DNA of 64,000 nt from the NCBI GenBank assembly GCA_965541585.1, contig CBEUCH010000011.1:32001-96000 (forward strand), written 5' to 3'. The position numbers and the translations under genes were made by a program. The DNA comes from an uncultured bacterium. Lineage in GTDB: Bacteria > Zixibacteria > MSB-5A5 > UBA10806. Within the stretch, counting starts at the first letter, position 1; every line of letters begins with the position of its first letter. The notes under the pieces were generated by a model. The model worked only from the letters and a program-made list of their open reading frames with translations. It did not search any database and was not told the DNA's origin. Positions 1 to 64,000 of this stretch are shown here, piece after piece.

Positions 1-1
1 G

Positions 2-2170
2 AGATTCACCGGCCTTTCCGAGAGCGAGGCAGAGGTTTATGCCGATAAGGTTGCCAGGGCCAACAACGAGCTGACCCCGGAAGTCATAGAATCTCTGCAT
101 AATCAGCTAATGCAGGTAGTACCCTCGGATTATCTCTATAAAGAAGAAATCGAATACGGTTTTGAGAAGCTCCATAATGCTTGGCAACGTTTAAGAATAG
201 ACATGGACGGCTTCAATGAGATTCGGGATGAAATCAAACAGTTGCAGGCGGAATCGTTCAATGTGCGGGAAAATCTGGATAAGATAGCGTTCGGATTTCA
301 CAGAGCCGTAACGGCCAGAGGTGAGCGGAAAGTCTGGATACCTTTCGATGTGACCCTGCCCGAAAACATCACCTGCCTGGGTTCGGACGACAATTCTATA
401 TATGTCGGGACCTCTGAAGGTCTTTTCCAACTCGATCCGGACAATATGAGATGGTCCACGTATACAGTTGAACAGAATTCTCTACCCTCGAATCATATTA
501 CCGTCATCGAAAAGGTCGGCCGTCGGCTGATGTATATCGGTACTGACAGGGGTTTGGTCAAATTCACTGGCCGCAATGTTGAGATTTTTCCGGATAATTC
601 TGCTGCTCCCAGGGGTTATGTGACTGCTATCGCCGCTATAAGCAATAAGGACGCCTGGGCGGTGTCGGAAGACAAGCTTTACCATTATGACGGCACCACA
701 TGGCTTGATGCAAAGAACGAAGAGATCTCAATCGGGGAAAGCATCCCCTTGACGATGCAGGAATTCTATGGTGATTTCGGCGAGGTCTGGTACGATAGAT
801 TGCTGGCAGAAATAGCTCAGGCGAATGCCGGCGATCTCGACAGCGTGGAGGCGGGCCAGCTCGTGAGATTTCCTTATAGTCTTGGTTACAAAGGTGAAAT
901 CACCCGGCTCGGGATTGACCCCCGCGGCAAGTTATGGATAGGAACCACCCACGGAATAGTGCTTTACGACGGCAATAGATTTCAACAATTCGGATATAGG
1001 ATTTTTGAGGTTCCCTCCGATGGAATGGCGCTGGAGGAAATTGCCGCCCAATTTATACCCGATCGTGATCCAACCATAATTGAAAAACTCACCCGGATGA
1101 TCAAAGATTTCAACGATCTGGAGACATTCTATCTTGACAGGGGAACGAAGATATTGGTTTACGCCAATTCTCTCGGCTCCAAGATCTCTGCCATTCGTCC
1201 GGTTTCAGCCGATGAAACCCTGATCGCTACTGCCCTTGGAATAGTGGAATACAATAAGGGGAAATGGGGTAGATTGCAGAACATCCAGTTGGCAGAATCG
1301 AAGGTCTCCGAGATCCAGGAGCGAAACGGCGAGCTCTGGATAGCGGCTGCCGACAGGATAGCGGTCTATGCCGGAGCCAAAAAGCAGATGACGTTTATGC
1401 ACTCAAACTACCTCGTTCAACTGGCTGATGATTTGTACTATGATTATTTTTCCTTCGTTTATCCCTCGAAAGGATGGGGGACATTCGGTCTGGGGGTAAC
1501 ATTCTTATCGTACGGTGAGCAAGTACGAACCGGCGAGTCCGGTGAGGAGCTGGGCACATTTTCATCCTACGATATAGCGTTTACTCTATCATATGGCACG
1601 AAACTGATGCACAATCTCTCCGGGGGAGTTTCCTTGAGGTATATCAATTCCCATCTGGCGGAGGTTGGTGCCGGTTCCGAACGTGGCAAGGGAACCGGAT
1701 ATTCTGTGGCAGTTGATGGCGGAGTTCTCTACGATGTATCCAGCAAGCTGACTCTGGCGGCCACCTTCACCAATATAGGTCCCGATATTGCGTATATCGA
1801 CGCTGACCAGGCTGACCCTCTTCCCCGGAAGCTGGCGGTGGGATTCAACTATAAGATCGTGGATTCGCCTTTCAACCGGTTATCTGTACTGGGAGAGGCG
1901 GATAAGCTCCTGGTAGACCTCAACCACTCTTTAGGAACGGAATTCAGGGAGATTATACCTCATATCGGTCTCGAATACTGGTACTCGAACTATGTCGCCC
2001 TGAGGACGGGATATGTCTACGATGAAGTGGGCGTTCAGAGATATTTCACGCTGGGTGCCTCGCTTCAGTACTCCAACTACAGATTCGATTTCTCCTACAT
2101 ACCGTCATCCAATCAGGACTTCAACCGGCTTGGAAACACCATGAGATTCTCTATGAACGCGGGGTTTTAA
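2..2170 (+). CDS. PorV/PorQ-family outer-membrane barrel fused to a beta-propeller with LysM-like inserts (5'-truncated by window)
   Basis: Frame is open from nt 2, upstream of the ORF-track Met at 110. Repeated Reg_prop-like blades (IYVGTSEGL, MYIGTDRGL, LWIGTTHGI). The C-terminal ~270 aa is PorV-like (GVSLRYINSHL, NIGPDIAY...DPLP, GLEYWY...LRTGY) and ends in Phe. Confidence 0.75.
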   Translation, partial: RFTGLSESEAEVYADKVARANNELTPEVIESLHNQLMQVVPSDYLYKEEIEYGFEKLHNAWQRLRIDMDGFNEIRDEIKQLQAESFNVRENLDKIAFGFHRAVTARGERKVWIPFDVTLPENITCLGSDDNSIYVGTSEGLFQLDPDNMRWSTYTVEQNSLPSNHITVIEKVGRRLMYIGTDRGLVKFTGRNVEIFPDNSAAPRGYVTAIAAISNKDAWAVSEDKLYHYDGTTWLDAKNEEISIGESIPLTMQEFYGDFGEVWYDRLLAEIAQANAGDLDSVEAGQLVRFPYSLGYKGEITRLGIDPRGKLWIGTTHGIVLYDGNRFQQFGYRIFEVPSDGMALEEIAAQFIPDRDPTIIEKLTRMIKDFNDLETFYLDRGTKILVYANSLGSKISAIRPVSADETLIATALGIVEYNKGKWGRLQNIQLAESKVSEIQERNGELWIAAADRIAVYAGAKKQMTFMHSNYLVQLADDLYYDYFSFVYPSKGWGTFGLGVTFLSYGEQVRTGESGEELGTFSSYDIAFTLSYGTKLMHNLSGGVSLRYINSHLAEVGAGSERGKGTGYSVAVDGGVLYDVSSKLTLAATFTNIGPDIAYIDADQADPLPRKLAVGFNYKIVDSPFNRLSVLGEADKLLVDLNHSLGTEFREIIPHIGLEYWYSNYVALRTGYVYDEVGVQRYFTLGASLQYSNYRFDFSYIPSSNQDFNRLGNTMRFSMNAGF

Positions 2171-2181
2171 GGACTTAATTA

Positions 2182-5100
2182 GTGTTGTTTTACCGCCGTT
2201 TTATTTATGCGGTCATTTCGATTCTTCTTTTGACCGGGTCGTCGTGGTCGGAAACCATCCTTCGCCCAATCGAACGGGTTCCCTTAGCTGATATCCATAG
2301 AGAGAATATCTCCGGCAGGCATAGGTTTATATCAGATGTATCGAGGAAAAACCTTTTAGAGCTCGATCGCCCAGCGCCCTTTGCATTGCCCACCGCCAAA
2401 AGAGGGATTTCTCTGGAAGCTGCATTAATGATTGATACTCTTAACGTTTTGGCGCTGAAAGTGGAATTTCAAAGGGAGATGCCGGATGATCCCAACACCA
2501 CCGGTGACGGTACGTTCGATCTGCGCAGCTACGAACAATTTCTCACGGAGGAACAGCATTATATCGATCCCGGGCCTCATACCACGTCGTATTTCAATTC
2601 TCACCTGGAGGCCCTGAGGCGATACTGGTATTTCATATCCGATAAGAAGCTTGATTTAACCTGGGATGTATATCCCCGCGAGGAAAGTCTGGCCTATCGT
2701 CTACCGCAGCCGATGTCTTATTACGGCTCTGCGGCTACATTAGATGAAGTCGCTGAGAAGCTCGGATACTTCTTTATCGATGCCGTATCAATGGCAGATT
2801 CCGTTGCTCCCCAGATAGATTTCTCCGCGTATCAGTCGATCGTTCTATTCCATGCCGGTTCAGACCAGCAGAATAATATTCCGTTTATTAATAACACACC
2901 GCATGATCTCTTTACAGGATTTCTTATTTTGTCGGAGCCGGTCTACGTTGACAGCGGGACGGTGGGGATACAGGAGGGCTTGATAATACCGGAGGCGGCG
3001 TCCCAGGATAATCGCGTCACCGCCATAAATGCTGTTCTATCGCATGAATTCGGCCACCAGCTCGGACTGATCGATCTGTATAACACCCAGACTTTCTTTA
3101 CCCAGGTCGGCGACTTTGCCCTGATGGACAATAACGGGATGTCGGTGGGTGTTCAATTTCCCGACATAAGATCCACTGTCGGCGGTACGCTGCCGGTTTA
3201 TGCGTCAGCCTGGTCGAGAGCGTTTCTGGGATTCGATATCCCGCGAGAGATTACAGGCGGAATCGACATACCCTTGACTGCAGCCGCCCTTTCCGGCGAC
3301 TCCACTGAAATAATCAAAGTGCCCATGACCGATTTCGAATATATCCTGCTGGAAAATCGTCAACCGGACACCGATACGCTGGAACCGGATTATCCTTTCG
3401 ACAACGTGTTGATTGGCGATTCCTTAACCGGTGTTATACTCGGTCCGGGATATGCATATTTTGAGGGTAACGATACGGTTTTGGTCTCCGATGCCGAATA
3501 TGACCGGTTACTTCCCGGAGACGGGGTCCTGATGTGGCACGTCGATGAATATGTTGCCTACCAGAGTAATTTTCCAGGTTTCAATAATTACCAGACTAAC
3601 TCCCTGCAATGGGATAAGGATCGCAGATTCTTAACCCTTATCGAAGCTAATGGAGTTGTAGATTTCGGCGGGAATTATTACAGGGGATATGGAACTGACT
3701 CGGATTTTTATAAAGTCGGGAATAGCACAATGTTGACTCCCTTCACCAATCCCTCCTCCATGTCCAACCTCGGCGCCGACACGCATATTCATATCACGGA
3801 TATATCTGAATCGGATACGGTTATGACATTGGATATTGAGGTAGAATGGCTAATGCCGGGCTGGCCGCAGATGAGCTTTCCCCAACAGAATTCAGATCCG
3901 ATTCTGGTCGATATCGATGGAGACGATGCTCTCGAGATCCTGATTGCAGCCGATTCGGCTCTTTTGATTTACAGATATGATGGCGAGAAATTTATCACAA
4001 ATTCCGATTCCCTTCGATTTTATGGTTTTGATGGTAGCATACAAGCTTATCCGTGGGGCATCGCAGCCATTTGCGATACGACCATCTCGGATAGGCCGGT
4101 GCCGGTGGATTTCGATGGTGATGGTACGTATGAAATTGTTTTGCCGACCGTCTCCGGACGGTTGTACGCATTTTCACCTTCCGATGATAACGTGGACGGC
4201 AGAGCCGATGCGTTTCCCGGTTTTCCGATACAGATCTCAATTGGGGCCGTTACATCCGTGATAGCGGCTGATTTTGATTCCGCAGCCGGCACGGAATTGA
4301 TTGCGTTTGATGACAATGGAATAGTACACGCGGTAACCGGGTCTGCAACCGATAGCGTTATTTTTGATTTCGGCGCCCCGATACTTTCATCTGCTGCCTT
4401 TACCGTGGAAGGATATAACCTAATTGATGTCGCTTATATCCTTAATAACCAGGCCACGATTTCCCGGCTCATTTCTGATGCGGGAGGATTCGATTTCATG
4501 CTCGATTTTTCCATTCCGGCGGGCACTGAGGACACATGCTATATTGTTTCCGGAGATATCGACAGGGACGGCGGCCTGCCCGAAATTATAGCAGTCTGTT
4601 CCAGCCGGATAGTCCTGATTGAGGATGATGGATCACTGGAGACTTTTACAGAGATAGGCCAATCGTTGGGGCGTCCGGCGCTCGGCGATATCGACGCCGA
4701 TGGTTATCCTGAAATCATCGTTGCGGGCGATTCGAAAATATATGCGTTTGGCCGTAACGGCGTACTCATGTCCGATTTTCCAGTCGATCTAAGCCTGTAT
4801 GATCTGACGGGAGTAATCGCGGCGCAGCCGGTTCTGGGCGATGTCGATGAGGATGGTTTGCCCGATATCATAGTTGGATTGCCGGTCGGCGCAATTCACG
4901 CCCATAACTACCGGGCTGAGTGGATTGCCGGGTTTCCTCTTCCGAGCTCATTCGGAATCGATAGATCCTGCGCCCTGGCGGATATAGATAACGATGGAGA
5001 TCTGGATCTTCTGTCGATCGAGATGTCGGGTATGATAAGCGCCTGGGATATTTCGTTTAGCTATGATTACGTCGATATCCCCTGGGGCATGGATGGCGGT

Positions 5101-5442
5101 GATCACTCAAACAGCAATTATCTGTCGCCATTGCATGAGAAGCAGATAGTAGCCGGCGATGATCAATTGCCGAAAGGCTCGGTTTATAATTATCCCAATC
5201 CGGCGTCGAATTCTACAACCATAAGGTATTATCTGAATAGTGAATCTCTTGTCAATATAGATATGTACGATTTCATGGGCGAAAAAATAGAATCCGCTCA
5301 GATGATCGGCGAGGCGCACATGGACAATGAGTATGTCTGGGATTGTTCGGGAGTTGCCTCCGGCGTATACTTTTGCCGGGTGGAGGCCGATGATGGAGGC
5401 AGCAAAAAATGGCAGATTATAAAGATTGCCCTTGTAAAGTGA
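2182..5442 (+). CDS. Secreted M6 (immune inhibitor A)-like zinc metalloprotease with FG-GAP/VCBS repeats and T9SS-type C-terminal sorting domain
   Basis: Signal peptide; HEFGHQLGLIDLY (HExxHxxGxxD); Met-turn-like FALMD; several DxDGDG repeats; C-terminal YNYPNP...SGVYFCRV. Confidence 0.8.
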   Translation: MLFYRRFIYAVISILLLTGSSWSETILRPIERVPLADIHRENISGRHRFISDVSRKNLLELDRPAPFALPTAKRGISLEAALMIDTLNVLALKVEFQREMPDDPNTTGDGTFDLRSYEQFLTEEQHYIDPGPHTTSYFNSHLEALRRYWYFISDKKLDLTWDVYPREESLAYRLPQPMSYYGSAATLDEVAEKLGYFFIDAVSMADSVAPQIDFSAYQSIVLFHAGSDQQNNIPFINNTPHDLFTGFLILSEPVYVDSGTVGIQEGLIIPEAASQDNRVTAINAVLSHEFGHQLGLIDLYNTQTFFTQVGDFALMDNNGMSVGVQFPDIRSTVGGTLPVYASAWSRAFLGFDIPREITGGIDIPLTAAALSGDSTEIIKVPMTDFEYILLENRQPDTDTLEPDYPFDNVLIGDSLTGVILGPGYAYFEGNDTVLVSDAEYDRLLPGDGVLMWHVDEYVAYQSNFPGFNNYQTNSLQWDKDRRFLTLIEANGVVDFGGNYYRGYGTDSDFYKVGNSTMLTPFTNPSSMSNLGADTHIHITDISESDTVMTLDIEVEWLMPGWPQMSFPQQNSDPILVDIDGDDALEILIAADSALLIYRYDGEKFITNSDSLRFYGFDGSIQAYPWGIAAICDTTISDRPVPVDFDGDGTYEIVLPTVSGRLYAFSPSDDNVDGRADAFPGFPIQISIGAVTSVIAADFDSAAGTELIAFDDNGIVHAVTGSATDSVIFDFGAPILSSAAFTVEGYNLIDVAYILNNQATISRLISDAGGFDFMLDFSIPAGTEDTCYIVSGDIDRDGGLPEIIAVCSSRIVLIEDDGSLETFTEIGQSLGRPALGDIDADGYPEIIVAGDSKIYAFGRNGVLMSDFPVDLSLYDLTGVIAAQPVLGDVDEDGLPDIIVGLPVGAIHAHNYRAEWIAGFPLPSSFGIDRSCALADIDNDGDLDLLSIEMSGMISAWDISFSYDYVDIPWGMDGGDHSNSNYLSPLHEKQIVAGDDQLPKGSVYNYPNPASNSTTIRYYLNSESLVNIDMYDFMGEKIESAQMIGEAHMDNEYVWDCSGVASGVYFCRVEADDGGSKKWQIIKIALVK

Positions 5443-5476
5443 GATCTTTCCGGGTTAAATTTCAGGAGGTGTTCGG

Positions 5477-6319
5477 ATGAGGATATTGTCAGCATTTATG
5501 GTCATAATAATCCTGACGGCTGCAACCGCCTGGTCGGGGGGAGCGGGTATCGCCAGGGTTTATTCGGTGGAAGAGTATTTTCTAGCCAATGACCTGGCGA
5601 TGGAGAAATATTTCAATGGCGAAGTGATCTTAAGTGAACAGGACGATCTCGGCCCCGGGAGTATATACGAATATTCCACCAAATCCCCGGCCAAGGCTTT
5701 TCTGCTGTCACTGGCGATTCCCGGCGCAGGTGAGTATTATAACGGCCAGAAAATCAAGGCGGGAACATTTTTGGCCGTCGATGCTCTTCTCTGGACGGGT
5801 TACTTCATATATCATAAGAAAGGCTCCGACAAAGAAAACGAATACCAGACGTTCGCCGACGATAATTATACGTGGCAAACCTTCATCATAGCCTGGGATC
5901 AGCTTCCGGAGGAGGATAAGGATAGATTCTCGCATCGTATGCCGTGGGACGATGGAAGTAACCGGCCTAATTTCAATCATGAATACTATGAAAATATCGG
6001 GAAATATGATCAATTTCAAGTAGGCTGGAATGATATAGATTTTTCCCCTTGGGACATAAGAGACACTACGGAGGCAGGTAAGATTGTCTCGAATCTCAGA
6101 TCGCAGTATCTCGATATGCGGAAGCAGGCCAACGATTATTTTTCAAATGCCACCACGGCGGTAATGATCTCTATAGCAAACCATGTAGTATCGGCGTTCG
6201 ATGCTGCCATTGGTGCGAAAAGATTTAATAAGGGCCGCAAGCAATATTCTCTGAATCTTAAGACGAAGAATATCGACGGCAAAACGACGCCATTTTTAAC
6301 GTTTACTGCGAAGTTTTAG
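5477..6319 (+). CDS. Exported/membrane protein, DUF5683-like (paralog of next gene)
   Basis: Signal peptide; KSPAKAFLLSLAIPGAGEYYNG motif; C-terminal NHVVSAFDA helix; terminal Phe. Confidence 0.6.
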   Translation: MRILSAFMVIIILTAATAWSGGAGIARVYSVEEYFLANDLAMEKYFNGEVILSEQDDLGPGSIYEYSTKSPAKAFLLSLAIPGAGEYYNGQKIKAGTFLAVDALLWTGYFIYHKKGSDKENEYQTFADDNYTWQTFIIAWDQLPEEDKDRFSHRMPWDDGSNRPNFNHEYYENIGKYDQFQVGWNDIDFSPWDIRDTTEAGKIVSNLRSQYLDMRKQANDYFSNATTAVMISIANHVVSAFDAAIGAKRFNKGRKQYSLNLKTKNIDGKTTPFLTFTAKF

Positions 6320-6323
6320 AGCT

Positions 6324-7091
6324 TTGAGGACGATTTCGAAATTAATATTGACGCTATTGCTTTGCGTCTCCCTCCACGGCGGATCGGCTGGTTCTGAAAC
6401 TATCCATCAACAGATGCTTCTAAATATTCAGACTCTTAACAGCACTGATGACGACGATCTGGGTCTTCCGCTGTTCGGAGAATCCAGCCAATCGCGAGTT
6501 GGGGAAAAATCGAAATGGAAGGCTCTGGGACTATCCCTACTCGTCCCGGGCGCCGGGCAGTATTATAGCGGAAATAAAGGCAGGACAAAAATCTTCGGGG
6601 CTACCGAAGTCCTGGTATGGTCGGGATTCCTCGGTATCAGGACCTACGGGGGGTGGAAGAAGGATGATTATAAATCGTGGGCTGCATTCCATGCGGGAGC
6701 CGATGTTAACGGCAAATCCGATGGTTATTTCGAGAAAATGACATATTATGATAATCTCGACGAATACAATCAGCTCGAGCTTTTATACGAGGGTTCGCGG
6801 GCAGAGCTGTTTCCCTCCGGCCCGGAATTTTACTGGAACTGGGATTCCGATGAATCGAGATCGCATTTCAGGGATCTTCGCAATCAAAGCAAGAACGCCT
6901 ACCGGCGATCGCTTTTAATATTGGGAGCGGCAGTCATAAACAGGATCCTGTCCGGAATCGATGCCTATCGGACGGCGGGTTCCTATAACCGTCAACGGGA
7001 GTTTGGCGATTCCAGATGGATATTAGTCTGTTCGGCAGCCGATCTTATGGAGCACGGCAAAATTGAGATTGGTCTTTCCAGGCAATTCTAA
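6324..7091 (+). CDS. Exported/membrane protein, DUF5683-like (paralog of previous gene)
   Basis: KSKWKALGLSLLVPGAGQYYSG motif; NRILSGIDA; terminal Phe. Confidence 0.6.
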   Translation: MRTISKLILTLLLCVSLHGGSAGSETIHQQMLLNIQTLNSTDDDDLGLPLFGESSQSRVGEKSKWKALGLSLLVPGAGQYYSGNKGRTKIFGATEVLVWSGFLGIRTYGGWKKDDYKSWAAFHAGADVNGKSDGYFEKMTYYDNLDEYNQLELLYEGSRAELFPSGPEFYWNWDSDESRSHFRDLRNQSKNAYRRSLLILGAAVINRILSGIDAYRTAGSYNRQREFGDSRWILVCSAADLMEHGKIEIGLSRQF

Positions 7092-8025
7092 ATATGTCGT
7101 CATACCGCTAATGTTATCATTAGCCGCCTGTGCCTCCCCTGCCAGGCGCGGGCGGGAGTTTCCAGAGGATATTTCTACAAGATCGATTCTAAGCCTCCGT
7201 CCCATCAAAACCATAGGTCCGAGTATCGATGAGAACAGGTCTCTTATCGAACCCGCTGGGATATCAATAAACAGGACCGACGACATCTTTATTTCGGACC
7301 GTGCCGCCAACTCTATATACAGGCTTTCAGGTGAATTCAATAGCATTTCCAGTGAGGGAGGTATCGGCGCGGAGCTCGGGGGGTTTAACAGGCCGATCGG
7401 TATGGCCAGCGATGCGGCGCTGAATCTGTATATTGCAGACAGCGGTAACAGGAGAATACAGATTCTCGATAGAAATCTGCATTTTGTAAGATCTATCGAT
7501 TCTTATTTTGACGAAAACGATCAACCTCTGGCGTTCAACCAGCCGGAGGACATAAGCATCGATGGCGAAGGCAGCTTCTGGATTGCAGACAACGACCGGG
7601 TGATCCGGCTGAGTCCATTCTATGAACTGCAGATAGAGCTGTCATACCGCGTTCCGGGAAATTTCCGGATTGGGCGGGCGTCATCTGTGGATGTTTCAAG
7701 ATCCGGGCACGTCGCTATCGGCGACCAGGGTAACCGTCAGGTGATCGTTGTCTCCATACATGGAAATCCGATCTCCGAATTCAGTGCCGGTTCGCCGTCC
7801 TCAGTGGCCTGGGACGACCATAACGTTATCTGGGTCACCGATCCGGAATCGGGAAAGCTATCTGCGTATGATCTTAACGGCGTTCTTCTTTTTGATTATT
7901 CTGAAGGCGCGAGCAGGTACAGGCCCCGATGGTTGGCCTTCGATTCGGACGGCAGGCTCCTGGTTCTGGATGCCGGGCTGCGTCGACTGACCCTGTATGA
8001 GGTCATTCGGGGAATCGGAGATTGA
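7063..8025 (+). CDS. NHL-repeat beta-propeller lipoprotein
   Basis: Lipobox LAAC; NHL repeats (FNRPIGMASD..LYIADSGNRRIQ, FNQPEDISID). Confidence 0.75.
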   Translation: MRLVFPGNSKYVVIPLMLSLAACASPARRGREFPEDISTRSILSLRPIKTIGPSIDENRSLIEPAGISINRTDDIFISDRAANSIYRLSGEFNSISSEGGIGAELGGFNRPIGMASDAALNLYIADSGNRRIQILDRNLHFVRSIDSYFDENDQPLAFNQPEDISIDGEGSFWIADNDRVIRLSPFYELQIELSYRVPGNFRIGRASSVDVSRSGHVAIGDQGNRQVIVVSIHGNPISEFSAGSPSSVAWDDHNVIWVTDPESGKLSAYDLNGVLLFDYSEGASRYRPRWLAFDSDGRLLVLDAGLRRLTLYEVIRGIGD

Positions 8026-8048
8026 GCTATTCGGCAAAATGATTTTTG

Positions 8049-11000
8049 ATGAGAAGATGGTTCTGGATAATAATTCTGTTATATGCATACTCTGTTGCCT
8101 TCGGTCAGCCGCCGCAGGTTACCGTTACAATATACGGCAAGGGAATCAGGGGCCCTTATCCGCTCGGGTACCGCAATCTTATAACGAATAGCGCAGTTGT
8201 TTATAAAGACAGCGTCAAACTATCATCCGTAAATTTTACAGTTCGGCATATCGAAGGGCTCATTCGATTCTCCGATCCGGTAGCTATTGGTGATTCGCTA
8301 TCGGTGACTTTCGGATATGTTCCGATTTCTCTCAAGCGGCAATATTACCTGCATGAATTTAACATAACCGAGAGAGAATCCAAATCGGCCGATATCCCGC
8401 GTGAGCCGCCGCTGAAATATGCGAGTTCGGACCTCACCATCAGTGGAAGCAAGGGATTTTCGATTCAGACGGGCGAAGGTGGAGGCGGCCTTTCGCAATC
8501 TCTTAATCTAAGCGTCAGGGGCGATCTCGTTCCCGGTCTTAGAACCTCGGCGCATATCTTTGATAAGACAACGGGCTCGAGCGGCGTCACGCGAAGGCTG
8601 CAGGAGCTCGATAAGATCTATATCGAGGCGGAATCGGATCATTTCAAGGGGATTTTCGGCGATTTCGAACACATTGAGCGAGGCGACGAGTTTTTGAGTT
8701 TTCGGCGAAAGTTGACCGGGCTGAATTCTGAGTATTCCCAGGAGAATTATAATGTGAGAGGATCGGCGGCTTTTTTCCCGGGAGAGTATGCGTCCATAAC
8801 GATTAACGGTATTGACGGGAGACTGGGGCCATATTATCTGCCCGATGTTGGAGGCAGGGAAGGCGTCATCATACTTCCGGGTTCGGAGAGAGTCTATCTG
8901 GACGGCATACTCCAAACAAGAGGAAGCGAAAACGATTATATAATAGATTATAAAGGTGGGGCCGTTCAATTTTCGCCTTCGAGGGTCATAAGGAACGAGA
9001 CGCGGATCACAGTAGATTACGAAATCGCACGGCAAGAATATAGCCGGAGCTTCTATGCAGTTTCCGGGGAGGGTAAGCCTTCCGGAGGATTCAGAGTATT
9101 CACGAGGCTGATTCAGGAGGGTGATAACAAAAACTCCCCGAAAAGCTTTGGGATGACATCCGAAAACAGGGACCTCCTGGAGGCCGCCGGAGACGACAGG
9201 CTGGAAGCCGCTCGCGATGGCGCCACGTTCGTTGGTCCGGGGATGGGAGATTACAATCTTCTGACCGATTCACTCGGGATACTCTACTACGAGTACGCGG
9301 GCCAGAATCTCGGCGAATACGATGTGTCATTTTCGTTTGTAGGCAAGAATATAGCATCCTACAGCGCCGTTGGCGGAGGCGTATTCGAATACGTGGGGGC
9401 GGGATCGGGAGATTACGAGCCGGTTGTGCTTTTGCCATTGCCGCAGGTAAAGAGATATGGTTCGGTCGGCGCATCATGGAACCTGGAGGACAGTGCCATA
9501 ACCATGCGGGCGGAACTGGCGGGATCGGTTTTCGACAAAAACACACTGTCTGGCAGGGATAATCCGCTGCAGGGCGCCTCGGGCTTGGTGGCCGCAGGGT
9601 ATCATCGCCGGTTGTTCGGCGATGGCGCTTATATAGGGATCGATGGACGCTTCAGGAGCATAGGGTCAGGATCGATTTTTCCCGGACGGATCGACCTCAT
9701 AGAAAGATACAGAGATTACGATCTCGAGCCTGAATCGCAACCGGAAGGGGAAAAATTACAGGAGATTAACATAGAAAGCGGTCTGGATAATTTCAGGAGA
9801 ATAAAGCTGGATCTCGGATTTTTATCGCGTCCCGATATTGAAAACCGTCAGAGGCAGGCGGGGACGATTTACTGGCGTTTTGTGAAGGGAGTCGATTGGT
9901 TCGCAAGGCTCGAGAGAACCCGGGGAGAGCGAACCTGGTGGAAACGGTCGAGTGGAATATCGGCGAACTATACAATTATTCAACCATCTTTGAGAATCGA
10001 AAACGAGAGCCGCGATGGTGATTCCGGATTCAAATACTATGAGTATATTGCGTCGGTTCCAGCTACCTATCTTGAGAATATCACGGGCCGGACGGAGATA
10101 TCCTATCGGGATGAAAAATATCTCGACGGAGACTGGCGCGATAAGTTCCGTTCTGGTTCGATTCAACAGAAGATAGCGCTGCTTTCCGGAGGTTCCGGCT
10201 TTTCAGGTGAACTGGCTGGATCGTACTACAAGAAGAAATACAAAGATTTTTCAGGCACCGATACGGATCAACGATCCGGATGGACGAGGCTGTCTTATGC
10301 CGATCCGGCAGGCAGGGGAGATTTTTACGTAAGCGAGAGACTAAGTTCGTCCAACGAGAGATTGCAGGCCAAGAACTATTTATTCGCCGGGGAAGGGAGA
10401 GGGGAGTATCGTTTCGAGGACGGGGAGTATATCAGAGATCCCGACGGGGATTACGTGCTGTTAATCGAGGAACTGGGTGAGGGCATAAAAGTCACGGAGA
10501 TCTCCACCGAAATCAACGGGACTATCCTGCCTCTGACGATTTTCGATTCCGGGCGGGAACTGGAATCATCCATAGGACGATTGGTAGTTGAAACCGAATT
10601 AACATATCGATTGAAAAAATCATCCGACGTTTTAACCGGAGCAGATTTTTTCCCGTGGAGAAGTGACAACCTGGACGAGACTGTATTGAGGAAGGGAAGA
10701 TCGGATTTGCGGCTTTATTATTATCCTCGGGCGGGCAAACAGCGGATTAAATATGCAGGGTCACGTTCGTTTCAAGACGGTAGCCCATACGCCAATGAGA
10801 CAATCAGCGAGCGTTTCAGATCCGATGAGATATCCTGGGCATTTCCTGCCGGCAAGAAGGTTAACGTGCTAACTTCGGTCTTTTTTTCCAGCAAACGGAA
10901 CACGTTAAACGGCGCCGGATATTCTATAAATCGCCACCGGGAATCGGCGAAGGCGGATTACAGGTTTCGCGACGCGTGGACTCTGCAGCTGGGATCGGGA

Positions 11001-11324
11001 TTCGAGGTGGCGAAACAGACCGATATTGATATACGCTCAACCATACCATCGGGGGAGATCGGCCTGGTGCGTGATATCAAGGATAGAGGGAGAATATCTG
11101 CGAAACTGTCATATTTCAGGGTTATTGTCGATCCCGAGGGGGCTTATATACCGTATCAGGTAGCGTCAGGAAAACGGGAGGGGGATAATCTTCTGGCCAA
11201 TGTACGTGCCAGGATGGAGCTTTATAAAAATGGCCGCCTTGATTTTTCATATCGTTACGAGAAATTAGCCAGGAGGCCGGAGAAACATAATATGAAAATA
11301 GAGATTACGATTCTGTTCCTATGA
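8049..11324 (+). CDS. Large putative outer-membrane protein with SprA-like N-terminal motifs
   Basis: ~1090 aa with signal peptide. ILPGSERVYLDG...DYIIDY.GG.V.F resembles an SprA N-terminal repeat. The C-terminal half has amphipathic beta-strand patterning. Confidence 0.55.
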   Translation: MRRWFWIIILLYAYSVAFGQPPQVTVTIYGKGIRGPYPLGYRNLITNSAVVYKDSVKLSSVNFTVRHIEGLIRFSDPVAIGDSLSVTFGYVPISLKRQYYLHEFNITERESKSADIPREPPLKYASSDLTISGSKGFSIQTGEGGGGLSQSLNLSVRGDLVPGLRTSAHIFDKTTGSSGVTRRLQELDKIYIEAESDHFKGIFGDFEHIERGDEFLSFRRKLTGLNSEYSQENYNVRGSAAFFPGEYASITINGIDGRLGPYYLPDVGGREGVIILPGSERVYLDGILQTRGSENDYIIDYKGGAVQFSPSRVIRNETRITVDYEIARQEYSRSFYAVSGEGKPSGGFRVFTRLIQEGDNKNSPKSFGMTSENRDLLEAAGDDRLEAARDGATFVGPGMGDYNLLTDSLGILYYEYAGQNLGEYDVSFSFVGKNIASYSAVGGGVFEYVGAGSGDYEPVVLLPLPQVKRYGSVGASWNLEDSAITMRAELAGSVFDKNTLSGRDNPLQGASGLVAAGYHRRLFGDGAYIGIDGRFRSIGSGSIFPGRIDLIERYRDYDLEPESQPEGEKLQEINIESGLDNFRRIKLDLGFLSRPDIENRQRQAGTIYWRFVKGVDWFARLERTRGERTWWKRSSGISANYTIIQPSLRIENESRDGDSGFKYYEYIASVPATYLENITGRTEISYRDEKYLDGDWRDKFRSGSIQQKIALLSGGSGFSGELAGSYYKKKYKDFSGTDTDQRSGWTRLSYADPAGRGDFYVSERLSSSNERLQAKNYLFAGEGRGEYRFEDGEYIRDPDGDYVLLIEELGEGIKVTEISTEINGTILPLTIFDSGRELESSIGRLVVETELTYRLKKSSDVLTGADFFPWRSDNLDETVLRKGRSDLRLYYYPRAGKQRIKYAGSRSFQDGSPYANETISERFRSDEISWAFPAGKKVNVLTSVFFSSKRNTLNGAGYSINRHRESAKADYRFRDAWTLQLGSGFEVAKQTDIDIRSTIPSGEIGLVRDIKDRGRISAKLSYFRVIVDPEGAYIPYQVASGKREGDNLLANVRARMELYKNGRLDFSYRYEKLARRPEKHNMKIEITILFL

Positions 11325-12988
11325 GAGCAAGCGTAATAATACCTGCGATAACCGTTGTCTTAGCGTCGATGGAATCTGCCGGGGCGGTCGAGATATCGGG
11401 CAATCGATTATACTCGGATAAGGAACTGACACGTCTGGTGGATTTTTCTCTTCCCGGCGATTCTCTATCCGAGAGTATTCTTGCCCTTTACGGCGACGCG
11501 GGATACTATTCGGTAAAAGTCAAAAGTATCGGAATCGATAAGAATGGGCAAAAGGCAATTCTCATAGAGGAAGGAGTGCCGTCGGTAGTGGATTCGATTT
11601 CCGTTGATGTCGTACCCGATTCTCTGAAAACCCACTTCAATAATCTGGTACTGAGCGCAAAGGGGGAGGTGGCATCCCGAGATCTCTTAGACGATTTTGC
11701 AGACCGGGCCATCTCCCGGCTGGCTGAATACGGCATGCCCTTTGCCAGTGGAGAATGGTCGGATTTTAGATTCAATGCGGCCAACAATCTTTCGGCGACA
11801 TTTAGGATCATTTCAGGCCCTCGTTGTCATATTTCGGGACTTGTATTCGATGGTATCGAGAGAACAAGACCGGAGACAATAGAGAGGGTCATAGATCTGA
11901 AAGCAGGCGGTCTATATGCGGAATCGAAGGTGCGCGATTCAGAACTACTTATAGATCAGATGCGTTATATTAATATTGCCTCGCCATTTGAGCTCGAGCC
12001 GGCATCGGGGGGTGATTCGATACGGATTATTTATCATATTAAGGAATTGCCATCGACCAGATTCGATGGTGTCGGTGGATTCGTAAACACCAAAGATAGA
12101 TCTGATTTTCTGGGACGGCTCAACCTCGAGTTCGGTGATATTCTGGGAACAGGAAGATCCTTCGGACTCCTGTGGGAGAAAAAGGACCGTTTTTCAAGCG
12201 AACTCAAGCTGGATTATCTCGAACCTTTTTTCATGGGGACCAGATTCGACGTTAAACTGGAAGTTTTCCAACTCGACAGAGATAGCCTTTACATTGAAAC
12301 CGGTGGAAGGGTCGGCCTGGTATATCGATTTGGTCGCGGCTCCAGCGCAGGCCTTCGGTTTTCGGCGAAAAGAACCGAGCCGGAACCAGGGGCAAATATA
12401 TCATCCTCAATCGGGCGTGCGGTCAAACTCGATTTCGGCTACGACCGGACGGATCGTGTCGAAAATCCGAGAGGCGGATATTTGATGAAGACCGAGGTAG
12501 ATTACCGATACAGATCCAATCGTCGCGTAATTGAGGGAGACAGTCCTCCCACCGAACTGAGCGCCGTCGGATTTGACGGTGGTTACTTTGTAAGACTTAG
12601 AGATCAGTTTGTAGTTGCTGTCAGGCTGGCTGGCTGGGGCATAGCATCGGCTGATGGAACTGTACCGATCGACGAGCTTCGATTTGTCGGCGGTTTCGAC
12701 GATCTGCGAGGATATGCCGAAGAGCAATTCCCGGCCTTCAGGTACGCCGTGGCTACAATCGAACCGCGCATAATTACAGGAAGACGAAGCCGGGCGTACG
12801 TTTTCGGGGATTTCGGCGCCATCAAAAGCTCGCAGAGTCAAAACGACGATTACAGATTCTGGCCCGGCTATGGTTTAGGACTTGTGTCACCTACCGGTAT
12901 CGGTTTATTCAAGATCGAGATCGGCTGGGGCAAAACAGGTTTTCCGTCGGAAGCGATCTTTAATTTCGGTCTGGCGGGCACGTTCTGA
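11321..12988 (+). CDS. BamA/TamA (Omp85) family outer-membrane protein with POTRA domains
   Basis: POTRA-like segments; FVGGFDDLRGY (VRGY-like loop 6 motif); GYGLG; terminal Phe. Confidence 0.85.
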   Translation: MRASVIIPAITVVLASMESAGAVEISGNRLYSDKELTRLVDFSLPGDSLSESILALYGDAGYYSVKVKSIGIDKNGQKAILIEEGVPSVVDSISVDVVPDSLKTHFNNLVLSAKGEVASRDLLDDFADRAISRLAEYGMPFASGEWSDFRFNAANNLSATFRIISGPRCHISGLVFDGIERTRPETIERVIDLKAGGLYAESKVRDSELLIDQMRYINIASPFELEPASGGDSIRIIYHIKELPSTRFDGVGGFVNTKDRSDFLGRLNLEFGDILGTGRSFGLLWEKKDRFSSELKLDYLEPFFMGTRFDVKLEVFQLDRDSLYIETGGRVGLVYRFGRGSSAGLRFSAKRTEPEPGANISSSIGRAVKLDFGYDRTDRVENPRGGYLMKTEVDYRYRSNRRVIEGDSPPTELSAVGFDGGYFVRLRDQFVVAVRLAGWGIASADGTVPIDELRFVGGFDDLRGYAEEQFPAFRYAVATIEPRIITGRRSRAYVFGDFGAIKSSQSQNDDYRFWPGYGLGLVSPTGIGLFKIEIGWGKTGFPSEAIFNFGLAGTF

Positions 12989-13830
12989 TGAGCAAAGCGA
13001 AGGCACTATTCGTCCTGAATCGCCCGCTCAATTGCCTGATCACATTTCTGGCAGTCTGGACGGCGGCCCTGGTAGCCGGGGAGGACTATATTTCATGGAG
13101 GATACTCGTGGCGTCCGTCTCCGCGAGCCTTATTGCCGGGTTCGGCAACACCGTTAACGATATATTTGACGTAAATGCCGATAAGATTAATAAGCCGTTC
13201 AGGCCTCTGGCGTCCGGTTCCCTGGGGGTTCGGGAGGCGGTGATGGCAGCAATTTCAACGGGTGTTGCCGGATTGACTCTTTCTCTGTTCGTCCATAAAT
13301 ATGCCATTCTTGTGGCCTTGCTTGCAATCGCGCTCTTAGCTCTTTACACGCCTGTTTTCAAAGGATTGTTGTTTATCGGCAATATCCTGATCGCTTTCGT
13401 CGCTGCTCTGGTGTTTATCTATGGCGGGATGGCTGTAGATAAGCCGCTCGGTGCTGTAATACTGGTGATATTTGCATTTCTATTCCACCTCGGACGTGAG
13501 ATTATCAAGGATATACAGGATATGGACGCCGATATGGCGTCCGGATATCTGCCTGAGGCGCAGAGGATTGGCAATAGGACCGCACGTGGAGCAGCAATTG
13601 CAGTTTTTACACTTCTTATTGTTTTGACCTTTGCGCCGTTTCTGGTCAATCATTATGGCTTCATTTATCTTATTGTCGTGCTGCTTGGTGCCGATTTGAT
13701 CATCATAGCCAGCATATGCACCCTTCTGCAGACGGGTAAGGCATCGACAATGCGTTTGGTGGCAGGCTGGCTCAAGGCTGCCATGCCGATGGGGCTTCTG
13801 GCAGTGTTTCTAGGCAGCCGAGGGGGGTGA
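12988..13830 (+). CDS. UbiA-family prenyltransferase, digeranylgeranylglyceryl-phosphate (DGGGP) synthase-like
   Basis: LNRPLN; NTVNDIFDVNADKINKPFRPLASG; REIIKDIQDMDAD; about 8 TM helices. Confidence 0.75.
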   Translation: MSKAKALFVLNRPLNCLITFLAVWTAALVAGEDYISWRILVASVSASLIAGFGNTVNDIFDVNADKINKPFRPLASGSLGVREAVMAAISTGVAGLTLSLFVHKYAILVALLAIALLALYTPVFKGLLFIGNILIAFVAALVFIYGGMAVDKPLGAVILVIFAFLFHLGREIIKDIQDMDADMASGYLPEAQRIGNRTARGAAIAVFTLLIVLTFAPFLVNHYGFIYLIVVLLGADLIIIASICTLLQTGKASTMRLVAGWLKAAMPMGLLAVFLGSRGG

Positions 13831-13869
13831 TGGCGAGTTAAAATCATTGTCTTCAATAATGCTGATGAC

Positions 13870-13898
13870 TTGACATGAGTATATAAGATGAATATTAT
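13870..13898 (+). promoter_or_regulatory. Sigma70-type promoter of the moxR-bat operon
   Basis: TTGACA-17 nt-TATTAT. A second, extended -10 TGGTATAAT lies at 13967-13975. Confidence 0.7.
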
Positions 13899-14016
13899 CT
13901 TGATTTCTATATTCCGGGTGGATGACGGATCGTCTTTTTGATAGAGGAACAATGATCGCCCGGATATGGTATAATCGACCAGTCAGAAAGTCGTTCCGAA
14001 AACCGGGAGGAGATTG

Positions 14017-15003
14017 ATGGATCAAGAGATTACGGAATTGCAGGAAATCATAAAACAAAAATCGGCCTTTATCGATCGTTTGACTACTGAGATCTCACGG
14101 GTCATTGTCGGGCAGAAATATCTTATCGAGCGGCTGTTGATAGGGCTGTTAGCCGATGGTCACATACTGATCGAGGGGGTGCCCGGGCTGGCGAAGACCC
14201 TCTCTGTCAAAACCCTCTCCGACGCGATCAAAACCGGCTTCCAGCGGATTCAATTCACCCCCGATCTGTTGCCGGGTGATCTTATTGGCACTCTGGTATA
14301 TTCCGCCAGGGATAATGAATTTTCTGTCAGGAAAGGCCCCATATTTTCCAATCTCATCCTGGCTGACGAAATAAACCGCGCCCCGGCCAAGGTGCAATCG
14401 GCGCTTCTGGAGGCCATGCAGGAGAGGCAGGTTACTATCGGCGACGAGACCTTCAAGCTGCCGGAACCGTTTCTGGTGCTGGCCACGCAGAATCCCATCG
14501 AGCAGGAAGGGACCTATCCGTTGCCCGAGGCGCAGGTCGACAGGTTCATGCTGAAGTTAAAAGTCACTTACCCGTCTCCCGAGGAGGAGCTGCTGATTCA
14601 GGAGAGGATGACATCGAGTGCGGAGCTTTCCGTATCGAAGATCACCAGCCCGAAGGAAATCCTGCAGGCCAGAAAGGCGATGCATCAGATATATATGGAT
14701 GACAAAGTGAAGAAATATATAGTCGACATAGTTTTTGCCAGCCGGGAGCCGAGAAGATTCGGACTCGACCTGGAGGACCTGATAAGCTACGGGGCCTCGC
14801 CCCGGGCGACAATTTATCTTCATCTGGTAGCCAAAGCCCATGCATTCCTGAAAGGCCGCGCCTATGTCACGCCGGATGATGTCAAGATAATCGGGCCGGA
14901 TGTGCTTCGACACAGGATCATCCTTTCGTATGAGGCGGAGGCCGAAGAGCTGACATCCGATGACATTGTAACCCGGATTTTTAACGGTGTGGAGGTGCCA
15001 TAG
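14017..15003 (+). CDS. moxR: MoxR-family AAA+ ATPase
   Basis: EGVPGLAKT Walker A; RIQFTPDLLP; LADEINRAPAKVQSALLEAMQE; GGAGG RBS upstream. Confidence 0.95.
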   Translation: MDQEITELQEIIKQKSAFIDRLTTEISRVIVGQKYLIERLLIGLLADGHILIEGVPGLAKTLSVKTLSDAIKTGFQRIQFTPDLLPGDLIGTLVYSARDNEFSVRKGPIFSNLILADEINRAPAKVQSALLEAMQERQVTIGDETFKLPEPFLVLATQNPIEQEGTYPLPEAQVDRFMLKLKVTYPSPEEELLIQERMTSSAELSVSKITSPKEILQARKAMHQIYMDDKVKKYIVDIVFASREPRRFGLDLEDLISYGASPRATIYLHLVAKAHAFLKGRAYVTPDDVKIIGPDVLRHRIILSYEAEAEELTSDDIVTRIFNGVEVP

Positions 15004-15903
15004 TTGGTTCAGGATGGTTCCCGACTTCCTCGTGAAATACTGAAGAAAGTCAGGCGAATAGAAATTCGCACTTCCCGGATGGTTAACGAAGTTTTCTCCG
15101 GGGAATATCATTCGATTTTCAAAGGGCTGGGGATGGAGTTCTCCGAAGTTCGGGAGTACCAGCCGGGGGATGATATCCGCAATATCGATTGGAACGTTAC
15201 CGCTCGCTTCGGCCATCCATTTCTGAAAATCTACCGGGAAGAGAGAGAACTGGTAGTCATGCTGGTGGTCGATCTCTCCGGTTCACAAAGATTCGGCACC
15301 GGCCAGCGGTTTAAAACCGAAACGGCAGCAGAGATTACAGCCATACTATCCCTGGCGGCTATAAAGAATAACGATAAGGTGGGTCTTCTGGCCTTTACCG
15401 ACCAGATCGAAAAATATATTCCGCCGAAAAAAGGAAGAAACCATGTCCTCAGACTTATAAGAGAGATTCTCTATTTTAGCCCCAGAGGACGAGGGACGGA
15501 TACGGCCTCCGCACTCGAATATCTCCTGGGTGTAATCAAGAAAAAATGCGTAATATTTTTAATTTCCGATTTTCTGGATTCCGGTTATCATAAACCGCTC
15601 GCTGTGGCCGCAAGAAAGCATGATTTGATCGCCTTAAAGCTGAGCGATCCGCTGGAGATGGCGTTTCCCAAAGCCGGGCTTTTGAGACTGCATGATCTGG
15701 AAACCGGCGGGGAACGAATCGTTGATACATCGAGCGGCAAATTCCGGGGAAACTTCAAAAGAAGAATACGTCTGAAAAATGAAGATTTTGACAGAACCAT
15801 GTCCCGGATGGGGATCGATAAGGTCTATATTCCTGCGGGCGGGGATTATTCGGCACCATTGTTCAGGTTTTTCGAAATGAGAGCCAGAAGAATAAGACGA
15901 TAG
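15004..15903 (+). CDS. DUF58 domain protein (MoxR partner)
   Basis: GMEFSEVREYQPGDDIRNIDWNVTAR; FLISDF. Confidence 0.92.
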   Translation: MVQDGSRLPREILKKVRRIEIRTSRMVNEVFSGEYHSIFKGLGMEFSEVREYQPGDDIRNIDWNVTARFGHPFLKIYREERELVVMLVVDLSGSQRFGTGQRFKTETAAEITAILSLAAIKNNDKVGLLAFTDQIEKYIPPKKGRNHVLRLIREILYFSPRGRGTDTASALEYLLGVIKKKCVIFLISDFLDSGYHKPLAVAARKHDLIALKLSDPLEMAFPKAGLLRLHDLETGGERIVDTSSGKFRGNFKRRIRLKNEDFDRTMSRMGIDKVYIPAGGDYSAPLFRFFEMRARRIRR

Positions 15904-15905
15904 AA

Positions 15906-16913
15906 TTGGTGACCAGGCTTTATTCAATGATTTCGTTCAAGAGATCCCATGGTTGGTCTTTAAAAGCCGTAAAGATCCTGGCGATGACTTTTGGTTTGTT
16001 TGCAGGGATGTACGATCCGGCAGCGGGGCAGAAGTTCAGCGTCAACGTCAGCGTTTTTCCCGAAAGCCTGACTGTGGGTGATAAGTTTCTTTATGTAAAC
16101 AAGATTGATATTCAGGATGGTTACGCAGTCGAGCCTCTGCCGCTGACCGATAAAATGGGCGATGCTTTTGTCCTTTCAGATATATATAAACTCGAAGAAT
16201 CCAGCGACGGCACTGTCTCATTCGCCTGCACTCTGGCCGTTTATAAGCCCGGCGAGATAGAACTTCCTGCTTTCACTTTTGTAGCGACGGATACCGCGGG
16301 ATCATCGGAGGAGTTTGGCGGCAAGATTGCCAGAGTATCAATTCAGAGCGTTCTCCCTGCCGATACCACCGGGTTGGAAATAGCTGATATCAAAGAGCCA
16401 CAAAAGTTGACCGGCCCGATCTGGCCTTATTTTCTTATACCTCTGGCCCTGGCTATATTGATATATGGTATGATTCTGCTAAGGCGACGTTTAGGCGGTA
16501 AAGCTGAGCTTCCGATGGCGCCTCCCCGGCCGCCATGGGAAATCGCTTTTGAAAAACTGGATTCATTAAAAGCCAGCCGGCATCTGGAGTTCGGCCGCTT
16601 CAAGCTGTATTATTTTGAATTATCCATGATTATTCGCGGTTATATCGAGGGACGATACGATTTCCCCGCGCTTGAGAGCACAACTTACGAACTCGAAAAT
16701 GAAGATAGATTAAGGCCTGTGGATGATAAGTTATACAAGAGATTATTCGAATTCTTCTATGGCGCGGATATGGCGAAATTCGCTAAAGCTGTTCCCACCC
16801 GGGCGGAAGCTGAATCGGACCTTTCGTTCAGTTATGAGTTTGTGAGGGAGACCATTCCTGTAATCGAAGAAACGGTATCCGAGAAACCCGAATTAGCAGA
16901 GGTGGTGGAATAG
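15906..16913 (+). CDS. Bat-operon single-pass membrane protein
   Basis: Position between DUF58 and batA; Ig-like N-terminus, TM helix, PPWEIA...ALESTT...ADMAKFAK. Start codon uncertain. Confidence 0.7.
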   Translation: MVTRLYSMISFKRSHGWSLKAVKILAMTFGLFAGMYDPAAGQKFSVNVSVFPESLTVGDKFLYVNKIDIQDGYAVEPLPLTDKMGDAFVLSDIYKLEESSDGTVSFACTLAVYKPGEIELPAFTFVATDTAGSSEEFGGKIARVSIQSVLPADTTGLEIADIKEPQKLTGPIWPYFLIPLALAILIYGMILLRRRLGGKAELPMAPPRPPWEIAFEKLDSLKASRHLEFGRFKLYYFELSMIIRGYIEGRYDFPALESTTYELENEDRLRPVDDKLYKRLFEFFYGADMAKFAKAVPTRAEAESDLSFSYEFVRETIPVIEETVSEKPELAEVVE

Positions 16914-16914
16914 A

Positions 16915-17907
16915 ATGTTTCGGTTTAAAGATCCATTATGGCTTTTGCTTTTGATAGTCCCGGCGATGTATGTATACATTCGCTATTTTACCAGGTATCT
17001 GAAACCGCCGTCGATGCCATATTCTGACCTCAGTATGATCGACGGGATAGGATCATCATGGCGCACTTATCTCGTTTCCGCTATGCCCGTTTTGAAAGCT
17101 ATCGGTCTTTCAGTATTGATCCTGGCGCTGGGTCGGCCCCAGTCGGGCTACGGAGATACCAAGCAGACGGTTGAGGGTGTCGATATCATGCTGGCCCTGG
17201 ATATTTCCGGCAGCATGAAAGCCATCGATTTTAAGCCGAGAAACCGCCTTCACGTCGCCAAGGAAGTTATCCGCAAATTCATCGATGACCGTGAGGCGGA
17301 CAGGCTGGGGCTCGTGGTTTTCGCCCGCAGGAGCTTTACCCAGTGCCCATTAACCACTGATTATGACCTTCTCAAAAGCCTCCTGCAGCGAGTCGACTTC
17401 GGAATGGTCGAAGATAAAACAGCCATCGGATTGGCCCTGGCAAACGCGGCCAACAGGTTGAGAGATTCAGAGGCCAAATCGAAAATTATTATTCTCCTTA
17501 CCGATGGTGTTAATAACGTGGATGATCTTGCTCCCATAGATGCCGCCCGGGCCGCAGGCGCACTGGGGATAAAAATCTACACCATCGGTGCCGGCAGACA
17601 GGGTATGGTGGATATGCCGGTGGAAACACGATTTGGTATCCGTTATCAAAAAGTACAGTCTGAAATAGACGAAGAAGTGCTCAAGGAGATATCTTCAATT
17701 ACCGGAGGGAAGTTTTATCGCGCCAAGGATGAGTCTACTCTGCAACAGATTTACGAGCAGATTTCCAGACTGGAAAAAACGAAGATCGAGCTGCACAGAT
17801 TTTATCGTTACAATGAACTCTTCATGCAGTTTCTGATGGTCGGTCTGTCGGTCCTGATGGGCGAATTTCTGCTTTCCAGGACGATTCTGGGAGGGACGCC
17901 GCTGTGA
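16915..17907 (+). CDS. batA: VWA domain protein BatA
   Basis: N-terminal FKDPLWL TM; LALGRPQ; MIDAS DISGSM; LLTDG. Confidence 0.88.
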   Translation: MFRFKDPLWLLLLIVPAMYVYIRYFTRYLKPPSMPYSDLSMIDGIGSSWRTYLVSAMPVLKAIGLSVLILALGRPQSGYGDTKQTVEGVDIMLALDISGSMKAIDFKPRNRLHVAKEVIRKFIDDREADRLGLVVFARRSFTQCPLTTDYDLLKSLLQRVDFGMVEDKTAIGLALANAANRLRDSEAKSKIIILLTDGVNNVDDLAPIDAARAAGALGIKIYTIGAGRQGMVDMPVETRFGIRYQKVQSEIDEEVLKEISSITGGKFYRAKDESTLQQIYEQISRLEKTKIELHRFYRYNELFMQFLMVGLSVLMGEFLLSRTILGGTPL

Positions 17908-18908
17908 GATTCTACGATCCCGAATACCTCTGGTTCTTCATGGCTATTCCATTGGTCATAGTCCTGTTGGTTTTTTTAGCAAGGTTTCGTAGAAAGACAG
18001 TGGGGAAAGTAGGAGTGGCAGAGACAGTCGGCAGGCTTCTCGGGAGCATAAACCGTCAGGCCGGTAATATCTCTATGCTAATGTTCTTTTTGGGCGTTAT
18101 CATTATAATCGGCGCACTGGCCCGGCCCCAGTATCCCGGCGGGGTGGAAAAAGTGGAAACCAGAGGCGGAAAGATAGTTATCGCCCTGGACGTTTCCCTG
18201 TCGATGCTGGCCTCCGATTTTCAACCCAACCGATTGGAGAAGGCTAAAAGAGAAATCATCGGTTTAATCGAGAGGCTGCAGGCGCAGACCATTGGCCTTG
18301 TGGTTTTCGCCGGTGAAGCATTCGTTCAGTGTCCACCGACGGTAGATTACTCGGCGTTCAGGCTTTTTCTCGATGTTGCCGAGGTCGGTATAATATCGGA
18401 TACCGGAACGAACTTAGCAGATGCGATCGAAGAATCCAAAAGACTGCTTGACGACGGCTCACCCGTGGACAAGGCAGTAGTCATCTTCACTGATGGCGAA
18501 TCTTTCGAGGGCGATGCCAGAAAAGCGGCGTCCGAGGCGGCTAAAAAGGATATCAGGATCTTTGCCGTTGGAGTCGGATCAGCAGCAGGCCGTCCGATAC
18601 CAGTTGATGAACGAAAAGGGGCGGCTTTGAAAAAGGATCAAGAGGGGGAAATAGTCATCTCTCGTCTGAACGTCGAGGAACTCACCGCTATCGCCAGGGA
18701 TGGCGACGGCAAATTCTTCAGGGCTACCCCGGGAGAGGCGGAGTTGGATGATATCTATGCCGATATTAAAGGCTTGAAGGGCGAAGAGAAGGAAACGAAG
18801 TATCGGATCCTATATGATGAAAAATACAGATGGCTGCTATTACCGGGGATTGCCTTTCTCTCGGCCGCATGTTTTATTCCACAGAGGAGGCAGAGCGAGC
18901 ATGAATAA
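17904..18908 (+). CDS. batB: VWA domain protein BatB
   Basis: ALARPQ; DVSLSM; FTDGE; follows batA with overlap. Confidence 0.85.
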   Translation: MRFYDPEYLWFFMAIPLVIVLLVFLARFRRKTVGKVGVAETVGRLLGSINRQAGNISMLMFFLGVIIIIGALARPQYPGGVEKVETRGGKIVIALDVSLSMLASDFQPNRLEKAKREIIGLIERLQAQTIGLVVFAGEAFVQCPPTVDYSAFRLFLDVAEVGIISDTGTNLADAIEESKRLLDDGSPVDKAVVIFTDGESFEGDARKAASEAAKKDIRIFAVGVGSAAGRPIPVDERKGAALKKDQEGEIVISRLNVEELTAIARDGDGKFFRATPGEAELDDIYADIKGLKGEEKETKYRILYDEKYRWLLLPGIAFLSAACFIPQRRQSEHE

Positions 18909-19626
18909 TAAGGTGATATCCTTTTTCATAGTGATGTTTTTTGCCGCTACTGCATCGGGGGACGAGTATCGAAGTAAAGTTAACGAAGGTTACGAATATT
19001 ACAGAAACGGCGAATACGATAAGGCGACGGAGAATTACCGTCAGGCGGGCATCATAAAGCCAGACAAGGCCCTTCCCAATTTCGGGAGAGGGGCCGCCCT
19101 GTATAGATCAAATGATTTCGAGGGCGCAAATAAAGAATACAGCACGGCTGTCGATAAGGGCGACCACACGATCAAAGCCGATGCACAATATAATATCGGA
19201 AATGCCTTTTACAGGACGGATAATTACGGCGATGCCATCAAGTCGTATATCAATGCATTGAAGATCGACCCGGATGATGAGGATTATAAACATAATCTTG
19301 AAATGGCCTTATTAAAACAGCAACTACAAGAACAGCAGGAACAGCAGCAAAGCCAGGACGAAAACCAGGATCAGGAAAAACAGGAACAGGATAAGCAGGA
19401 TAAGAAAGAAGAGGATCAAGAGGAGCAGGATCAAGAACTGCAGGAACAGCAGCAGAATCAGGAGCAGGCAGATTCCGAGAAGAAGCAACAGCAGTCTATG
19501 GGTGAGCAAAAAATGAGCGAGGAAGACGCTAAAAACCTGCTGTCGAGATTCGAAGAGGACGAGAAGGAGATTCAGAAACGATTAAAGCAGGTCAATATCG
19601 GGAGAAGCTCAGGGCGTGATTGGTAG
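18901..19626 (+). CDS. batC: TPR protein BatC with Gln/Glu-rich linker
   Basis: ATG at 18901 gives a signal peptide; TPRs (YNIGNAFY); Q/E-rich tail; ends in RDW. Confidence 0.85.
   Translation: MNNKVISFFIVMFFAATASGDEYRSKVNEGYEYYRNGEYDKATENYRQAGIIKPDKALPNFGRGAALYRSNDFEGANKEYSTAVDKGDHTIKADAQYNIGNAFYRTDNYGDAIKSYINALKIDPDDEDYKHNLEMALLKQQLQEQQEQQQSQDENQDQEKQEQDKQDKKEEDQEEQDQELQEQQQNQEQADSEKKQQQSMGEQKMSEEDAKNLLSRFEEDEKEIQKRLKQVNIGRSSGRDW
19310..19500 (+). repeat. Low-complexity CAG/GAA-rich tract encoding the BatC Q/E/D/K linker
   Basis: Degenerate caggaacag/caggat repeats; translates as QQLQEQQEQQQSQDENQDQEKQEQ... Confidence 0.7.
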
Positions 19627-21391
19627 ACGGTTATTATTTAATACCCTTTTATTTATAGCCATTCTTACGATAGAGGTTCTTGCCCTGTCAGTAACGTCCT
19701 CGGTAGATCTGAACGAGGTGGAGCTGGGAAACCCGATCAATCTGAGCATTACCATAGAGGGGCGCGGCGGATCGCTGCCTGACCCGATACTCCCCGACCT
19801 GTCCGACTTCGATGTGTATTCGTCCGGGAGGAACCAGAGTATTTCCATCGTTAACGGCGCTTTTTCATCATCTCTCGAGATGAATTATACGCTTGTGCCA
19901 AAGAAGATTGGTAAACTCATTATCGGGCCTATAGTGGTCAAAAACAAAAGAGAGATGGTGGCCTCAGATCCCATAAAAATCACTGTAAAGCAGCCGGGGT
20001 CCCTGCAAAAGAAGCCTCAGGCGGGGCGGAAATCGACTACGAAACGGGACCAGAAACAACGGGACGATTTTTTTATAGAGCAAGCAGTTAATAAAACAAG
20101 GCCGTACGTCGGTGAACAGGTAACGCTGACACTCAAATTTTACCAGGGCGTTAACCTCTGGGAGCAACCTTCGCTCGAATGGCCAGAGTATGCCGGGTTT
20201 ACGGTGGAGGATTTGCCGCCGAACTCTCGTTCCTACCAGAATGTAAACGGTAAGAGGTATCTGGTTACCGAAATCAGGCGGGCTCTATTTCCCATTACCT
20301 CCGGTAAGGTTACCCTTGATACACCGCGATTGACGATCAAATCCGATGATTTCGGCAGTATGAGGAACCCTTTCAGTCTATTTGACAGAGATTCTTCGAG
20401 GCGGGGAAGACCCAGGGTACTCACTGCAAAACCGATTGCGTTGAACGTTAAGCCGCTGCCGCAGAAAAGGAAACCGGGAGATTTTTCGGGAGCCGTGGGC
20501 GCTTACAAGATTCGGGCGCAGGTCGACAAAGACTCCGTAGGAGTCGATGAGCCGATTACACTGAAAGTAACTTTATCAGGGACGGGCAATATAAAATCAT
20601 TGCCACCCGTGCAGATACCCGAACTTCCGGATTTCAGAGTTTACGAATCGGGAAAGACTGAATCGATCAACAACAAGGGGCGCGTTGTCTCAGGCTCGAA
20701 GACATTTGAACAGGCTATCATCCCCAGAACATCCGGAGTTTTCACGATACCATCCCTGGAGTATAGCTATTTCGACCCTGGCCGGGGTGTTTATAAAGCT
20801 ATCAGCACGGGGCCGATCCGAATTGCGGCCACAGGCGAGGGGCTTGTCGACGTTGGCGGTGCACCGAAGAACATCATAGATGCCTCGATGAGATCGTTTG
20901 CCTATATAATCACCGAATTTCCCGAACCGGCAAATAATATTGATCTATCATCTCGTCTCTGGTTCTGGTTATTGCAGGGAATACCGATAATCGGCGTGAT
21001 CGCTGCAGTGGTAGCCCGTTCGCATTACAGGAAACTTCTCGGGGATAGAAGCTATGCTCGCCGGATAGCTGCGACAAAAAGATCGAAATCGGTCTTCAAG
21101 TCCGCTGTGGTGAAAAAAAGGTCGGGGGATTTGCCAGGCTACTGTGGAGATCTTTACGATGCCGTGACAGGATTTATTGCCGACAGGCTTGATCTGGAGA
21201 GATCAGGACTAACCGTCGATGCTTTGCGTACCAGTGATCGAATTCCAGCCGAAATTACAGACGATTTGACCAATTTTCTCGAGAATTGCCAGACCGCCAG
21301 ATTTGCGCCTTCCAGCCTTGAAACGAAGGCCGCCGATGATCTGCTGGAGGAAGCATCGAACCTGATGCGGCGGCTGGAGAAAACGATATGA
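19616..21391 (+). CDS. batD: BatD family protein
   Basis: SISIVNG; YVGEQV; FSGAVG; GTGNIK; YSYFDP; C-terminal TM and ARFAP. Confidence 0.88.
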   Translation: MIGRRLLFNTLLFIAILTIEVLALSVTSSVDLNEVELGNPINLSITIEGRGGSLPDPILPDLSDFDVYSSGRNQSISIVNGAFSSSLEMNYTLVPKKIGKLIIGPIVVKNKREMVASDPIKITVKQPGSLQKKPQAGRKSTTKRDQKQRDDFFIEQAVNKTRPYVGEQVTLTLKFYQGVNLWEQPSLEWPEYAGFTVEDLPPNSRSYQNVNGKRYLVTEIRRALFPITSGKVTLDTPRLTIKSDDFGSMRNPFSLFDRDSSRRGRPRVLTAKPIALNVKPLPQKRKPGDFSGAVGAYKIRAQVDKDSVGVDEPITLKVTLSGTGNIKSLPPVQIPELPDFRVYESGKTESINNKGRVVSGSKTFEQAIIPRTSGVFTIPSLEYSYFDPGRGVYKAISTGPIRIAATGEGLVDVGGAPKNIIDASMRSFAYIITEFPEPANNIDLSSRLWFWLLQGIPIIGVIAAVVARSHYRKLLGDRSYARRIAATKRSKSVFKSAVVKKRSGDLPGYCGDLYDAVTGFIADRLDLERSGLTVDALRTSDRIPAEITDDLTNFLENCQTARFAPSSLETKAADDLLEEASNLMRRLEKTI

Positions 21392-22143
21392 AGCGATTTG
21401 GCGCACTTTTGTCCATAGTCCTGGCTGTAGTTCAATCAACTGCATTGGCAACTACAAATGAGGCCCTGTGGCATGAAGCCGCCGAATCCTATGACCGGGG
21501 GGACTACTCATCCGCCGTCGAAAAATACAACAAAATATTAGAACGTGGCTTTTCAAGTCCGGAGTTGTACTATAATCTTGGCAATTCATATTTCAAATCC
21601 GAAAGGCTGGGGGCCTCCATATGGGCTTACCGCAGGGCCTTGAAACTCGATCCAGACATGAAGCAGGCAAAATCCAATCTTCAGTACGTTCGCACATTTA
21701 ATGCCGATGAGATCGAGGGGAGACCAGGAGGATTCGTTCTCGATATCTGGTATTTTCTTACAGGACTTCTTACATCCAATGGTTATCTGATACTTTTCGC
21801 CGTGACATGGTGGATAATGGGGCTGGTGGCGGGCTTTATGATCGTTAGACCCGGCCCCGGGCCGACAGCCCATTATCTATTGATAGTCAGCGTCACAATT
21901 GCTATCTTTGCAGGCGCGGCATCGTTCAGAAGAATCAAACTGGACCGGCTTACGACGTGGGGAGTTCTGACGGCACAGGCGGCTGATATCCGCGAAGGCC
22001 CCGGAACAGATTTTCAGAAAATCGAAATCGGTCACGAGGGGTTGGAGTTTAAAATTCTCGGGGAGAGAGAGGACAGTTACTTAATTGAGTTGGGAAATAG
22101 CCTGATGGGCTGGGTCGAAAAAGAGGCCGTACTTATAATTTGA
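21388..22143 (+). CDS. batE: BatE (TPR + TM + SH3-like)
   Basis: LYYNLGNSYFK TPR; two TMs; IREGPG...HEG...GWV SH3-like end. Confidence 0.85.
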   Translation: MKRFGALLSIVLAVVQSTALATTNEALWHEAAESYDRGDYSSAVEKYNKILERGFSSPELYYNLGNSYFKSERLGASIWAYRRALKLDPDMKQAKSNLQYVRTFNADEIEGRPGGFVLDIWYFLTGLLTSNGYLILFAVTWWIMGLVAGFMIVRPGPGPTAHYLLIVSVTIAIFAGAASFRRIKLDRLTTWGVLTAQAADIREGPGTDFQKIEIGHEGLEFKILGEREDSYLIELGNSLMGWVEKEAVLII

Positions 22144-23189
22144 ATTTCATCAAGAGAAAAAGGTTTTGGGGGCTTCTGCTCGCAGCCGGTTTACTGGTTT
22201 ACTGTTTTTACGATTTTGATTTCAACAGAGTTCTGGCCGCTCTTTCGTCTCTGAACATCAGATACCTGATCCCGCTTATATTTCTGGAAATCGCCATTGC
22301 CTTTGTACGTGGCGCCAGGCTCAAGATTATCATCGATCCGATCAAACGTGTCGGCATTACTCAAATATTTGCTATCTATAGCATAGGAATGATGACCAAC
22401 CTGTTAATGCCTTTTCTAACCGGCCAGGTGGCTCGTCTATATATAATAAGCAAGAAAACGGAGCTTCCGAAGACCTTTGTTTTTACCACCACGGTTCTAG
22501 AGGTACTGTTCGACGGGATGGCGCTTCTCGGTATCATTTTGCTGATTTCGCTTTTTATTGTTATTCCGACCCAGTTTAAAGCGTGGCATTTCATCGTGCT
22601 GGGGGTCATAGTCCTGGCGGTACTGATTTCACTTTTTGTGTTGTCGAGATCCCACGGGAAGAGCCACGATTTTCTCGGCAGGCTCACGATCCACCTGCCT
22701 CCGGCCACGAAAAGGAGAATCGATGATATAAAGAATTCATTCCTATCCGGTCTTCAGCTCCTCAGGAGCACGAAGCATCTGTTCGTTGTATCTGCACTGA
22801 CACTGTTATCATGGCTGGCCCAGGCGGCCTTAGTTTACATGCTCGTTCTCGCATTCGGGTATTCCATAAGCTTGTGGGGCGCTGTAATTATCACCGCCGT
22901 GGTAACGATAATGATGACCCTGGTGATATCACCCTGGAATATAGGCACATTTCAGGGAGCCACGGTTGCGGCCATGCAACCTTTTAGCATAACAAAACCG
23001 GAGGCGCTGGCGTTTTCATTCTTGCTTCATATCTTCGTCTACCTTCCCCCTGTCATGCTCGGCGCTTTTTTCTCATTTAAGGAAGGGTTGACTTTTAAGG
23101 AGTTGAGGGACGAAGGCGAGAAGGGGGTCGAGGAGATGGAGATGGCCGACGCGGTAACCTCTACGGATGAAAACTCTCCGGCGAAGTAA
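22140..23189 (+). CDS. Lysylphosphatidylglycerol synthase TM-domain / UPF0104 flippase-like membrane protein
   Basis: Multi-TM; NLLMPFLTGQVAR; EVLFD; SPWNIGTFQ. Confidence 0.75.
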   Translation: MNFIKRKRFWGLLLAAGLLVYCFYDFDFNRVLAALSSLNIRYLIPLIFLEIAIAFVRGARLKIIIDPIKRVGITQIFAIYSIGMMTNLLMPFLTGQVARLYIISKKTELPKTFVFTTTVLEVLFDGMALLGIILLISLFIVIPTQFKAWHFIVLGVIVLAVLISLFVLSRSHGKSHDFLGRLTIHLPPATKRRIDDIKNSFLSGLQLLRSTKHLFVVSALTLLSWLAQAALVYMLVLAFGYSISLWGAVIITAVVTIMMTLVISPWNIGTFQGATVAAMQPFSITKPEALAFSFLLHIFVYLPPVMLGAFFSFKEGLTFKELRDEGEKGVEEMEMADAVTSTDENSPAK

Positions 23190-23396
23190 TTGATTTCTGA
23201 ATTTATCCTCGTCTAATAGAGTCGCTCTGAAATCTCAGAGTCAAATGAAGCTTTGCTGCGTTCTTTCAGTCTCTCGAGAAACGCCTATGATCGGGATTAA
23301 GTCTATCCACATTATCAGACAATTTCCAATGGTGGCCGAACGATATTCTGGCTATGCATAAAAGCTTCCACCTACAATAAGTCCTGACCTTTTGTA

Positions 23397-23426
23397 TTGA
23401 CACATCTGTCTATCTAATGTTAACTT
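23397..23426 (+). promoter_or_regulatory. Promoter of nth-corA (possibly leaderless)
   Basis: TTGACA-18 nt-TAACTT with extended TG; the TTG start lies 8 nt downstream. Confidence 0.55.
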
Positions 23427-23434
23427 AACAGACT

Positions 23435-24109
23435 TTGAAAGAGAGTTCGATTGTCAAAAAAGCGAAAAGGATTGACGAGATTCTGGCTGATACCTACGGG
23501 GCCAAAAAGCAAGCGAAATTCCGGAATCCTACCGAGGAGTTGATATTGACCGTTCTATCGCAGAATACGAATGATACGAACAGGGATCGTGCTTTTGCCT
23601 CTCTTAAGAAAAAATATCCTGGCTGGCGCGACGTCGCCGGAGCGAGGCCGGCCGGTATTGCCAGGGCCATCAAGGCCGGGGGACTGGCAAACGTAAAGTC
23701 GAAACGAATTATCAAAATCCTCAAGCAGATTGGTGAAAAGTCGGCCGACTATTCCCTCTGGTTTTTGAAAAAGATGTCGGATCAGGATGCCTGGGATTAC
23801 TTGATGGAGTTCGAGGGCGTTGGCCCCAAAACGGCGAGCTGTGTAATGTTGTTTTCTCTGGGACGGAAAGCCATGCCGGTGGACACCCATGTGCACAGGG
23901 TCAGCGCCAGGCTCGGGCTGATTCCAGACGGTTGTACGGCCGAGGGCGCTCATGATTGGTATGAAGAACTTGCCCTGCCCGTTGGTATCTATCAGTTTCA
24001 TATTAATATGGTTCAGCACGGCCGCACCACCTGTCGTCCTCAAAAACCAAAATGTGAAAAATGTCCTCTCAGAAGGCACTGCATATATTTCAGAGGGCTT
24101 CCCGGATGA
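23435..24109 (+). CDS. nth: Endonuclease III family HhH-GPD DNA glycosylase
   Basis: LSQNT; GVGPKTA HhH motif; VDTHV; CRPQKPKCEKCPLRRHC 4Fe-4S motif. Confidence 0.88.
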   Translation: MKESSIVKKAKRIDEILADTYGAKKQAKFRNPTEELILTVLSQNTNDTNRDRAFASLKKKYPGWRDVAGARPAGIARAIKAGGLANVKSKRIIKILKQIGEKSADYSLWFLKKMSDQDAWDYLMEFEGVGPKTASCVMLFSLGRKAMPVDTHVHRVSARLGLIPDGCTAEGAHDWYEELALPVGIYQFHINMVQHGRTTCRPQKPKCEKCPLRRHCIYFRGLPG

Positions 24110-25071
24110 TTAGAACGCTGAGCTATCATCCCGATGAGGGGGTCAAAGAGCACGAGGGTATGATATCCTTTGCAGAGCTGATCAATGATGACAACTATAC
24201 ATTCTGGGTTGATCTGGAGCGTCCGACTGACGAAGAAGCATATATTCTGACATCGGATTTTGAATTTCACCCTCTTGTTATCGAGGACGTGATAGTTGAA
24301 AAAGCGCTTCCCAAGCTGGATGTTTTCGATAAATATCTATTCCTGGTCTTTTACACGACCTATTACAAAAGCGAGGGCGAGCTCGGCACGAAAGAGATCG
24401 ACCTGTTTTTTGGCAAGAACTATGTTGTCTCTATTCATAACGACGATTTCCCGGTGCTTGATAAGATACGGGATAGATGTTTGAGGGATGAGCGGATACT
24501 CTCCCGGGGTTCGGATTTTGCCTTTCATACCATACTCGATTATATGGTTGATGAGTTCGTCGACGTGCGCAAATCGGTGCAGAAATTTATCGATCAACTG
24601 GAGGAGCAGGTCTTCTCGGGTCAAGCGGAGGCAACTATCCTCAAGAGAATTTTCGAGTTAAAGGAAGATATAGGTTCTCTTAACAGGCTGGCCTCCTCGC
24701 AGAGGCAAATCCTGTGGCGTTTCTCACGTGGTGAATACAAACTGGTTGGGAACGATTCAATTGTATATTATCGCGATGTTTACGATCATCTGAACAGTAT
24801 TGTCGAGCGTGCCCAGAATTTTGACGATATTTTATCCAATATTCTCTCGGTTTATCTATCTATGGCTTCCAATAAGACGAATGAGATAATGAAAACGTTG
24901 ACCATCTTTACAGTCATCCTGCTCCCGTTATCGGTAATATCAGGCATCTACGGGATGAATCTCGACTTTCCCGAAAAACATATACCGGGAAGCTATTTTA
25001 TGGTGTTGGGGATGATGGCTGTGATTATTGTCGGGCTTCTGTTTTTCTTCAAAAGGAAAGATTGGTTCTGA
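24106..25071 (+). CDS. corA: Magnesium/cobalt transporter CorA
   Basis: FHPLVIED; NEIMKTLT; GIYGMN signature; two C-terminal TMs. ATG at 24106 overlaps the nth stop (ATGA). Confidence 0.92.
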   Translation: MIRTLSYHPDEGVKEHEGMISFAELINDDNYTFWVDLERPTDEEAYILTSDFEFHPLVIEDVIVEKALPKLDVFDKYLFLVFYTTYYKSEGELGTKEIDLFFGKNYVVSIHNDDFPVLDKIRDRCLRDERILSRGSDFAFHTILDYMVDEFVDVRKSVQKFIDQLEEQVFSGQAEATILKRIFELKEDIGSLNRLASSQRQILWRFSRGEYKLVGNDSIVYYRDVYDHLNSIVERAQNFDDILSNILSVYLSMASNKTNEIMKTLTIFTVILLPLSVISGIYGMNLDFPEKHIPGSYFMVLGMMAVIIVGLLFFFKRKDWF

Positions 25072-25075
25072 GCTG

Positions 25076-25104
25076 TTGACATTGTAAACGACGATGGCTA
25101 TTAT
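25076..25104 (+). promoter_or_regulatory. Sigma70-type promoter
   Basis: TTGACA-17 nt-TATTAT upstream of the redoxin gene. Confidence 0.7.
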
Positions 25105-25133
25105 TGCGGCAAGTTATTGTCGGAGAGAGTCTA

Positions 25134-25613
25134 ATGGATAACGTCAATGTTTTGAGAACGGGATTTTTTGCGCCGGAGTTTTCTCTTCCGGATACCCGAG
25201 GCCAGATATTCTCGCTAAAGGATAACCTGGTAGAACAATACCTGGCCGTGTGTTTTTTCCCGGCCGAAGTAGATATGAGAATAAGGGGATTCTTGAAGGA
25301 TCTCGATTCGGATCTTCCAAGAACGTCGACTGATATACCGGTCGACGTGGTTGCCATAAGCCCCGAACGCACCAACTCGCTGGTCAAACTTGCTGAGGAA
25401 TTAAAGCTCAATTATCCTGTTCTCTCCGATCACCAACTCACTGTTTCCAATAGATACTATGTCACCGATTCAGATAGCTTCCGGCCATCAGTTCATTTTT
25501 CCATTTTTATAATTGACGATGAACTTATTATTCGTCATAGGGTTAGTGAGGTTCGGGGGATTTCCGGATTCGACTCCGCCGAATTAAGATCGACGATTTC
25601 CAGAATGCTATAA
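25134..25613 (+). CDS. AhpC/TSA (peroxiredoxin/BCP-like) redoxin-fold protein lacking the peroxidatic Cys
   Basis: G..APEFSLPD..G; FFPA; VVAISPE; LNYPVLSD; FIID. GGAGAG RBS before ATG 25134. Confidence 0.7.
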   Translation: MDNVNVLRTGFFAPEFSLPDTRGQIFSLKDNLVEQYLAVCFFPAEVDMRIRGFLKDLDSDLPRTSTDIPVDVVAISPERTNSLVKLAEELKLNYPVLSDHQLTVSNRYYVTDSDSFRPSVHFSIFIIDDELIIRHRVSEVRGISGFDSAELRSTISRML

Positions 25614-25682
25614 GAAAATTATTGAAACTTAGTCTGCAATAGAGTATTAATACTAGTAGAACGGGCGTGAGCCCGATTTGTT

Positions 25683-27059
25683 ATGGGCGATTTGAGAAAT
25701 ATGACGAATGTCATAAATACTACTTTATTGCGATGTCTGCTGACATTGGTTCTTTTGGTGGTGTTCATGAAGGGCAGTGTTGCCGGAGAGACTCTAAGTC
25801 TGGATCTTAGAGCGGCAATTGACTTATCGCTTGAGAACAACGAATTCTACCTGATTGCGAAAGAAGAGGTAGAAAGGGCGGATGGTCAGATAATGGAGGC
25901 GGTATCCAGTGCTCTTCCGCAGGTAACCGGAGGCCTGCGGTACGATAGAAACTGGCGGGTCCCGGTTGGGATTTTCCAGATTGACGATGAGGTCGTCAGC
26001 TTCAGGTTCGGGACGGATAACAATTATATTGCAGATCTCACGGTTACTCAGCCAATCTATTCGGGTGGACGAACATTCACGGCCCTTAAGGCAGCGCGGG
26101 TCTATAAGAAAATGGCGAGGGAAAAAGTGAACATGTCGCGGCAGGATTTGAAGATTCTAGTATTTAGGGGCTTTTATGGAGCCCTATTGGCAGATGAGAT
26201 ATTCAGGGTCAACCGCGAATCTTACAGGCTGGCACAGGAAAACCTCGATGTCGCCAGGAAAATGTACGATCAAGGGATGGTGGCGGAGTATGATCTATTG
26301 CGCGCCAGAGTGGCCGTCTCCAATATTGAACCGCTTGTTATAAAAGCCGAAAATGACGCTGAAGTAGCTGTCAGCAATTTGAAAAACGTTCTGGGTATCG
26401 ATATGGACGTCGAGATTAAGATAGTTGCAGACTATGATTCCAGCCAATTCATATTGCCTCCCATCGATCTGGAATCCGGCAAAGCCGAACTGCGGGAGAA
26501 TAGACCCGAGATTAAGATTAGCCAGAATGAAACTTCGCTCAGCAGACACCTGGTCTCGATCGCAAAAGCCGACTACAGGCCGACTCTTTCTTTTTCAACC
26601 AGCCTGCAATACCAGGCGCAATTCAACGAGGGCAGCGTCTTTGGTAAGAAATGGGATCGTTCATTAAACAGTATTATCATGCTCTCCGTGCCAATTTTCG
26701 ATTCCTGGAGGACTCCCAGCAAAGTCAAACAGGCTAAGGCGAGCTTGGTTCAGAGTAGTCTGAGAGAGGAATATCTAATTAAGAGCATGATCCTTGATTT
26801 CGAACAGAGTCTCGGCAGATATAACGAAGCGCGAAAAAGGCTCTCGGCGCAGGGGGGTGCGGTGGAGCTTGCAAGACGAGGTTTAAGTATAGCAGGAGTT
26901 CGTTACGAAAGCGGGGTCGGGACGCAGCTTGAGGTTTCCGATGCCCGGCTGGCCCTGGCAAAAGCAGAAATCAATAGAGCAGTGGCTTTCCATGATATGG
27001 CGGTAAGCTACGCAACGTTGATAAGAGCCCTGGGCAGAGATATCGAGCCTGTTAATTAG
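25683..27059 (+). CDS. TolC-family outer-membrane efflux protein
   Basis: Two OEP repeats (QPIYSGG; VPIFDSW; RYESGVGTQLEVSDA). Exact start uncertain. Confidence 0.9.
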   Translation: MGDLRNMTNVINTTLLRCLLTLVLLVVFMKGSVAGETLSLDLRAAIDLSLENNEFYLIAKEEVERADGQIMEAVSSALPQVTGGLRYDRNWRVPVGIFQIDDEVVSFRFGTDNNYIADLTVTQPIYSGGRTFTALKAARVYKKMAREKVNMSRQDLKILVFRGFYGALLADEIFRVNRESYRLAQENLDVARKMYDQGMVAEYDLLRARVAVSNIEPLVIKAENDAEVAVSNLKNVLGIDMDVEIKIVADYDSSQFILPPIDLESGKAELRENRPEIKISQNETSLSRHLVSIAKADYRPTLSFSTSLQYQAQFNEGSVFGKKWDRSLNSIIMLSVPIFDSWRTPSKVKQAKASLVQSSLREEYLIKSMILDFEQSLGRYNEARKRLSAQGGAVELARRGLSIAGVRYESGVGTQLEVSDARLALAKAEINRAVAFHDMAVSYATLIRALGRDIEPVN

Positions 27060-27075
27060 CGGCAAAAAGAGGCGT

Positions 27076-28161
27076 ATGATGAACAAAATCCTAAAATTAC
27101 TCTTAATAACCACCGTAATAATGGTAACGTCAACCTGTGGCGATGAGAAGGCTGATGTCGCAGTTGAAGAGAAAGCGATCCCGATTACAGTCTCCTTAGC
27201 AGAATCGGGCGATCTTGCCATTGTAAAGACCTATTCCGGCACACTGGAGGGAGAGAAGCAAGCCGAGATAGTCGCCTCCATCCACGAGGCGATAGTGGAG
27301 CTTCCGGTTTCGGAAGGTGAACGAGTCTCCGCCGGGCAGGTGATCATCATGCTTGATAAAAACGGTTCGGCCTCGAATTACAATCAAGCCTATGCGCTTT
27401 ACCTGGAAGCGAAAGATAACTATCAGAAGATGACAAAACTGCTGGAACAGGGGGCAGTCTCCGAGCAAACCTATATCAGCGCCAGAACCGGTTATGAGGT
27501 TGCGCAGGCCAATTTCAAGGCAGCCGGCAGGCAGGTTGAATTGACCAGCCCCATATCGGGAATACTGACTGAGCTGTCCGTTAATGTCGGTGAATATGCA
27601 CCGATCGGGATTCCTATCGCCACCGTGGCCCAGACCGATAAGATCAGGCTGACTTTATTCGTCGATAGCAGAGGTGCCGGTTTTATCAAAAAGGGTCAAG
27701 GAGCCGTTATAACGGTTGAGTCGATCGGATATTCGGGCAAGAAGTTTGGCGGTTTTGTAACGGAAGTCTCCGGATCGGCCGATCCTCAAACCCGGCTGTT
27801 CACGGTCGATATCAGGATCGATAACGAGAATGGTGATCTGGCCCCGGGGATGTTTGCCAGGGCCGAGATAGTCGTTAACGAGCTTAAATCCATATTGATC
27901 GTTCCCAGGGAAGCAGTTTTCTCAGTGGAAGGAGTGTATAAAGTTTATAAGCTGGAGGGCGACCGTGCCCGGGAGCAATCCATTTATATTGGAGAATCGA
28001 CATCTGAATCAATCCAGATTGTATCAGGTTTGGCTGATGGCGATACGGTGGTGGTTATCGGCCGAAATTTGATTGAGGACGGCTCTCTGGTTAAGATAGC
28101 GGGCAAAGATGACGGCAGCGAGGAAGAAATCATCCAGGGAGAGGCGTCCACGGAAAAGTAA
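27076..28161 (+). CDS. RND efflux periplasmic adaptor (MFP)
   Basis: Lipoprotein-like signal; SPISG; DPQTR; PGMFA; SGLADGD. Confidence 0.92.
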   Translation: MMNKILKLLLITTVIMVTSTCGDEKADVAVEEKAIPITVSLAESGDLAIVKTYSGTLEGEKQAEIVASIHEAIVELPVSEGERVSAGQVIIMLDKNGSASNYNQAYALYLEAKDNYQKMTKLLEQGAVSEQTYISARTGYEVAQANFKAAGRQVELTSPISGILTELSVNVGEYAPIGIPIATVAQTDKIRLTLFVDSRGAGFIKKGQGAVITVESIGYSGKKFGGFVTEVSGSADPQTRLFTVDIRIDNENGDLAPGMFARAEIVVNELKSILIVPREAVFSVEGVYKVYKLEGDRAREQSIYIGESTSESIQIVSGLADGDTVVVIGRNLIEDGSLVKIAGKDDGSEEEIIQGEASTEK

Positions 28162-28164
28162 GCT

Positions 28165-31100
28165 ATGTATATTTCTAATGTTTCGGTAAAAAGACCGGTA
28201 TTTACCACCATGGTCACGATAGCCCTGCTTGTACTGGGGGCAGTCTCTTACAACCGGATGGGCGTCGATCTCTTCCCCGATATAGACTTTCCTTTCGTAA
28301 TCATCACGACGGTATATCCGGGAGCGGGCCCGGATGCTGTATCCACCGATGTGACTCAGAAGATTGAGGATGCGGTTAATCCGATTTCCGGGGTCAAACA
28401 TATAGAATCGACATCGAGTGAAGGGATGTCTCTTGTTTTCGTTGAATTCACGCTTGAAACCAAGGGTATCGAAGCGGCGCAGGAGGTGCGTGAAAAGATT
28501 TCCGTCATAAGATCGGAACTGCCGCGCGACATCGAAGAACCGATCGTCCAGAGATACGATCCAGAATCAGAGGCAATAATATCGATTGTCATGGGTGGCG
28601 ACAGACCTCCCAAGGAGCTCACTTCGCTGGCTGATAAGCTGATCAAGGAAAAATTAGAATCGATTGAAGGTGTTGGAGCCGTAGCCATTGTTGGCGGCAG
28701 TGAACGGGAGTTTCAGGTTTTGCTCGATCTCGATGCCGTGAATGCCAGAATGCTGGCGTTCGATGATATCGCTTCCGCCATTTCCAATTCGAATTTCGAG
28801 CTTCCCGGCGGGCACCTGAACCAGGGGGAAAGCGAAATCCTGGTTCGCACCATGGGTCGCTTTGAGAGTGTCGAAGATATCAGGAATGTCATCATCAAGA
28901 ACACTAAAGGAAAGGTAATTCGTCTGGGCGATATTGCCACGGTCGCGGACACGATCGCCGAGAGGCGCGGCCTGGCCCGTTATGATGGCAAGGAAGCCGT
29001 CACTCTCGAAGTAAGACGGCAATCCGGGACTAACACCGTGGAGGTGGCCAGGGCGGTGAAGAAAAAGCTGGAGGAAATAAATCTACAGCTTCCTTCAGGC
29101 GTGACTGCGGAAGTTGCCCAGGATAATTCTATCTTCATCGAGGAATCACTGCACGACGTTCAGATAACCATAGTCGTCGCGGGGGCGCTGGCGATTCTGG
29201 CCATATTCTTGTTCCTGGCAAATATCCCCTCTACCATTATAACAGCCGTGGCTATACCGACATCGATTGTGGCAACCTTCACGGCTATGGAGTTTTTGGG
29301 GTTCACACTCAACATGATGTCGCTTATGGCGCTGTCACTGGCCGTAGGGCTCTTGGTTGATGACGCTATTGTTGTAATCGAAAATATCTACAGACACCTG
29401 GCCGGCGGGGAGTCACCGGTCGATGCCGCCAGAAACGGCACATCGGAAATCGGCCTGGCAGTGATGGCGACCACGTTTTCAATCGTGGTCGTGTTTTTGC
29501 CGGTGGCGTTCATGTCCGGTATTGTCGGTCGATTTTTCTACCAATTTGGCCTGACTATTGCGGTGGCGGTTATGGTCTCGTTGTTCATAGCTTTTACTCT
29601 TACTCCGATGCTGGCCTCGAAATTCCTGGAGAAGGAAAAGCCATTAAAGAGAGAATCTAGAAATCCTATCACTGTCGTACTCTCTTACTGGAACCACTTC
29701 TTCAAGAAGTTCGGTGATTTTTACAGGGTCGCCCTGGCATGGGTTCTGAAACATAGACTCGTGACCCTGACTATGGCCATCGGCGGATTCGCGATCTCGA
29801 TCTATCTTGCAGGCTTTTTAGGTAATGAATTTATCCCTCCATCGGATCGTGCGGAGTTGTATGTTAATTTCAAGGCCATGCCGGGCTCGAGCCTGCAGAG
29901 GACATCGTATCTGGCAAGTCAGCTTGAAGAAAGAATCGCGTCTCATGACGATATCGTAAGACATCAGTTGCTGACAATCGGCGGCGGGGTTACTCCGATC
30001 AATGAGGGCCTGATTTATATTAAACTGACGGAAAAAAGCGATCGCGACGAATCAGTATTTCAATTTATGGATATTCTCCGCAAGGAATTATCCGAGGTCC
30101 CGGGGCTATCGATGAGCATAGCTATCGAACCCGGCCATGGGGGGGCAGGCAGGCTCGTCGAGTATTCCATAAGAGGCCCGGACTATGATCGGCTGAAGGA
30201 TCTCGCGATTTCATTAGAGCAGATGATGAAAGAAACGCCGGGCGCCGTGGACGTGGACAACAGCGAGAAACAGGCCCGGCCGGAGCTTCAAGTTGAAGTC
30301 GATAGAGATCTGGCCAAGGATCTGGGATTGACTATTGCAGATATAGGCATCGGCGTAAGAAACATGGTTGACGGATCTCCCGTCAGCAGGTTCAAGGAGG
30401 GGGACGAGGAGTACGATATCAGGGTCCAGTTGGCATCTCAATACAGGATCGATATCGAGAATTTAAACAATATATATATCACCTCTGAAAAACAGATCAG
30501 GGGAGAGGATATGTATGTTCCCCTTCGGCAGGTGGCCCGGATTTTCGAAAAGAAAGCTCCCACGGAGATCCGTCGTTTCGATCGCCAGCGCGAGATCAGG
30601 GTCGGTTCCAATGCCGCAACAGGCTTCACCATGGGCGATGTTCTTGGACCGGTAAATAGCAGGATGGGAAACCTCGATATCCGTCCCGGATATTCAATCA
30701 CTCCGGTTGGCGAGGCTGAGATTCAACAGGAATCTTTCGCCGAAATATATATCGCTCTTATGCTGGCAGTAATCTTCGTCTATTTACTTTTGGCCTCGCA
30801 GTTCGAATCATTCTTAGATCCATTCGCCATGGGGATGTCACTTTTAATGGCGCCCATGGGAGCGATCCTCGGACTTTTCATCTTTGGATCCTCCATATCC
30901 CTTATGTCTCTTATCGGGATCGTGTTCTTGATGGGATTGGTCACCAAGAACGCCATATTGCTTATCGATTTTATAAAGCAGGCCCGACGTCGCGGAATGG
31001 GCCGCACGGAGGCAATTCTACAGGCGGGACCGATCAGACTCCGGCCCATTATGATGACCACTCTCTCGATGATCTTCGCCATGCTGCCCCTGGCCTTTGG

Positions 31101-31311
31101 CGTCGGTCCCGGGGCCGAGTTCCGGGCGCCGATGGCGCAGGCGGTTATAGGCGGATTGACATCGTCCACTCTTTTAACATTGATCATTGTTCCGATAGTC
31201 TATACATTATTGGATGATATGGTAGCATTTGTCACCGGAAAGCGGAAGAAATCGAGAGCAGAGCTCGCCGCTGGAACCGGGGCCGAGGGTCTCGTAGTTG
31301 ATGATAAATAA
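28165..31311 (+). CDS. RND efflux transporter permease (AcrB/D/F family)
   Basis: [37 protein letters not shown]; 1048 aa. Confidence 0.95.
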
Positions 31312-32939
31312 TGTTGCCTGTCAAATTCGATAAGCTCTCCGGAAGCACTAAGCTTTTTCTGGATTTCATAAACTTTACCGGAGCCGCTCCCCGGTTCTAT
31401 AAATATGATTTCAGGGATCCCTCATCGTATGTGAAGGCAGCTGAACGAATTGACCGAAAATCTTACAAGAGAGAAGAACTGGTCTCCATTATACGAGATG
31501 CCACACATCATTTGAACTTACCGGAAAAAACGAAGGCTAATATTGATAAACTTGCAAACTCCGAGTGCCTTGTCGTCTTCGCCGGTCAGCAGGTCGGGAT
31601 GCTTCTGGGGCCGATGTATACGGTCATAAAGGCGCTTACAGCGTTCAAGTTAGCGTCGAAACTTGAATCCGAATTGGGCCGGCTGGTCGTTCCGTGTTTT
31701 TGGATGGCCACCGACGATCACGATTTCGATGAGATCAAAGACGTTCGCATGTTGAACCGGGCAGGGGAATGTATGGAAATCTCCTATGAACCTGTCTCTC
31801 CTCCGGCTGGCGCCCCGATGGCCGATGTCTTGCTCGATGACAGGATTGAGGATCTGATCAGCCAGGTGGAAAAAAATCTACTGGAGACCGAATTCACCGG
31901 TCATATCAAGAATCTATTGGAGAGCAGCTATATGCCCGGCAAACATCTGTCCGAGGCCTTCGCCGTTTTGTTCAATCAACTAATGGAAGATTTCGGCATT
32001 GTGCCGATAGATCCTAATTATCCTGATCTTAAGAAGATCATGGCGCCGGTGTTCCGCCGCGAAATTGAAAATCACAACGAGATATTCGAGAATCTTGAAA
32101 GACGATCATTGGATATTATCAGCGCCGGCCGCCACAGGCAGGTTCACAAGACCGGTGATACTCTTAATCTATTTATCAATAAGAATGGTAGAAGAAATAT
32201 AATTGTCGAGAAACGCAGGTTTCGCCTTGACGGTCATGACGGTATTTACAGCGGAGAACAGCTTCTGGAGATGCTGGATAAATCTCCGGAAAAGTTTTCG
32301 CCGAATGTCTGTCTGAGGCCCATAGCGCAATGTCTGGCATTTCCCACCGTCTGCCAGGTCGTGGGGCCGTCGGAGGCGGCATATTTTGCACAGATACAAC
32401 CTCTTTTCGATTACCTGAATGTTCCCTGGCCGGTGGTTAAGCCGAGGATTTTCGCAACAATTGTCGAGCCCCATATACAAAAGATATTCAAAAAACTCTC
32501 TTTAGATTTCGCCTTTTTGTATGACGATACCGAGCATGAGATAAGCCGAGCCATCAAAGAGAAATTTCCCCCGGAGACTCAGCAGAAAGCCGAATCTCTG
32601 AGATCCGAAATAGATAAACCGCTTCGGGACCTATTGAAATCATTAGAGAATTCAGATTCTGAAAGCGGCCAGGCTATCGAACATACAAGGAAGAGGATTG
32701 ATCACGAAATGAACCATCTCTCTAAGAAACTATTTACTGCCCATAAGAAACGCCATGAGACAGTTAAAGGACAGATACATCGTGCCGCAAAATTCCTTTT
32801 TCCCGTCAGCAAATTTCAGGAACGGGTACTATCCCCGTTGTATTTTGCAAACAAATTCGGTCCGGGTATTTTCAAAGAGATCGAGAGTAAACTCGATATC
32901 GATTCTGTGGATCATCAGATTATAGAGATCGGGAAATGA
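31311..32939 (+). CDS. bshC: Bacillithiol biosynthesis cysteine-adding enzyme BshC
   Basis: GQQVGMLLGPMYT; FWMATDDHDFDEI; FSPNVCLRP; GPSEAAYFAQ; QERV. Confidence 0.9.
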   Translation: MLPVKFDKLSGSTKLFLDFINFTGAAPRFYKYDFRDPSSYVKAAERIDRKSYKREELVSIIRDATHHLNLPEKTKANIDKLANSECLVVFAGQQVGMLLGPMYTVIKALTAFKLASKLESELGRLVVPCFWMATDDHDFDEIKDVRMLNRAGECMEISYEPVSPPAGAPMADVLLDDRIEDLISQVEKNLLETEFTGHIKNLLESSYMPGKHLSEAFAVLFNQLMEDFGIVPIDPNYPDLKKIMAPVFRREIENHNEIFENLERRSLDIISAGRHRQVHKTGDTLNLFINKNGRRNIIVEKRRFRLDGHDGIYSGEQLLEMLDKSPEKFSPNVCLRPIAQCLAFPTVCQVVGPSEAAYFAQIQPLFDYLNVPWPVVKPRIFATIVEPHIQKIFKKLSLDFAFLYDDTEHEISRAIKEKFPPETQQKAESLRSEIDKPLRDLLKSLENSDSESGQAIEHTRKRIDHEMNHLSKKLFTAHKKRHETVKGQIHRAAKFLFPVSKFQERVLSPLYFANKFGPGIFKEIESKLDIDSVDHQIIEIGK

Positions 32940-34063
32940 AAGTTGGGATTGTATGTTATCCCGTCAAAGGCGGTTCCGGCGTCGTGGCCTCGGAGCTGGG
33001 ACTGGCGCTTTCGTCAGCCGGGGTGGAGGTTCATTTTTTTTCTTATGCGCTTCCTTTCCGGCTTACCGGATTTGATTCGAAATTTATTTTTCACGAAGTT
33101 GAGGTATCGAATTATCCGCTCTTTAAATATCCGCCCTATACGCTGTCGCTGGCGACCAGACTCGCCGAGGAATCGAAAAGGGTGGGACTCGACATTATCC
33201 ACGCTCATTATGCCATTCCTCATGCCGTCAGCGGCTATATCGCCAGGCAGATTCTGGGGCCCGGCGGACCGAAGTTGATAACAACGCTTCACGGCACTGA
33301 TATAACGCTGGTGGGGCAGGATTCTTCCTTTAGGGCCGTCACGAAATTCTCGATGGAGGCATCGGACGCCCTCACCGCCGTCAGCAAGTATATCTGTGAC
33401 AGCACGCGCGAATCATTCGGGATCAAAAAGCCGATAAAAGTAATCCCCAATTTCGTAGATATATCGAGGTTCAAGCCTGATCAGACGGGTTGCGACCGCT
33501 CGGAGTTGGCGTTGCCCGATGAGAAAATCATTATGCATATGTCAAACTACAGGCCCGTCAAGAACGCCGACGATGTAATCCGGATATTCAAAATCGTAAA
33601 TGAGAAAATACCTTCAAAACTGCTTCTCGTGGGCGACGGTCCGGAGGCTCCCAATGTACTATCGCTTGCCGAACGGATGGGATTGAAAGAAAAGACCATC
33701 TTCCTTGGCGGACAGGATATGGTCGAATCCGTTCTCTGCAAAGCGGATCTATTCCTCCTGCCCTCGGCCTCCGAAGGGTTTGGTCTAGCCGCTCTTGAAG
33801 CTCTGGCCTGCGGTGTGCCGGTGATTGGCTCTATCGTGGGAGGTCTGCCCGAACTGATCACCGATGGCGAAGTTGGATTTCTGGAGCCGATCGGGGATGT
33901 GGAGGCGATGGCGAAAAGATCAATCGAAATCCTCTCGGACGATATGCTTCATCAATCGATGTCAAAAAACGCTCGCAGGTTGACGGTTGAGAAATTCGAT
34001 ACCAGAGATATTGTCAAGGAATACCATCAGTTTTATGAAGAGGTTTTGACAAATGAGTTCTAA
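32936..34063 (+). CDS. bshA: N-acetyl-alpha-D-glucosaminyl L-malate synthase BshA
   Basis: CYPVKGGSGVVASELG; YPLFKYPPY; HAHYAIPHA; TTLHGTDITLVG; GT4 EGFGLAALEA. Confidence 0.93.
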   Translation: MKVGIVCYPVKGGSGVVASELGLALSSAGVEVHFFSYALPFRLTGFDSKFIFHEVEVSNYPLFKYPPYTLSLATRLAEESKRVGLDIIHAHYAIPHAVSGYIARQILGPGGPKLITTLHGTDITLVGQDSSFRAVTKFSMEASDALTAVSKYICDSTRESFGIKKPIKVIPNFVDISRFKPDQTGCDRSELALPDEKIIMHMSNYRPVKNADDVIRIFKIVNEKIPSKLLLVGDGPEAPNVLSLAERMGLKEKTIFLGGQDMVESVLCKADLFLLPSASEGFGLAALEALACGVPVIGSIVGGLPELITDGEVGFLEPIGDVEAMAKRSIEILSDDMLHQSMSKNARRLTVEKFDTRDIVKEYHQFYEEVLTNEF

Positions 34064-34781
34064 AAAAACCGTAAAGCTGGACGTTCTGGCCATAGCGGCG
34101 CACTGCGACGATACAGAGATTGTCTCGGGCGGCACCGTAATAAAGCTCGTCGACATGGGTTACGCCGTGGGGATTCTCGATCTGACCGCCGGAGAATCCG
34201 GCTCACGCGGTAATGCCGAGACGAGAACCAAAGAAGCTAAATGCGCCGCTAAGTTGATGGGATTGAAATACAGGCATAACCTGGGCCTTCCCGACGCCGG
34301 TCTCTACGATACGCAGGAGAATGCTCTTAAGGTAGCCGAGGTTATCAGACAGACTGAACCGGAGATGGTGATACTGCCGTACTGGGAGCAACGTCACCCT
34401 GACCACGCCGCGGCCAACCGCATAGGTTACCGGGGGTGTTTTCTGGCCGGACTCGATAAGATGCCGATCCCCGGCGAGGCGCACCGTCCCCGAAAAATCA
34501 TATACTCGACATCGTTTCATGATACGAAGCCCACGTTTGTTGTGGATATCACCGAGCAGTTCGAGCGGAAATGCCAGGCGGTGGCCTGCTATAAGACGCA
34601 GTTTAAGGAGAAACCGGGCCAGCGCGAGGTCTTTCCACCGGCTCGCAACATCTTCGATTACATGGAAATCAGAAACCGGCAGTATGGTTATATGATCGGC
34701 GTCCGCTACGGGGAATGCTTCATTCAGAAGGAAAAGCTCAAAGTCGATGATCCGCTGAAATTGCCGGGCAAATCGATATAG
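34053..34781 (+). CDS. bshB1: Bacillithiol biosynthesis deacetylase BshB1 (PIG-L family)
   Basis: AHCDD; DLTAGESGSRG; RHPDH; follows bshA. Confidence 0.88.
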   Translation: MSSKKTVKLDVLAIAAHCDDTEIVSGGTVIKLVDMGYAVGILDLTAGESGSRGNAETRTKEAKCAAKLMGLKYRHNLGLPDAGLYDTQENALKVAEVIRQTEPEMVILPYWEQRHPDHAAANRIGYRGCFLAGLDKMPIPGEAHRPRKIIYSTSFHDTKPTFVVDITEQFERKCQAVACYKTQFKEKPGQREVFPPARNIFDYMEIRNRQYGYMIGVRYGECFIQKEKLKVDDPLKLPGKSI

Positions 34782-34830
34782 AGAACCTTTCTGCAAGAAT
34801 AAATATCGTTTTGTCCCTATCCATTTTGCC

Positions 34831-34859
34831 TTGATTCGCCGGATGGCGATGACTATAAT
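34831..34859 (+). promoter_or_regulatory. Promoter of tRNA-Sec
   Basis: TTGATT-17 nt-TATAAT, ending 6 nt before the tRNA 5' end. Confidence 0.7.
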
Positions 34860-34865
34860 ATTTCC

Positions 34866-34958
34866 GGAAGAGGATGGGGTCTGGTGGCCCCTGCGGCCTT
34901 CAAAGCCGTTGGCGGCCGGTGTTCCCGGCCGCGGGAGGTTCGATTCCTCCCCCTTCCG
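34866..34958 (+). tRNA. selC: tRNA-Sec (anticodon UCA), CCA not encoded
   Basis: GGAAG 5' end; 6-bp D stem GGGGTC/GGCCCC with TGGT loop; anticodon loop CT-TCA-AA; long variable arm GCGGCCGG/CCGGCCGC; T arm GGAGG-TTCGATT-CCTCC; G discriminator; near selDAB. Confidence 0.95.
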
Positions 34959-35056
34959 GTGTTTAATGCGGGTTTACTCGCTTTAGTCGATAGATTCATG
35001 CGATTGCATAAACTCAAATCTCCCTTTCCGGTGCAAGGATCGTAATTAGACAATAG

Positions 35057-36196
35057 ATGGACAAAAAACCGATTCCTCTATGTGCGAATTGCCAGACGGC
35101 CATTGAAAGCCGATCCCTTGGTTATGGTGTGGTCTATATATGCAAGAATTGCGGCGGCACCGCCATAGGGATTAGCGCCTTGAAAAGACGTAATGCCGAT
35201 ATCAAATTTGTTAACGACATATGGCGCGAAACACGGGAACATCCGATTCTCGGAAATAAGGCATGTCCATTCTGTCTGAAGTTAATGAATAGTGTGCGAA
35301 GAAGTATAGAGGGCAAGGCATTCGAAGTAGATGTTTGCGCCAAATGTATGACGGTCTGGCTTGACGCAGGAGAGTCGGATTTTTTCCCAAAGACTGTTGA
35401 AGGCAAGGATCTATCTTATGCTGGAGATGACGGTCTATCCCCTGAGGCCCGCGAGGCGCTGGCGATCTTTAAAGTAAGAGAAAGAATACGTCAGGATATT
35501 GATGACGATTTCAAAAGCGAGTCTCCCGATTCAGCATCAAAGGTAATATTGACTATTCTGGGCTTTCCGGTTAAGTCGGGAGGGTCAACTCTAAACGTTG
35601 TCCCGTACGCCGTCTGGAGCATCGCGACGATTATAGTTCTGGCTTTTATCTTATCGTATTCAAATATCAATGATATTGCGCAACGCTGGGGAATGTTGCC
35701 TTCCGAATGGCACAGGAATTATGGCTTAACGTTTGTTACTTCATTTTTCCTTCACGCCGACTTTTTTCATTTGGTCTATAACCTCTATTTTTTCATGCTA
35801 TTCGGGAGCCATGCTGAACAGAATCTGGGGAAATGGCGTTTTATTCTCCTTGTTCTTTTTTCGCATCTGGTCGGGATTTTCTGCCATTTCCTGTTAAGTC
35901 CGGATGCAACGATTTCCGTGATCGGCGCCAGCGCCGGGATCTCGGGAGTTCTGGCATATTATGCTATCATGTATCCAAAAGATAAAATAACGATATTCTA
36001 TCTATTCTACTTTCAGTACGGTTGGCTACGACTGTCAGTGATATATGCTTTCGCGATCCATTTGATATTTCAAATAACCGGCCTGGTTTCACAACTGCTG
36101 GGAATGTCGCCGATTTCGTATATCGCTCATCTCGGGGGTATTCTTGTCGGCGTATGGACGGCTTTCTGGATCAAAAGCAGTATTAAAGAAGGCTGA
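35057..36196 (+). CDS. Rhomboid intramembrane serine protease with N-terminal zinc ribbons
   Basis: Four CxxC pairs; HADFFHLVYN; GASAG catalytic Ser; AHLGG catalytic His. Confidence 0.9.
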   Translation: MDKKPIPLCANCQTAIESRSLGYGVVYICKNCGGTAIGISALKRRNADIKFVNDIWRETREHPILGNKACPFCLKLMNSVRRSIEGKAFEVDVCAKCMTVWLDAGESDFFPKTVEGKDLSYAGDDGLSPEAREALAIFKVRERIRQDIDDDFKSESPDSASKVILTILGFPVKSGGSTLNVVPYAVWSIATIIVLAFILSYSNINDIAQRWGMLPSEWHRNYGLTFVTSFFLHADFFHLVYNLYFFMLFGSHAEQNLGKWRFILLVLFSHLVGIFCHFLLSPDATISVIGASAGISGVLAYYAIMYPKDKITIFYLFYFQYGWLRLSVIYAFAIHLIFQITGLVSQLLGMSPISYIAHLGGILVGVWTAFWIKSSIKEG

Positions 36197-36384
36197 TCTG
36201 AGAAGCTATCGTTCTCCTAGCGTACGAGAAATCTCTTTTTAGGAAATTGTGCAAGTTCAGAAGCCATGGTACCTAAAGCAGAAAGATTTTCCCCCCTTCC
36301 GGCTTTTTAGTGGAATAAAACGTCTCTTTTGGCGTATATTGTTTCAGTAATGGTTTATGTCCCGAAATAATAGCGTAGAAGTCC

Positions 36385-38319
36385 ATGCTTAAAAGAGTGA
36401 AAAGTCTCGCTCCGACGGTATGCATTAGTGTCTTTTTGCTTAACTGCATTATCGCTAATAGTGGAGAGTTCAATTTCGAAAAAGCCTATATGTGGTATAA
36501 TATCCGGGACGCCGGAATGAAGGGAGAATATATTTTCTGCGGTCTCGATGAAGGCCTTCTGGTACTGGATGGCACGGACCTGCAAAACGTCTCCGTCGCC
36601 GGCCAGGCCATCGATGGCAAATACCTGGGGAAATACCAATGGTATTCGGAAATGGCTATTGAAGGTGATTATGTTTATATGGCTAGATACGGTGGCGGAC
36701 TGTCCATATTCGAAATAACGGATCCCGAATCTCCTTCGGTTGTCGCCAATTACGAGGGATATATTACTGATGTTTTCGTTTCAAACGAAAGTGCTTATAT
36801 TACCATTAAAGAGTGCTGTCTTGAGATATTGGATGTTTCAAAACCCGTGGAGCCTCAAAAGAAGGGAGTGATCCCCGTTGAAGGGAAAGTAGAGGACGTA
36901 TTCGTAAATGGCGATTATCTCTTTATCGTTAATTCCGAAATCGACCGTGAATATTATGAGAAGGTTATTTCAAACAGTTGCCTCCAAATATATGATGTGG
37001 AAGACAGTGAGGAGCCTCGGATTGTCAGCGAATACAGTTTCGAAAACTCTGCTCGATCGATATTCGTAAGGGACGGCTACGCTTATGTTCTGGTAGATGA
37101 AACCGGAATGGAAATCATCGATGTTCGGGATCCGTATAATCCCGAAAGTATAGCCATAGGCAATTGCGATACCGGGGGATTATGCGCTGAAATCAAGCTG
37201 GAGGGATCCTACGCTTATTTATCTCCGACGCGTGGTACCTACTGCGTGTTTGATATCTCCGATCCGTCGAATCCAAAATTGATTAACGACGATCCATTCC
37301 CTTTGGCGGGATGCAGATTTTCCGTCAATGATAGTATTGCTATTTTTGAAACACGCGATCTCGGCATGTTTTCCGAAGGTTGGGCCATTGTCGATGTTAA
37401 AGATCCTCAACGGATTTCCATTATCAAAGATCAACGAGTAGATCAGCACATTCAGGACGCAGCAATTTCCGGAGATTATGCTTACGTACTAGAATGGGAG
37501 AATGGCTTGACCATTCTCGACCTCCGGCAAAAGCCGGGGAATGCGGTGGTATCGCATCTGGATATCGATGGGCATTGCGAAGAAATCATGGTGCATAGGA
37601 ATCATGCATATATACTTCGCAATGGCGGAAGCATGATAATAGTGGATATTTCTGACCCGGAGCTTCCTCAAATAGCTTCGGAATACGGGAAAGAATTGTA
37701 TATAGAAACGTTGTTAGCAAGGGACGACTACCTGTTTGCGGGCAGGCGAGACTATATAGATGTCCTCGACGTTTCCAAGCCTCCTGATCTTCAATATGTG
37801 AAGAGAATCGTAGCAACGGACCGAGTAGAATTCATAAGCATCGTGAATGAATACATGTATGTTTGTGCGGACGACTTCCAGATATTCGATGCCAGTGACA
37901 TACTCAACCCTGTGTTTCTCGGGAGTTACGGAGTGAAGTATCCCAGATCGATTCAGGTAAGGGATAACTTCGCGTTTATTGCGGCGGGTAATGAAGGGCT
38001 CGAGATTCTCGATATTACAAACCCAGCACATATTAAAAGCGTGTCCTCAATTAAACCGAAACAGATTGATGAAAGAAAGGAAAACCATGCTTCTTACGGA
38101 GTCTATTATAGTAAGGTAGTGCTCGACGGGGATCATGCCTTTGTTCTTACGAGGATGGATATGAAAGCTGTAGTGGCAATAGATATTTCCGATCCATACC
38201 ATCCGTTCTACGACGGCGAATTCGGCGGGATTTTCTCAGCGGATCATATAGTATTTTCACAGGGTCAAATCTACGTGCCCCAATTGTCTAATCTTCTTGT
38301 TCTCAAATACGAAAGGTAA
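36385..38319 (+). CDS. Secreted LVIVD-repeat protein
   Basis: Signal peptide; many repeats of the type YAYV...GLEILDISDP..P. Confidence 0.85.
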   Translation: MLKRVKSLAPTVCISVFLLNCIIANSGEFNFEKAYMWYNIRDAGMKGEYIFCGLDEGLLVLDGTDLQNVSVAGQAIDGKYLGKYQWYSEMAIEGDYVYMARYGGGLSIFEITDPESPSVVANYEGYITDVFVSNESAYITIKECCLEILDVSKPVEPQKKGVIPVEGKVEDVFVNGDYLFIVNSEIDREYYEKVISNSCLQIYDVEDSEEPRIVSEYSFENSARSIFVRDGYAYVLVDETGMEIIDVRDPYNPESIAIGNCDTGGLCAEIKLEGSYAYLSPTRGTYCVFDISDPSNPKLINDDPFPLAGCRFSVNDSIAIFETRDLGMFSEGWAIVDVKDPQRISIIKDQRVDQHIQDAAISGDYAYVLEWENGLTILDLRQKPGNAVVSHLDIDGHCEEIMVHRNHAYILRNGGSMIIVDISDPELPQIASEYGKELYIETLLARDDYLFAGRRDYIDVLDVSKPPDLQYVKRIVATDRVEFISIVNEYMYVCADDFQIFDASDILNPVFLGSYGVKYPRSIQVRDNFAFIAAGNEGLEILDITNPAHIKSVSSIKPKQIDERKENHASYGVYYSKVVLDGDHAFVLTRMDMKAVVAIDISDPYHPFYDGEFGGIFSADHIVFSQGQIYVPQLSNLLVLKYER

Positions 38320-38325
38320 GGGGAT

Positions 38326-40032
38326 ATGCAAATAGGCAAGTTTGGATTTAAGTGGCATAAATTGGCATTGATTTGCCTGCTATTCCTGGGATGTGGGGCT
38401 TCTTATAACCTTAGCGATTTCAGGGAATATTCGAAAAAGGATAGAGAATTTGATGCCAGGATGTATCCGGTTATGTCCACCATGAGGGGTGTTCACACGT
38501 ACGACGGAGAATGGCCCGACTGCACAGTTGCAGGGCGAAAGAATAAAGAGAAGAATTTGGAGAAATCTCTCGAGGAATTGAGTGAGATAGATACAACAGG
38601 TTGGCCAATCGATGACCAGATTGATTATATGATGAATTATAATAACGTGCGTTTGGAAAAGGAAATGGGCTTATCAGAAATCTATCACGAGAACTCTCCG
38701 TTCCATTATCTTGAGATGATTTACACGGGGCTGACCGCCATTCTTTTACGGGATCCTTATTTAGGTGAGGAGACTATGTCGTCGGTTCTAAGCAGAATCC
38801 GGAAGGTCCCGGAGTTTCTGTCGATCGCAGGAAAAAACTTGCGTTCATCGAATTATGCTGATTGTCAGTACTCCCTGGTTTCCGTACAAAGAACAACAGA
38901 CGTCATAAAAGGGGTATGCGATGATATCATAGCACGATATCCTGAGAGAAACGCCGAAATATCGTCGCTAAAGAATAAATCCGTTCTGGCTGCCAGGCAA
39001 TTTTCCCAGGATGCGTTAGAAAGGGCAACGGCGCCGGAGAGCGCTTTCTTTCTGGGAGAAGGGAATTATCGGATAGTGATCCGCGACCTTTTCTTTCTGG
39101 ATTTTGATTGCGATTCTATCATGAATCTGGCCGCCACCGTGTTCCATGAAGCTGATTCCCTGGAAAACTATTACAGGACGAAAATTCCTCATGACGAGGA
39201 CGCCTTTCCATGGCATCATGACTACATTGTCTATCCCGGATGGGATTCTATAATTGCGTACTCATCTTACCAAGAGGATCTCCTGGAGAGATTTCTTGAC
39301 GCTAATGATATAATTGCAATCCCGGATGGGCTGCTTAGAGTCGAATTCATAGAAGTACCTTCATTCCTTGAATCGAGATTTTTCAAGAAGGACGTGTTTG
39401 GCGGGCCCGGGCCCCTGGATACTAACCGAATCGCTTACTACTACATTGGTGAATCGGTAAGCTGGAGAGCTGATGGTGAGTCCCCTTTCGGCGTCGCTCC
39501 AAACAGGTCATTCAAGGAGAACATGGTCGAAAAGATTATACGTGGGAATTATCTGGTCTCGCAGATGGCTTCCACGAATCCCTCTATACACAGACAAATG
39601 AGCTCCGATCAAATGTATATCATTGGCTGGAATTATTACATATGGGAAGTTCTTTTGCAAATGGGTCTGTTCGAAAATCAGGATGAGATGCTTGCCGAGT
39701 ATTACGGCAGTTTGAAAACTATCGCCCTGCAAACGATAGCGGACGTCGGTTTCAATTTGGGCAAGCATGACGTTGATGTGTCGCGGAAGATGTTTATAGA
39801 TAGCCTGCAGATGGATTCTGATTACGCTGAATTTAGAACTTACTTTTCCTCGATATTCCCCTACAATAGTTTATCGTGTATCGTGGGGCGAGAATTGTTC
39901 AAGGACATGCGAAAAAAGGCACAGGCGTTGGAGGGAGTTGAATTCGATCTCGAATTATTCCACGGTAAGATACTAACTGAGGGCGCAATTCCGCCAATGC
40001 TGATCGCCAGAAAATACGGCTGGGAATTATAA
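38326..40032 (+). CDS. DUF885-family lipoprotein (divergent)
   Basis: Lipobox FLGC; GVHTYDGEWPD; C-terminal FDLELFHGKILTEGAIPP typical of DUF885. Confidence 0.7.
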   Translation: MQIGKFGFKWHKLALICLLFLGCGASYNLSDFREYSKKDREFDARMYPVMSTMRGVHTYDGEWPDCTVAGRKNKEKNLEKSLEELSEIDTTGWPIDDQIDYMMNYNNVRLEKEMGLSEIYHENSPFHYLEMIYTGLTAILLRDPYLGEETMSSVLSRIRKVPEFLSIAGKNLRSSNYADCQYSLVSVQRTTDVIKGVCDDIIARYPERNAEISSLKNKSVLAARQFSQDALERATAPESAFFLGEGNYRIVIRDLFFLDFDCDSIMNLAATVFHEADSLENYYRTKIPHDEDAFPWHHDYIVYPGWDSIIAYSSYQEDLLERFLDANDIIAIPDGLLRVEFIEVPSFLESRFFKKDVFGGPGPLDTNRIAYYYIGESVSWRADGESPFGVAPNRSFKENMVEKIIRGNYLVSQMASTNPSIHRQMSSDQMYIIGWNYYIWEVLLQMGLFENQDEMLAEYYGSLKTIALQTIADVGFNLGKHDVDVSRKMFIDSLQMDSDYAEFRTYFSSIFPYNSLSCIVGRELFKDMRKKAQALEGVEFDLELFHGKILTEGAIPPMLIARKYGWEL

Positions 40033-40070
40033 ACGGATTAGATACTCCGGGGCAATACAATTGGATCCTT

Positions 40071-40100
40071 GGAGGTTCGATTCCTCCCCCTTCCGGTGTT
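40071..40100 (+). repeat. attR-like duplicate of the tRNA-Sec 3' end
   Basis: 30/30 identity to 34934-34963. Confidence 0.92.
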
Positions 40101-40617
40101 ATCCGATGTTTCCCTCTTCCATTCGCAAAAACTCCAGCCCTTTATTGCTTATCTCATAATAGGTATGGTTGCGGTGCTTGATCCACTTGTTTTTGACGAT
40201 ACCTTTTCGGTATTGGATCATTTTTGGCTGGACTCTAATTAAGAGTCCCAGGTCACGAAGCTCCCTATGCCGTTCGAATACCGTGGCCCTGTCGATACCG
40301 ACCGATTTGGCCACCACCGCCGCATAATCGACCCCCATTACCGCGTGATGCTTCAATATCTTGAAATCCGTCTCATCCAGAAGCTTGAAAACGGGATCAT
40401 CAGCGAGGGTATGCTCATCATCCTCAACAAGAATCTCCTCCCAAGTCAATTTCACCAGCCTCTCCGGCTGGATGGATCGCAGGTTTCCACAGCCGGCTTT
40501 ATGGACGGAGAGCACACCGCTGTCGGGTTTGAGGAACCCCCTGATTTCGTCAGAGGGCTCAGGCCCACAGCATCGGGCGATTCTAAAGTCTTCCCTTATT
40601 CCAAGTGGATCGGTCAT
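40099..40617 (-). CDS. RelA/SpoT zinc-finger-like domain fused to DUF2250-like winged helix
   Basis: N-terminal RIARCCGPEPSDEIRGF...VHKAGC.NL; C-terminal KILKH...GVDYA...LGLL.RV...KHRNHTYYEIS.KG. Confidence 0.65.
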   Translation of the reverse strand: MTDPLGIREDFRIARCCGPEPSDEIRGFLKPDSGVLSVHKAGCGNLRSIQPERLVKLTWEEILVEDDEHTLADDPVFKLLDETDFKILKHHAVMGVDYAAVVAKSVGIDRATVFERHRELRDLGLLIRVQPKMIQYRKGIVKNKWIKHRNHTYYEISNKGLEFLRMEEGNIG

Positions 40618-40624
40618 AATTATC

Positions 40625-40652
40625 AATATACGGACTTTCTACCAATTGGCAA
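40625..40652 (-). promoter_or_regulatory. Leaderless-type promoter of the DUF2250-like gene
   Basis: Minus strand TTGCCA-16 nt-TATATT, then 7 nt to ATG 40617; no SD. Confidence 0.5.
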
Positions 40653-40712
40653 AAAATTAGCGATGGGGGCATGCCGTATTTCTATCGCCGCTAGTGTCCT
40701 CTCCTAAAGGGC

Positions 40713-40742
40713 TTGAATTATCATCACCTATAAGCTTATATT
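40713..40742 (+). promoter_or_regulatory. Promoter of the selD-selA-selB operon
   Basis: TTGAAT-18 nt-TATATT; GGAGG RBS at 40763-40767. Confidence 0.5.
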
Positions 40743-40771
40743 CGGTAATACATTCTTGATATGGAGGAATG

Positions 40772-41845
40772 GTGAGCGCGAAAGAAGAAATATTCAAGCT
40801 GACTCAATTCGCCGCCTGTGCCGGGTGAGCGTCGAAACTCAGTCGCACTGAGCTCGTCCAGGTCCTGGGCGATTTGCACCTGCAGAAATTCGATAACGTG
40901 CTGGTGGGCACGGAGCTTTTCGATGATGCCGGGGTGGTTAGAATTTCCGACGATCTCGCTATCGTAACCACGGTGGATTATTTCACACCCGTGGTGGACG
41001 ACGCCTTCGATTTCGGCGCCATCGCAGCCGCCAACTCGCTCTCGGATCTATACGCAATGGGAGGAAAGGCAGTCGCGGCTATCAATATAGTCGGATTTCC
41101 GGAGAAAGATCTCCCGTATTCGGTGCTCAAGAAGATTATCGAGGGTGGCCTGTCAGTGACGAAGGAGGCCGGGATTCCAATCGTGGGTGGTCATACGGTT
41201 AAAGCGCCCGAGCCGTTTTACGGGCTTTCCATCACCGGAACCGTGAGACCGGACAGGATCTTGACAAACTCATCCGCTCAAACCGGTGACAATCTTTATT
41301 TGACAAAACCGCTGGGCACCGGCTTGATAACTACCGGTTTGAAAAACGGCAAAGTGACTCCCGAAATAGTTGCAAATGCGGTTGAAGTTATGAAAGAGTT
41401 GAACCGGTCGGCCTCCGAGGCCGTCAGGGCAGCCACAGAACATGAACAGTCTTACAACTGCGCTGTTACCGATATTACCGGCTACGGACTTTTAGGGCAT
41501 CTATCCGAAATGCTATCAGCATCGAAGAAATCTGCGGTGATAAATTATTCTACAGTACCGTTGATGCCGGGAACAATAGAGCTTGCGAAGCAAAATCTTT
41601 TCCCCGGCGGCAGCCGTTCCAATCTCTTAAACGTCGAGCCTGATATGTTATGGAGTGGGGCATTCGAAAAATACGAGCAACTTATCCTGGCAGACGCACA
41701 AACGTCGGGGGGACTGCTAATTTCCATAAGAGCGGATCTGGCGGGATCGCTGGAAACAGAATTAAAAAGACGGGATGTGAAATTCGCAAAGATCGGCGAT
41801 GTAGTAGAAAGGGCGGAATGGCTGATAAAAGTGGTAAAAAGCTAA
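40772..41845 (+). CDS. selD: Selenophosphate synthetase SelD, selenoprotein (UGA=Sec at 40826-40828)
   Basis: GTG 40772 (or ATG 40769) reads SAKEEIFKLTQFAACAG-UGA-ASKL, in frame with the ORF-track protein. DDAGV, TVDYFTP, ANSLSDLYAMGG, GGHT, TDITGYGLLGH and DAQTSGGLL motifs present. Confidence 0.93.
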
Positions 41846-43182
41846 AGCTCTCGCGGTTTCCGAGTATCTCATCGATACTGGAGGATGACCGCTTAAAGCC
41901 TCTTTTTGAAAAATGGTCATTTGTATTCGTCTCAGGCGAGGTCAAGAGGCTGGCGGCCGGGTTGAAGAAAAGCGCTCTTAAGGAAAGTAAGATTCCCTCC
42001 CGGAATGAACTGGTCTCGCAGGCCCTGAGGCTATTTGTAAAATATGATACCGATCTTATTCGTCCCGTAATCAATGGCACAGGTGTTATACTGCACACCA
42101 ACCTCGGCCGGGCGCCAATTGATCCGGATTTATATGACCAATTGAAAGACGCCGTCTGCGGTTACTCCAACCTGGAATACGATATTGATCAGAACAAAAG
42201 ATCTAAAAGAGGTCTGATGGCCGGCAGGATGATAGCCACTCTGGCGGGAGCGGAGGCCGGGATGATGGTCAATAATAATGCCGCGGCCGTATACCTGATT
42301 GTAGCCAATCTCGCCGGCGGCAAGGAAGTAATTATCTCCCGGGGCCAGTTGGTGCAGATCGGAGGCGGTTTCAGAATTCCGGAAATAATCGAACGTTCCG
42401 GGGCTGTGTTAAAAGAGATAGGCACCACCAATAAGACATCCCTGGCCGATTATAGAAAAGCCATAAACAAAAATACCGGTCTGATTCTGGTGGTGCATAA
42501 GAGCAATTTTATCCAGAGAGGTTTTACAGCGGAACCTGAGCCTGCCAGGATAGTGGAATTGGCGAAACAGAAAAGACTGCCGGTATGTTACGATCTGGGT
42601 TCAGGGCTTCTGGCATCCAGCACGAAATTTGCCTCTCTCGATGAACCGGACGTTATAGGCGCAGTAAAAACGGGCGCCGACCTGGTTTGCTTTTCAGGGG
42701 ACAAGCTTCTTGGCGGCCCGCAGGCCGGTTTGATAGTCGGCAAACAGAGACGGATATCGGCACTCCTTAAAGATCCCATTTATAGAGTGATTCGGCCGGA
42801 TAAGTTGACCATCGGTTTGATGGAAAAGACCCTGCTTGAATATCTGACCAGCAAATCGGTCAATCCCTGCCATACAATGGCATCAATATCAATCGACAGC
42901 CTTAAAAAGAGAGCAAATGTCATCTTAGCGGCCGTTCAGAGTCCGGATATCAAGACTGTTGATCTCAAGAGCTCTTTCGGCGGGGGCTCGCTGCCGGAGT
43001 ATGAGTTTGACAGTTTCGGGATCAAGATTGCAGGAAATGCCGTCACGCTTTCCGCGAAGCTTAAGGCTGCCTTGATTCCCGTGATTTGCAGGAGCATCGC
43101 TTCTGGCGTACTAATCGATTTAAGAACAGTATCCCCCGATCAGGACGGGAGCCTTATCGAGGCTATCAGTTCATGTTTGTAG
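41818..43182 (+). CDS. selA: L-seryl-tRNA(Sec) selenium transferase SelA
   Basis: VINGTGVILHTNLGRA; VNNNAAA; QIGGGFRIP; FSGDKLLGGPQAG (PLP Lys). Likely start ATG 41818. Confidence 0.95.
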   Translation: MADKSGKKLKLSRFPSISSILEDDRLKPLFEKWSFVFVSGEVKRLAAGLKKSALKESKIPSRNELVSQALRLFVKYDTDLIRPVINGTGVILHTNLGRAPIDPDLYDQLKDAVCGYSNLEYDIDQNKRSKRGLMAGRMIATLAGAEAGMMVNNNAAAVYLIVANLAGGKEVIISRGQLVQIGGGFRIPEIIERSGAVLKEIGTTNKTSLADYRKAINKNTGLILVVHKSNFIQRGFTAEPEPARIVELAKQKRLPVCYDLGSGLLASSTKFASLDEPDVIGAVKTGADLVCFSGDKLLGGPQAGLIVGKQRRISALLKDPIYRVIRPDKLTIGLMEKTLLEYLTSKSVNPCHTMASISIDSLKKRANVILAAVQSPDIKTVDLKSSFGGGSLPEYEFDSFGIKIAGNAVTLSAKLKAALIPVICRSIASGVLIDLRTVSPDQDGSLIEAISSCL

Positions 43183-45044
43183 TCGGAACGGCCGGACATA
43201 TAGATCACGGCAAGTCGGCGTTGGTACTGAAAATGACCGGCATCGATCCGGATCGTTTGCCCGAGGAGAAAAGGCGAGGCATGACCATCGATCTGGGATT
43301 TGCCTGGGCGGAGTTGCCCTCCGGTCAGACTATCGGCATAGTCGATGTGCCGGGTCACGAAAAATTCGTCAGGAACATGGTGGCGGGGGTCGGGGGAATC
43401 GATGCCGTGATTTTCGTGATTGCTTCCGACGATGGTTGGATGCCGCAATCCGACGAACATTTCCAGATTATCAGTCTTCTGGGAATAAAAACTGGTTTCG
43501 TGGCGCTAACAAAGAAAGACCTCGTCGATGATGAGCTTCTTCAGCTTCAGGCCGACGATATACGTGATCATCTTAAAGGCAGTTTTCTCGAGGACTGCCC
43601 GATAATACCGGTTTCGAGTGTCACGGGTGAAGGTGTAGATGAGGTGATGAAAACCCTTGATACCATTCTTACGGGCGACATTCAAAAGCCGGATCTCGGC
43701 GCAGCCAGGCTTTTCATAGACCGTCGCTTTACCATACAGGGGATGGGCACGGTTGTGACCGGCACCTTGCTGGAAGGTAGCCTGACGGTCGATCAGCAGA
43801 TCGAGATTCAACCCTCCGGGAAGACAGCAAGGATTAGAAACCTCCAGACGCATCAAGCCGAGATCGAAGAGGCTCGTCCGGGAAGCCGCGTAGCCATAAA
43901 TCTTGCGGGAATGGAAAAAATGGACGTGACCAGGGGCGACGCAGTTTGCGCTCCGGACTCCATTGCTCCGACTGATACGATAGCCGCCGAATTAACGCTT
44001 CTCGAGCGTTCAAAATTTCCTCTCAAAAACGGAATCGAGCTGTCATTTCTTCTGGGTACCGCCGATGTGCTTGCCAGGGTGTATATGCTGCAATCGGATC
44101 TTCTGAAGCCGGGTGAAAAATCGCTTGTCAGGCTTCGTTTGAAAGAACCGGTAGCGGCAAAGATCGGCGATCGCTTCATAATAAGACGTATCAGCCCCCA
44201 GGATACTATAGGCGGCGGAATAGTGCTCGATACCGAGGTTATGATCGGGAAAAAGAATAAGATCAAGCAGATCGAAATCCTTAAGGCCAGGCAGAGCCTT
44301 ACACCCGAATCCATAATCTCCTCAGAGCTTTTGAAAGAGAATAAGCTCTCGTTATCAAGATTTCAAATGAATTTGCCATATAGCAGGGACGAGATGAAAA
44401 GCGCCCTGAAATCGTTATCCGAGCGGGGGGACGTTCTGATGACCGGCAACATTATAGTCTCGAAGCATTCCCTGGAGAAATTTGTCGAACCGGCCTGCAA
44501 GTTAATTGAAGACGATCATCAGATGCGGCCCTGGGCCGGTGGCATCGAACCGGGGACTCTTGGCAAGAAGTTGAAAATAGCGCCTGAACGGCTTCCGGAG
44601 GTGGTAGATTATCTGGTATCGACCGGCAGGCTAGCTATTGAAAGCGGATTTTTAAAACACCCGGAGCACAGGGCCGAACTCAAGCCGGACCAGAAGGATC
44701 TGCAGGGCAAACTTAATGTACGGCTTTCCGCCAGCCCTCTGAGCGCTCCCATAAGGAAGGAATTTATCGACGAAGACCCAAGATACGAGATAGTTTTGAA
44801 TTTTCTGCGGGACCGGGGAGACATTATAGAATTAAAGGGGGGGATACTGTTTACCAGCAGGGATTTTGAGATGATAGTCAACAGAGTGATTGAATATCTA
44901 AAACAGGTCAAGCAAGCTAAAGCATCGGACATAAAATCACACCTCGATACCAGCCGTAAGTACGTGATTCCGCTTTTGGAAAAACTGGATCATATGGGCG
45001 TAACCGTTCGGAACGGCGATAACCGCACCTTAGCAAAGAAATAG
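43173..45044 (+). CDS. selB: Selenocysteine-specific elongation factor SelB
   Basis: GTAGHIDHGKS; RGMTIDLGFA; DVPGHEKF; C-terminal SRKYVIPLLE.LD SECIS-binding winged helix. Likely start ATG 43173. Confidence 0.96.
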   Translation: MFVVGTAGHIDHGKSALVLKMTGIDPDRLPEEKRRGMTIDLGFAWAELPSGQTIGIVDVPGHEKFVRNMVAGVGGIDAVIFVIASDDGWMPQSDEHFQIISLLGIKTGFVALTKKDLVDDELLQLQADDIRDHLKGSFLEDCPIIPVSSVTGEGVDEVMKTLDTILTGDIQKPDLGAARLFIDRRFTIQGMGTVVTGTLLEGSLTVDQQIEIQPSGKTARIRNLQTHQAEIEEARPGSRVAINLAGMEKMDVTRGDAVCAPDSIAPTDTIAAELTLLERSKFPLKNGIELSFLLGTADVLARVYMLQSDLLKPGEKSLVRLRLKEPVAAKIGDRFIIRRISPQDTIGGGIVLDTEVMIGKKNKIKQIEILKARQSLTPESIISSELLKENKLSLSRFQMNLPYSRDEMKSALKSLSERGDVLMTGNIIVSKHSLEKFVEPACKLIEDDHQMRPWAGGIEPGTLGKKLKIAPERLPEVVDYLVSTGRLAIESGFLKHPEHRAELKPDQKDLQGKLNVRLSASPLSAPIRKEFIDEDPRYEIVLNFLRDRGDIIELKGGILFTSRDFEMIVNRVIEYLKQVKQAKASDIKSHLDTSRKYVIPLLEKLDHMGVTVRNGDNRTLAKK

Positions 45045-45059
45045 CAGCAGTTTCGCACC

Positions 45060-46655
45060 ATGGCAAATCGGAAAATATTTATAGACGGTAAATTCCATAA
45101 CCTCGAGCCAGGGTCGAAAGTTATCCAGGCGATTGCGGTTGAGGACGGGGAAATAATAGATGTCGGCTCCAACGTAAAGATAAAACCGCTTGGCCGGCGT
45201 GGCTTTGAGATCTACGATCTGAAAAGGAGATGCGTGCTCCCCGGAATAATCGATTCACATCTTCATCTTTTATCGCTTGGCAATCTCTTCAGGAGGGTCG
45301 ATCTGGATGATGTGGATTCGCTCGATGGGGTAGCGAACATCCTAAAAAAAGCGGTGTCGAAGCTTAGGACCGGGCAGTGGCTGCAGGGACGCGGCTGGAA
45401 TAAGAACCTCTGGGGAGATGATTTTCCTGACAAGTATCTGCTGGACGCCATAACTAAGAATCCGGTCGCTCTTTATAGCAAGGACGGCCATCTTCTATGG
45501 GTCAACTCCGCTGCTTTGAAATATTGCGGTATCGACGGCAATACATCTGACCCGCCGGGGGGTGTCATACACAGAGATGCCGATAGAAATCCCACGGGAG
45601 TTCTTAAAGAAAATGCAGTCGATCTGGTTTCGAATAAGATACCTCCTCAATCTAACGATGAGAAGACCGAGGCGATTGTTGCAGCCCAGAGACACCTTTT
45701 GAAACTGGGAATCGTGGCCGTCGGAGATTGCGATACTCAAACATCACAAATCTCGAAGTTCAATGAACTGGAGGTAACCGGCGGTCTTCAGATGCGGATT
45801 TTCAAGATGATCCACCCGGATGACCTCGATATTGCCGGTAAACTCAAACTGAAGACCGGGATGGGCAGCTATCGTTTTCGAGTCGGTTGTCTCAAACTAT
45901 TTGCGGACGGCGCTCTCGGCTCGCAGACGGCTTATATGTTCAAGCCTTACAATCAGACTGAGAGCAATTACGGCGTGGAAACGTTGACTGAGAAAGAAAT
46001 CGAAAAATACGTGTCGAAAGCAGTCAGGGCCGGAATCTCTGTCGCTGTTCATGCGATCGGTGATAAGGCTAACTATCATGTTCTATCGGTGCTGGGAAGA
46101 TATGCGGCCGCTTTTTCGGAAAAGGGATTGAGACCGAGAATCGAGCATGCGCAGATTCTGAGGAGAAAAGAGATACCAAGTTTTAAGAAGTGCGGCGTGA
46201 TTGCGTCGGTTCAACCTATCCATGTCACCTCCGACCGCGATATCTCCGATCGTTACCTGGGCGAGAGGGCACGGTATACGTATCCTTTTAGATCGCTATT
46301 AAGATCAGGCGTCGAGCTGGCTTTCGGTTCCGATGCTCCCATAGAGACGGCCAATCCGATAGCTGGTATTCATGCCGCGGTGACCAGGAAGAGGCCGAAT
46401 GAAAATCGAAAGGCCTGGTATTCCGGGGAGAGGATCACGGTTCGCCAGGCTTTAAGAGCATATACCGTGGGAGCCGCGAGAGCATGTTGCTACGATGATA
46501 TAATTGGAAGTATAACCATTGGGAAGCGAGCCGATTTTGTGGTGCTGTCGGATGATATTTTCAAAACCAGAGTGGATGATATTCACCTTATAGAGGTTTT
46601 GGCGACAGTAGTCGATGGTAAGGTAGCGTTCGGTCGGCGCAATCTCGGACGATAA
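45060..46655 (+). CDS. Amidohydrolase (YtcJ-like, Amidohydro_3)
   Basis: PGIIDSHLH; KLFADGALGS; HAIGD; RIEHAQ; GSDAP. Confidence 0.9.
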   Translation: MANRKIFIDGKFHNLEPGSKVIQAIAVEDGEIIDVGSNVKIKPLGRRGFEIYDLKRRCVLPGIIDSHLHLLSLGNLFRRVDLDDVDSLDGVANILKKAVSKLRTGQWLQGRGWNKNLWGDDFPDKYLLDAITKNPVALYSKDGHLLWVNSAALKYCGIDGNTSDPPGGVIHRDADRNPTGVLKENAVDLVSNKIPPQSNDEKTEAIVAAQRHLLKLGIVAVGDCDTQTSQISKFNELEVTGGLQMRIFKMIHPDDLDIAGKLKLKTGMGSYRFRVGCLKLFADGALGSQTAYMFKPYNQTESNYGVETLTEKEIEKYVSKAVRAGISVAVHAIGDKANYHVLSVLGRYAAAFSEKGLRPRIEHAQILRRKEIPSFKKCGVIASVQPIHVTSDRDISDRYLGERARYTYPFRSLLRSGVELAFGSDAPIETANPIAGIHAAVTRKRPNENRKAWYSGERITVRQALRAYTVGAARACCYDDIIGSITIGKRADFVVLSDDIFKTRVDDIHLIEVLATVVDGKVAFGRRNLGR

Positions 46656-46658
46656 ACC

Positions 46659-46688
46659 TTGACACACAAGATCTTATAATCCTATCTT
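46659..46688 (+). promoter_or_regulatory. Leaderless-type promoter of nfeD
   Basis: TTGACA-18 nt-TATCTT, 6 nt before ATG 46695; no SD. Confidence 0.6.
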
Positions 46689-46694
46689 AGAACC

Positions 46695-48017
46695 ATGAGA
46701 TTTAGCGCTATTTTGGTTCTCGTATTTATGATATTTGCAGTATCCTATTCGGAGGATAGCCCGGATTCCCTTGAGGCGGCGTCCCCTAAGAGAATCGTAA
46801 CGGTTATGGAAATTGCCTCGGCCATTGGACCGATAACGGTTCGTGAAATAGAAGACGGGATAAGGCGATCGGAGAAACTGGATGCTGAAGCTTTCATAGT
46901 AAAATTAAACACTCCCGGTGGCAATACGGAATCGACATGGGATATCATCCAGGAAATCCTGGCCTCGAATGTACCGGTCGTGATCTTCGTCTATCCCCCG
47001 GGGGCAAGGGCGGCCTCGGCGGGCGTTTATATAGCCTATGCCGCTCATCTAAGCGCTATGGCTCCCCAGACCAGCATCGGTTCGGCGCATCCGGTAGCTA
47101 TGGGCGGAACCGAGATGGATTCCACTCTATCGGACAAGATTACCAACGACGCCGTGGCCAAGATAAAAACGCTTGCTAAAAAGCGCGGCAGGAATATGGA
47201 ATGGGCCGAGGATGCCGTCAGAAAATCGGTGTCAGTAACAGAATTCGAAGCCCTCGAAATGAATGTCGTGGATTATGTGGCCGACAATCTCGACGATCTT
47301 CTGGAACAGATGGATCAGGATTCGGTTGATTTGATCACGGGCCCGTACATTATTAACACTGCTGATGTCGAAGTTGTAGAACTTAAAGTCGGTCTGGCCA
47401 ATCGGATTCTGGAAATAGTATCTGATCCCAATGTCGCGTATATACTCATGACAATCGGAATGCTCGGCCTCTATTTCGAGTTCTCCAACCCGGGCGCAGT
47501 GCTTCCCGGCGTTATAGGAGGAATCGCTCTCATACTGGCCCTGTTTTCGTTTCAGGCCCTACCGATCGATTTCGCCGGGGTGTTGCTCATTATCCTGGCC
47601 ATGATATTGTTTTTGCTGGAATTAAAGATAGCGAGTCACGGTATCCTTGGAGGTGGAGGCGTGTTGAGCTTGTTTTTCGGTTCATTGATGTTGGTTAAAG
47701 AAACCGAGTTGCCGTATAAGGGAATATCCCTTTCGGTGATCGTACCGACCGTATTAGTCTTTACGCTATTTTTCTTCCTGGCCGCATATCTCTCGTTGCG
47801 AGCGCACCGGAGGAAGATAGCTACAGGCGATTCAGGCTTGAAGGGGGAAACGGGATTTGCCAGGTCAGCCATCGGGCCGGATGGGGGCACGGTATTTATT
47901 CACGGCGAATTCTGGAAGGCTTATTCCGATAGCCAGATTGACCCTGACGCGCGGATAAAGGTCGTGAATGTCAGGGGAATGGAATTAAAAGTAGAGCGAA
48001 CTGAGAGAGTTGAATAG
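46695..48017 (+). CDS. nfeD: NfeD-family membrane-bound serine protease (long form)
   Basis: LNTPGG; RAASAG (Ser); KITND (Lys); TM bundle; C-terminal OB fold (GEFWKA). Confidence 0.9.
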   Translation: MRFSAILVLVFMIFAVSYSEDSPDSLEAASPKRIVTVMEIASAIGPITVREIEDGIRRSEKLDAEAFIVKLNTPGGNTESTWDIIQEILASNVPVVIFVYPPGARAASAGVYIAYAAHLSAMAPQTSIGSAHPVAMGGTEMDSTLSDKITNDAVAKIKTLAKKRGRNMEWAEDAVRKSVSVTEFEALEMNVVDYVADNLDDLLEQMDQDSVDLITGPYIINTADVEVVELKVGLANRILEIVSDPNVAYILMTIGMLGLYFEFSNPGAVLPGVIGGIALILALFSFQALPIDFAGVLLIILAMILFLLELKIASHGILGGGGVLSLFFGSLMLVKETELPYKGISLSVIVPTVLVFTLFFFLAAYLSLRAHRRKIATGDSGLKGETGFARSAIGPDGGTVFIHGEFWKAYSDSQIDPDARIKVVNVRGMELKVERTERVE

Positions 48018-48036
48018 ATTATAGAGGGAGGATGTA

Positions 48037-48807
48037 ATGAACCAGACGGACGTATCAATGGTTTTTCCTATTTTAATTGTAATAGGCCTGGTGCTGTTTA
48101 TTCTCGGAAATGCAATCAGGATACTAAGGGAATATGAGCGGGGCGTAATATTCAGGCTTGGACGGCTGATCGGGGCTAAAGGGCCGGGATTGATTCTCTT
48201 GATTCCGATCGTCGATAAGATGGTCAGAGTCAGTCTGCGGACGATACCGATGGATGTTCCCTCGCAGGATATCATCACCAAGGACAACGTTACCGTCAAG
48301 GTTAATGCCGTAACCTATTTCCGGGTCATGGATCCCAACAAGGCGGTTGTCGATGTCGAGGATTATATCTACGCTACCTCGCAGATATCGCAGACCACGT
48401 TGCGTTCGATTCTCGGGCAGGTCGATCTTGATGATTTGCTGTCGAATCGTGAGAAGATCAACCAGGAATTGCAGAAGGTTATCGACGAACAGACTGAGCC
48501 CTGGGGTGTAAAGGTAAGCGTTGTCGAGGTCAAAAACGTCGACCTGCCGCAGGAGATGCAAAGAGCCATAGCCAGGCAGGCCGAGGCGGAGAGGGAACGC
48601 CGGGCCAAGGTCATCCACGCCCAGGGTGAATTGCAAGCCTCGGAGAAGATCAACCAGGCGGCCAAAGTTTTGCAGGAAACTCCGCTGGGCATTCAGCTCA
48701 GATACCTGCAGACCGTGGTTGAGATCTCATCGGAGAAGAATTCGACCACGCTGTTCCCGATACCTATAGACCTGTTCAAGCCGTTTCTGGATAAATTAAC
48801 CAAATAG
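48037..48807 (+). CDS. SPFH/stomatin-like (slipin) protein
   Basis: [38 protein letters not shown]. Confidence 0.93.
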
Positions 48808-48845
48808 GAATAGCTGAAATATGATAGAATCGGTTGGTGGCGAAA

Positions 48846-48894
48846 GAAGTAACTTCTGACGCCACGGAACCTTAGTGCGGTCGGAAGTTACTTC
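48846..48894. terminator. 15-bp inverted repeat between convergent SPFH gene and asnS
   Basis: GAAGTAACTTCTGAC ... GTCGGAAGTTACTTC with one G-U pair; no clear U tract. Confidence 0.45.
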
Positions 48895-48907
48895 CGCTTG
48901 ATCTTAA

Positions 48908-50299
48908 TCAGAACTTTGCGTTTTTGGGCGTTCTGGGGAACGGTATGACATCGCGGATATTGGCCATCCCCGACATATACATCAGAAGGCGCGCGAAACC
49001 GAGCCCGAATCCCGAATGGGGGACCGTACCGTAGCGGCGAAGATCATAGTACCACCCGAGACCATCCTCCGGGACTCCGAAATGTTCGACCTGTTTTTTT
49101 AGAATATCCAGCCGTTCCTCTCTCTGGCTGCCGCCGATTATCTCGCCGATCTCGGGAACCAGGACATCCACCGCCGCCGTGGTTTTACCATCGTCATTGA
49201 GCCGCATATAAAATGCTTTGACATCGCGCGGATAGTCTTTCACCATCACGGGAGCTTTCAGATGCTCCTCGCATAAATATCTTTCATGCTCGGCCTGCAG
49301 GTTGACACCCCATTCCACCGGATATTCGAATTTCTTTTTAGCTTTTTTGAGAATATCGACGGCCTCGGTATATGTGATGATCTCGAATTTCGACTTAACC
49401 AGCTTCTCCAGCGTGATGATCCGCTTTTTGTCTATCCAGGAATTAAAAAACGTCATCTCATCGGAGCATTCATTCAAAGCGTAGTTGAAAAGATACATGA
49501 GGAACTCGCCGGCCAACTGCATGTTCTCGTCGAGATCGCAGAATGCCATCTCCGGTTCGATCATCCAGAATTCCGATGCGTGCCGGGAGGTGTTGGAGTT
49601 CTCGGCGCGGAATGTCGGGGCGAAGGTGTAAACATCGCTTAGGGCGCAGGCCATTATCTCCGCCTCCAGTTGGCCGGAGACGGTCAGGAAGGTCCGGTCG
49701 CCGAAGAAGTCCTTATCGAAATCGATCTCGCCGTTGGTCATGGGAACGTTTTTCAGATCGAAGGCCGTTACCCAGAACTGCTCGCCGGCGCCCTCGGCGT
49801 CGATGGCGGTTATGATGGGGGAGTGAATATAATAAAATCCGCGATCCTGGAAAAACTTGTGAATGGCAAAAGAAATCTGGCTTCTGAATCTATTCATCAC
49901 CCCGAAGGTATTGGTGCGCGGCCTCAGATGTGCGATCTCACGCAGGTATTCGAAAGAATGTCTTTTTTTCTGCAAAGGGTATTCCGGAGGGCTTTCGCCG
50001 ACGAGCTGTATTTCCATTGGATGGAGTTCGATCTTGTGTTTTCGATCCGGCACCGGCAGCAGCCCGCCGACTGTCCTTACCGCAGCTCCTAACCTGACAT
50101 TTTCCAGGTCGGGGAATTTCGACGGTTCGTCGATCACGATCTGGAGGCTGGCCAGGCAGCTCCCGTCATTTATCTCCAGAAATGTTAGATTTGGCGAGTC
50201 CCTTCGGGTACGCACCCAGCCCATGACCAGGACACCCTCAGCGGCCTGGTCCGGCTGGCTCAGTATCGAGGCAATTTTTGTTCGTTTAAAGTAATCCAT
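48908..50299 (-). CDS. asnS: Asparagine--tRNA ligase
   Basis: GWVRTRR; HLRPRT; LTVSGQL; FRAENSNTSRHASEFWMIEPE; PHSGFGLG; PFPRTP. Confidence 0.97.
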   Translation of the reverse strand: MDYFKRTKIASILSQPDQAAEGVLVMGWVRTRRDSPNLTFLEINDGSCLASLQIVIDEPSKFPDLENVRLGAAVRTVGGLLPVPDRKHKIELHPMEIQLVGESPPEYPLQKKRHSFEYLREIAHLRPRTNTFGVMNRFRSQISFAIHKFFQDRGFYYIHSPIITAIDAEGAGEQFWVTAFDLKNVPMTNGEIDFDKDFFGDRTFLTVSGQLEAEIMACALSDVYTFAPTFRAENSNTSRHASEFWMIEPEMAFCDLDENMQLAGEFLMYLFNYALNECSDEMTFFNSWIDKKRIITLEKLVKSKFEIITYTEAVDILKKAKKKFEYPVEWGVNLQAEHERYLCEEHLKAPVMVKDYPRDVKAFYMRLNDDGKTTAAVDVLVPEIGEIIGGSQREERLDILKKQVEHFGVPEDGLGWYYDLRRYGTVPHSGFGLGFARLLMYMSGMANIRDVIPFPRTPKNAKF

Positions 50300-50333
50300 C
50301 GCTTTCTCGCTTCAGGGCTTCCGTAACACTCTT

Positions 50334-50363
50334 AATATATTGCAAATAACCAATCGGTGTAAA
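50334..50363 (-). promoter_or_regulatory. Putative asnS promoter
   Basis: Minus strand TTTACA-18 nt-TATATT. Confidence 0.45.
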
Positions 50364-50402
50364 GAAAGGATTTTGAGCATCAACAATATTCAATTGTTCC
50401 GG

Positions 50403-50577
50403 CAGTCAGGTCACGTTCGCTCGGACTATCCATACGGATCCGTAGGACGACCTGACTGAACCAAAAAACTTGCTGTGATTCTGGATTCCCGATCGGGGTC
50501 GGGAATGACAATATGCTGGAATTATTAGTGGCGCCTGATCGCTCGATCATACGGATCTGTAGGACGGGAATCCAGAA
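50403..50577. repeat. Cluster of REP-like palindromic elements
   Basis: IR CAGTCAGGTC/GACCTGACTG (50403-50458); IR TTCTGGATTCCCG/CGGGAATCCAGAA (50479-50577); CATACGGATCyGTAGGACG present twice. Confidence 0.7.
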
Positions 50578-50643
50578 AAGGGAAGAAACAGTTTGACACT
50601 TGATATAATTGGAGTATTTTATCTGTATAAATGGGGGTTTAAC

Positions 50644-52194
50644 ATGATGTGCCCTTTGAGCATACGTCGCATTTTTATCATTCCGCTGATACTATCGCCG
50701 GGCTTGATTCTGAATTCATCCAGCGCCCTTGCTCAAGATTCAATGGAATTGATTGCCACCATTGTACTTGAGCGGGATAGCACCTATATCCCCACGCTGA
50801 TGCCTATAGGGGATTTCAATGCCGATGGACACCCGGATCTGGCCCTGGGGGTACGTCAGGATTTTTTCAATTTGTATGAAGCAGTATATTTATACTTTGG
50901 GGGTCCGGATTTTGATAACTCCCCTGACCTGGTAATTCCAGGAGAACCTCAAAATACGGATAGCTATTGTATTGATGAAGCTGATCTGATAACATTTTTC
51001 GGTATGGAACTGACAGGTTTGGGGGATTTCAACGGTGATGGCTATGATGATATTGCTATATCCGCTCCGGGATTCTGCCCCTATGTTTATCGGGAGGGAA
51101 GAATATATATTTTCTTCGGTTCACCTGAACCGGACTCTATCGCTGACGTGGTAATTGACGGCCATGAGTATTATGAGTACCTGGGCGATTACATTGGCGC
51201 AGGCGATTTCAATGGTGATGGTTTCCATGACCTTATCGCAACTGCGCCTCGTATAGTATACCCTGATGATCGCTTATATATATATCAAGGAAGTAGTTCC
51301 CCCGACGGAACTTATGACTGGATGCGCGATTTTATTGGACAAGACATTTACACCACTTGGAGATTGTGCGGATTCGATATAAACGATGACGGTTTTGATG
51401 ATTTCTGTATTGACAGTTATGCCGATACCGGCAGTTTCAAAGGCATATATCTTGGTGGCGATCCTTTGAATCAGGAGCCGGCTTTCTATTTTGATCACGG
51501 GCTTTCTTTCACTGAGGATATCTCCGGCGACGATATAGATGATATTATGATCCGTCCTGAAGATATGCGCTGGTATTTGTGCTTAGGTGGCGATTCGTTG
51601 GATTTAGATCCTGACTATTATGTGGGGAGTGTGGGCGGACCATCCTTTACATATTCTCTAATTGGTGAGGGAACCAAGCTCATGATGGACGATAATTTGC
51701 AACGCAGTTTCATTATGTACAATACAGGAGTTCCGTTTGACTCCATACCCCGCGATGTCTTTGGCTACTCTCAAGAAAGCTGGAATAAGCACAATATTGG
51801 AGATATCAACGGCGACGGTGTCGAGGATATCGCTCTGAAGACAGGAAACGATACACTTGGAAGCTATGTTGAAATATACTCCATTTTCAGAACCGGAGTT
51901 GAAGAGGAAAATGGCTTTGAATTATTCCCGAACGATTATGCTATTCTATCCTGTTATCCCAATCCTTTCAACTCTAATGTCCTATTAAACATCGCAACCT
52001 ATGATGAACCCGATGCGGAGATAAGGATATACGACATAGCCGGCAGGCTGATTCGAAGCGTTATTACAATAGAAGGAAATGCAACCTGGGACGCCACGGA
52101 CAACGCAGGACGAAAGGTTTCTTCAGGGGTCTATTTCGCCAGAGCAAAGACATCCCGCAATTTCAACACCATAAAATTACTGTATTTAAAGTAA
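50644..52194 (+). CDS. Secreted FG-GAP (integrin-alpha-like) repeat protein with T9SS/FlgD-Ig C-terminal domain
   Basis: Signal peptide from ATG 50644; GDFNADG/GDFNGDGYDD repeats; YPNPFNS...IYDIAGRLIR...WDATD...SSGVYF. The ORF-track TTG at 50593 is a TTGACA -35-like box. Confidence 0.8.
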   Translation: MMCPLSIRRIFIIPLILSPGLILNSSSALAQDSMELIATIVLERDSTYIPTLMPIGDFNADGHPDLALGVRQDFFNLYEAVYLYFGGPDFDNSPDLVIPGEPQNTDSYCIDEADLITFFGMELTGLGDFNGDGYDDIAISAPGFCPYVYREGRIYIFFGSPEPDSIADVVIDGHEYYEYLGDYIGAGDFNGDGFHDLIATAPRIVYPDDRLYIYQGSSSPDGTYDWMRDFIGQDIYTTWRLCGFDINDDGFDDFCIDSYADTGSFKGIYLGGDPLNQEPAFYFDHGLSFTEDISGDDIDDIMIRPEDMRWYLCLGGDSLDLDPDYYVGSVGGPSFTYSLIGEGTKLMMDDNLQRSFIMYNTGVPFDSIPRDVFGYSQESWNKHNIGDINGDGVEDIALKTGNDTLGSYVEIYSIFRTGVEEENGFELFPNDYAILSCYPNPFNSNVLLNIATYDEPDAEIRIYDIAGRLIRSVITIEGNATWDATDNAGRKVSSGVYFARAKTSRNFNTIKLLYLK

Positions 52195-52205
52195 CCAAGA
52201 TAATT

Positions 52206-52450
52206 GTCATTTCCGCGGAAGGGCTTGTTGAAAAAGTCATTGCGAGGAGGCCGCAGGTCATACGACTCGTATGAGCCGACGAAGCAATCTCTAACTCTTT
52301 TCTTTTTACAAAGATAGATTGCTTCGCTTCGCTCGCAATGACAAATATCCTGCTTTTTCAACGCTCCCGCACGTGGGGAATCCGGAAACGATGGCTCCAC
52401 TAATGGATCCCTGCTTTCCCTTCGGGGATCTTCGATTACGCAGGGATGAC
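52206..52450. repeat. Nested palindromic repeat elements (GTCAT...ATGAC type)
   Basis: GTCATTGCGAG...CGAAGCAATCT / AGATTGCTTCG...CTCGCAATGAC (52236-52342), inside GTTGAAAAAG/CTTTTTCAAC, inside GTCATTTCCGC...GGGAATCC...GGATCCCTGC...GCAGGGATGAC. Confidence 0.75.
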
Positions 52451-52542
52451 ACTAAAAATATCCGTGCCGTCAAGAATAAGTCGAATCCCCCGGGATTTGA
52501 CACCTCAGCTACAAAACAGGGCCCAAAAAGGGCAAAATTGGC

Positions 52543-52571
52543 TTGACACTCACCGGAAACCGGCATAATTT
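52543..52571 (+). promoter_or_regulatory. Promoter of the yceD-rpmF-fab operon (possibly leaderless)
   Basis: TTGACA-17 nt-TAATTT, 8 nt before GTG 52580; no SD. Confidence 0.6.
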
Positions 52572-52579
52572 CCGCTTTT

Positions 52580-53089
52580 GTGAAGGTCGATTTCAGGCAG
52601 ATAGAGCCTGAGGGGAGCGAGTTTAGCTTTTCGGAATCGGCAGAAGATCTCGACTTGACCGCTGATGGCATCGAGTTCCCTGAGCCTATTGAGGTTGAGC
52701 TGACCGCCACCAAGACGGGCGATGAGGTCATCATCCAGGGGTTGCTAACCACGATGGCCGGGATGGATTGCTCGCGCTGCCTTGAACGTTTCGAGAGACC
52801 TGTTAGCTCGAAACTTCAATTTGTAATTCAGTTGCTGGAGATAAGCTCTCCCCAGGATTCGGATGACGAGGATTTTGTGGTACTACCCAAGACGACTCAA
52901 GAATACGATCTCTCGGAGCGGGTTCGACAGGTAATTTTGCTGGAACTTCCGCTCAAGCCCCTTTGTAGAGAATCATGTCTCGGGCTTTGCACACTGTGCG
53001 GAACGAATCTAAATGAGTCTGAATGCGATTGTACGCCGGATAAGACCGACGAGAGATGGGAATCGCTCAGGCAGCTTTTTGAAGAATAA
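52580..53089 (+). CDS. yceD: DUF177/YceD family protein
   Basis: CSRCL; PLKPLCRESCLGLCTLCG.NLN; DERW; directly upstream of rpmF. Confidence 0.9.
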   Translation: MKVDFRQIEPEGSEFSFSESAEDLDLTADGIEFPEPIEVELTATKTGDEVIIQGLLTTMAGMDCSRCLERFERPVSSKLQFVIQLLEISSPQDSDDEDFVVLPKTTQEYDLSERVRQVILLELPLKPLCRESCLGLCTLCGTNLNESECDCTPDKTDERWESLRQLFEE

Positions 53090-53162
53090 GGAAAAGGCTT
53101 AAAAAATAATCTTACACCAGCGGCGGAGCAAGAGCCGTCTGGTCCAGGGATCGAGGATAGTT

Positions 53163-53348
53163 ATGGCATTACCGAAAAGACGTCATTCCCGGGCACGAGG
53201 TGCCAGGAGACGCACACACTGGAAATTGCAGAAACCGAATATAGTGGAATGTTCACATTGTCATGAACCCAAGCTTCCGCATCAAATCTGTCCGCAGTGC
53301 GGATGGTATAAAGGTAGAGAAGTAGTGGCCGTAACTGAGTCGCAATAA
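53163..53348 (+). CDS. rpmF: 50S ribosomal protein L32 (zinc-binding form)
   Basis: MALPKRRHSRAR; CSHC...HQICPQCGWY. Confidence 0.97.
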   Translation: MALPKRRHSRARGARRRTHWKLQKPNIVECSHCHEPKLPHQICPQCGWYKGREVVAVTESQ

Positions 53349-54403
53349 TGCCCCTTGAGCGCAAAGCCAGGGTCGCCATAGACGCCATGGGAGGCGATTA
53401 TGCCCCCTTTTCTATTGTGGCAGGGGCGGTGCTGGCGCAAAAGACCTATGGTGACAGCGTGGATTTGACCCTGGTGGGGGATTCCGCCAGAATCAAGTCG
53501 GAATTGCAGAATTTAAATGCCGAGCAGCTGCCGCTCAAGGTCGTTCACGCCAATCAGACGATCGGTATGGCCGACGAGCCGGCTGAATCGGTCAGGAAGA
53601 AGCCGGACTCTTCGATTGTGGTCAGCCTCAATCTTCAGAAGAAGGGCGAATGCGATGCATTTATCTCGGCTGGCAATACCGGCGCGGTTATGGCGGGGTC
53701 GCTTCTGATATTGGGCAGGCTAAAAGGGATCAACCGTCCGGCTATAGGCACTCTTTTTCCCAACGAGAAGGGGCAGGCATTGTTACTGGATGTCGGGGCC
53801 AATTCTGACTGTAAGGCCTTGAATCTTTATCAATTCGGATTAATGGGAGCGATCTATTACTCTCAGATATTTTCAAACAGCAATCCGTTAGTAGGTTTAT
53901 TATCCATAGGCGAGGAGAAATCGAAGGGAAACGAAACCACGATTGCATCGCATAAGCTGCTTTCGGCCGCCGATCTGAATTTCGCCGGTAACATCGAGGG
54001 CAGGGATATCCTGAAGGGCAGGGCCGACGTCGTAGTCTGCGATGGTTTTGTCGGGAATGTCATTCTGAAGTTCGCCGAATCTATCGATAGTTTTCTCGGT
54101 GAGGTGGTCAGGAAGAGAGTAAGAATCAATTTTCTTGCGAAGATCGGGGCACTATTGCTAAGACCGGCCTTCAAAGATATTAAGAGACATCTTGATTATG
54201 CCGAATACGGCGGCGCCCCGTTATTGGGAATTGACGGTGTATCGATTATCTGCCATGGCGGTTCCTCGCCGAAAGCGATCAAGAATGCGGTGGGTATGGC
54301 CAGGACGATGGTGATGAAGGATGTCAACAGGCAAATCGAAGATCGGGTTGCCTCCAACGGAGATCTCGATGCTATGGAAGCGAGAATAAGACAACAGCGA
54401 TGA
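53348..54403 (+). CDS. plsX: Phosphate acyltransferase PlsX
   Basis: IDAMGGDYAP; SAGNTGA; LDVGAN; DGFVGN; YGGAPLLG. Confidence 0.96.
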   Translation: MPLERKARVAIDAMGGDYAPFSIVAGAVLAQKTYGDSVDLTLVGDSARIKSELQNLNAEQLPLKVVHANQTIGMADEPAESVRKKPDSSIVVSLNLQKKGECDAFISAGNTGAVMAGSLLILGRLKGINRPAIGTLFPNEKGQALLLDVGANSDCKALNLYQFGLMGAIYYSQIFSNSNPLVGLLSIGEEKSKGNETTIASHKLLSAADLNFAGNIEGRDILKGRADVVVCDGFVGNVILKFAESIDSFLGEVVRKRVRINFLAKIGALLLRPAFKDIKRHLDYAEYGGAPLLGIDGVSIICHGGSSPKAIKNAVGMARTMVMKDVNRQIEDRVASNGDLDAMEARIRQQR

Positions 54404-55383
54404 AAAAATACGTGCAGATAATAGGCACCGGTTCGGCGGCGCCGGAAAATGTGCTAACCAATCAGGATCTGGAGAAAATGGTTGATACTACCGACGAATG
54501 GATCACTACCAGGACCGGCATAAAAGAGCGACGAATCGCCCCGCCGGGCATGGTGGCATCAGACTATGCTTACGATGCATCCCTCAAGGCTATGGAGAAG
54601 GCGCATGTTTCCGCCGATGAGCTGGATCTGATAATTGTGGGGACTGTAACACCCGATTCGCCCCTGCCATCGACCTCCTGTATACTTCAGCATAAACTTA
54701 AAGCCAAAAATGCAGCAGTGGTTGACCTCGTAGCCGCTTGTTCGGGTTTCATTTACGGGTTGGCGTTCGGCAGGTCTATGATCCTGTCCGGCCAGGCGGA
54801 AAAGGTTTTGGTCATCGGGGTCGAAATCCTCTCAAGTATTACCAACTGGAAAGACAGAGATACCTGTGTCCTCTTCGGCGACGGCGCCGGTGCAGCAGTA
54901 GTTGCCGCATCGGATAAGCCGGGAGGTATAGTTGATACTTTCCTCAAAGCTGATGGTTCTTTGAGCCATCTCCTGCAGGTTCCTGCGGGCGGTGGCCGGA
55001 TACCATTAACCAGAGATAATATAAATAACGGCGACCGCTTTATTCAGATGAAGGGTCCGGACGTATTTAAAGCCGCTGTCAAGGCTATGGGCGAGGCCGC
55101 AACGAAAATACTCAAGCGGACGGGCATAAGATCGGATGATATAAGTTTGATGATTCCACATCAAGCCAACATAAGGATCATAGAAGCGACCGCCAAGAGG
55201 GTAAAACTTCCGATGGATAGAGTTTTTGTGAACATACAAAAATACGGCAATACGTCAGCTGCTTCTGTTCCGATAGCGTTGGACGAAGCCATCAGGGAAG
55301 GGCGGATTAAATCGGGCGATAAGGTTATGTTGGTAGCCTTCGGCGCAGGCTTCACGTGGGGGTCGGCCCTTATCGAGTGGTGA
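54400..55383 (+). CDS. fabH: 3-oxoacyl-ACP synthase III
   Basis: AACSGF; FGDGAGA; PHQAN; YGNTSAAS. Confidence 0.96.
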   Translation: MKKYVQIIGTGSAAPENVLTNQDLEKMVDTTDEWITTRTGIKERRIAPPGMVASDYAYDASLKAMEKAHVSADELDLIIVGTVTPDSPLPSTSCILQHKLKAKNAAVVDLVAACSGFIYGLAFGRSMILSGQAEKVLVIGVEILSSITNWKDRDTCVLFGDGAGAAVVAASDKPGGIVDTFLKADGSLSHLLQVPAGGGRIPLTRDNINNGDRFIQMKGPDVFKAAVKAMGEAATKILKRTGIRSDDISLMIPHQANIRIIEATAKRVKLPMDRVFVNIQKYGNTSAASVPIALDEAIREGRIKSGDKVMLVAFGAGFTWGSALIEW

Positions 55384-55384
55384 T

Positions 55385-56329
55385 ATGAAGAAAACCGCAT
55401 TTTTATTCCCCGGGCAGGCATCCCAGTATGTCGGAATGGCGAGAGATCTTTACGACGAATTCAAGTCCGTGCGGACGTTATTCGAGAAAGCTACCAGCAT
55501 CCTGGATTTTGATCTTGCCGACGTCTGTTTCAACGGCCCCGAAGAAAAGCTCAAAGAGACGAGTTATACTCAGCCGGCAGTATTTGTCCATTCCTGTGCT
55601 CTCGAGATGATCCTGCGCCAAAACGGCGTTTTTGTCCACTCCGGGGCAGGTCATTCTCTGGGTGAATATTCGGCGCTGGTATCTGCCGGAGCGCTAAGCT
55701 TCGATACCGCCATTCAGGCCATCGCCATACGAAGTTCGGCCATGCAGAGAGATTGCGATAATAATCCAGGTACTATGGCCGCCGTCATGGGCCTTGAATA
55801 TGAGCATGTCGCCTTGATTCTAAGGGGCAATCCGGGGATTGTGGTTCCCGCGAATTATAATTCACCAGGTCAGGTCGTGATCGCCGGTGAGGTCGATGCC
55901 GTCAATGAGGCCTGTTCAGGATTGAAAGAGGCAGGCGCGAAGCGGGCAATACGGATTCCGGTCGGCGGCGCTTACCATTCACCCCTGATGGAACGGTCAT
56001 CTAAGATAATGACCGAGTTTATTAAGAATGGCATGGAATTCGGGGAATTCAGATTTCCCGTTTATTCTAATGTCGGTGCCGACCCTATCTCCCACGGCTC
56101 TGAGTTCAGTCGACAACTGGCGAAACAGATTTCCAGCCCGGTTCTCTGGTACCCCACCATTCGAAATCTATTTAGAGACGGTGTCCGAAGCTTCATAGAG
56201 GTTGGCCCTGGAAAGGTCCTTCAGGGTTTAGTCAAGAGGTCATTGAATGATCCGGAAGTTGAGATATCGGGCGTCGATACTCTTGAAGATATTGACAGGC
56301 TATTGAGCGAAAAGGTGTATTTGGCGTGA
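55385..56329 (+). CDS. fabD: Malonyl-CoA:ACP transacylase
   Basis: FPGQASQ; GHSLGEY; GAYHS; EVGPG. Confidence 0.96.
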   Translation: MKKTAFLFPGQASQYVGMARDLYDEFKSVRTLFEKATSILDFDLADVCFNGPEEKLKETSYTQPAVFVHSCALEMILRQNGVFVHSGAGHSLGEYSALVSAGALSFDTAIQAIAIRSSAMQRDCDNNPGTMAAVMGLEYEHVALILRGNPGIVVPANYNSPGQVVIAGEVDAVNEACSGLKEAGAKRAIRIPVGGAYHSPLMERSSKIMTEFIKNGMEFGEFRFPVYSNVGADPISHGSEFSRQLAKQISSPVLWYPTIRNLFRDGVRSFIEVGPGKVLQGLVKRSLNDPEVEISGVDTLEDIDRLLSEKVYLA

Positions 56330-57066
56330 GTGCTGTAGATAAGGTGGCGATGGTTACAGGGGGCGCTCGTGGCATCGGATATGCCATAGCGGAAAAACTC
56401 GGTTCCGACGGCTATTCGGTGATCATCTCCGATATACTTGCCGAAGCAGCGAGCGAGAGCGCATCGAAACTCGCCGACGGAGGAGCCAGAGCCATATCGG
56501 TCGAGGGCGACGTCTCGAAACCTGAATCTGTTGATGCCATGTTTAAGGCCTCGATCGAAGAATTCGGCCGGGTCGATGTTCTGGTCAATAACGCGGGTAT
56601 CACCCGCGATGGTCTGCTTCTACGTCTTGATGCGGAAGATTGGGATATGGTGATGGGTGTTAACCTGAAAGGGGCTTTTCTGTGCACCAAGGCGGCCTCG
56701 AGAATTATGATGAAGAACCGTTGGGGCAGAATAATCAATATCTCATCTGTCGTGGGGATCATGGGCAATGCCGGGCAATCCAATTATTCCGCCTCCAAGG
56801 CCGGTCTTATGGGTCTTACGAAATCGGCGGCCAAGGAGCTTGCCGGCAGGAGTATAACCGTTAACGCCGTAGCTCCCGGGTATATTCAAACGGAGATGAC
56901 GGAGAAATTGCCTGATTCAGCAAGGCAGGCGTTTTTGTCGATGGTACCACTGAAACGACCTGGCACGCCCGCGGATGTCGCCGGAGTTGTATCGTTTCTG
57001 GCATCGGATCTTGCCGAATATGTCACCGGACAGGTTATTCATTGTGACGGCGGAATGGTGATGTAA
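56326..57066 (+). CDS. fabG: 3-oxoacyl-ACP reductase
   Basis: TGGARGIG; NNAGITRD; NYSASKAG. Confidence 0.95.
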   Translation: MSAVDKVAMVTGGARGIGYAIAEKLGSDGYSVIISDILAEAASESASKLADGGARAISVEGDVSKPESVDAMFKASIEEFGRVDVLVNNAGITRDGLLLRLDAEDWDMVMGVNLKGAFLCTKAASRIMMKNRWGRIINISSVVGIMGNAGQSNYSASKAGLMGLTKSAAKELAGRSITVNAVAPGYIQTEMTEKLPDSARQAFLSMVPLKRPGTPADVAGVVSFLASDLAEYVTGQVIHCDGGMVM

Positions 57067-57124
57067 TCTTAAAATGAGCCAGTTAGCAAAAGTGAAATAG
57101 AAGATTCAATGTAAGGAGGAACAG

Positions 57125-57370
57125 ATGGCGTCAATCGAGGAAAGAGTTAAAGAAATAATCTCTGAGAATCTGGGGGTCGATGCTGAAAAAGTAAAACCGG
57201 AGGCGTCATTCGTGGACGATCTCGATGCCGATTCCCTGGACCAGGTGGAGTTGATTCTGGCTCTGGAGGAGGAATTCGATTGTACAATCCCCGAAGAAGA
57301 GGCCTCCAAGATCACCACTGTTGGTGAGGCGATGGGATATATTAACAAACATCTCGAACAGAAGGGATAG
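57125..57370 (+). CDS. acpP: Acyl carrier protein
   Basis: [21 protein letters not shown]. Confidence 0.96.
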
Positions 57371-57381
57371 GTTCTTATTCC

Positions 57382-58629
57382 GTGTCTCGAAGAGTAGCAA
57401 TAACCGGTATCGGGCTGGTAACGCCCCTGGGGCATACCATCGATGAGTTCTGGGATAGTATCGTCGCCGGGAAATCGGGTGTATCCACTATATCCAGATT
57501 AGACGCCTCGGGATTGCCGACGAGGATAGCAGCCGAAGTAAGGGAGTTTGATCCTTCCGAGTATATTGAGAAAAAACTGCTCAAGCGAATGGATCTCTCA
57601 CAACAGTTTGCGATGGCGGCCTCGGGGAAAGCGCTGTCGGATTCCGGAATGGATCTTGATTCGATCGATCGTGAGAGGGTAGGGGTTGTCATTGGCTCGG
57701 GTATCGGCGGGCTCAGGACATTCGAAAAGCAACATGCGATTATGTTGAACCAGAGCCCGTTGAAGGTATCGCCCTTTTTTATTCCCATGATGATCGCCGA
57801 TATGTCGGCCGGGCTTGTCAGTATTCGATACGGCTTTAAGGGGCCCAATTATGCTACTGTCTCCGCCTGTGCTTCATCCAGCAATGCCATAGCTGACGCC
57901 GTCATGATGATTCAACGAGGTGCAGCGGATATCATGGTGACCGGAGGCTCAGAGGCCTCCGTCACGATGGCATCTCTTGCAGGCTTCTGCTCAGCGAAAG
58001 CATTGTCCGAGCGTAACGATGAACCCGAGAAGGCCAGCAGGCCTTTCGACAGGGATCGGGATGGATTCGTTCTCGGGGAGGGTGCAGCTTCTCTTATACT
58101 CGAGGATCTGGAGAACGCCAGGGCCAGGGACGCCAGGATATATGCAGAAATAGCCGGTTTCGGTATGTCGGCCGATGCTTATCACATTACTGCCCCTGCC
58201 CCCAATGGCGATGGTGCGGCACGCAGTATGCAGGCCTCATTGGATGATGCCGGTATCAAGCCTGACAAAATAGACTACATCAATTCCCACGGAACCGCTA
58301 CCGGGCTGGGTGATATCGCTGAAACTTTGGCCATAAAAAGCGTATTCGACGATCGTTCGTATGAGATACCTGTTAACTCCACAAAATCGATGATCGGTCA
58401 TTTGCTGGGCGCCGCCGGGGCTGTGGAGATTGCAGCAACCATACTTCAAATGTCTCGTAAGATGCTTCATCCCACGATCAATCTTGATAACCCTGACCCC
58501 GAATGCGATCTTGATTACGTTGCCGAAGGCTCGCGTCAGGCAGAGATCAAATACGCCCTTTCGAACTCGTTCGGATTCGGCGGTCATAATATCTCCATTG
58601 TGCTTCGAAACCACCTGCCGAATAATTAA
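57382..58629 (+). CDS. fabF: 3-oxoacyl-ACP synthase II
   Basis: SACASS; HGTAT; KSMIGHLLGAAG; SNSFGFGG. Confidence 0.96.
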   Translation: MSRRVAITGIGLVTPLGHTIDEFWDSIVAGKSGVSTISRLDASGLPTRIAAEVREFDPSEYIEKKLLKRMDLSQQFAMAASGKALSDSGMDLDSIDRERVGVVIGSGIGGLRTFEKQHAIMLNQSPLKVSPFFIPMMIADMSAGLVSIRYGFKGPNYATVSACASSSNAIADAVMMIQRGAADIMVTGGSEASVTMASLAGFCSAKALSERNDEPEKASRPFDRDRDGFVLGEGAASLILEDLENARARDARIYAEIAGFGMSADAYHITAPAPNGDGAARSMQASLDDAGIKPDKIDYINSHGTATGLGDIAETLAIKSVFDDRSYEIPVNSTKSMIGHLLGAAGAVEIAATILQMSRKMLHPTINLDNPDPECDLDYVAEGSRQAEIKYALSNSFGFGGHNISIVLRNHLPNN

Positions 58630-59366
58630 TGAGGTTTTCGTTTTTCAAAAAGATCTTCTCCAGAGAGAAAGATTCTTTTGGGAAAATCGAATCTGCACTG
58701 GGATATTGTTTTCAAAACAAAAATCTGCTAAAAAAAGCTCTATCGCATCGTTCCAGCGTCGAGAACGGCACGTCCAACGAGCGGCTGGAGTATCTTGGTG
58801 ATGCCGTTCTGGGATTGGTTGTATCAGAGTTTCTGTTTAAAAAGTTCTCGGATCTGAACGAAGGTAGCTTAACTAAAATGAAGGCTTCACTGGTAAACGA
58901 GGCCGTTCTCTCAAAGGTGGCCGGCGAACTGAACCTCGGACAATTCATTTATCTAAGTAAAGAGGAAGAAAAGTCCGGTGGACGGGATAAACCATCGATT
59001 GTCGCTGACGCTGCCGAGGCGGTTCTGGGGGCCATCTATCTCGACGGCGGTTTGCCGGCGGCGCAAGAGGCTGTTCACGGGATTCTCTTAAGGAATTTTG
59101 AGGGCTTGCTCAACGACGAGGCGACCTATAATTATAAAGGAGAGCTTCTTGAGAACATGCAGGGCAGCGGCCAGGGAACGCCCCGGTACGAGGTTTTAAG
59201 AGAGATGGGCCCGGATCATGAGAAACTATTTCTGATCTCGGTTTCAGCCGACGGCATAATACTCGGCAAAGGAGAGGGCTCAACTAAAAAGGAAGCCGAG
59301 CAAAAAGCGGCCAGGATGGCTCTGGAGGAGTTGAGAGATAAGGAAAGACGTTCACCTGTGAGGTGA
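58629..59366 (+). CDS. rnc: Ribonuclease III
   Basis: NERLEYLGDAVL; ADAAEAVLGAIYLD; C-terminal dsRBD. Confidence 0.96.
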   Translation: MRFSFFKKIFSREKDSFGKIESALGYCFQNKNLLKKALSHRSSVENGTSNERLEYLGDAVLGLVVSEFLFKKFSDLNEGSLTKMKASLVNEAVLSKVAGELNLGQFIYLSKEEEKSGGRDKPSIVADAAEAVLGAIYLDGGLPAAQEAVHGILLRNFEGLLNDEATYNYKGELLENMQGSGQGTPRYEVLREMGPDHEKLFLISVSADGIILGKGEGSTKKEAEQKAARMALEELRDKERRSPVR

Positions 59367-59460
59367 GCTTAAACGATTTGTTTGATCGGATTAATTTAGC
59401 CACATGAGCGTGGATTTAATATCAATCAGTGAGAAATGGTGGTGCTAAGGAGATAGAGAT

Positions 59461-60222
59461 ATGAAAGTAGCGGTGCTGATAAAACAGACTCCCCAGCTTT
59501 CCGAGGTCTCATGGACAGGTGAGAATTTGAGCTGGCCGGATGATGCCCTGGTTGTCAATCCATTAGATGAGTATGCGGTCGAGGAATCCATCAGGATAAA
59601 AGAAAAAACCGGTGGAACAGCCGTTGCCATAACCTACGGTCACGCGAGTGCTGAATCCGTTTTGCGGGACGCGCTGGCGCTGGGAATTGACGAAGCTTAT
59701 CATATCGTGTCCGATCAATATTCGTCTACCGATCCACAGGGCAATGCCAGAGCTCTTGCGGCCTGCATACAAAAAATTGGGGAAATCGATCTGGTCCTCG
59801 CCGGTAAGCAAGCCTGCGACGACGACTCAACTCTGGTGGCGGTGTCAGTGGCGGCCCATCTGGACTGGCCACAGATAGGTTTTGTAAAGAAGTTCGATCA
59901 ACTCGATGATTTCAGGCTGGTAGCCTGGCGCACCACCGATACCGGCCATGATGTGGTGGAATCGGAGTTGCCCGTTGTTTGTTCAGTTGTGAAAGAGATT
60001 AATGAACCGCGGCTTCCTTCGCTCAAAGGTAAGATGAAAGCCAAGAAAGCCGAGATAAAGAAATTCACTCTTGACGATCTGGGTATCGATGATGCCCGGA
60101 AAATTGAAATTAAATCAATCAAACCTCCACCCTCGAGGCCAGGAGGTGAGATTCTCAAAGGGGAACCTGACAACGCCGTCGAGGCCCTCATTGAGAGACT
60201 GAAGGCGGATAAGTTTATTTAA
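59461..60222 (+). CDS. etfB: Electron transfer flavoprotein subunit beta
   Basis: KVAVLIKQTP; NPLDEYAVEE; GKQACDDD; NEPRLPSLKGKMKAKK. Confidence 0.9.
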   Translation: MKVAVLIKQTPQLSEVSWTGENLSWPDDALVVNPLDEYAVEESIRIKEKTGGTAVAITYGHASAESVLRDALALGIDEAYHIVSDQYSSTDPQGNARALAACIQKIGEIDLVLAGKQACDDDSTLVAVSVAAHLDWPQIGFVKKFDQLDDFRLVAWRTTDTGHDVVESELPVVCSVVKEINEPRLPSLKGKMKAKKAEIKKFTLDDLGIDDARKIEIKSIKPPPSRPGGEILKGEPDNAVEALIERLKADKFI

Positions 60223-60402
60223 CTTCCGCATCGCTCTGCCGAGTAAGCTCAAGAAATATACCGCTGACCAGTGCCGCTTTTAGCCCCAAGCCAATCTTAA
60301 TCTATTGTAATTCATCGGCTTAACTGTCAGCAAAATACCTGTTGCCTTCATGAGGATTATCGGTATATTGTGTTGTAGATTTTTGTAACACTTCTGCGTA
60401 AG

Positions 60403-63400
60403 ATGAAAGCAATCAGCAACAGATATGAAATCATCCGCAAGATAGGATCTGGATCTATAGGCGATGTTTTTCTCGTAAGGGATCTGGCAGAGGGCCAGGA
60501 CGTCTGTTTGAAATTGCTTGGCAATACTGGCGTTGCCGGGTCTGAGGATCTGGGTCGTGAATTTACGCTTCTGACCAGGTTGCGTCATCCGGGACTCATC
60601 AGGGTTTTAGATTTTGGAGTCGACGATGCCGACGGCAGCTTTTTCACAATGGAGTATGCTTCCGGTGGTGACCTGGGGCAGGCGGGTATTCCATCCCCCG
60701 ATGAGTTTTTTAAGGCCGCCTCATCGATCTGCCAGGCCCTGGATTATATACATAGCCAGGGCGTTATTCACGGCGATCTCAAGCCGAGCAATATTCTCAA
60801 AAACTCCTCCGGCGATTTTCTCCTTGCCGATTTCGGTTTAGCCTTCGTTAGAAGAAGCGACCCGGATATCGTTTCATCCGGCAGTGCGGCTTTTATATCT
60901 CCGGAACTCCTGCGAAAGGAATCGGTATCTCCGGGTTCGGATATCTACTCGTTGGGGCTTCTGTTTTTCGAAATGATTTTTGGAAAGCCCTTTTTCGAGG
61001 GAACCGCCGGGGAGATTATCGGGCGAAAACTATCTGGCGAAATTCAGTTGCCCCCTGTTCCCGAGGAATATGGCGGAAGCAGCATGCATGTTATAATGAC
61101 GAAAATGCTGTACTCTGATCCGAAGAATCGCCATCAATCTGCAGGAGCAATCCTGGATGAGATCTCCGATATGAAAGTAGAAAATCTCAAGCGCTCAATG
61201 GACAAGAGCCAGATTCCCGAAAAGGCCGATTTCGTGGGCCGGGTAGAGGAAATGAATTGGCTCGAGCAAGGGCTGCAGATGCGACCGGGGGAGATTTGTC
61301 GCTTTTTCTTTATCGGGGGCGATTCGGGAGTCGGCAAGAGCCGCTTGCTGGATGAATTTCGGGTCAAGGTGCAAATAAAGGGAGTTAGATTCTTCAGGAC
61401 CTATTGCCGTGAAGGCGATCTGGAACCATTCGGACCGCTCGTGAGATTGCTTAATTACATCTTTGTAGAGCTGGATCCCACACTGGAGATTTTCTCCTCC
61501 TATGGTCCGGATCTAAAAAGGCTCTTTCCTGCAGTGTTCGAGATTCTCGATCGTGAAGACTTAAAATCATCGGAGGCTGACATAAAGGCCGGTCGGCGGC
61601 GTATGTTCGATAACCTCCTGTTATATCTGGATCATCTTTTTTCGAAACATAATCTCATAATCACAATTGAGGATCTGCAATGGGCTGATCGCGATACACT
61701 GGATTTTGTCGAATTCTTATGGTCGAATCGCGATACTGAAAGCTCATTTTATTTTATCTGTACCGGTCGGACAGTTCCCGAGGGATCGATACCTGCTTTT
61801 TTGACCGATGATGACTCATGCTATAGAGTCCTGGAATCGGCAGGAGAAAAATGCTGGCAGGATTTTCTCAATAGCCTACTCGGCGGCACAGGTCTCCCCG
61901 ACGATTTCTCATCGACCCTGCACGAAGAAACGGGAGGGAATTTCCTGTATGCCGAGGAAATCTTAAAAGAACTGATATCTGACGATTGCCTGATTCGCCG
62001 GAGGGGTAAATGGTTCTTAGAACCGAGCTGGGAGGAGAATATAAGAGTGCCCGAAGGCGTTCAATCTCTGCTCAATCGCAGGCTGGAGCGTTTGAGCGCT
62101 GATCAAATCCTTATGGCCGGTGCGGCGGCTGTTCTGAACAGATCGTTTCGCGATCAGGAGATCATAGATTTGTCACCGATCCAGCAAGGTCAGGATAGTA
62201 TTGAACAGCTGATAGCGAAAGGCGTCTTTAAGCGGCAGATATTCGGGCGGGAGGAAAAGATCTATTTCGGCCATGGGCAGTTGAGACGTGCTGCTTATGA
62301 TAGTTTACCTGACGCGACTCGTTGTGAGATACACGCTAATATCGCCTGTTATTATGAGAAAAGAAATGAAAGCAGCGAGTTTCTCGGGCGCCATTACGCA
62401 TCTGCAGGCGATAATGAAAAAGGTTATCAGCACCTGTCTATGGCTGCGCAATTTGCCCTGAAGGTTCTGGCCTTCAGACAGGCAGCGGATTTATACGCCG
62501 CCTCCCTTAAGTGCGCTGAAGCTCTGGCGGATCTACCTCAAAAAAATGAGCGTCTTTATAAAATACATCTGGGTCGCGGGCAGGCTTTGAATTTTATATC
62601 GCCTCGGGCAGCGCAGGACTCGCTTATGGAGGCGGTATCCATCGCTCAATCCTGCGATTCTGGCGGATCGGATCTCTCCAGAGCCGCCATCGCCGCCGGA
62701 CGTAACAGCCTCGACCTGGGAGAGAGCGACAGAGCTCTGGAACTGCTACAGGAGGGATTGTCCGCCGCGGAATCAGTGAAAGACAAAAAGCTTCAAGGGG
62801 AGGCGAAAGTCGGGCTGGGATTTGTCTATGACAAGGTTGGAAGGCTCGATGATGCGGAGGCTTCATATCTTGAAGCGCTGGATCTTTTCGCCGGGATAGA
62901 TTATCCCGAAGGTTCGTGCCGTGTACTGAATTACCTGGGGATTGCTCGCAAGAGGCGCGGGGATCTTGCGGGTGCCGAGGATTTTTATCGACGCAGCCTG
63001 GATATCTGCTCGACGAAGGGCTTCAGGTGGGCCGCCATGAACCTGTACGGTAATCTCGGTAATTTATACTCAGCCAGAGGTCAGACCAAAGAAGCCGGGG
63101 AACATTATACCAGGTCGCTTGAAATCTCGCGCCAGATATCGGACCGCAGAATAGAGAGCATAAATCTGCTCAACATCGGCCATGCACTGAATCAGGCAGG
63201 CGATCTGGAAGCGGCCGAGAGCAAATTCTTCGAGGCCCTGGATAAACATAGAGCGCTTGGCGATAAAGGCTCCGAAGCGATTACGTTGAATAACCTCGGA
63301 TTCCTATATTTCAGGAAAGGTGAGATCCGCAATTCAATGGATCATTATGAAAAAGGTCTCAGGCTGAGTCTGCGGATCAACCAGCCCCGAATAGAGCTGG

Positions 63401-64000
63401 CCAATCGTATCGGTATAGCAGAGATCTTAACGGCCGTCGCGGATTTTCAAAAAGCGGATGAGGCTGCAAATGTAGCGCTTGCTCTTGCGGAAAGAATGGA
63501 TGATGCCGAACAGCTTGCCACTATCCTGCCTATCAGAACGGAAATCAAATATGAACTCGATGATACGGCAAGAAATCTGGATAATATAAAGACATTTCTG
63601 AATCTTCCGGCCGGTATCGGCGAACCGAGGCAGCGAATCAAGGCTCTGCTCGTATCGGAATATTTCAAGGATAAGGCGGACCTGGATTCTAAAGTGATCG
63701 ACAAACAGATTGCTGATCTTTCCGAATCAACTCCTTCCATCAGGGCTATCATGACAAGATTTAGAGCGCAGTTTACTCTCAGGAAGAATGAAATTGCGAA
63801 TCCGGAGATCTGGATTGCCAGGCTGGACGAAGCCATTAGAAAATCGAGTGATTTCATGCAGCATACGGAGACAGTCAGATTAATAGCCCTGAAGATTGAG
63901 TTTCTGGTTAAGATCGGGGATTCTCACGAAGCCGCCAGGCAGAGAGAAATTCTGAAGGCCCGGATCTCGAAATTGACTGCCGGTCTGGATGAGAAATATG
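60403..64000 (+). CDS. Ser/Thr protein kinase - AAA/STAND-type ATPase - TPR multidomain protein (3'-truncated by window; absent from ORF track)
   Basis: Translated by hand: RYEIIRKIGSGSIGDVF, LRHPGL, HGDLKPSNIL, ADFGLA; Walker A GDSGVGKS (~61318); Walker B IEDLQWAD (~61665); TPRs such as LNNLGFLYFRKG. No stop seen before 64000. Confidence 0.88.
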   Translation, partial: MKAISNRYEIIRKIGSGSIGDVFLVRDLAEGQDVCLKLLGNTGVAGSEDLGREFTLLTRLRHPGLIRVLDFGVDDADGSFFTMEYASGGDLGQAGIPSPDEFFKAASSICQALDYIHSQGVIHGDLKPSNILKNSSGDFLLADFGLAFVRRSDPDIVSSGSAAFISPELLRKESVSPGSDIYSLGLLFFEMIFGKPFFEGTAGEIIGRKLSGEIQLPPVPEEYGGSSMHVIMTKMLYSDPKNRHQSAGAILDEISDMKVENLKRSMDKSQIPEKADFVGRVEEMNWLEQGLQMRPGEICRFFFIGGDSGVGKSRLLDEFRVKVQIKGVRFFRTYCREGDLEPFGPLVRLLNYIFVELDPTLEIFSSYGPDLKRLFPAVFEILDREDLKSSEADIKAGRRRMFDNLLLYLDHLFSKHNLIITIEDLQWADRDTLDFVEFLWSNRDTESSFYFICTGRTVPEGSIPAFLTDDDSCYRVLESAGEKCWQDFLNSLLGGTGLPDDFSSTLHEETGGNFLYAEEILKELISDDCLIRRRGKWFLEPSWEENIRVPEGVQSLLNRRLERLSADQILMAGAAAVLNRSFRDQEIIDLSPIQQGQDSIEQLIAKGVFKRQIFGREEKIYFGHGQLRRAAYDSLPDATRCEIHANIACYYEKRNESSEFLGRHYASAGDNEKGYQHLSMAAQFALKVLAFRQAADLYAASLKCAEALADLPQKNERLYKIHLGRGQALNFISPRAAQDSLMEAVSIAQSCDSGGSDLSRAAIAAGRNSLDLGESDRALELLQEGLSAAESVKDKKLQGEAKVGLGFVYDKVGRLDDAEASYLEALDLFAGIDYPEGSCRVLNYLGIARKRRGDLAGAEDFYRRSLDICSTKGFRWAAMNLYGNLGNLYSARGQTKEAGEHYTRSLEISRQISDRRIESINLLNIGHALNQAGDLEAAESKFFEALDKHRALGDKGSEAITLNNLGFLYFRKGEIRNSMDHYEKGLRLSLRINQPRIELANRIGIAEILTAVADFQKADEAANVALALAERMDDAEQLATILPIRTEIKYELDDTARNLDNIKTFLNLPAGIGEPRQRIKALLVSEYFKDKADLDSKVIDKQIADLSESTPSIRAIMTRFRAQFTLRKNEIANPEIWIARLDEAIRKSSDFMQHTETVRLIALKIEFLVKIGDSHEAARQREILKARISKLTAGLDEKY

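Follow-up and report, generated by a model that had tools for sequence, protein, structure and literature searches.

Long RelA/SpoT homologues such as E. coli RelA, B. subtilis Rel and M. smegmatis Rsh contain a CCHC zinc finger, which in RelA anchors on intersubunit bridge B1a of non-rotated 70S ribosomes according to the accessible part of the literature. As described in the available text of the sources cited in this paragraph, the RelA finger docks with helix 638–647 on the A-site finger and packs its sheet against uS19 (PMC4974054); contact of the finger domain (ZFD) with the A-site finger and uS19 is also reported in PMC5829649, PMC10235957 and PMC7797070. The ACT domain, which follows next after the finger, occupies the A-site cavity and clashes with accommodated A-site tRNA (PMC4974054). 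Domain 1 of the release factor RF1 contacts uL11 and RF3, and the domain following this arm (domain 2/4) lies in the A-site cleft or decoding centre (PMC3677378). In NEMF/RqcH the coiled-coil together with the middle domain contacts uL11 and H43/44, the stalk base, and in NEMF the sarcin-ricin loop as well (PMC4321881; bioRxiv 2020.09.03.281279).

The domain DUF2250 (PF10007) has no such record. Literature surveyed mostly outside subscription journals and supplements yielded no description of a ZFD-DUF2250 fusion or of any DUF2250 function; by name the domain appeared in a table row in the accessible part of PMC9674854 and in an unrelated paper on a human gene. Here we describe a small gene of an uncultured member of the Zixibacteria in which a RelA-type finger is joined to DUF2250, and compare it with its relatives and with other DUF2250 proteins.

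A RelA-type finger joined to a DUF2250 winged helix

A preliminary description of the window, by which we mean the whole 64,000-nt stretch of DNA analysed, had proposed a small open reading frame coding for a fusion of the RelA/SpoT ZFD to DUF2250. The frame indeed encodes a protein of 172 aa (P0001, Table 1). Residues 11/12–62 match the ZFD of RelA/Rel (PDB phmmer E 5e-7; profile E 1e-10) and residues 81–165 match DUF2250 with 53.8 bits at a cut-off of 24.4. Enzyme domains had been reported as missing, and Pfam/NCBIfam-type searches likewise returned no synthetase, hydrolase, TGS or ACT match. The relA/spoT matches in NCBIfam are restricted to the finger stretch (residues 11–63, E 8e-8 to 3e-4), which is also covered by the precomputed PF28438 assignment. 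Since these matches are confined to residues 11–63 and the remainder is DUF2250, the protein is, judged by its domain content, not an RSH enzyme. With the long RelA/SpoT homologues it has the CCHC finger and the docking helix in common, but it differs from them in having no hydrolase, synthetase, TGS, helical or ACT domain and in a KxDS sequence replacing the GRG loop. A domain of nucleic-acid-binding type follows the finger in both P0001 and RelA, an ACT/RRM domain in RelA and a winged helix here. The AlphaFold2 model (mean pLDDT 86, pTM 0.57) consists of a beta-rich small finger and a winged helix bearing a long, low-confidence wing; the homodimer prediction score of 0.01 carries no weight as evidence.

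Table 1. Positions of the features discussed, numbered along the window
Feature	Position	Strand	Basis or remark
tRNA-Sec gene (selC)	34865..34959	+	
5.1-kb insert between selC and duplicate, with rhomboid, LVIVD-repeat and DUF885 genes	34964..40070	+	GC, domain matches
Exact 30-nt duplicate of selC 3' end (att-like scar)	40071..40100	+	2-nt overlap with the gene's stop codon
ZFD-DUF2250 protein gene (P0001), 172 aa	40099..40617	-	ORF; AlphaFold2 model
DUF2250 winged helix-turn-helix, residues 80-165	40123..40380	-	Pfam 53.8 bits; fold matches
Long basic wing, residues 126-156, KHRNHTYY motif at its end	40150..40242	-	conservation entropy
Variable acidic linker, residues 63-79	40381..40431	-	least conserved stretch: entropy 2.9; D/E 6 vs K/R 1
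RelA-type zinc finger (ZFD/RIS/CC), residues 11-62, ligands C16, C17, H39, C43	40432..40587	-	sequence matches
Promoter-like site TTGCCA-16-TATATT, ends 7 nt before ATG	40625..40652	-	sequence
Promoter-like site for selD, TTGAAT-18-TATATT	40713..40742	+	sequence; similar words by eye upstream of selD in five relatives
selD, in-frame TGA (inferred Sec) at 40826-40828	40769..41845	+	neighbour only
selA and selB ORFs	41650..45044	+	neighbours only

The finger shows 42–52% identity to Rel fingers over about 50 aa. Its four zinc ligands are invariant in all 61 aligned sequences and correspond to C612, C613, H634 and C638 of E. coli RelA (alignment; PMC10235957, accessible part). CCHC spacing is retained in 88/88 loci, the CC itself being a selection criterion, and conservation of the non-ligand positions common with Rel, namely R53, W59 and the N after the last Cys, is 88–100%. 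Comparing 119 family fingers with 79 Rel-type fingers, we found that the helix docking on the A-site finger is kept and is more basic than in Rel (+1.6 vs +0.2), whereas a neutral K-x-D-S takes the place of the basic T-[RK]-G-R-G loop seen in Rel, the net charge falling from +1.5 to -0.1. With the helix kept and the GRG loop lost, the docking surface offers mixed evidence. A plasmid search with the ZFD-DUF2250 protein gave 19 partial matches, of which those with a named feature are rel/relA genes.

The wing is the most conserved part of the protein (entropy 0.59; recognition helix 0.99, ZFD 1.48), and KWIKHRNHTYY is present in 82/88 loci; the tip of the wing is modelled with low confidence (pLDDT 61–62 at residues 131–150). 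The H-T-Y-Y motif is common to stand-alone, tandem and fused DUF2250 proteins. Winged helices are known to bind RNA in SelB, Rio2, eS10 and eS25. In fold searches the C-terminal half (residues 69–172) matches winged helices of the MarR/ArsR/PadR type (Foldseek E about 5e-4; VIA Z up to 11.8) and that of Rio2, which ranks first (Z 12.1, rmsd 2.2 Å, 84 aligned) and is tied with MarR (Z 11.8). The matches to the winged helices of eS10 and eS25 are weak and not significant, and beyond Rio2 and RF1 no ribosomal or hibernation protein was among the matches listed. Identity to the MarR/ArsR/PadR regulators is 9–22%, and P0001 differs from them in its wing, which spans about 30 residues and is better conserved than the recognition helix. 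In the ESM Atlas the ZFD-DUF2250 architecture forms an automatically named cluster of 260 members, the other matches being generic winged-helix clusters.

Relatives are numerous. Out of 286 candidates 246 were scored as ZFD-DUF2250 relatives, both domains being found in 119/120 among the matches listed; their source names point to Zixibacteria and Poribacteria. Among GTDB genomes 269 of 291 pattern matches were relatives, and the best 80 of these 269 were kept as loci. The gene is present in 117/201 genomes of the window's phylum and in 48/61 genomes of a second phylum, nearly always as a single copy; the two genome sets share members with the 80 loci and do not count as independent of them. 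A search of viral contigs with P0001 gave no relatives. DUF2250 itself had been called mostly archaeal; archaeal members exist, but stand-alone copies also occur in bacteria (Desulfurella, Desulfofundulus, Athalassotoga and others), and the domain was scored in both Sulfolobus and Thermus controls. A DUF2250 protein of Cetobacterium (P0164) carries a 90-aa C-terminal extension of no recognised family.

Promoters, neighbouring genes and the selenocysteine locus

The gene was described as divergent from selD with back-to-back promoters; it is indeed divergent from selD-selA-selB, and promoter-like sites were found on both strands (Table 1). We scored the start region in 88 of 90 loci, three duplicates among them, with the start as assigned here. 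A TAnnnT word occurs 4–9 nt before the start in 35/88 loci, compared to a background of 10.5% among 1692 long ORFs of the window's genome, and a Shine-Dalgarno word in only 5/88, compared to 38% in the same genome. Together with the promoter-like site directly upstream these counts suggest leaderless transcription in part of the family and support the start at 40617; the P0001 mRNA is probably leaderless. In 80 dereplicated upstream regions no operator was found, the only element in common being the -10 box. The best palindrome with 3-bp half-sites remained at shuffle level (20/80 vs 15–21). ATAT-N5-ATAT exceeded the shuffles (10/80 vs 3–6), which probably reflects the -10 box.

The preliminary description had further suggested a regulator of selDAB. 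All six carriers of the window's family have the gene divergent from selD, in one case across a contig break, and in two of them another gene lies between the two. Outside this family the arrangement is not kept: in the best 80 of 269 loci sel genes are found within the flanks, which were fetched up to 8 kb and are shorter on many contigs, in only four loci, all of them close relatives, and tRNA-Sec in none. The next family has no sel gene within 12–16 kb in any of its four carriers, and in genome G084 selC lies 2 Mb from the gene, while G185 and G160 have the two on different contigs. Taken with the lack of a clear operator, this speaks against the suggested regulation.

In the window's phylum selA is present in 191/201 genomes, comprising 114/117 carriers and 77/84 non-carriers of the ZFD-DUF2250 gene (Fisher p 0.10, ignoring kinship). 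Thus 77 of the 191 selA-positive genomes have no ZFD-DUF2250 match, and in family f5 selA is found in 17/17 genomes but the gene in 1/17. Only ten genomes are selA-negative, of which three, at 82–93% completeness, are carriers. The presence of selA in 77/84 non-carriers indicates that Sec does not need the gene and that its adjacency to selD is local synteny. In the other direction, selA was found in 15/15 further carriers, whose genomes partly overlap the phylum set, so at the genome level the gene may depend on Sec. As a Sec component the gene fails on both counts, linkage to sel genes and presence wherever the Sec trait occurs. SelD itself is probably a selenoprotein, since its in-frame TGA at 40826 lies in a CAG-U-ASK motif; the true selD start is at 40769 instead of 40874 as in the ORF list, and one TGA is found within selD in four of five relatives, the fifth ending at a contig break.

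Other neighbours vary by lineage and show no common pathway. In the best 80 of 269 loci the most frequent were DUF819 (33), met-zincin (31), nitroreductase (25), LOG-family protein (24), phosphofructokinase (24) and isoaspartate methyltransferase (22) genes; a glutamine synthetase gene was near in four. The upstream gene is divergent in 40/74 loci.

On its other side the gene had been described as convergent on the end of tRNA-Sec. The abutting sequence is indeed identical to that end, but it is a 30-nt duplicate, and the actual tRNA-Sec gene is located 5 kb away. Between the two copies lies the insert listed in Table 1, which has a GC content of 43–46% compared to 45–53% in the flanks and in which no integrase was seen. 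In another genome of the genus (G129) a tyrosine integrase faces the selC 3' end. The duplicate, the lower GC of the insert and this integrase make an integration scar the simplest reading, and the duplicate-bounded insert here together with the integrase in G129 points to selC as an integration site in this genus. The ZFD-DUF2250 gene is located outside the insert, and we therefore rejected the idea of a mobile or island gene. A third, 63% copy of the selC 3' end lies at 36277–36306, and in G159 a similar selC fragment adjoins an HD-CE gene. The insert also codes for a rhomboid protease fused to two TFIIB-type zinc ribbons (35057–36196). Directly upstream of selC we noticed a bshC-bshA-bshB1 bacillithiol cluster scoring above the NCBIfam cut-offs (31311–34781); bshB1-like genes precede selC in four relatives.

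Other N-terminal partners of DUF2250

A DUF2250 profile search yielded 2581 representatives; 17 proteins were scanned among the 150 matches listed, so that the census of fusions is partial. Four of the 17 have a release-factor match ahead of DUF2250. The corresponding family consists of 75 proteins, mostly of 204–232 aa, from Desulforamulus, Sporohalobacter, Desulforudis and other anaerobic Firmicutes. Their first 110 residues correspond to RF1 domain 1: a profile search against the PDB returned RF1 at the top (E 1e-6), ahead of RF2 (1e-3) and of designed coiled coils (from 4e-3), 36 of 43 members match prfA, and among 7550 frames the arm profile places the genome's own RF1 on top, followed by RF2. 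Superposition of the model on RF1 gave 1.8 Å over 100 columns, but with an E of 0.055 and at rank 46. The wing of this family is nearly neutral (+0.9), unlike the much more basic wing of the ZFD fusion (+6.8). Neighbourhoods differ among nine metagenome loci (L133–L141), and a phage search with P0161, a protein of this type, gave no relatives.

In haloarchaea we found a protein of 287 aa (P0159; L232–L235, positions 3001–3290) with two DUF2250 domains behind a conserved N-terminus of 90 aa, present in four genera and encoded on plasmids. In all four N-termini the best match is RqcH_arch in NCBIfam (positions 305–411, E 3e-6 to 0.04) and NFACT_N in Pfam (positions 326–398, E 4e-5 to 0.013), with scores below the curated cut-offs. 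The match was not seen with the whole haloarchaeal protein as query and was missed in the PDB search. Against bacterial RqcH the likeness is weak (hhalign 23.7%; the own RqcH ranks fourth of 7550 with an E of 1.4). Viral contigs searched with P0159 contained no relatives. This arm has an invariant Trp39 and the proteins are annotated merely as DUF2250. RqcH (NFACT_N) is found in 40/41 genomes of the window's phylum. From these comparisons DUF2250 appears to have three partner arms, of which the ZFD and the RF1 arm are firm and the RqcH-like arm is moderately supported.

Further architectures include tandem double and triple DUF2250 proteins, many proteins without any sensor domain, and a single sequence in which the domain is fused to a non-ribosomal partner, HPPK. 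No longer DUF2250 fusions were scored among 8000 candidates, a weak null result because the known fusions of 271 aa and 287 aa were missed too. In a tree of the winged helices (57 rows, 96 columns; P0017 and L167 left out by the motif pattern, one archaeal domain entered twice) the ZFD-fused and RF1-fused clades have different stand-alone copies as their neighbours (95/87 and 83/94), and the archaeal members form a clade of their own (99/97). A single clade for the ZFD- and RF1-fused winged helices was nevertheless not rejected by the test (p-AU 0.167). Whichever topology holds, two different arms were attached.

A possible role on the ribosome

By a narrow balance, and on sequence comparisons, we favour the view that the protein is a small ribosome-binding factor whose targets are ribosomes with a vacant A site. 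The preliminary description had called it undescribed and tied to ribosome status, a suggestion strengthened by the two further fusions of DUF2250 to ribosome-docking arms. All three N-terminal partners come from A-site factors, and each arm is a documented ribosome contact. As the arms are the non-catalytic grips of these factors, DUF2250 itself most likely acts on the ribosome. The RelA ACT domain and RF1 domain 2/4 both lie in the A-site cleft or decoding centre, where the two fusions would accordingly place the winged helix. Since the finger binds non-rotated ribosomes and the position of ACT clashes with accommodated A-site tRNA, the targeted ribosome would be one whose A site is empty. 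The retained CCHC spacing and docking helix, the peak of conservation in the long basic wing instead of the recognition helix, and the lineage-varying neighbours without a clear common operator argue in the same direction. Against it stand the fold matches, which are mostly DNA-binding regulators, the lost GRG loop, the near-neutral wing of the RF1-arm family, the weak RqcH match, the structural E of the RF1 arm, the HPPK fusion and the partial census. The divergent upstream neighbour is commonly seen for regulators, and the single clade compatible with the tree test also weighs against it.

In the proposed mechanism the finger would dock P0001 at the site of RelA and the winged helix would take the position of the RelA ACT domain, where the long basic, histidine-bearing wing could grip rRNA, tRNA or mRNA in the empty A site. 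The likeliest job would be holding or protecting ribosomes that are idle or stalled, and hence also competing with Rel; at the level of sequence, such protection, competition with Rel and a catalytic role of the wing histidines are indistinguishable. The proposed likeness to hibernation and rescue factors (HPF/RaiA, Balon, HibA/AHA, as far as described in the accessible sources) would lie in a small factor sitting on inactive ribosomes, at the A site or close to it, although Pfam, NCBIfam and PDB searches with P0001 returned no sequence match to these families.

Alternatively, the protein could be a DNA-binding transcription factor reading the state of the ribosome: its arm would park it on idle ribosomes, release would free the winged helix for operators, and the three fusions would be three builds of the same sensor. 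The MarR/ArsR/PadR-like fold, a fairly conserved recognition helix, the divergent upstream genes, the tandem DUF2250 proteins, which suggest pseudo-dimers, and a JGI label as predicted transcriptional regulator would fit. We nonetheless consider it rather unlikely, as the loci have no clear common operator, their palindromes being at shuffle level or probably the -10 box, the neighbours form no common pathway, and a sensor domain is missing altogether from many DUF2250 proteins. An ordinary zinc- or redox-sensing regulator, with the RelA finger recycled off the ribosome as a metal site or protein contact, would explain why the four ligands are invariant while the basic loop is lost, and nitroreductase genes near 25 of the best 80 of 269 loci and the bacillithiol genes within the window could point the same way. 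It is distinctly improbable, however: it leaves unexplained why DUF2250 also carries the RF1 and RqcH arms, non-ligand Rel positions are conserved, and bacillithiol genes are near none of these 80 loci, for which reason we rejected a bacillithiol link.

A dedicated selenocysteine component, regulating selDAB or aiding UGA recoding on the ribosome like the winged helices of SelB, would account for the adjacency to selD throughout the window's family and for selA in nearly all carriers, and competition at stop codons would be in keeping with the release-factor arm of a relative. We regard it as very improbable in view of the rarity of sel genes near the loci, the many selA-positive non-carriers, family f5 and the distant selC of G084; moreover, the borrowed arm resembles RF1 more than RF2, the factor that reads UGA. 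DUF2250 is also found in haloarchaea and gave scores in Sulfolobus and Thermus, which to our knowledge are without Sec. The last explanation, a broken rel gene of which a remnant was joined by chance to the adjacent gene, takes up the observation that only a Rel fragment is present. We rejected it as practically negligible, since the same genome has a separate full-length rel (a 718-codon frame on contig C8) and the fusion is conserved at 160–180 aa in 87/88 loci from two phyla.

The gene and its ZFD-DUF2250 fusion are real, and the protein is probably a ribosome-binding factor rather than a selenium regulator. For the domain as a whole we tentatively put forward, at slightly less than even weight, that DUF2250 is an A-site ribosome factor of bacteria and archaea which acquired three docking arms and whose His-x-x-His-Thr-Tyr-Tyr wing acts on RNA. 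DUF2250 would be the working part and the anchor exchangeable: the ZFD, RF1 domain 1 in Firmicutes, the RqcH coiled-coil/middle arm in haloarchaea, or none in stand-alone copies. The ZFD-DUF2250 architecture can already be seen in databases; in the literature surveyed we found no description of the pattern of three arms or of a ribosomal reading of DUF2250. The three fusions yield three separate, sharp predictions, and relatives are available in the cultured, named genera Desulforamulus, Desulfurella, Haloarcula and Halorientalis.

Hibernation and quality-control factors are poorly conserved and their discovery is ongoing, as stated in the accessible part of PMC10901736. If our reading is true, it would place a widespread domain of unknown function on the ribosome and provide a candidate factor of this kind in both prokaryotic domains. 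The RelA finger would then be a portable ribosome anchor outside the (p)ppGpp enzymes, possibly a natural competitor of Rel, and the DUF2250 proteins would represent a new class of translation stress factors whose anchors are interchangeable.
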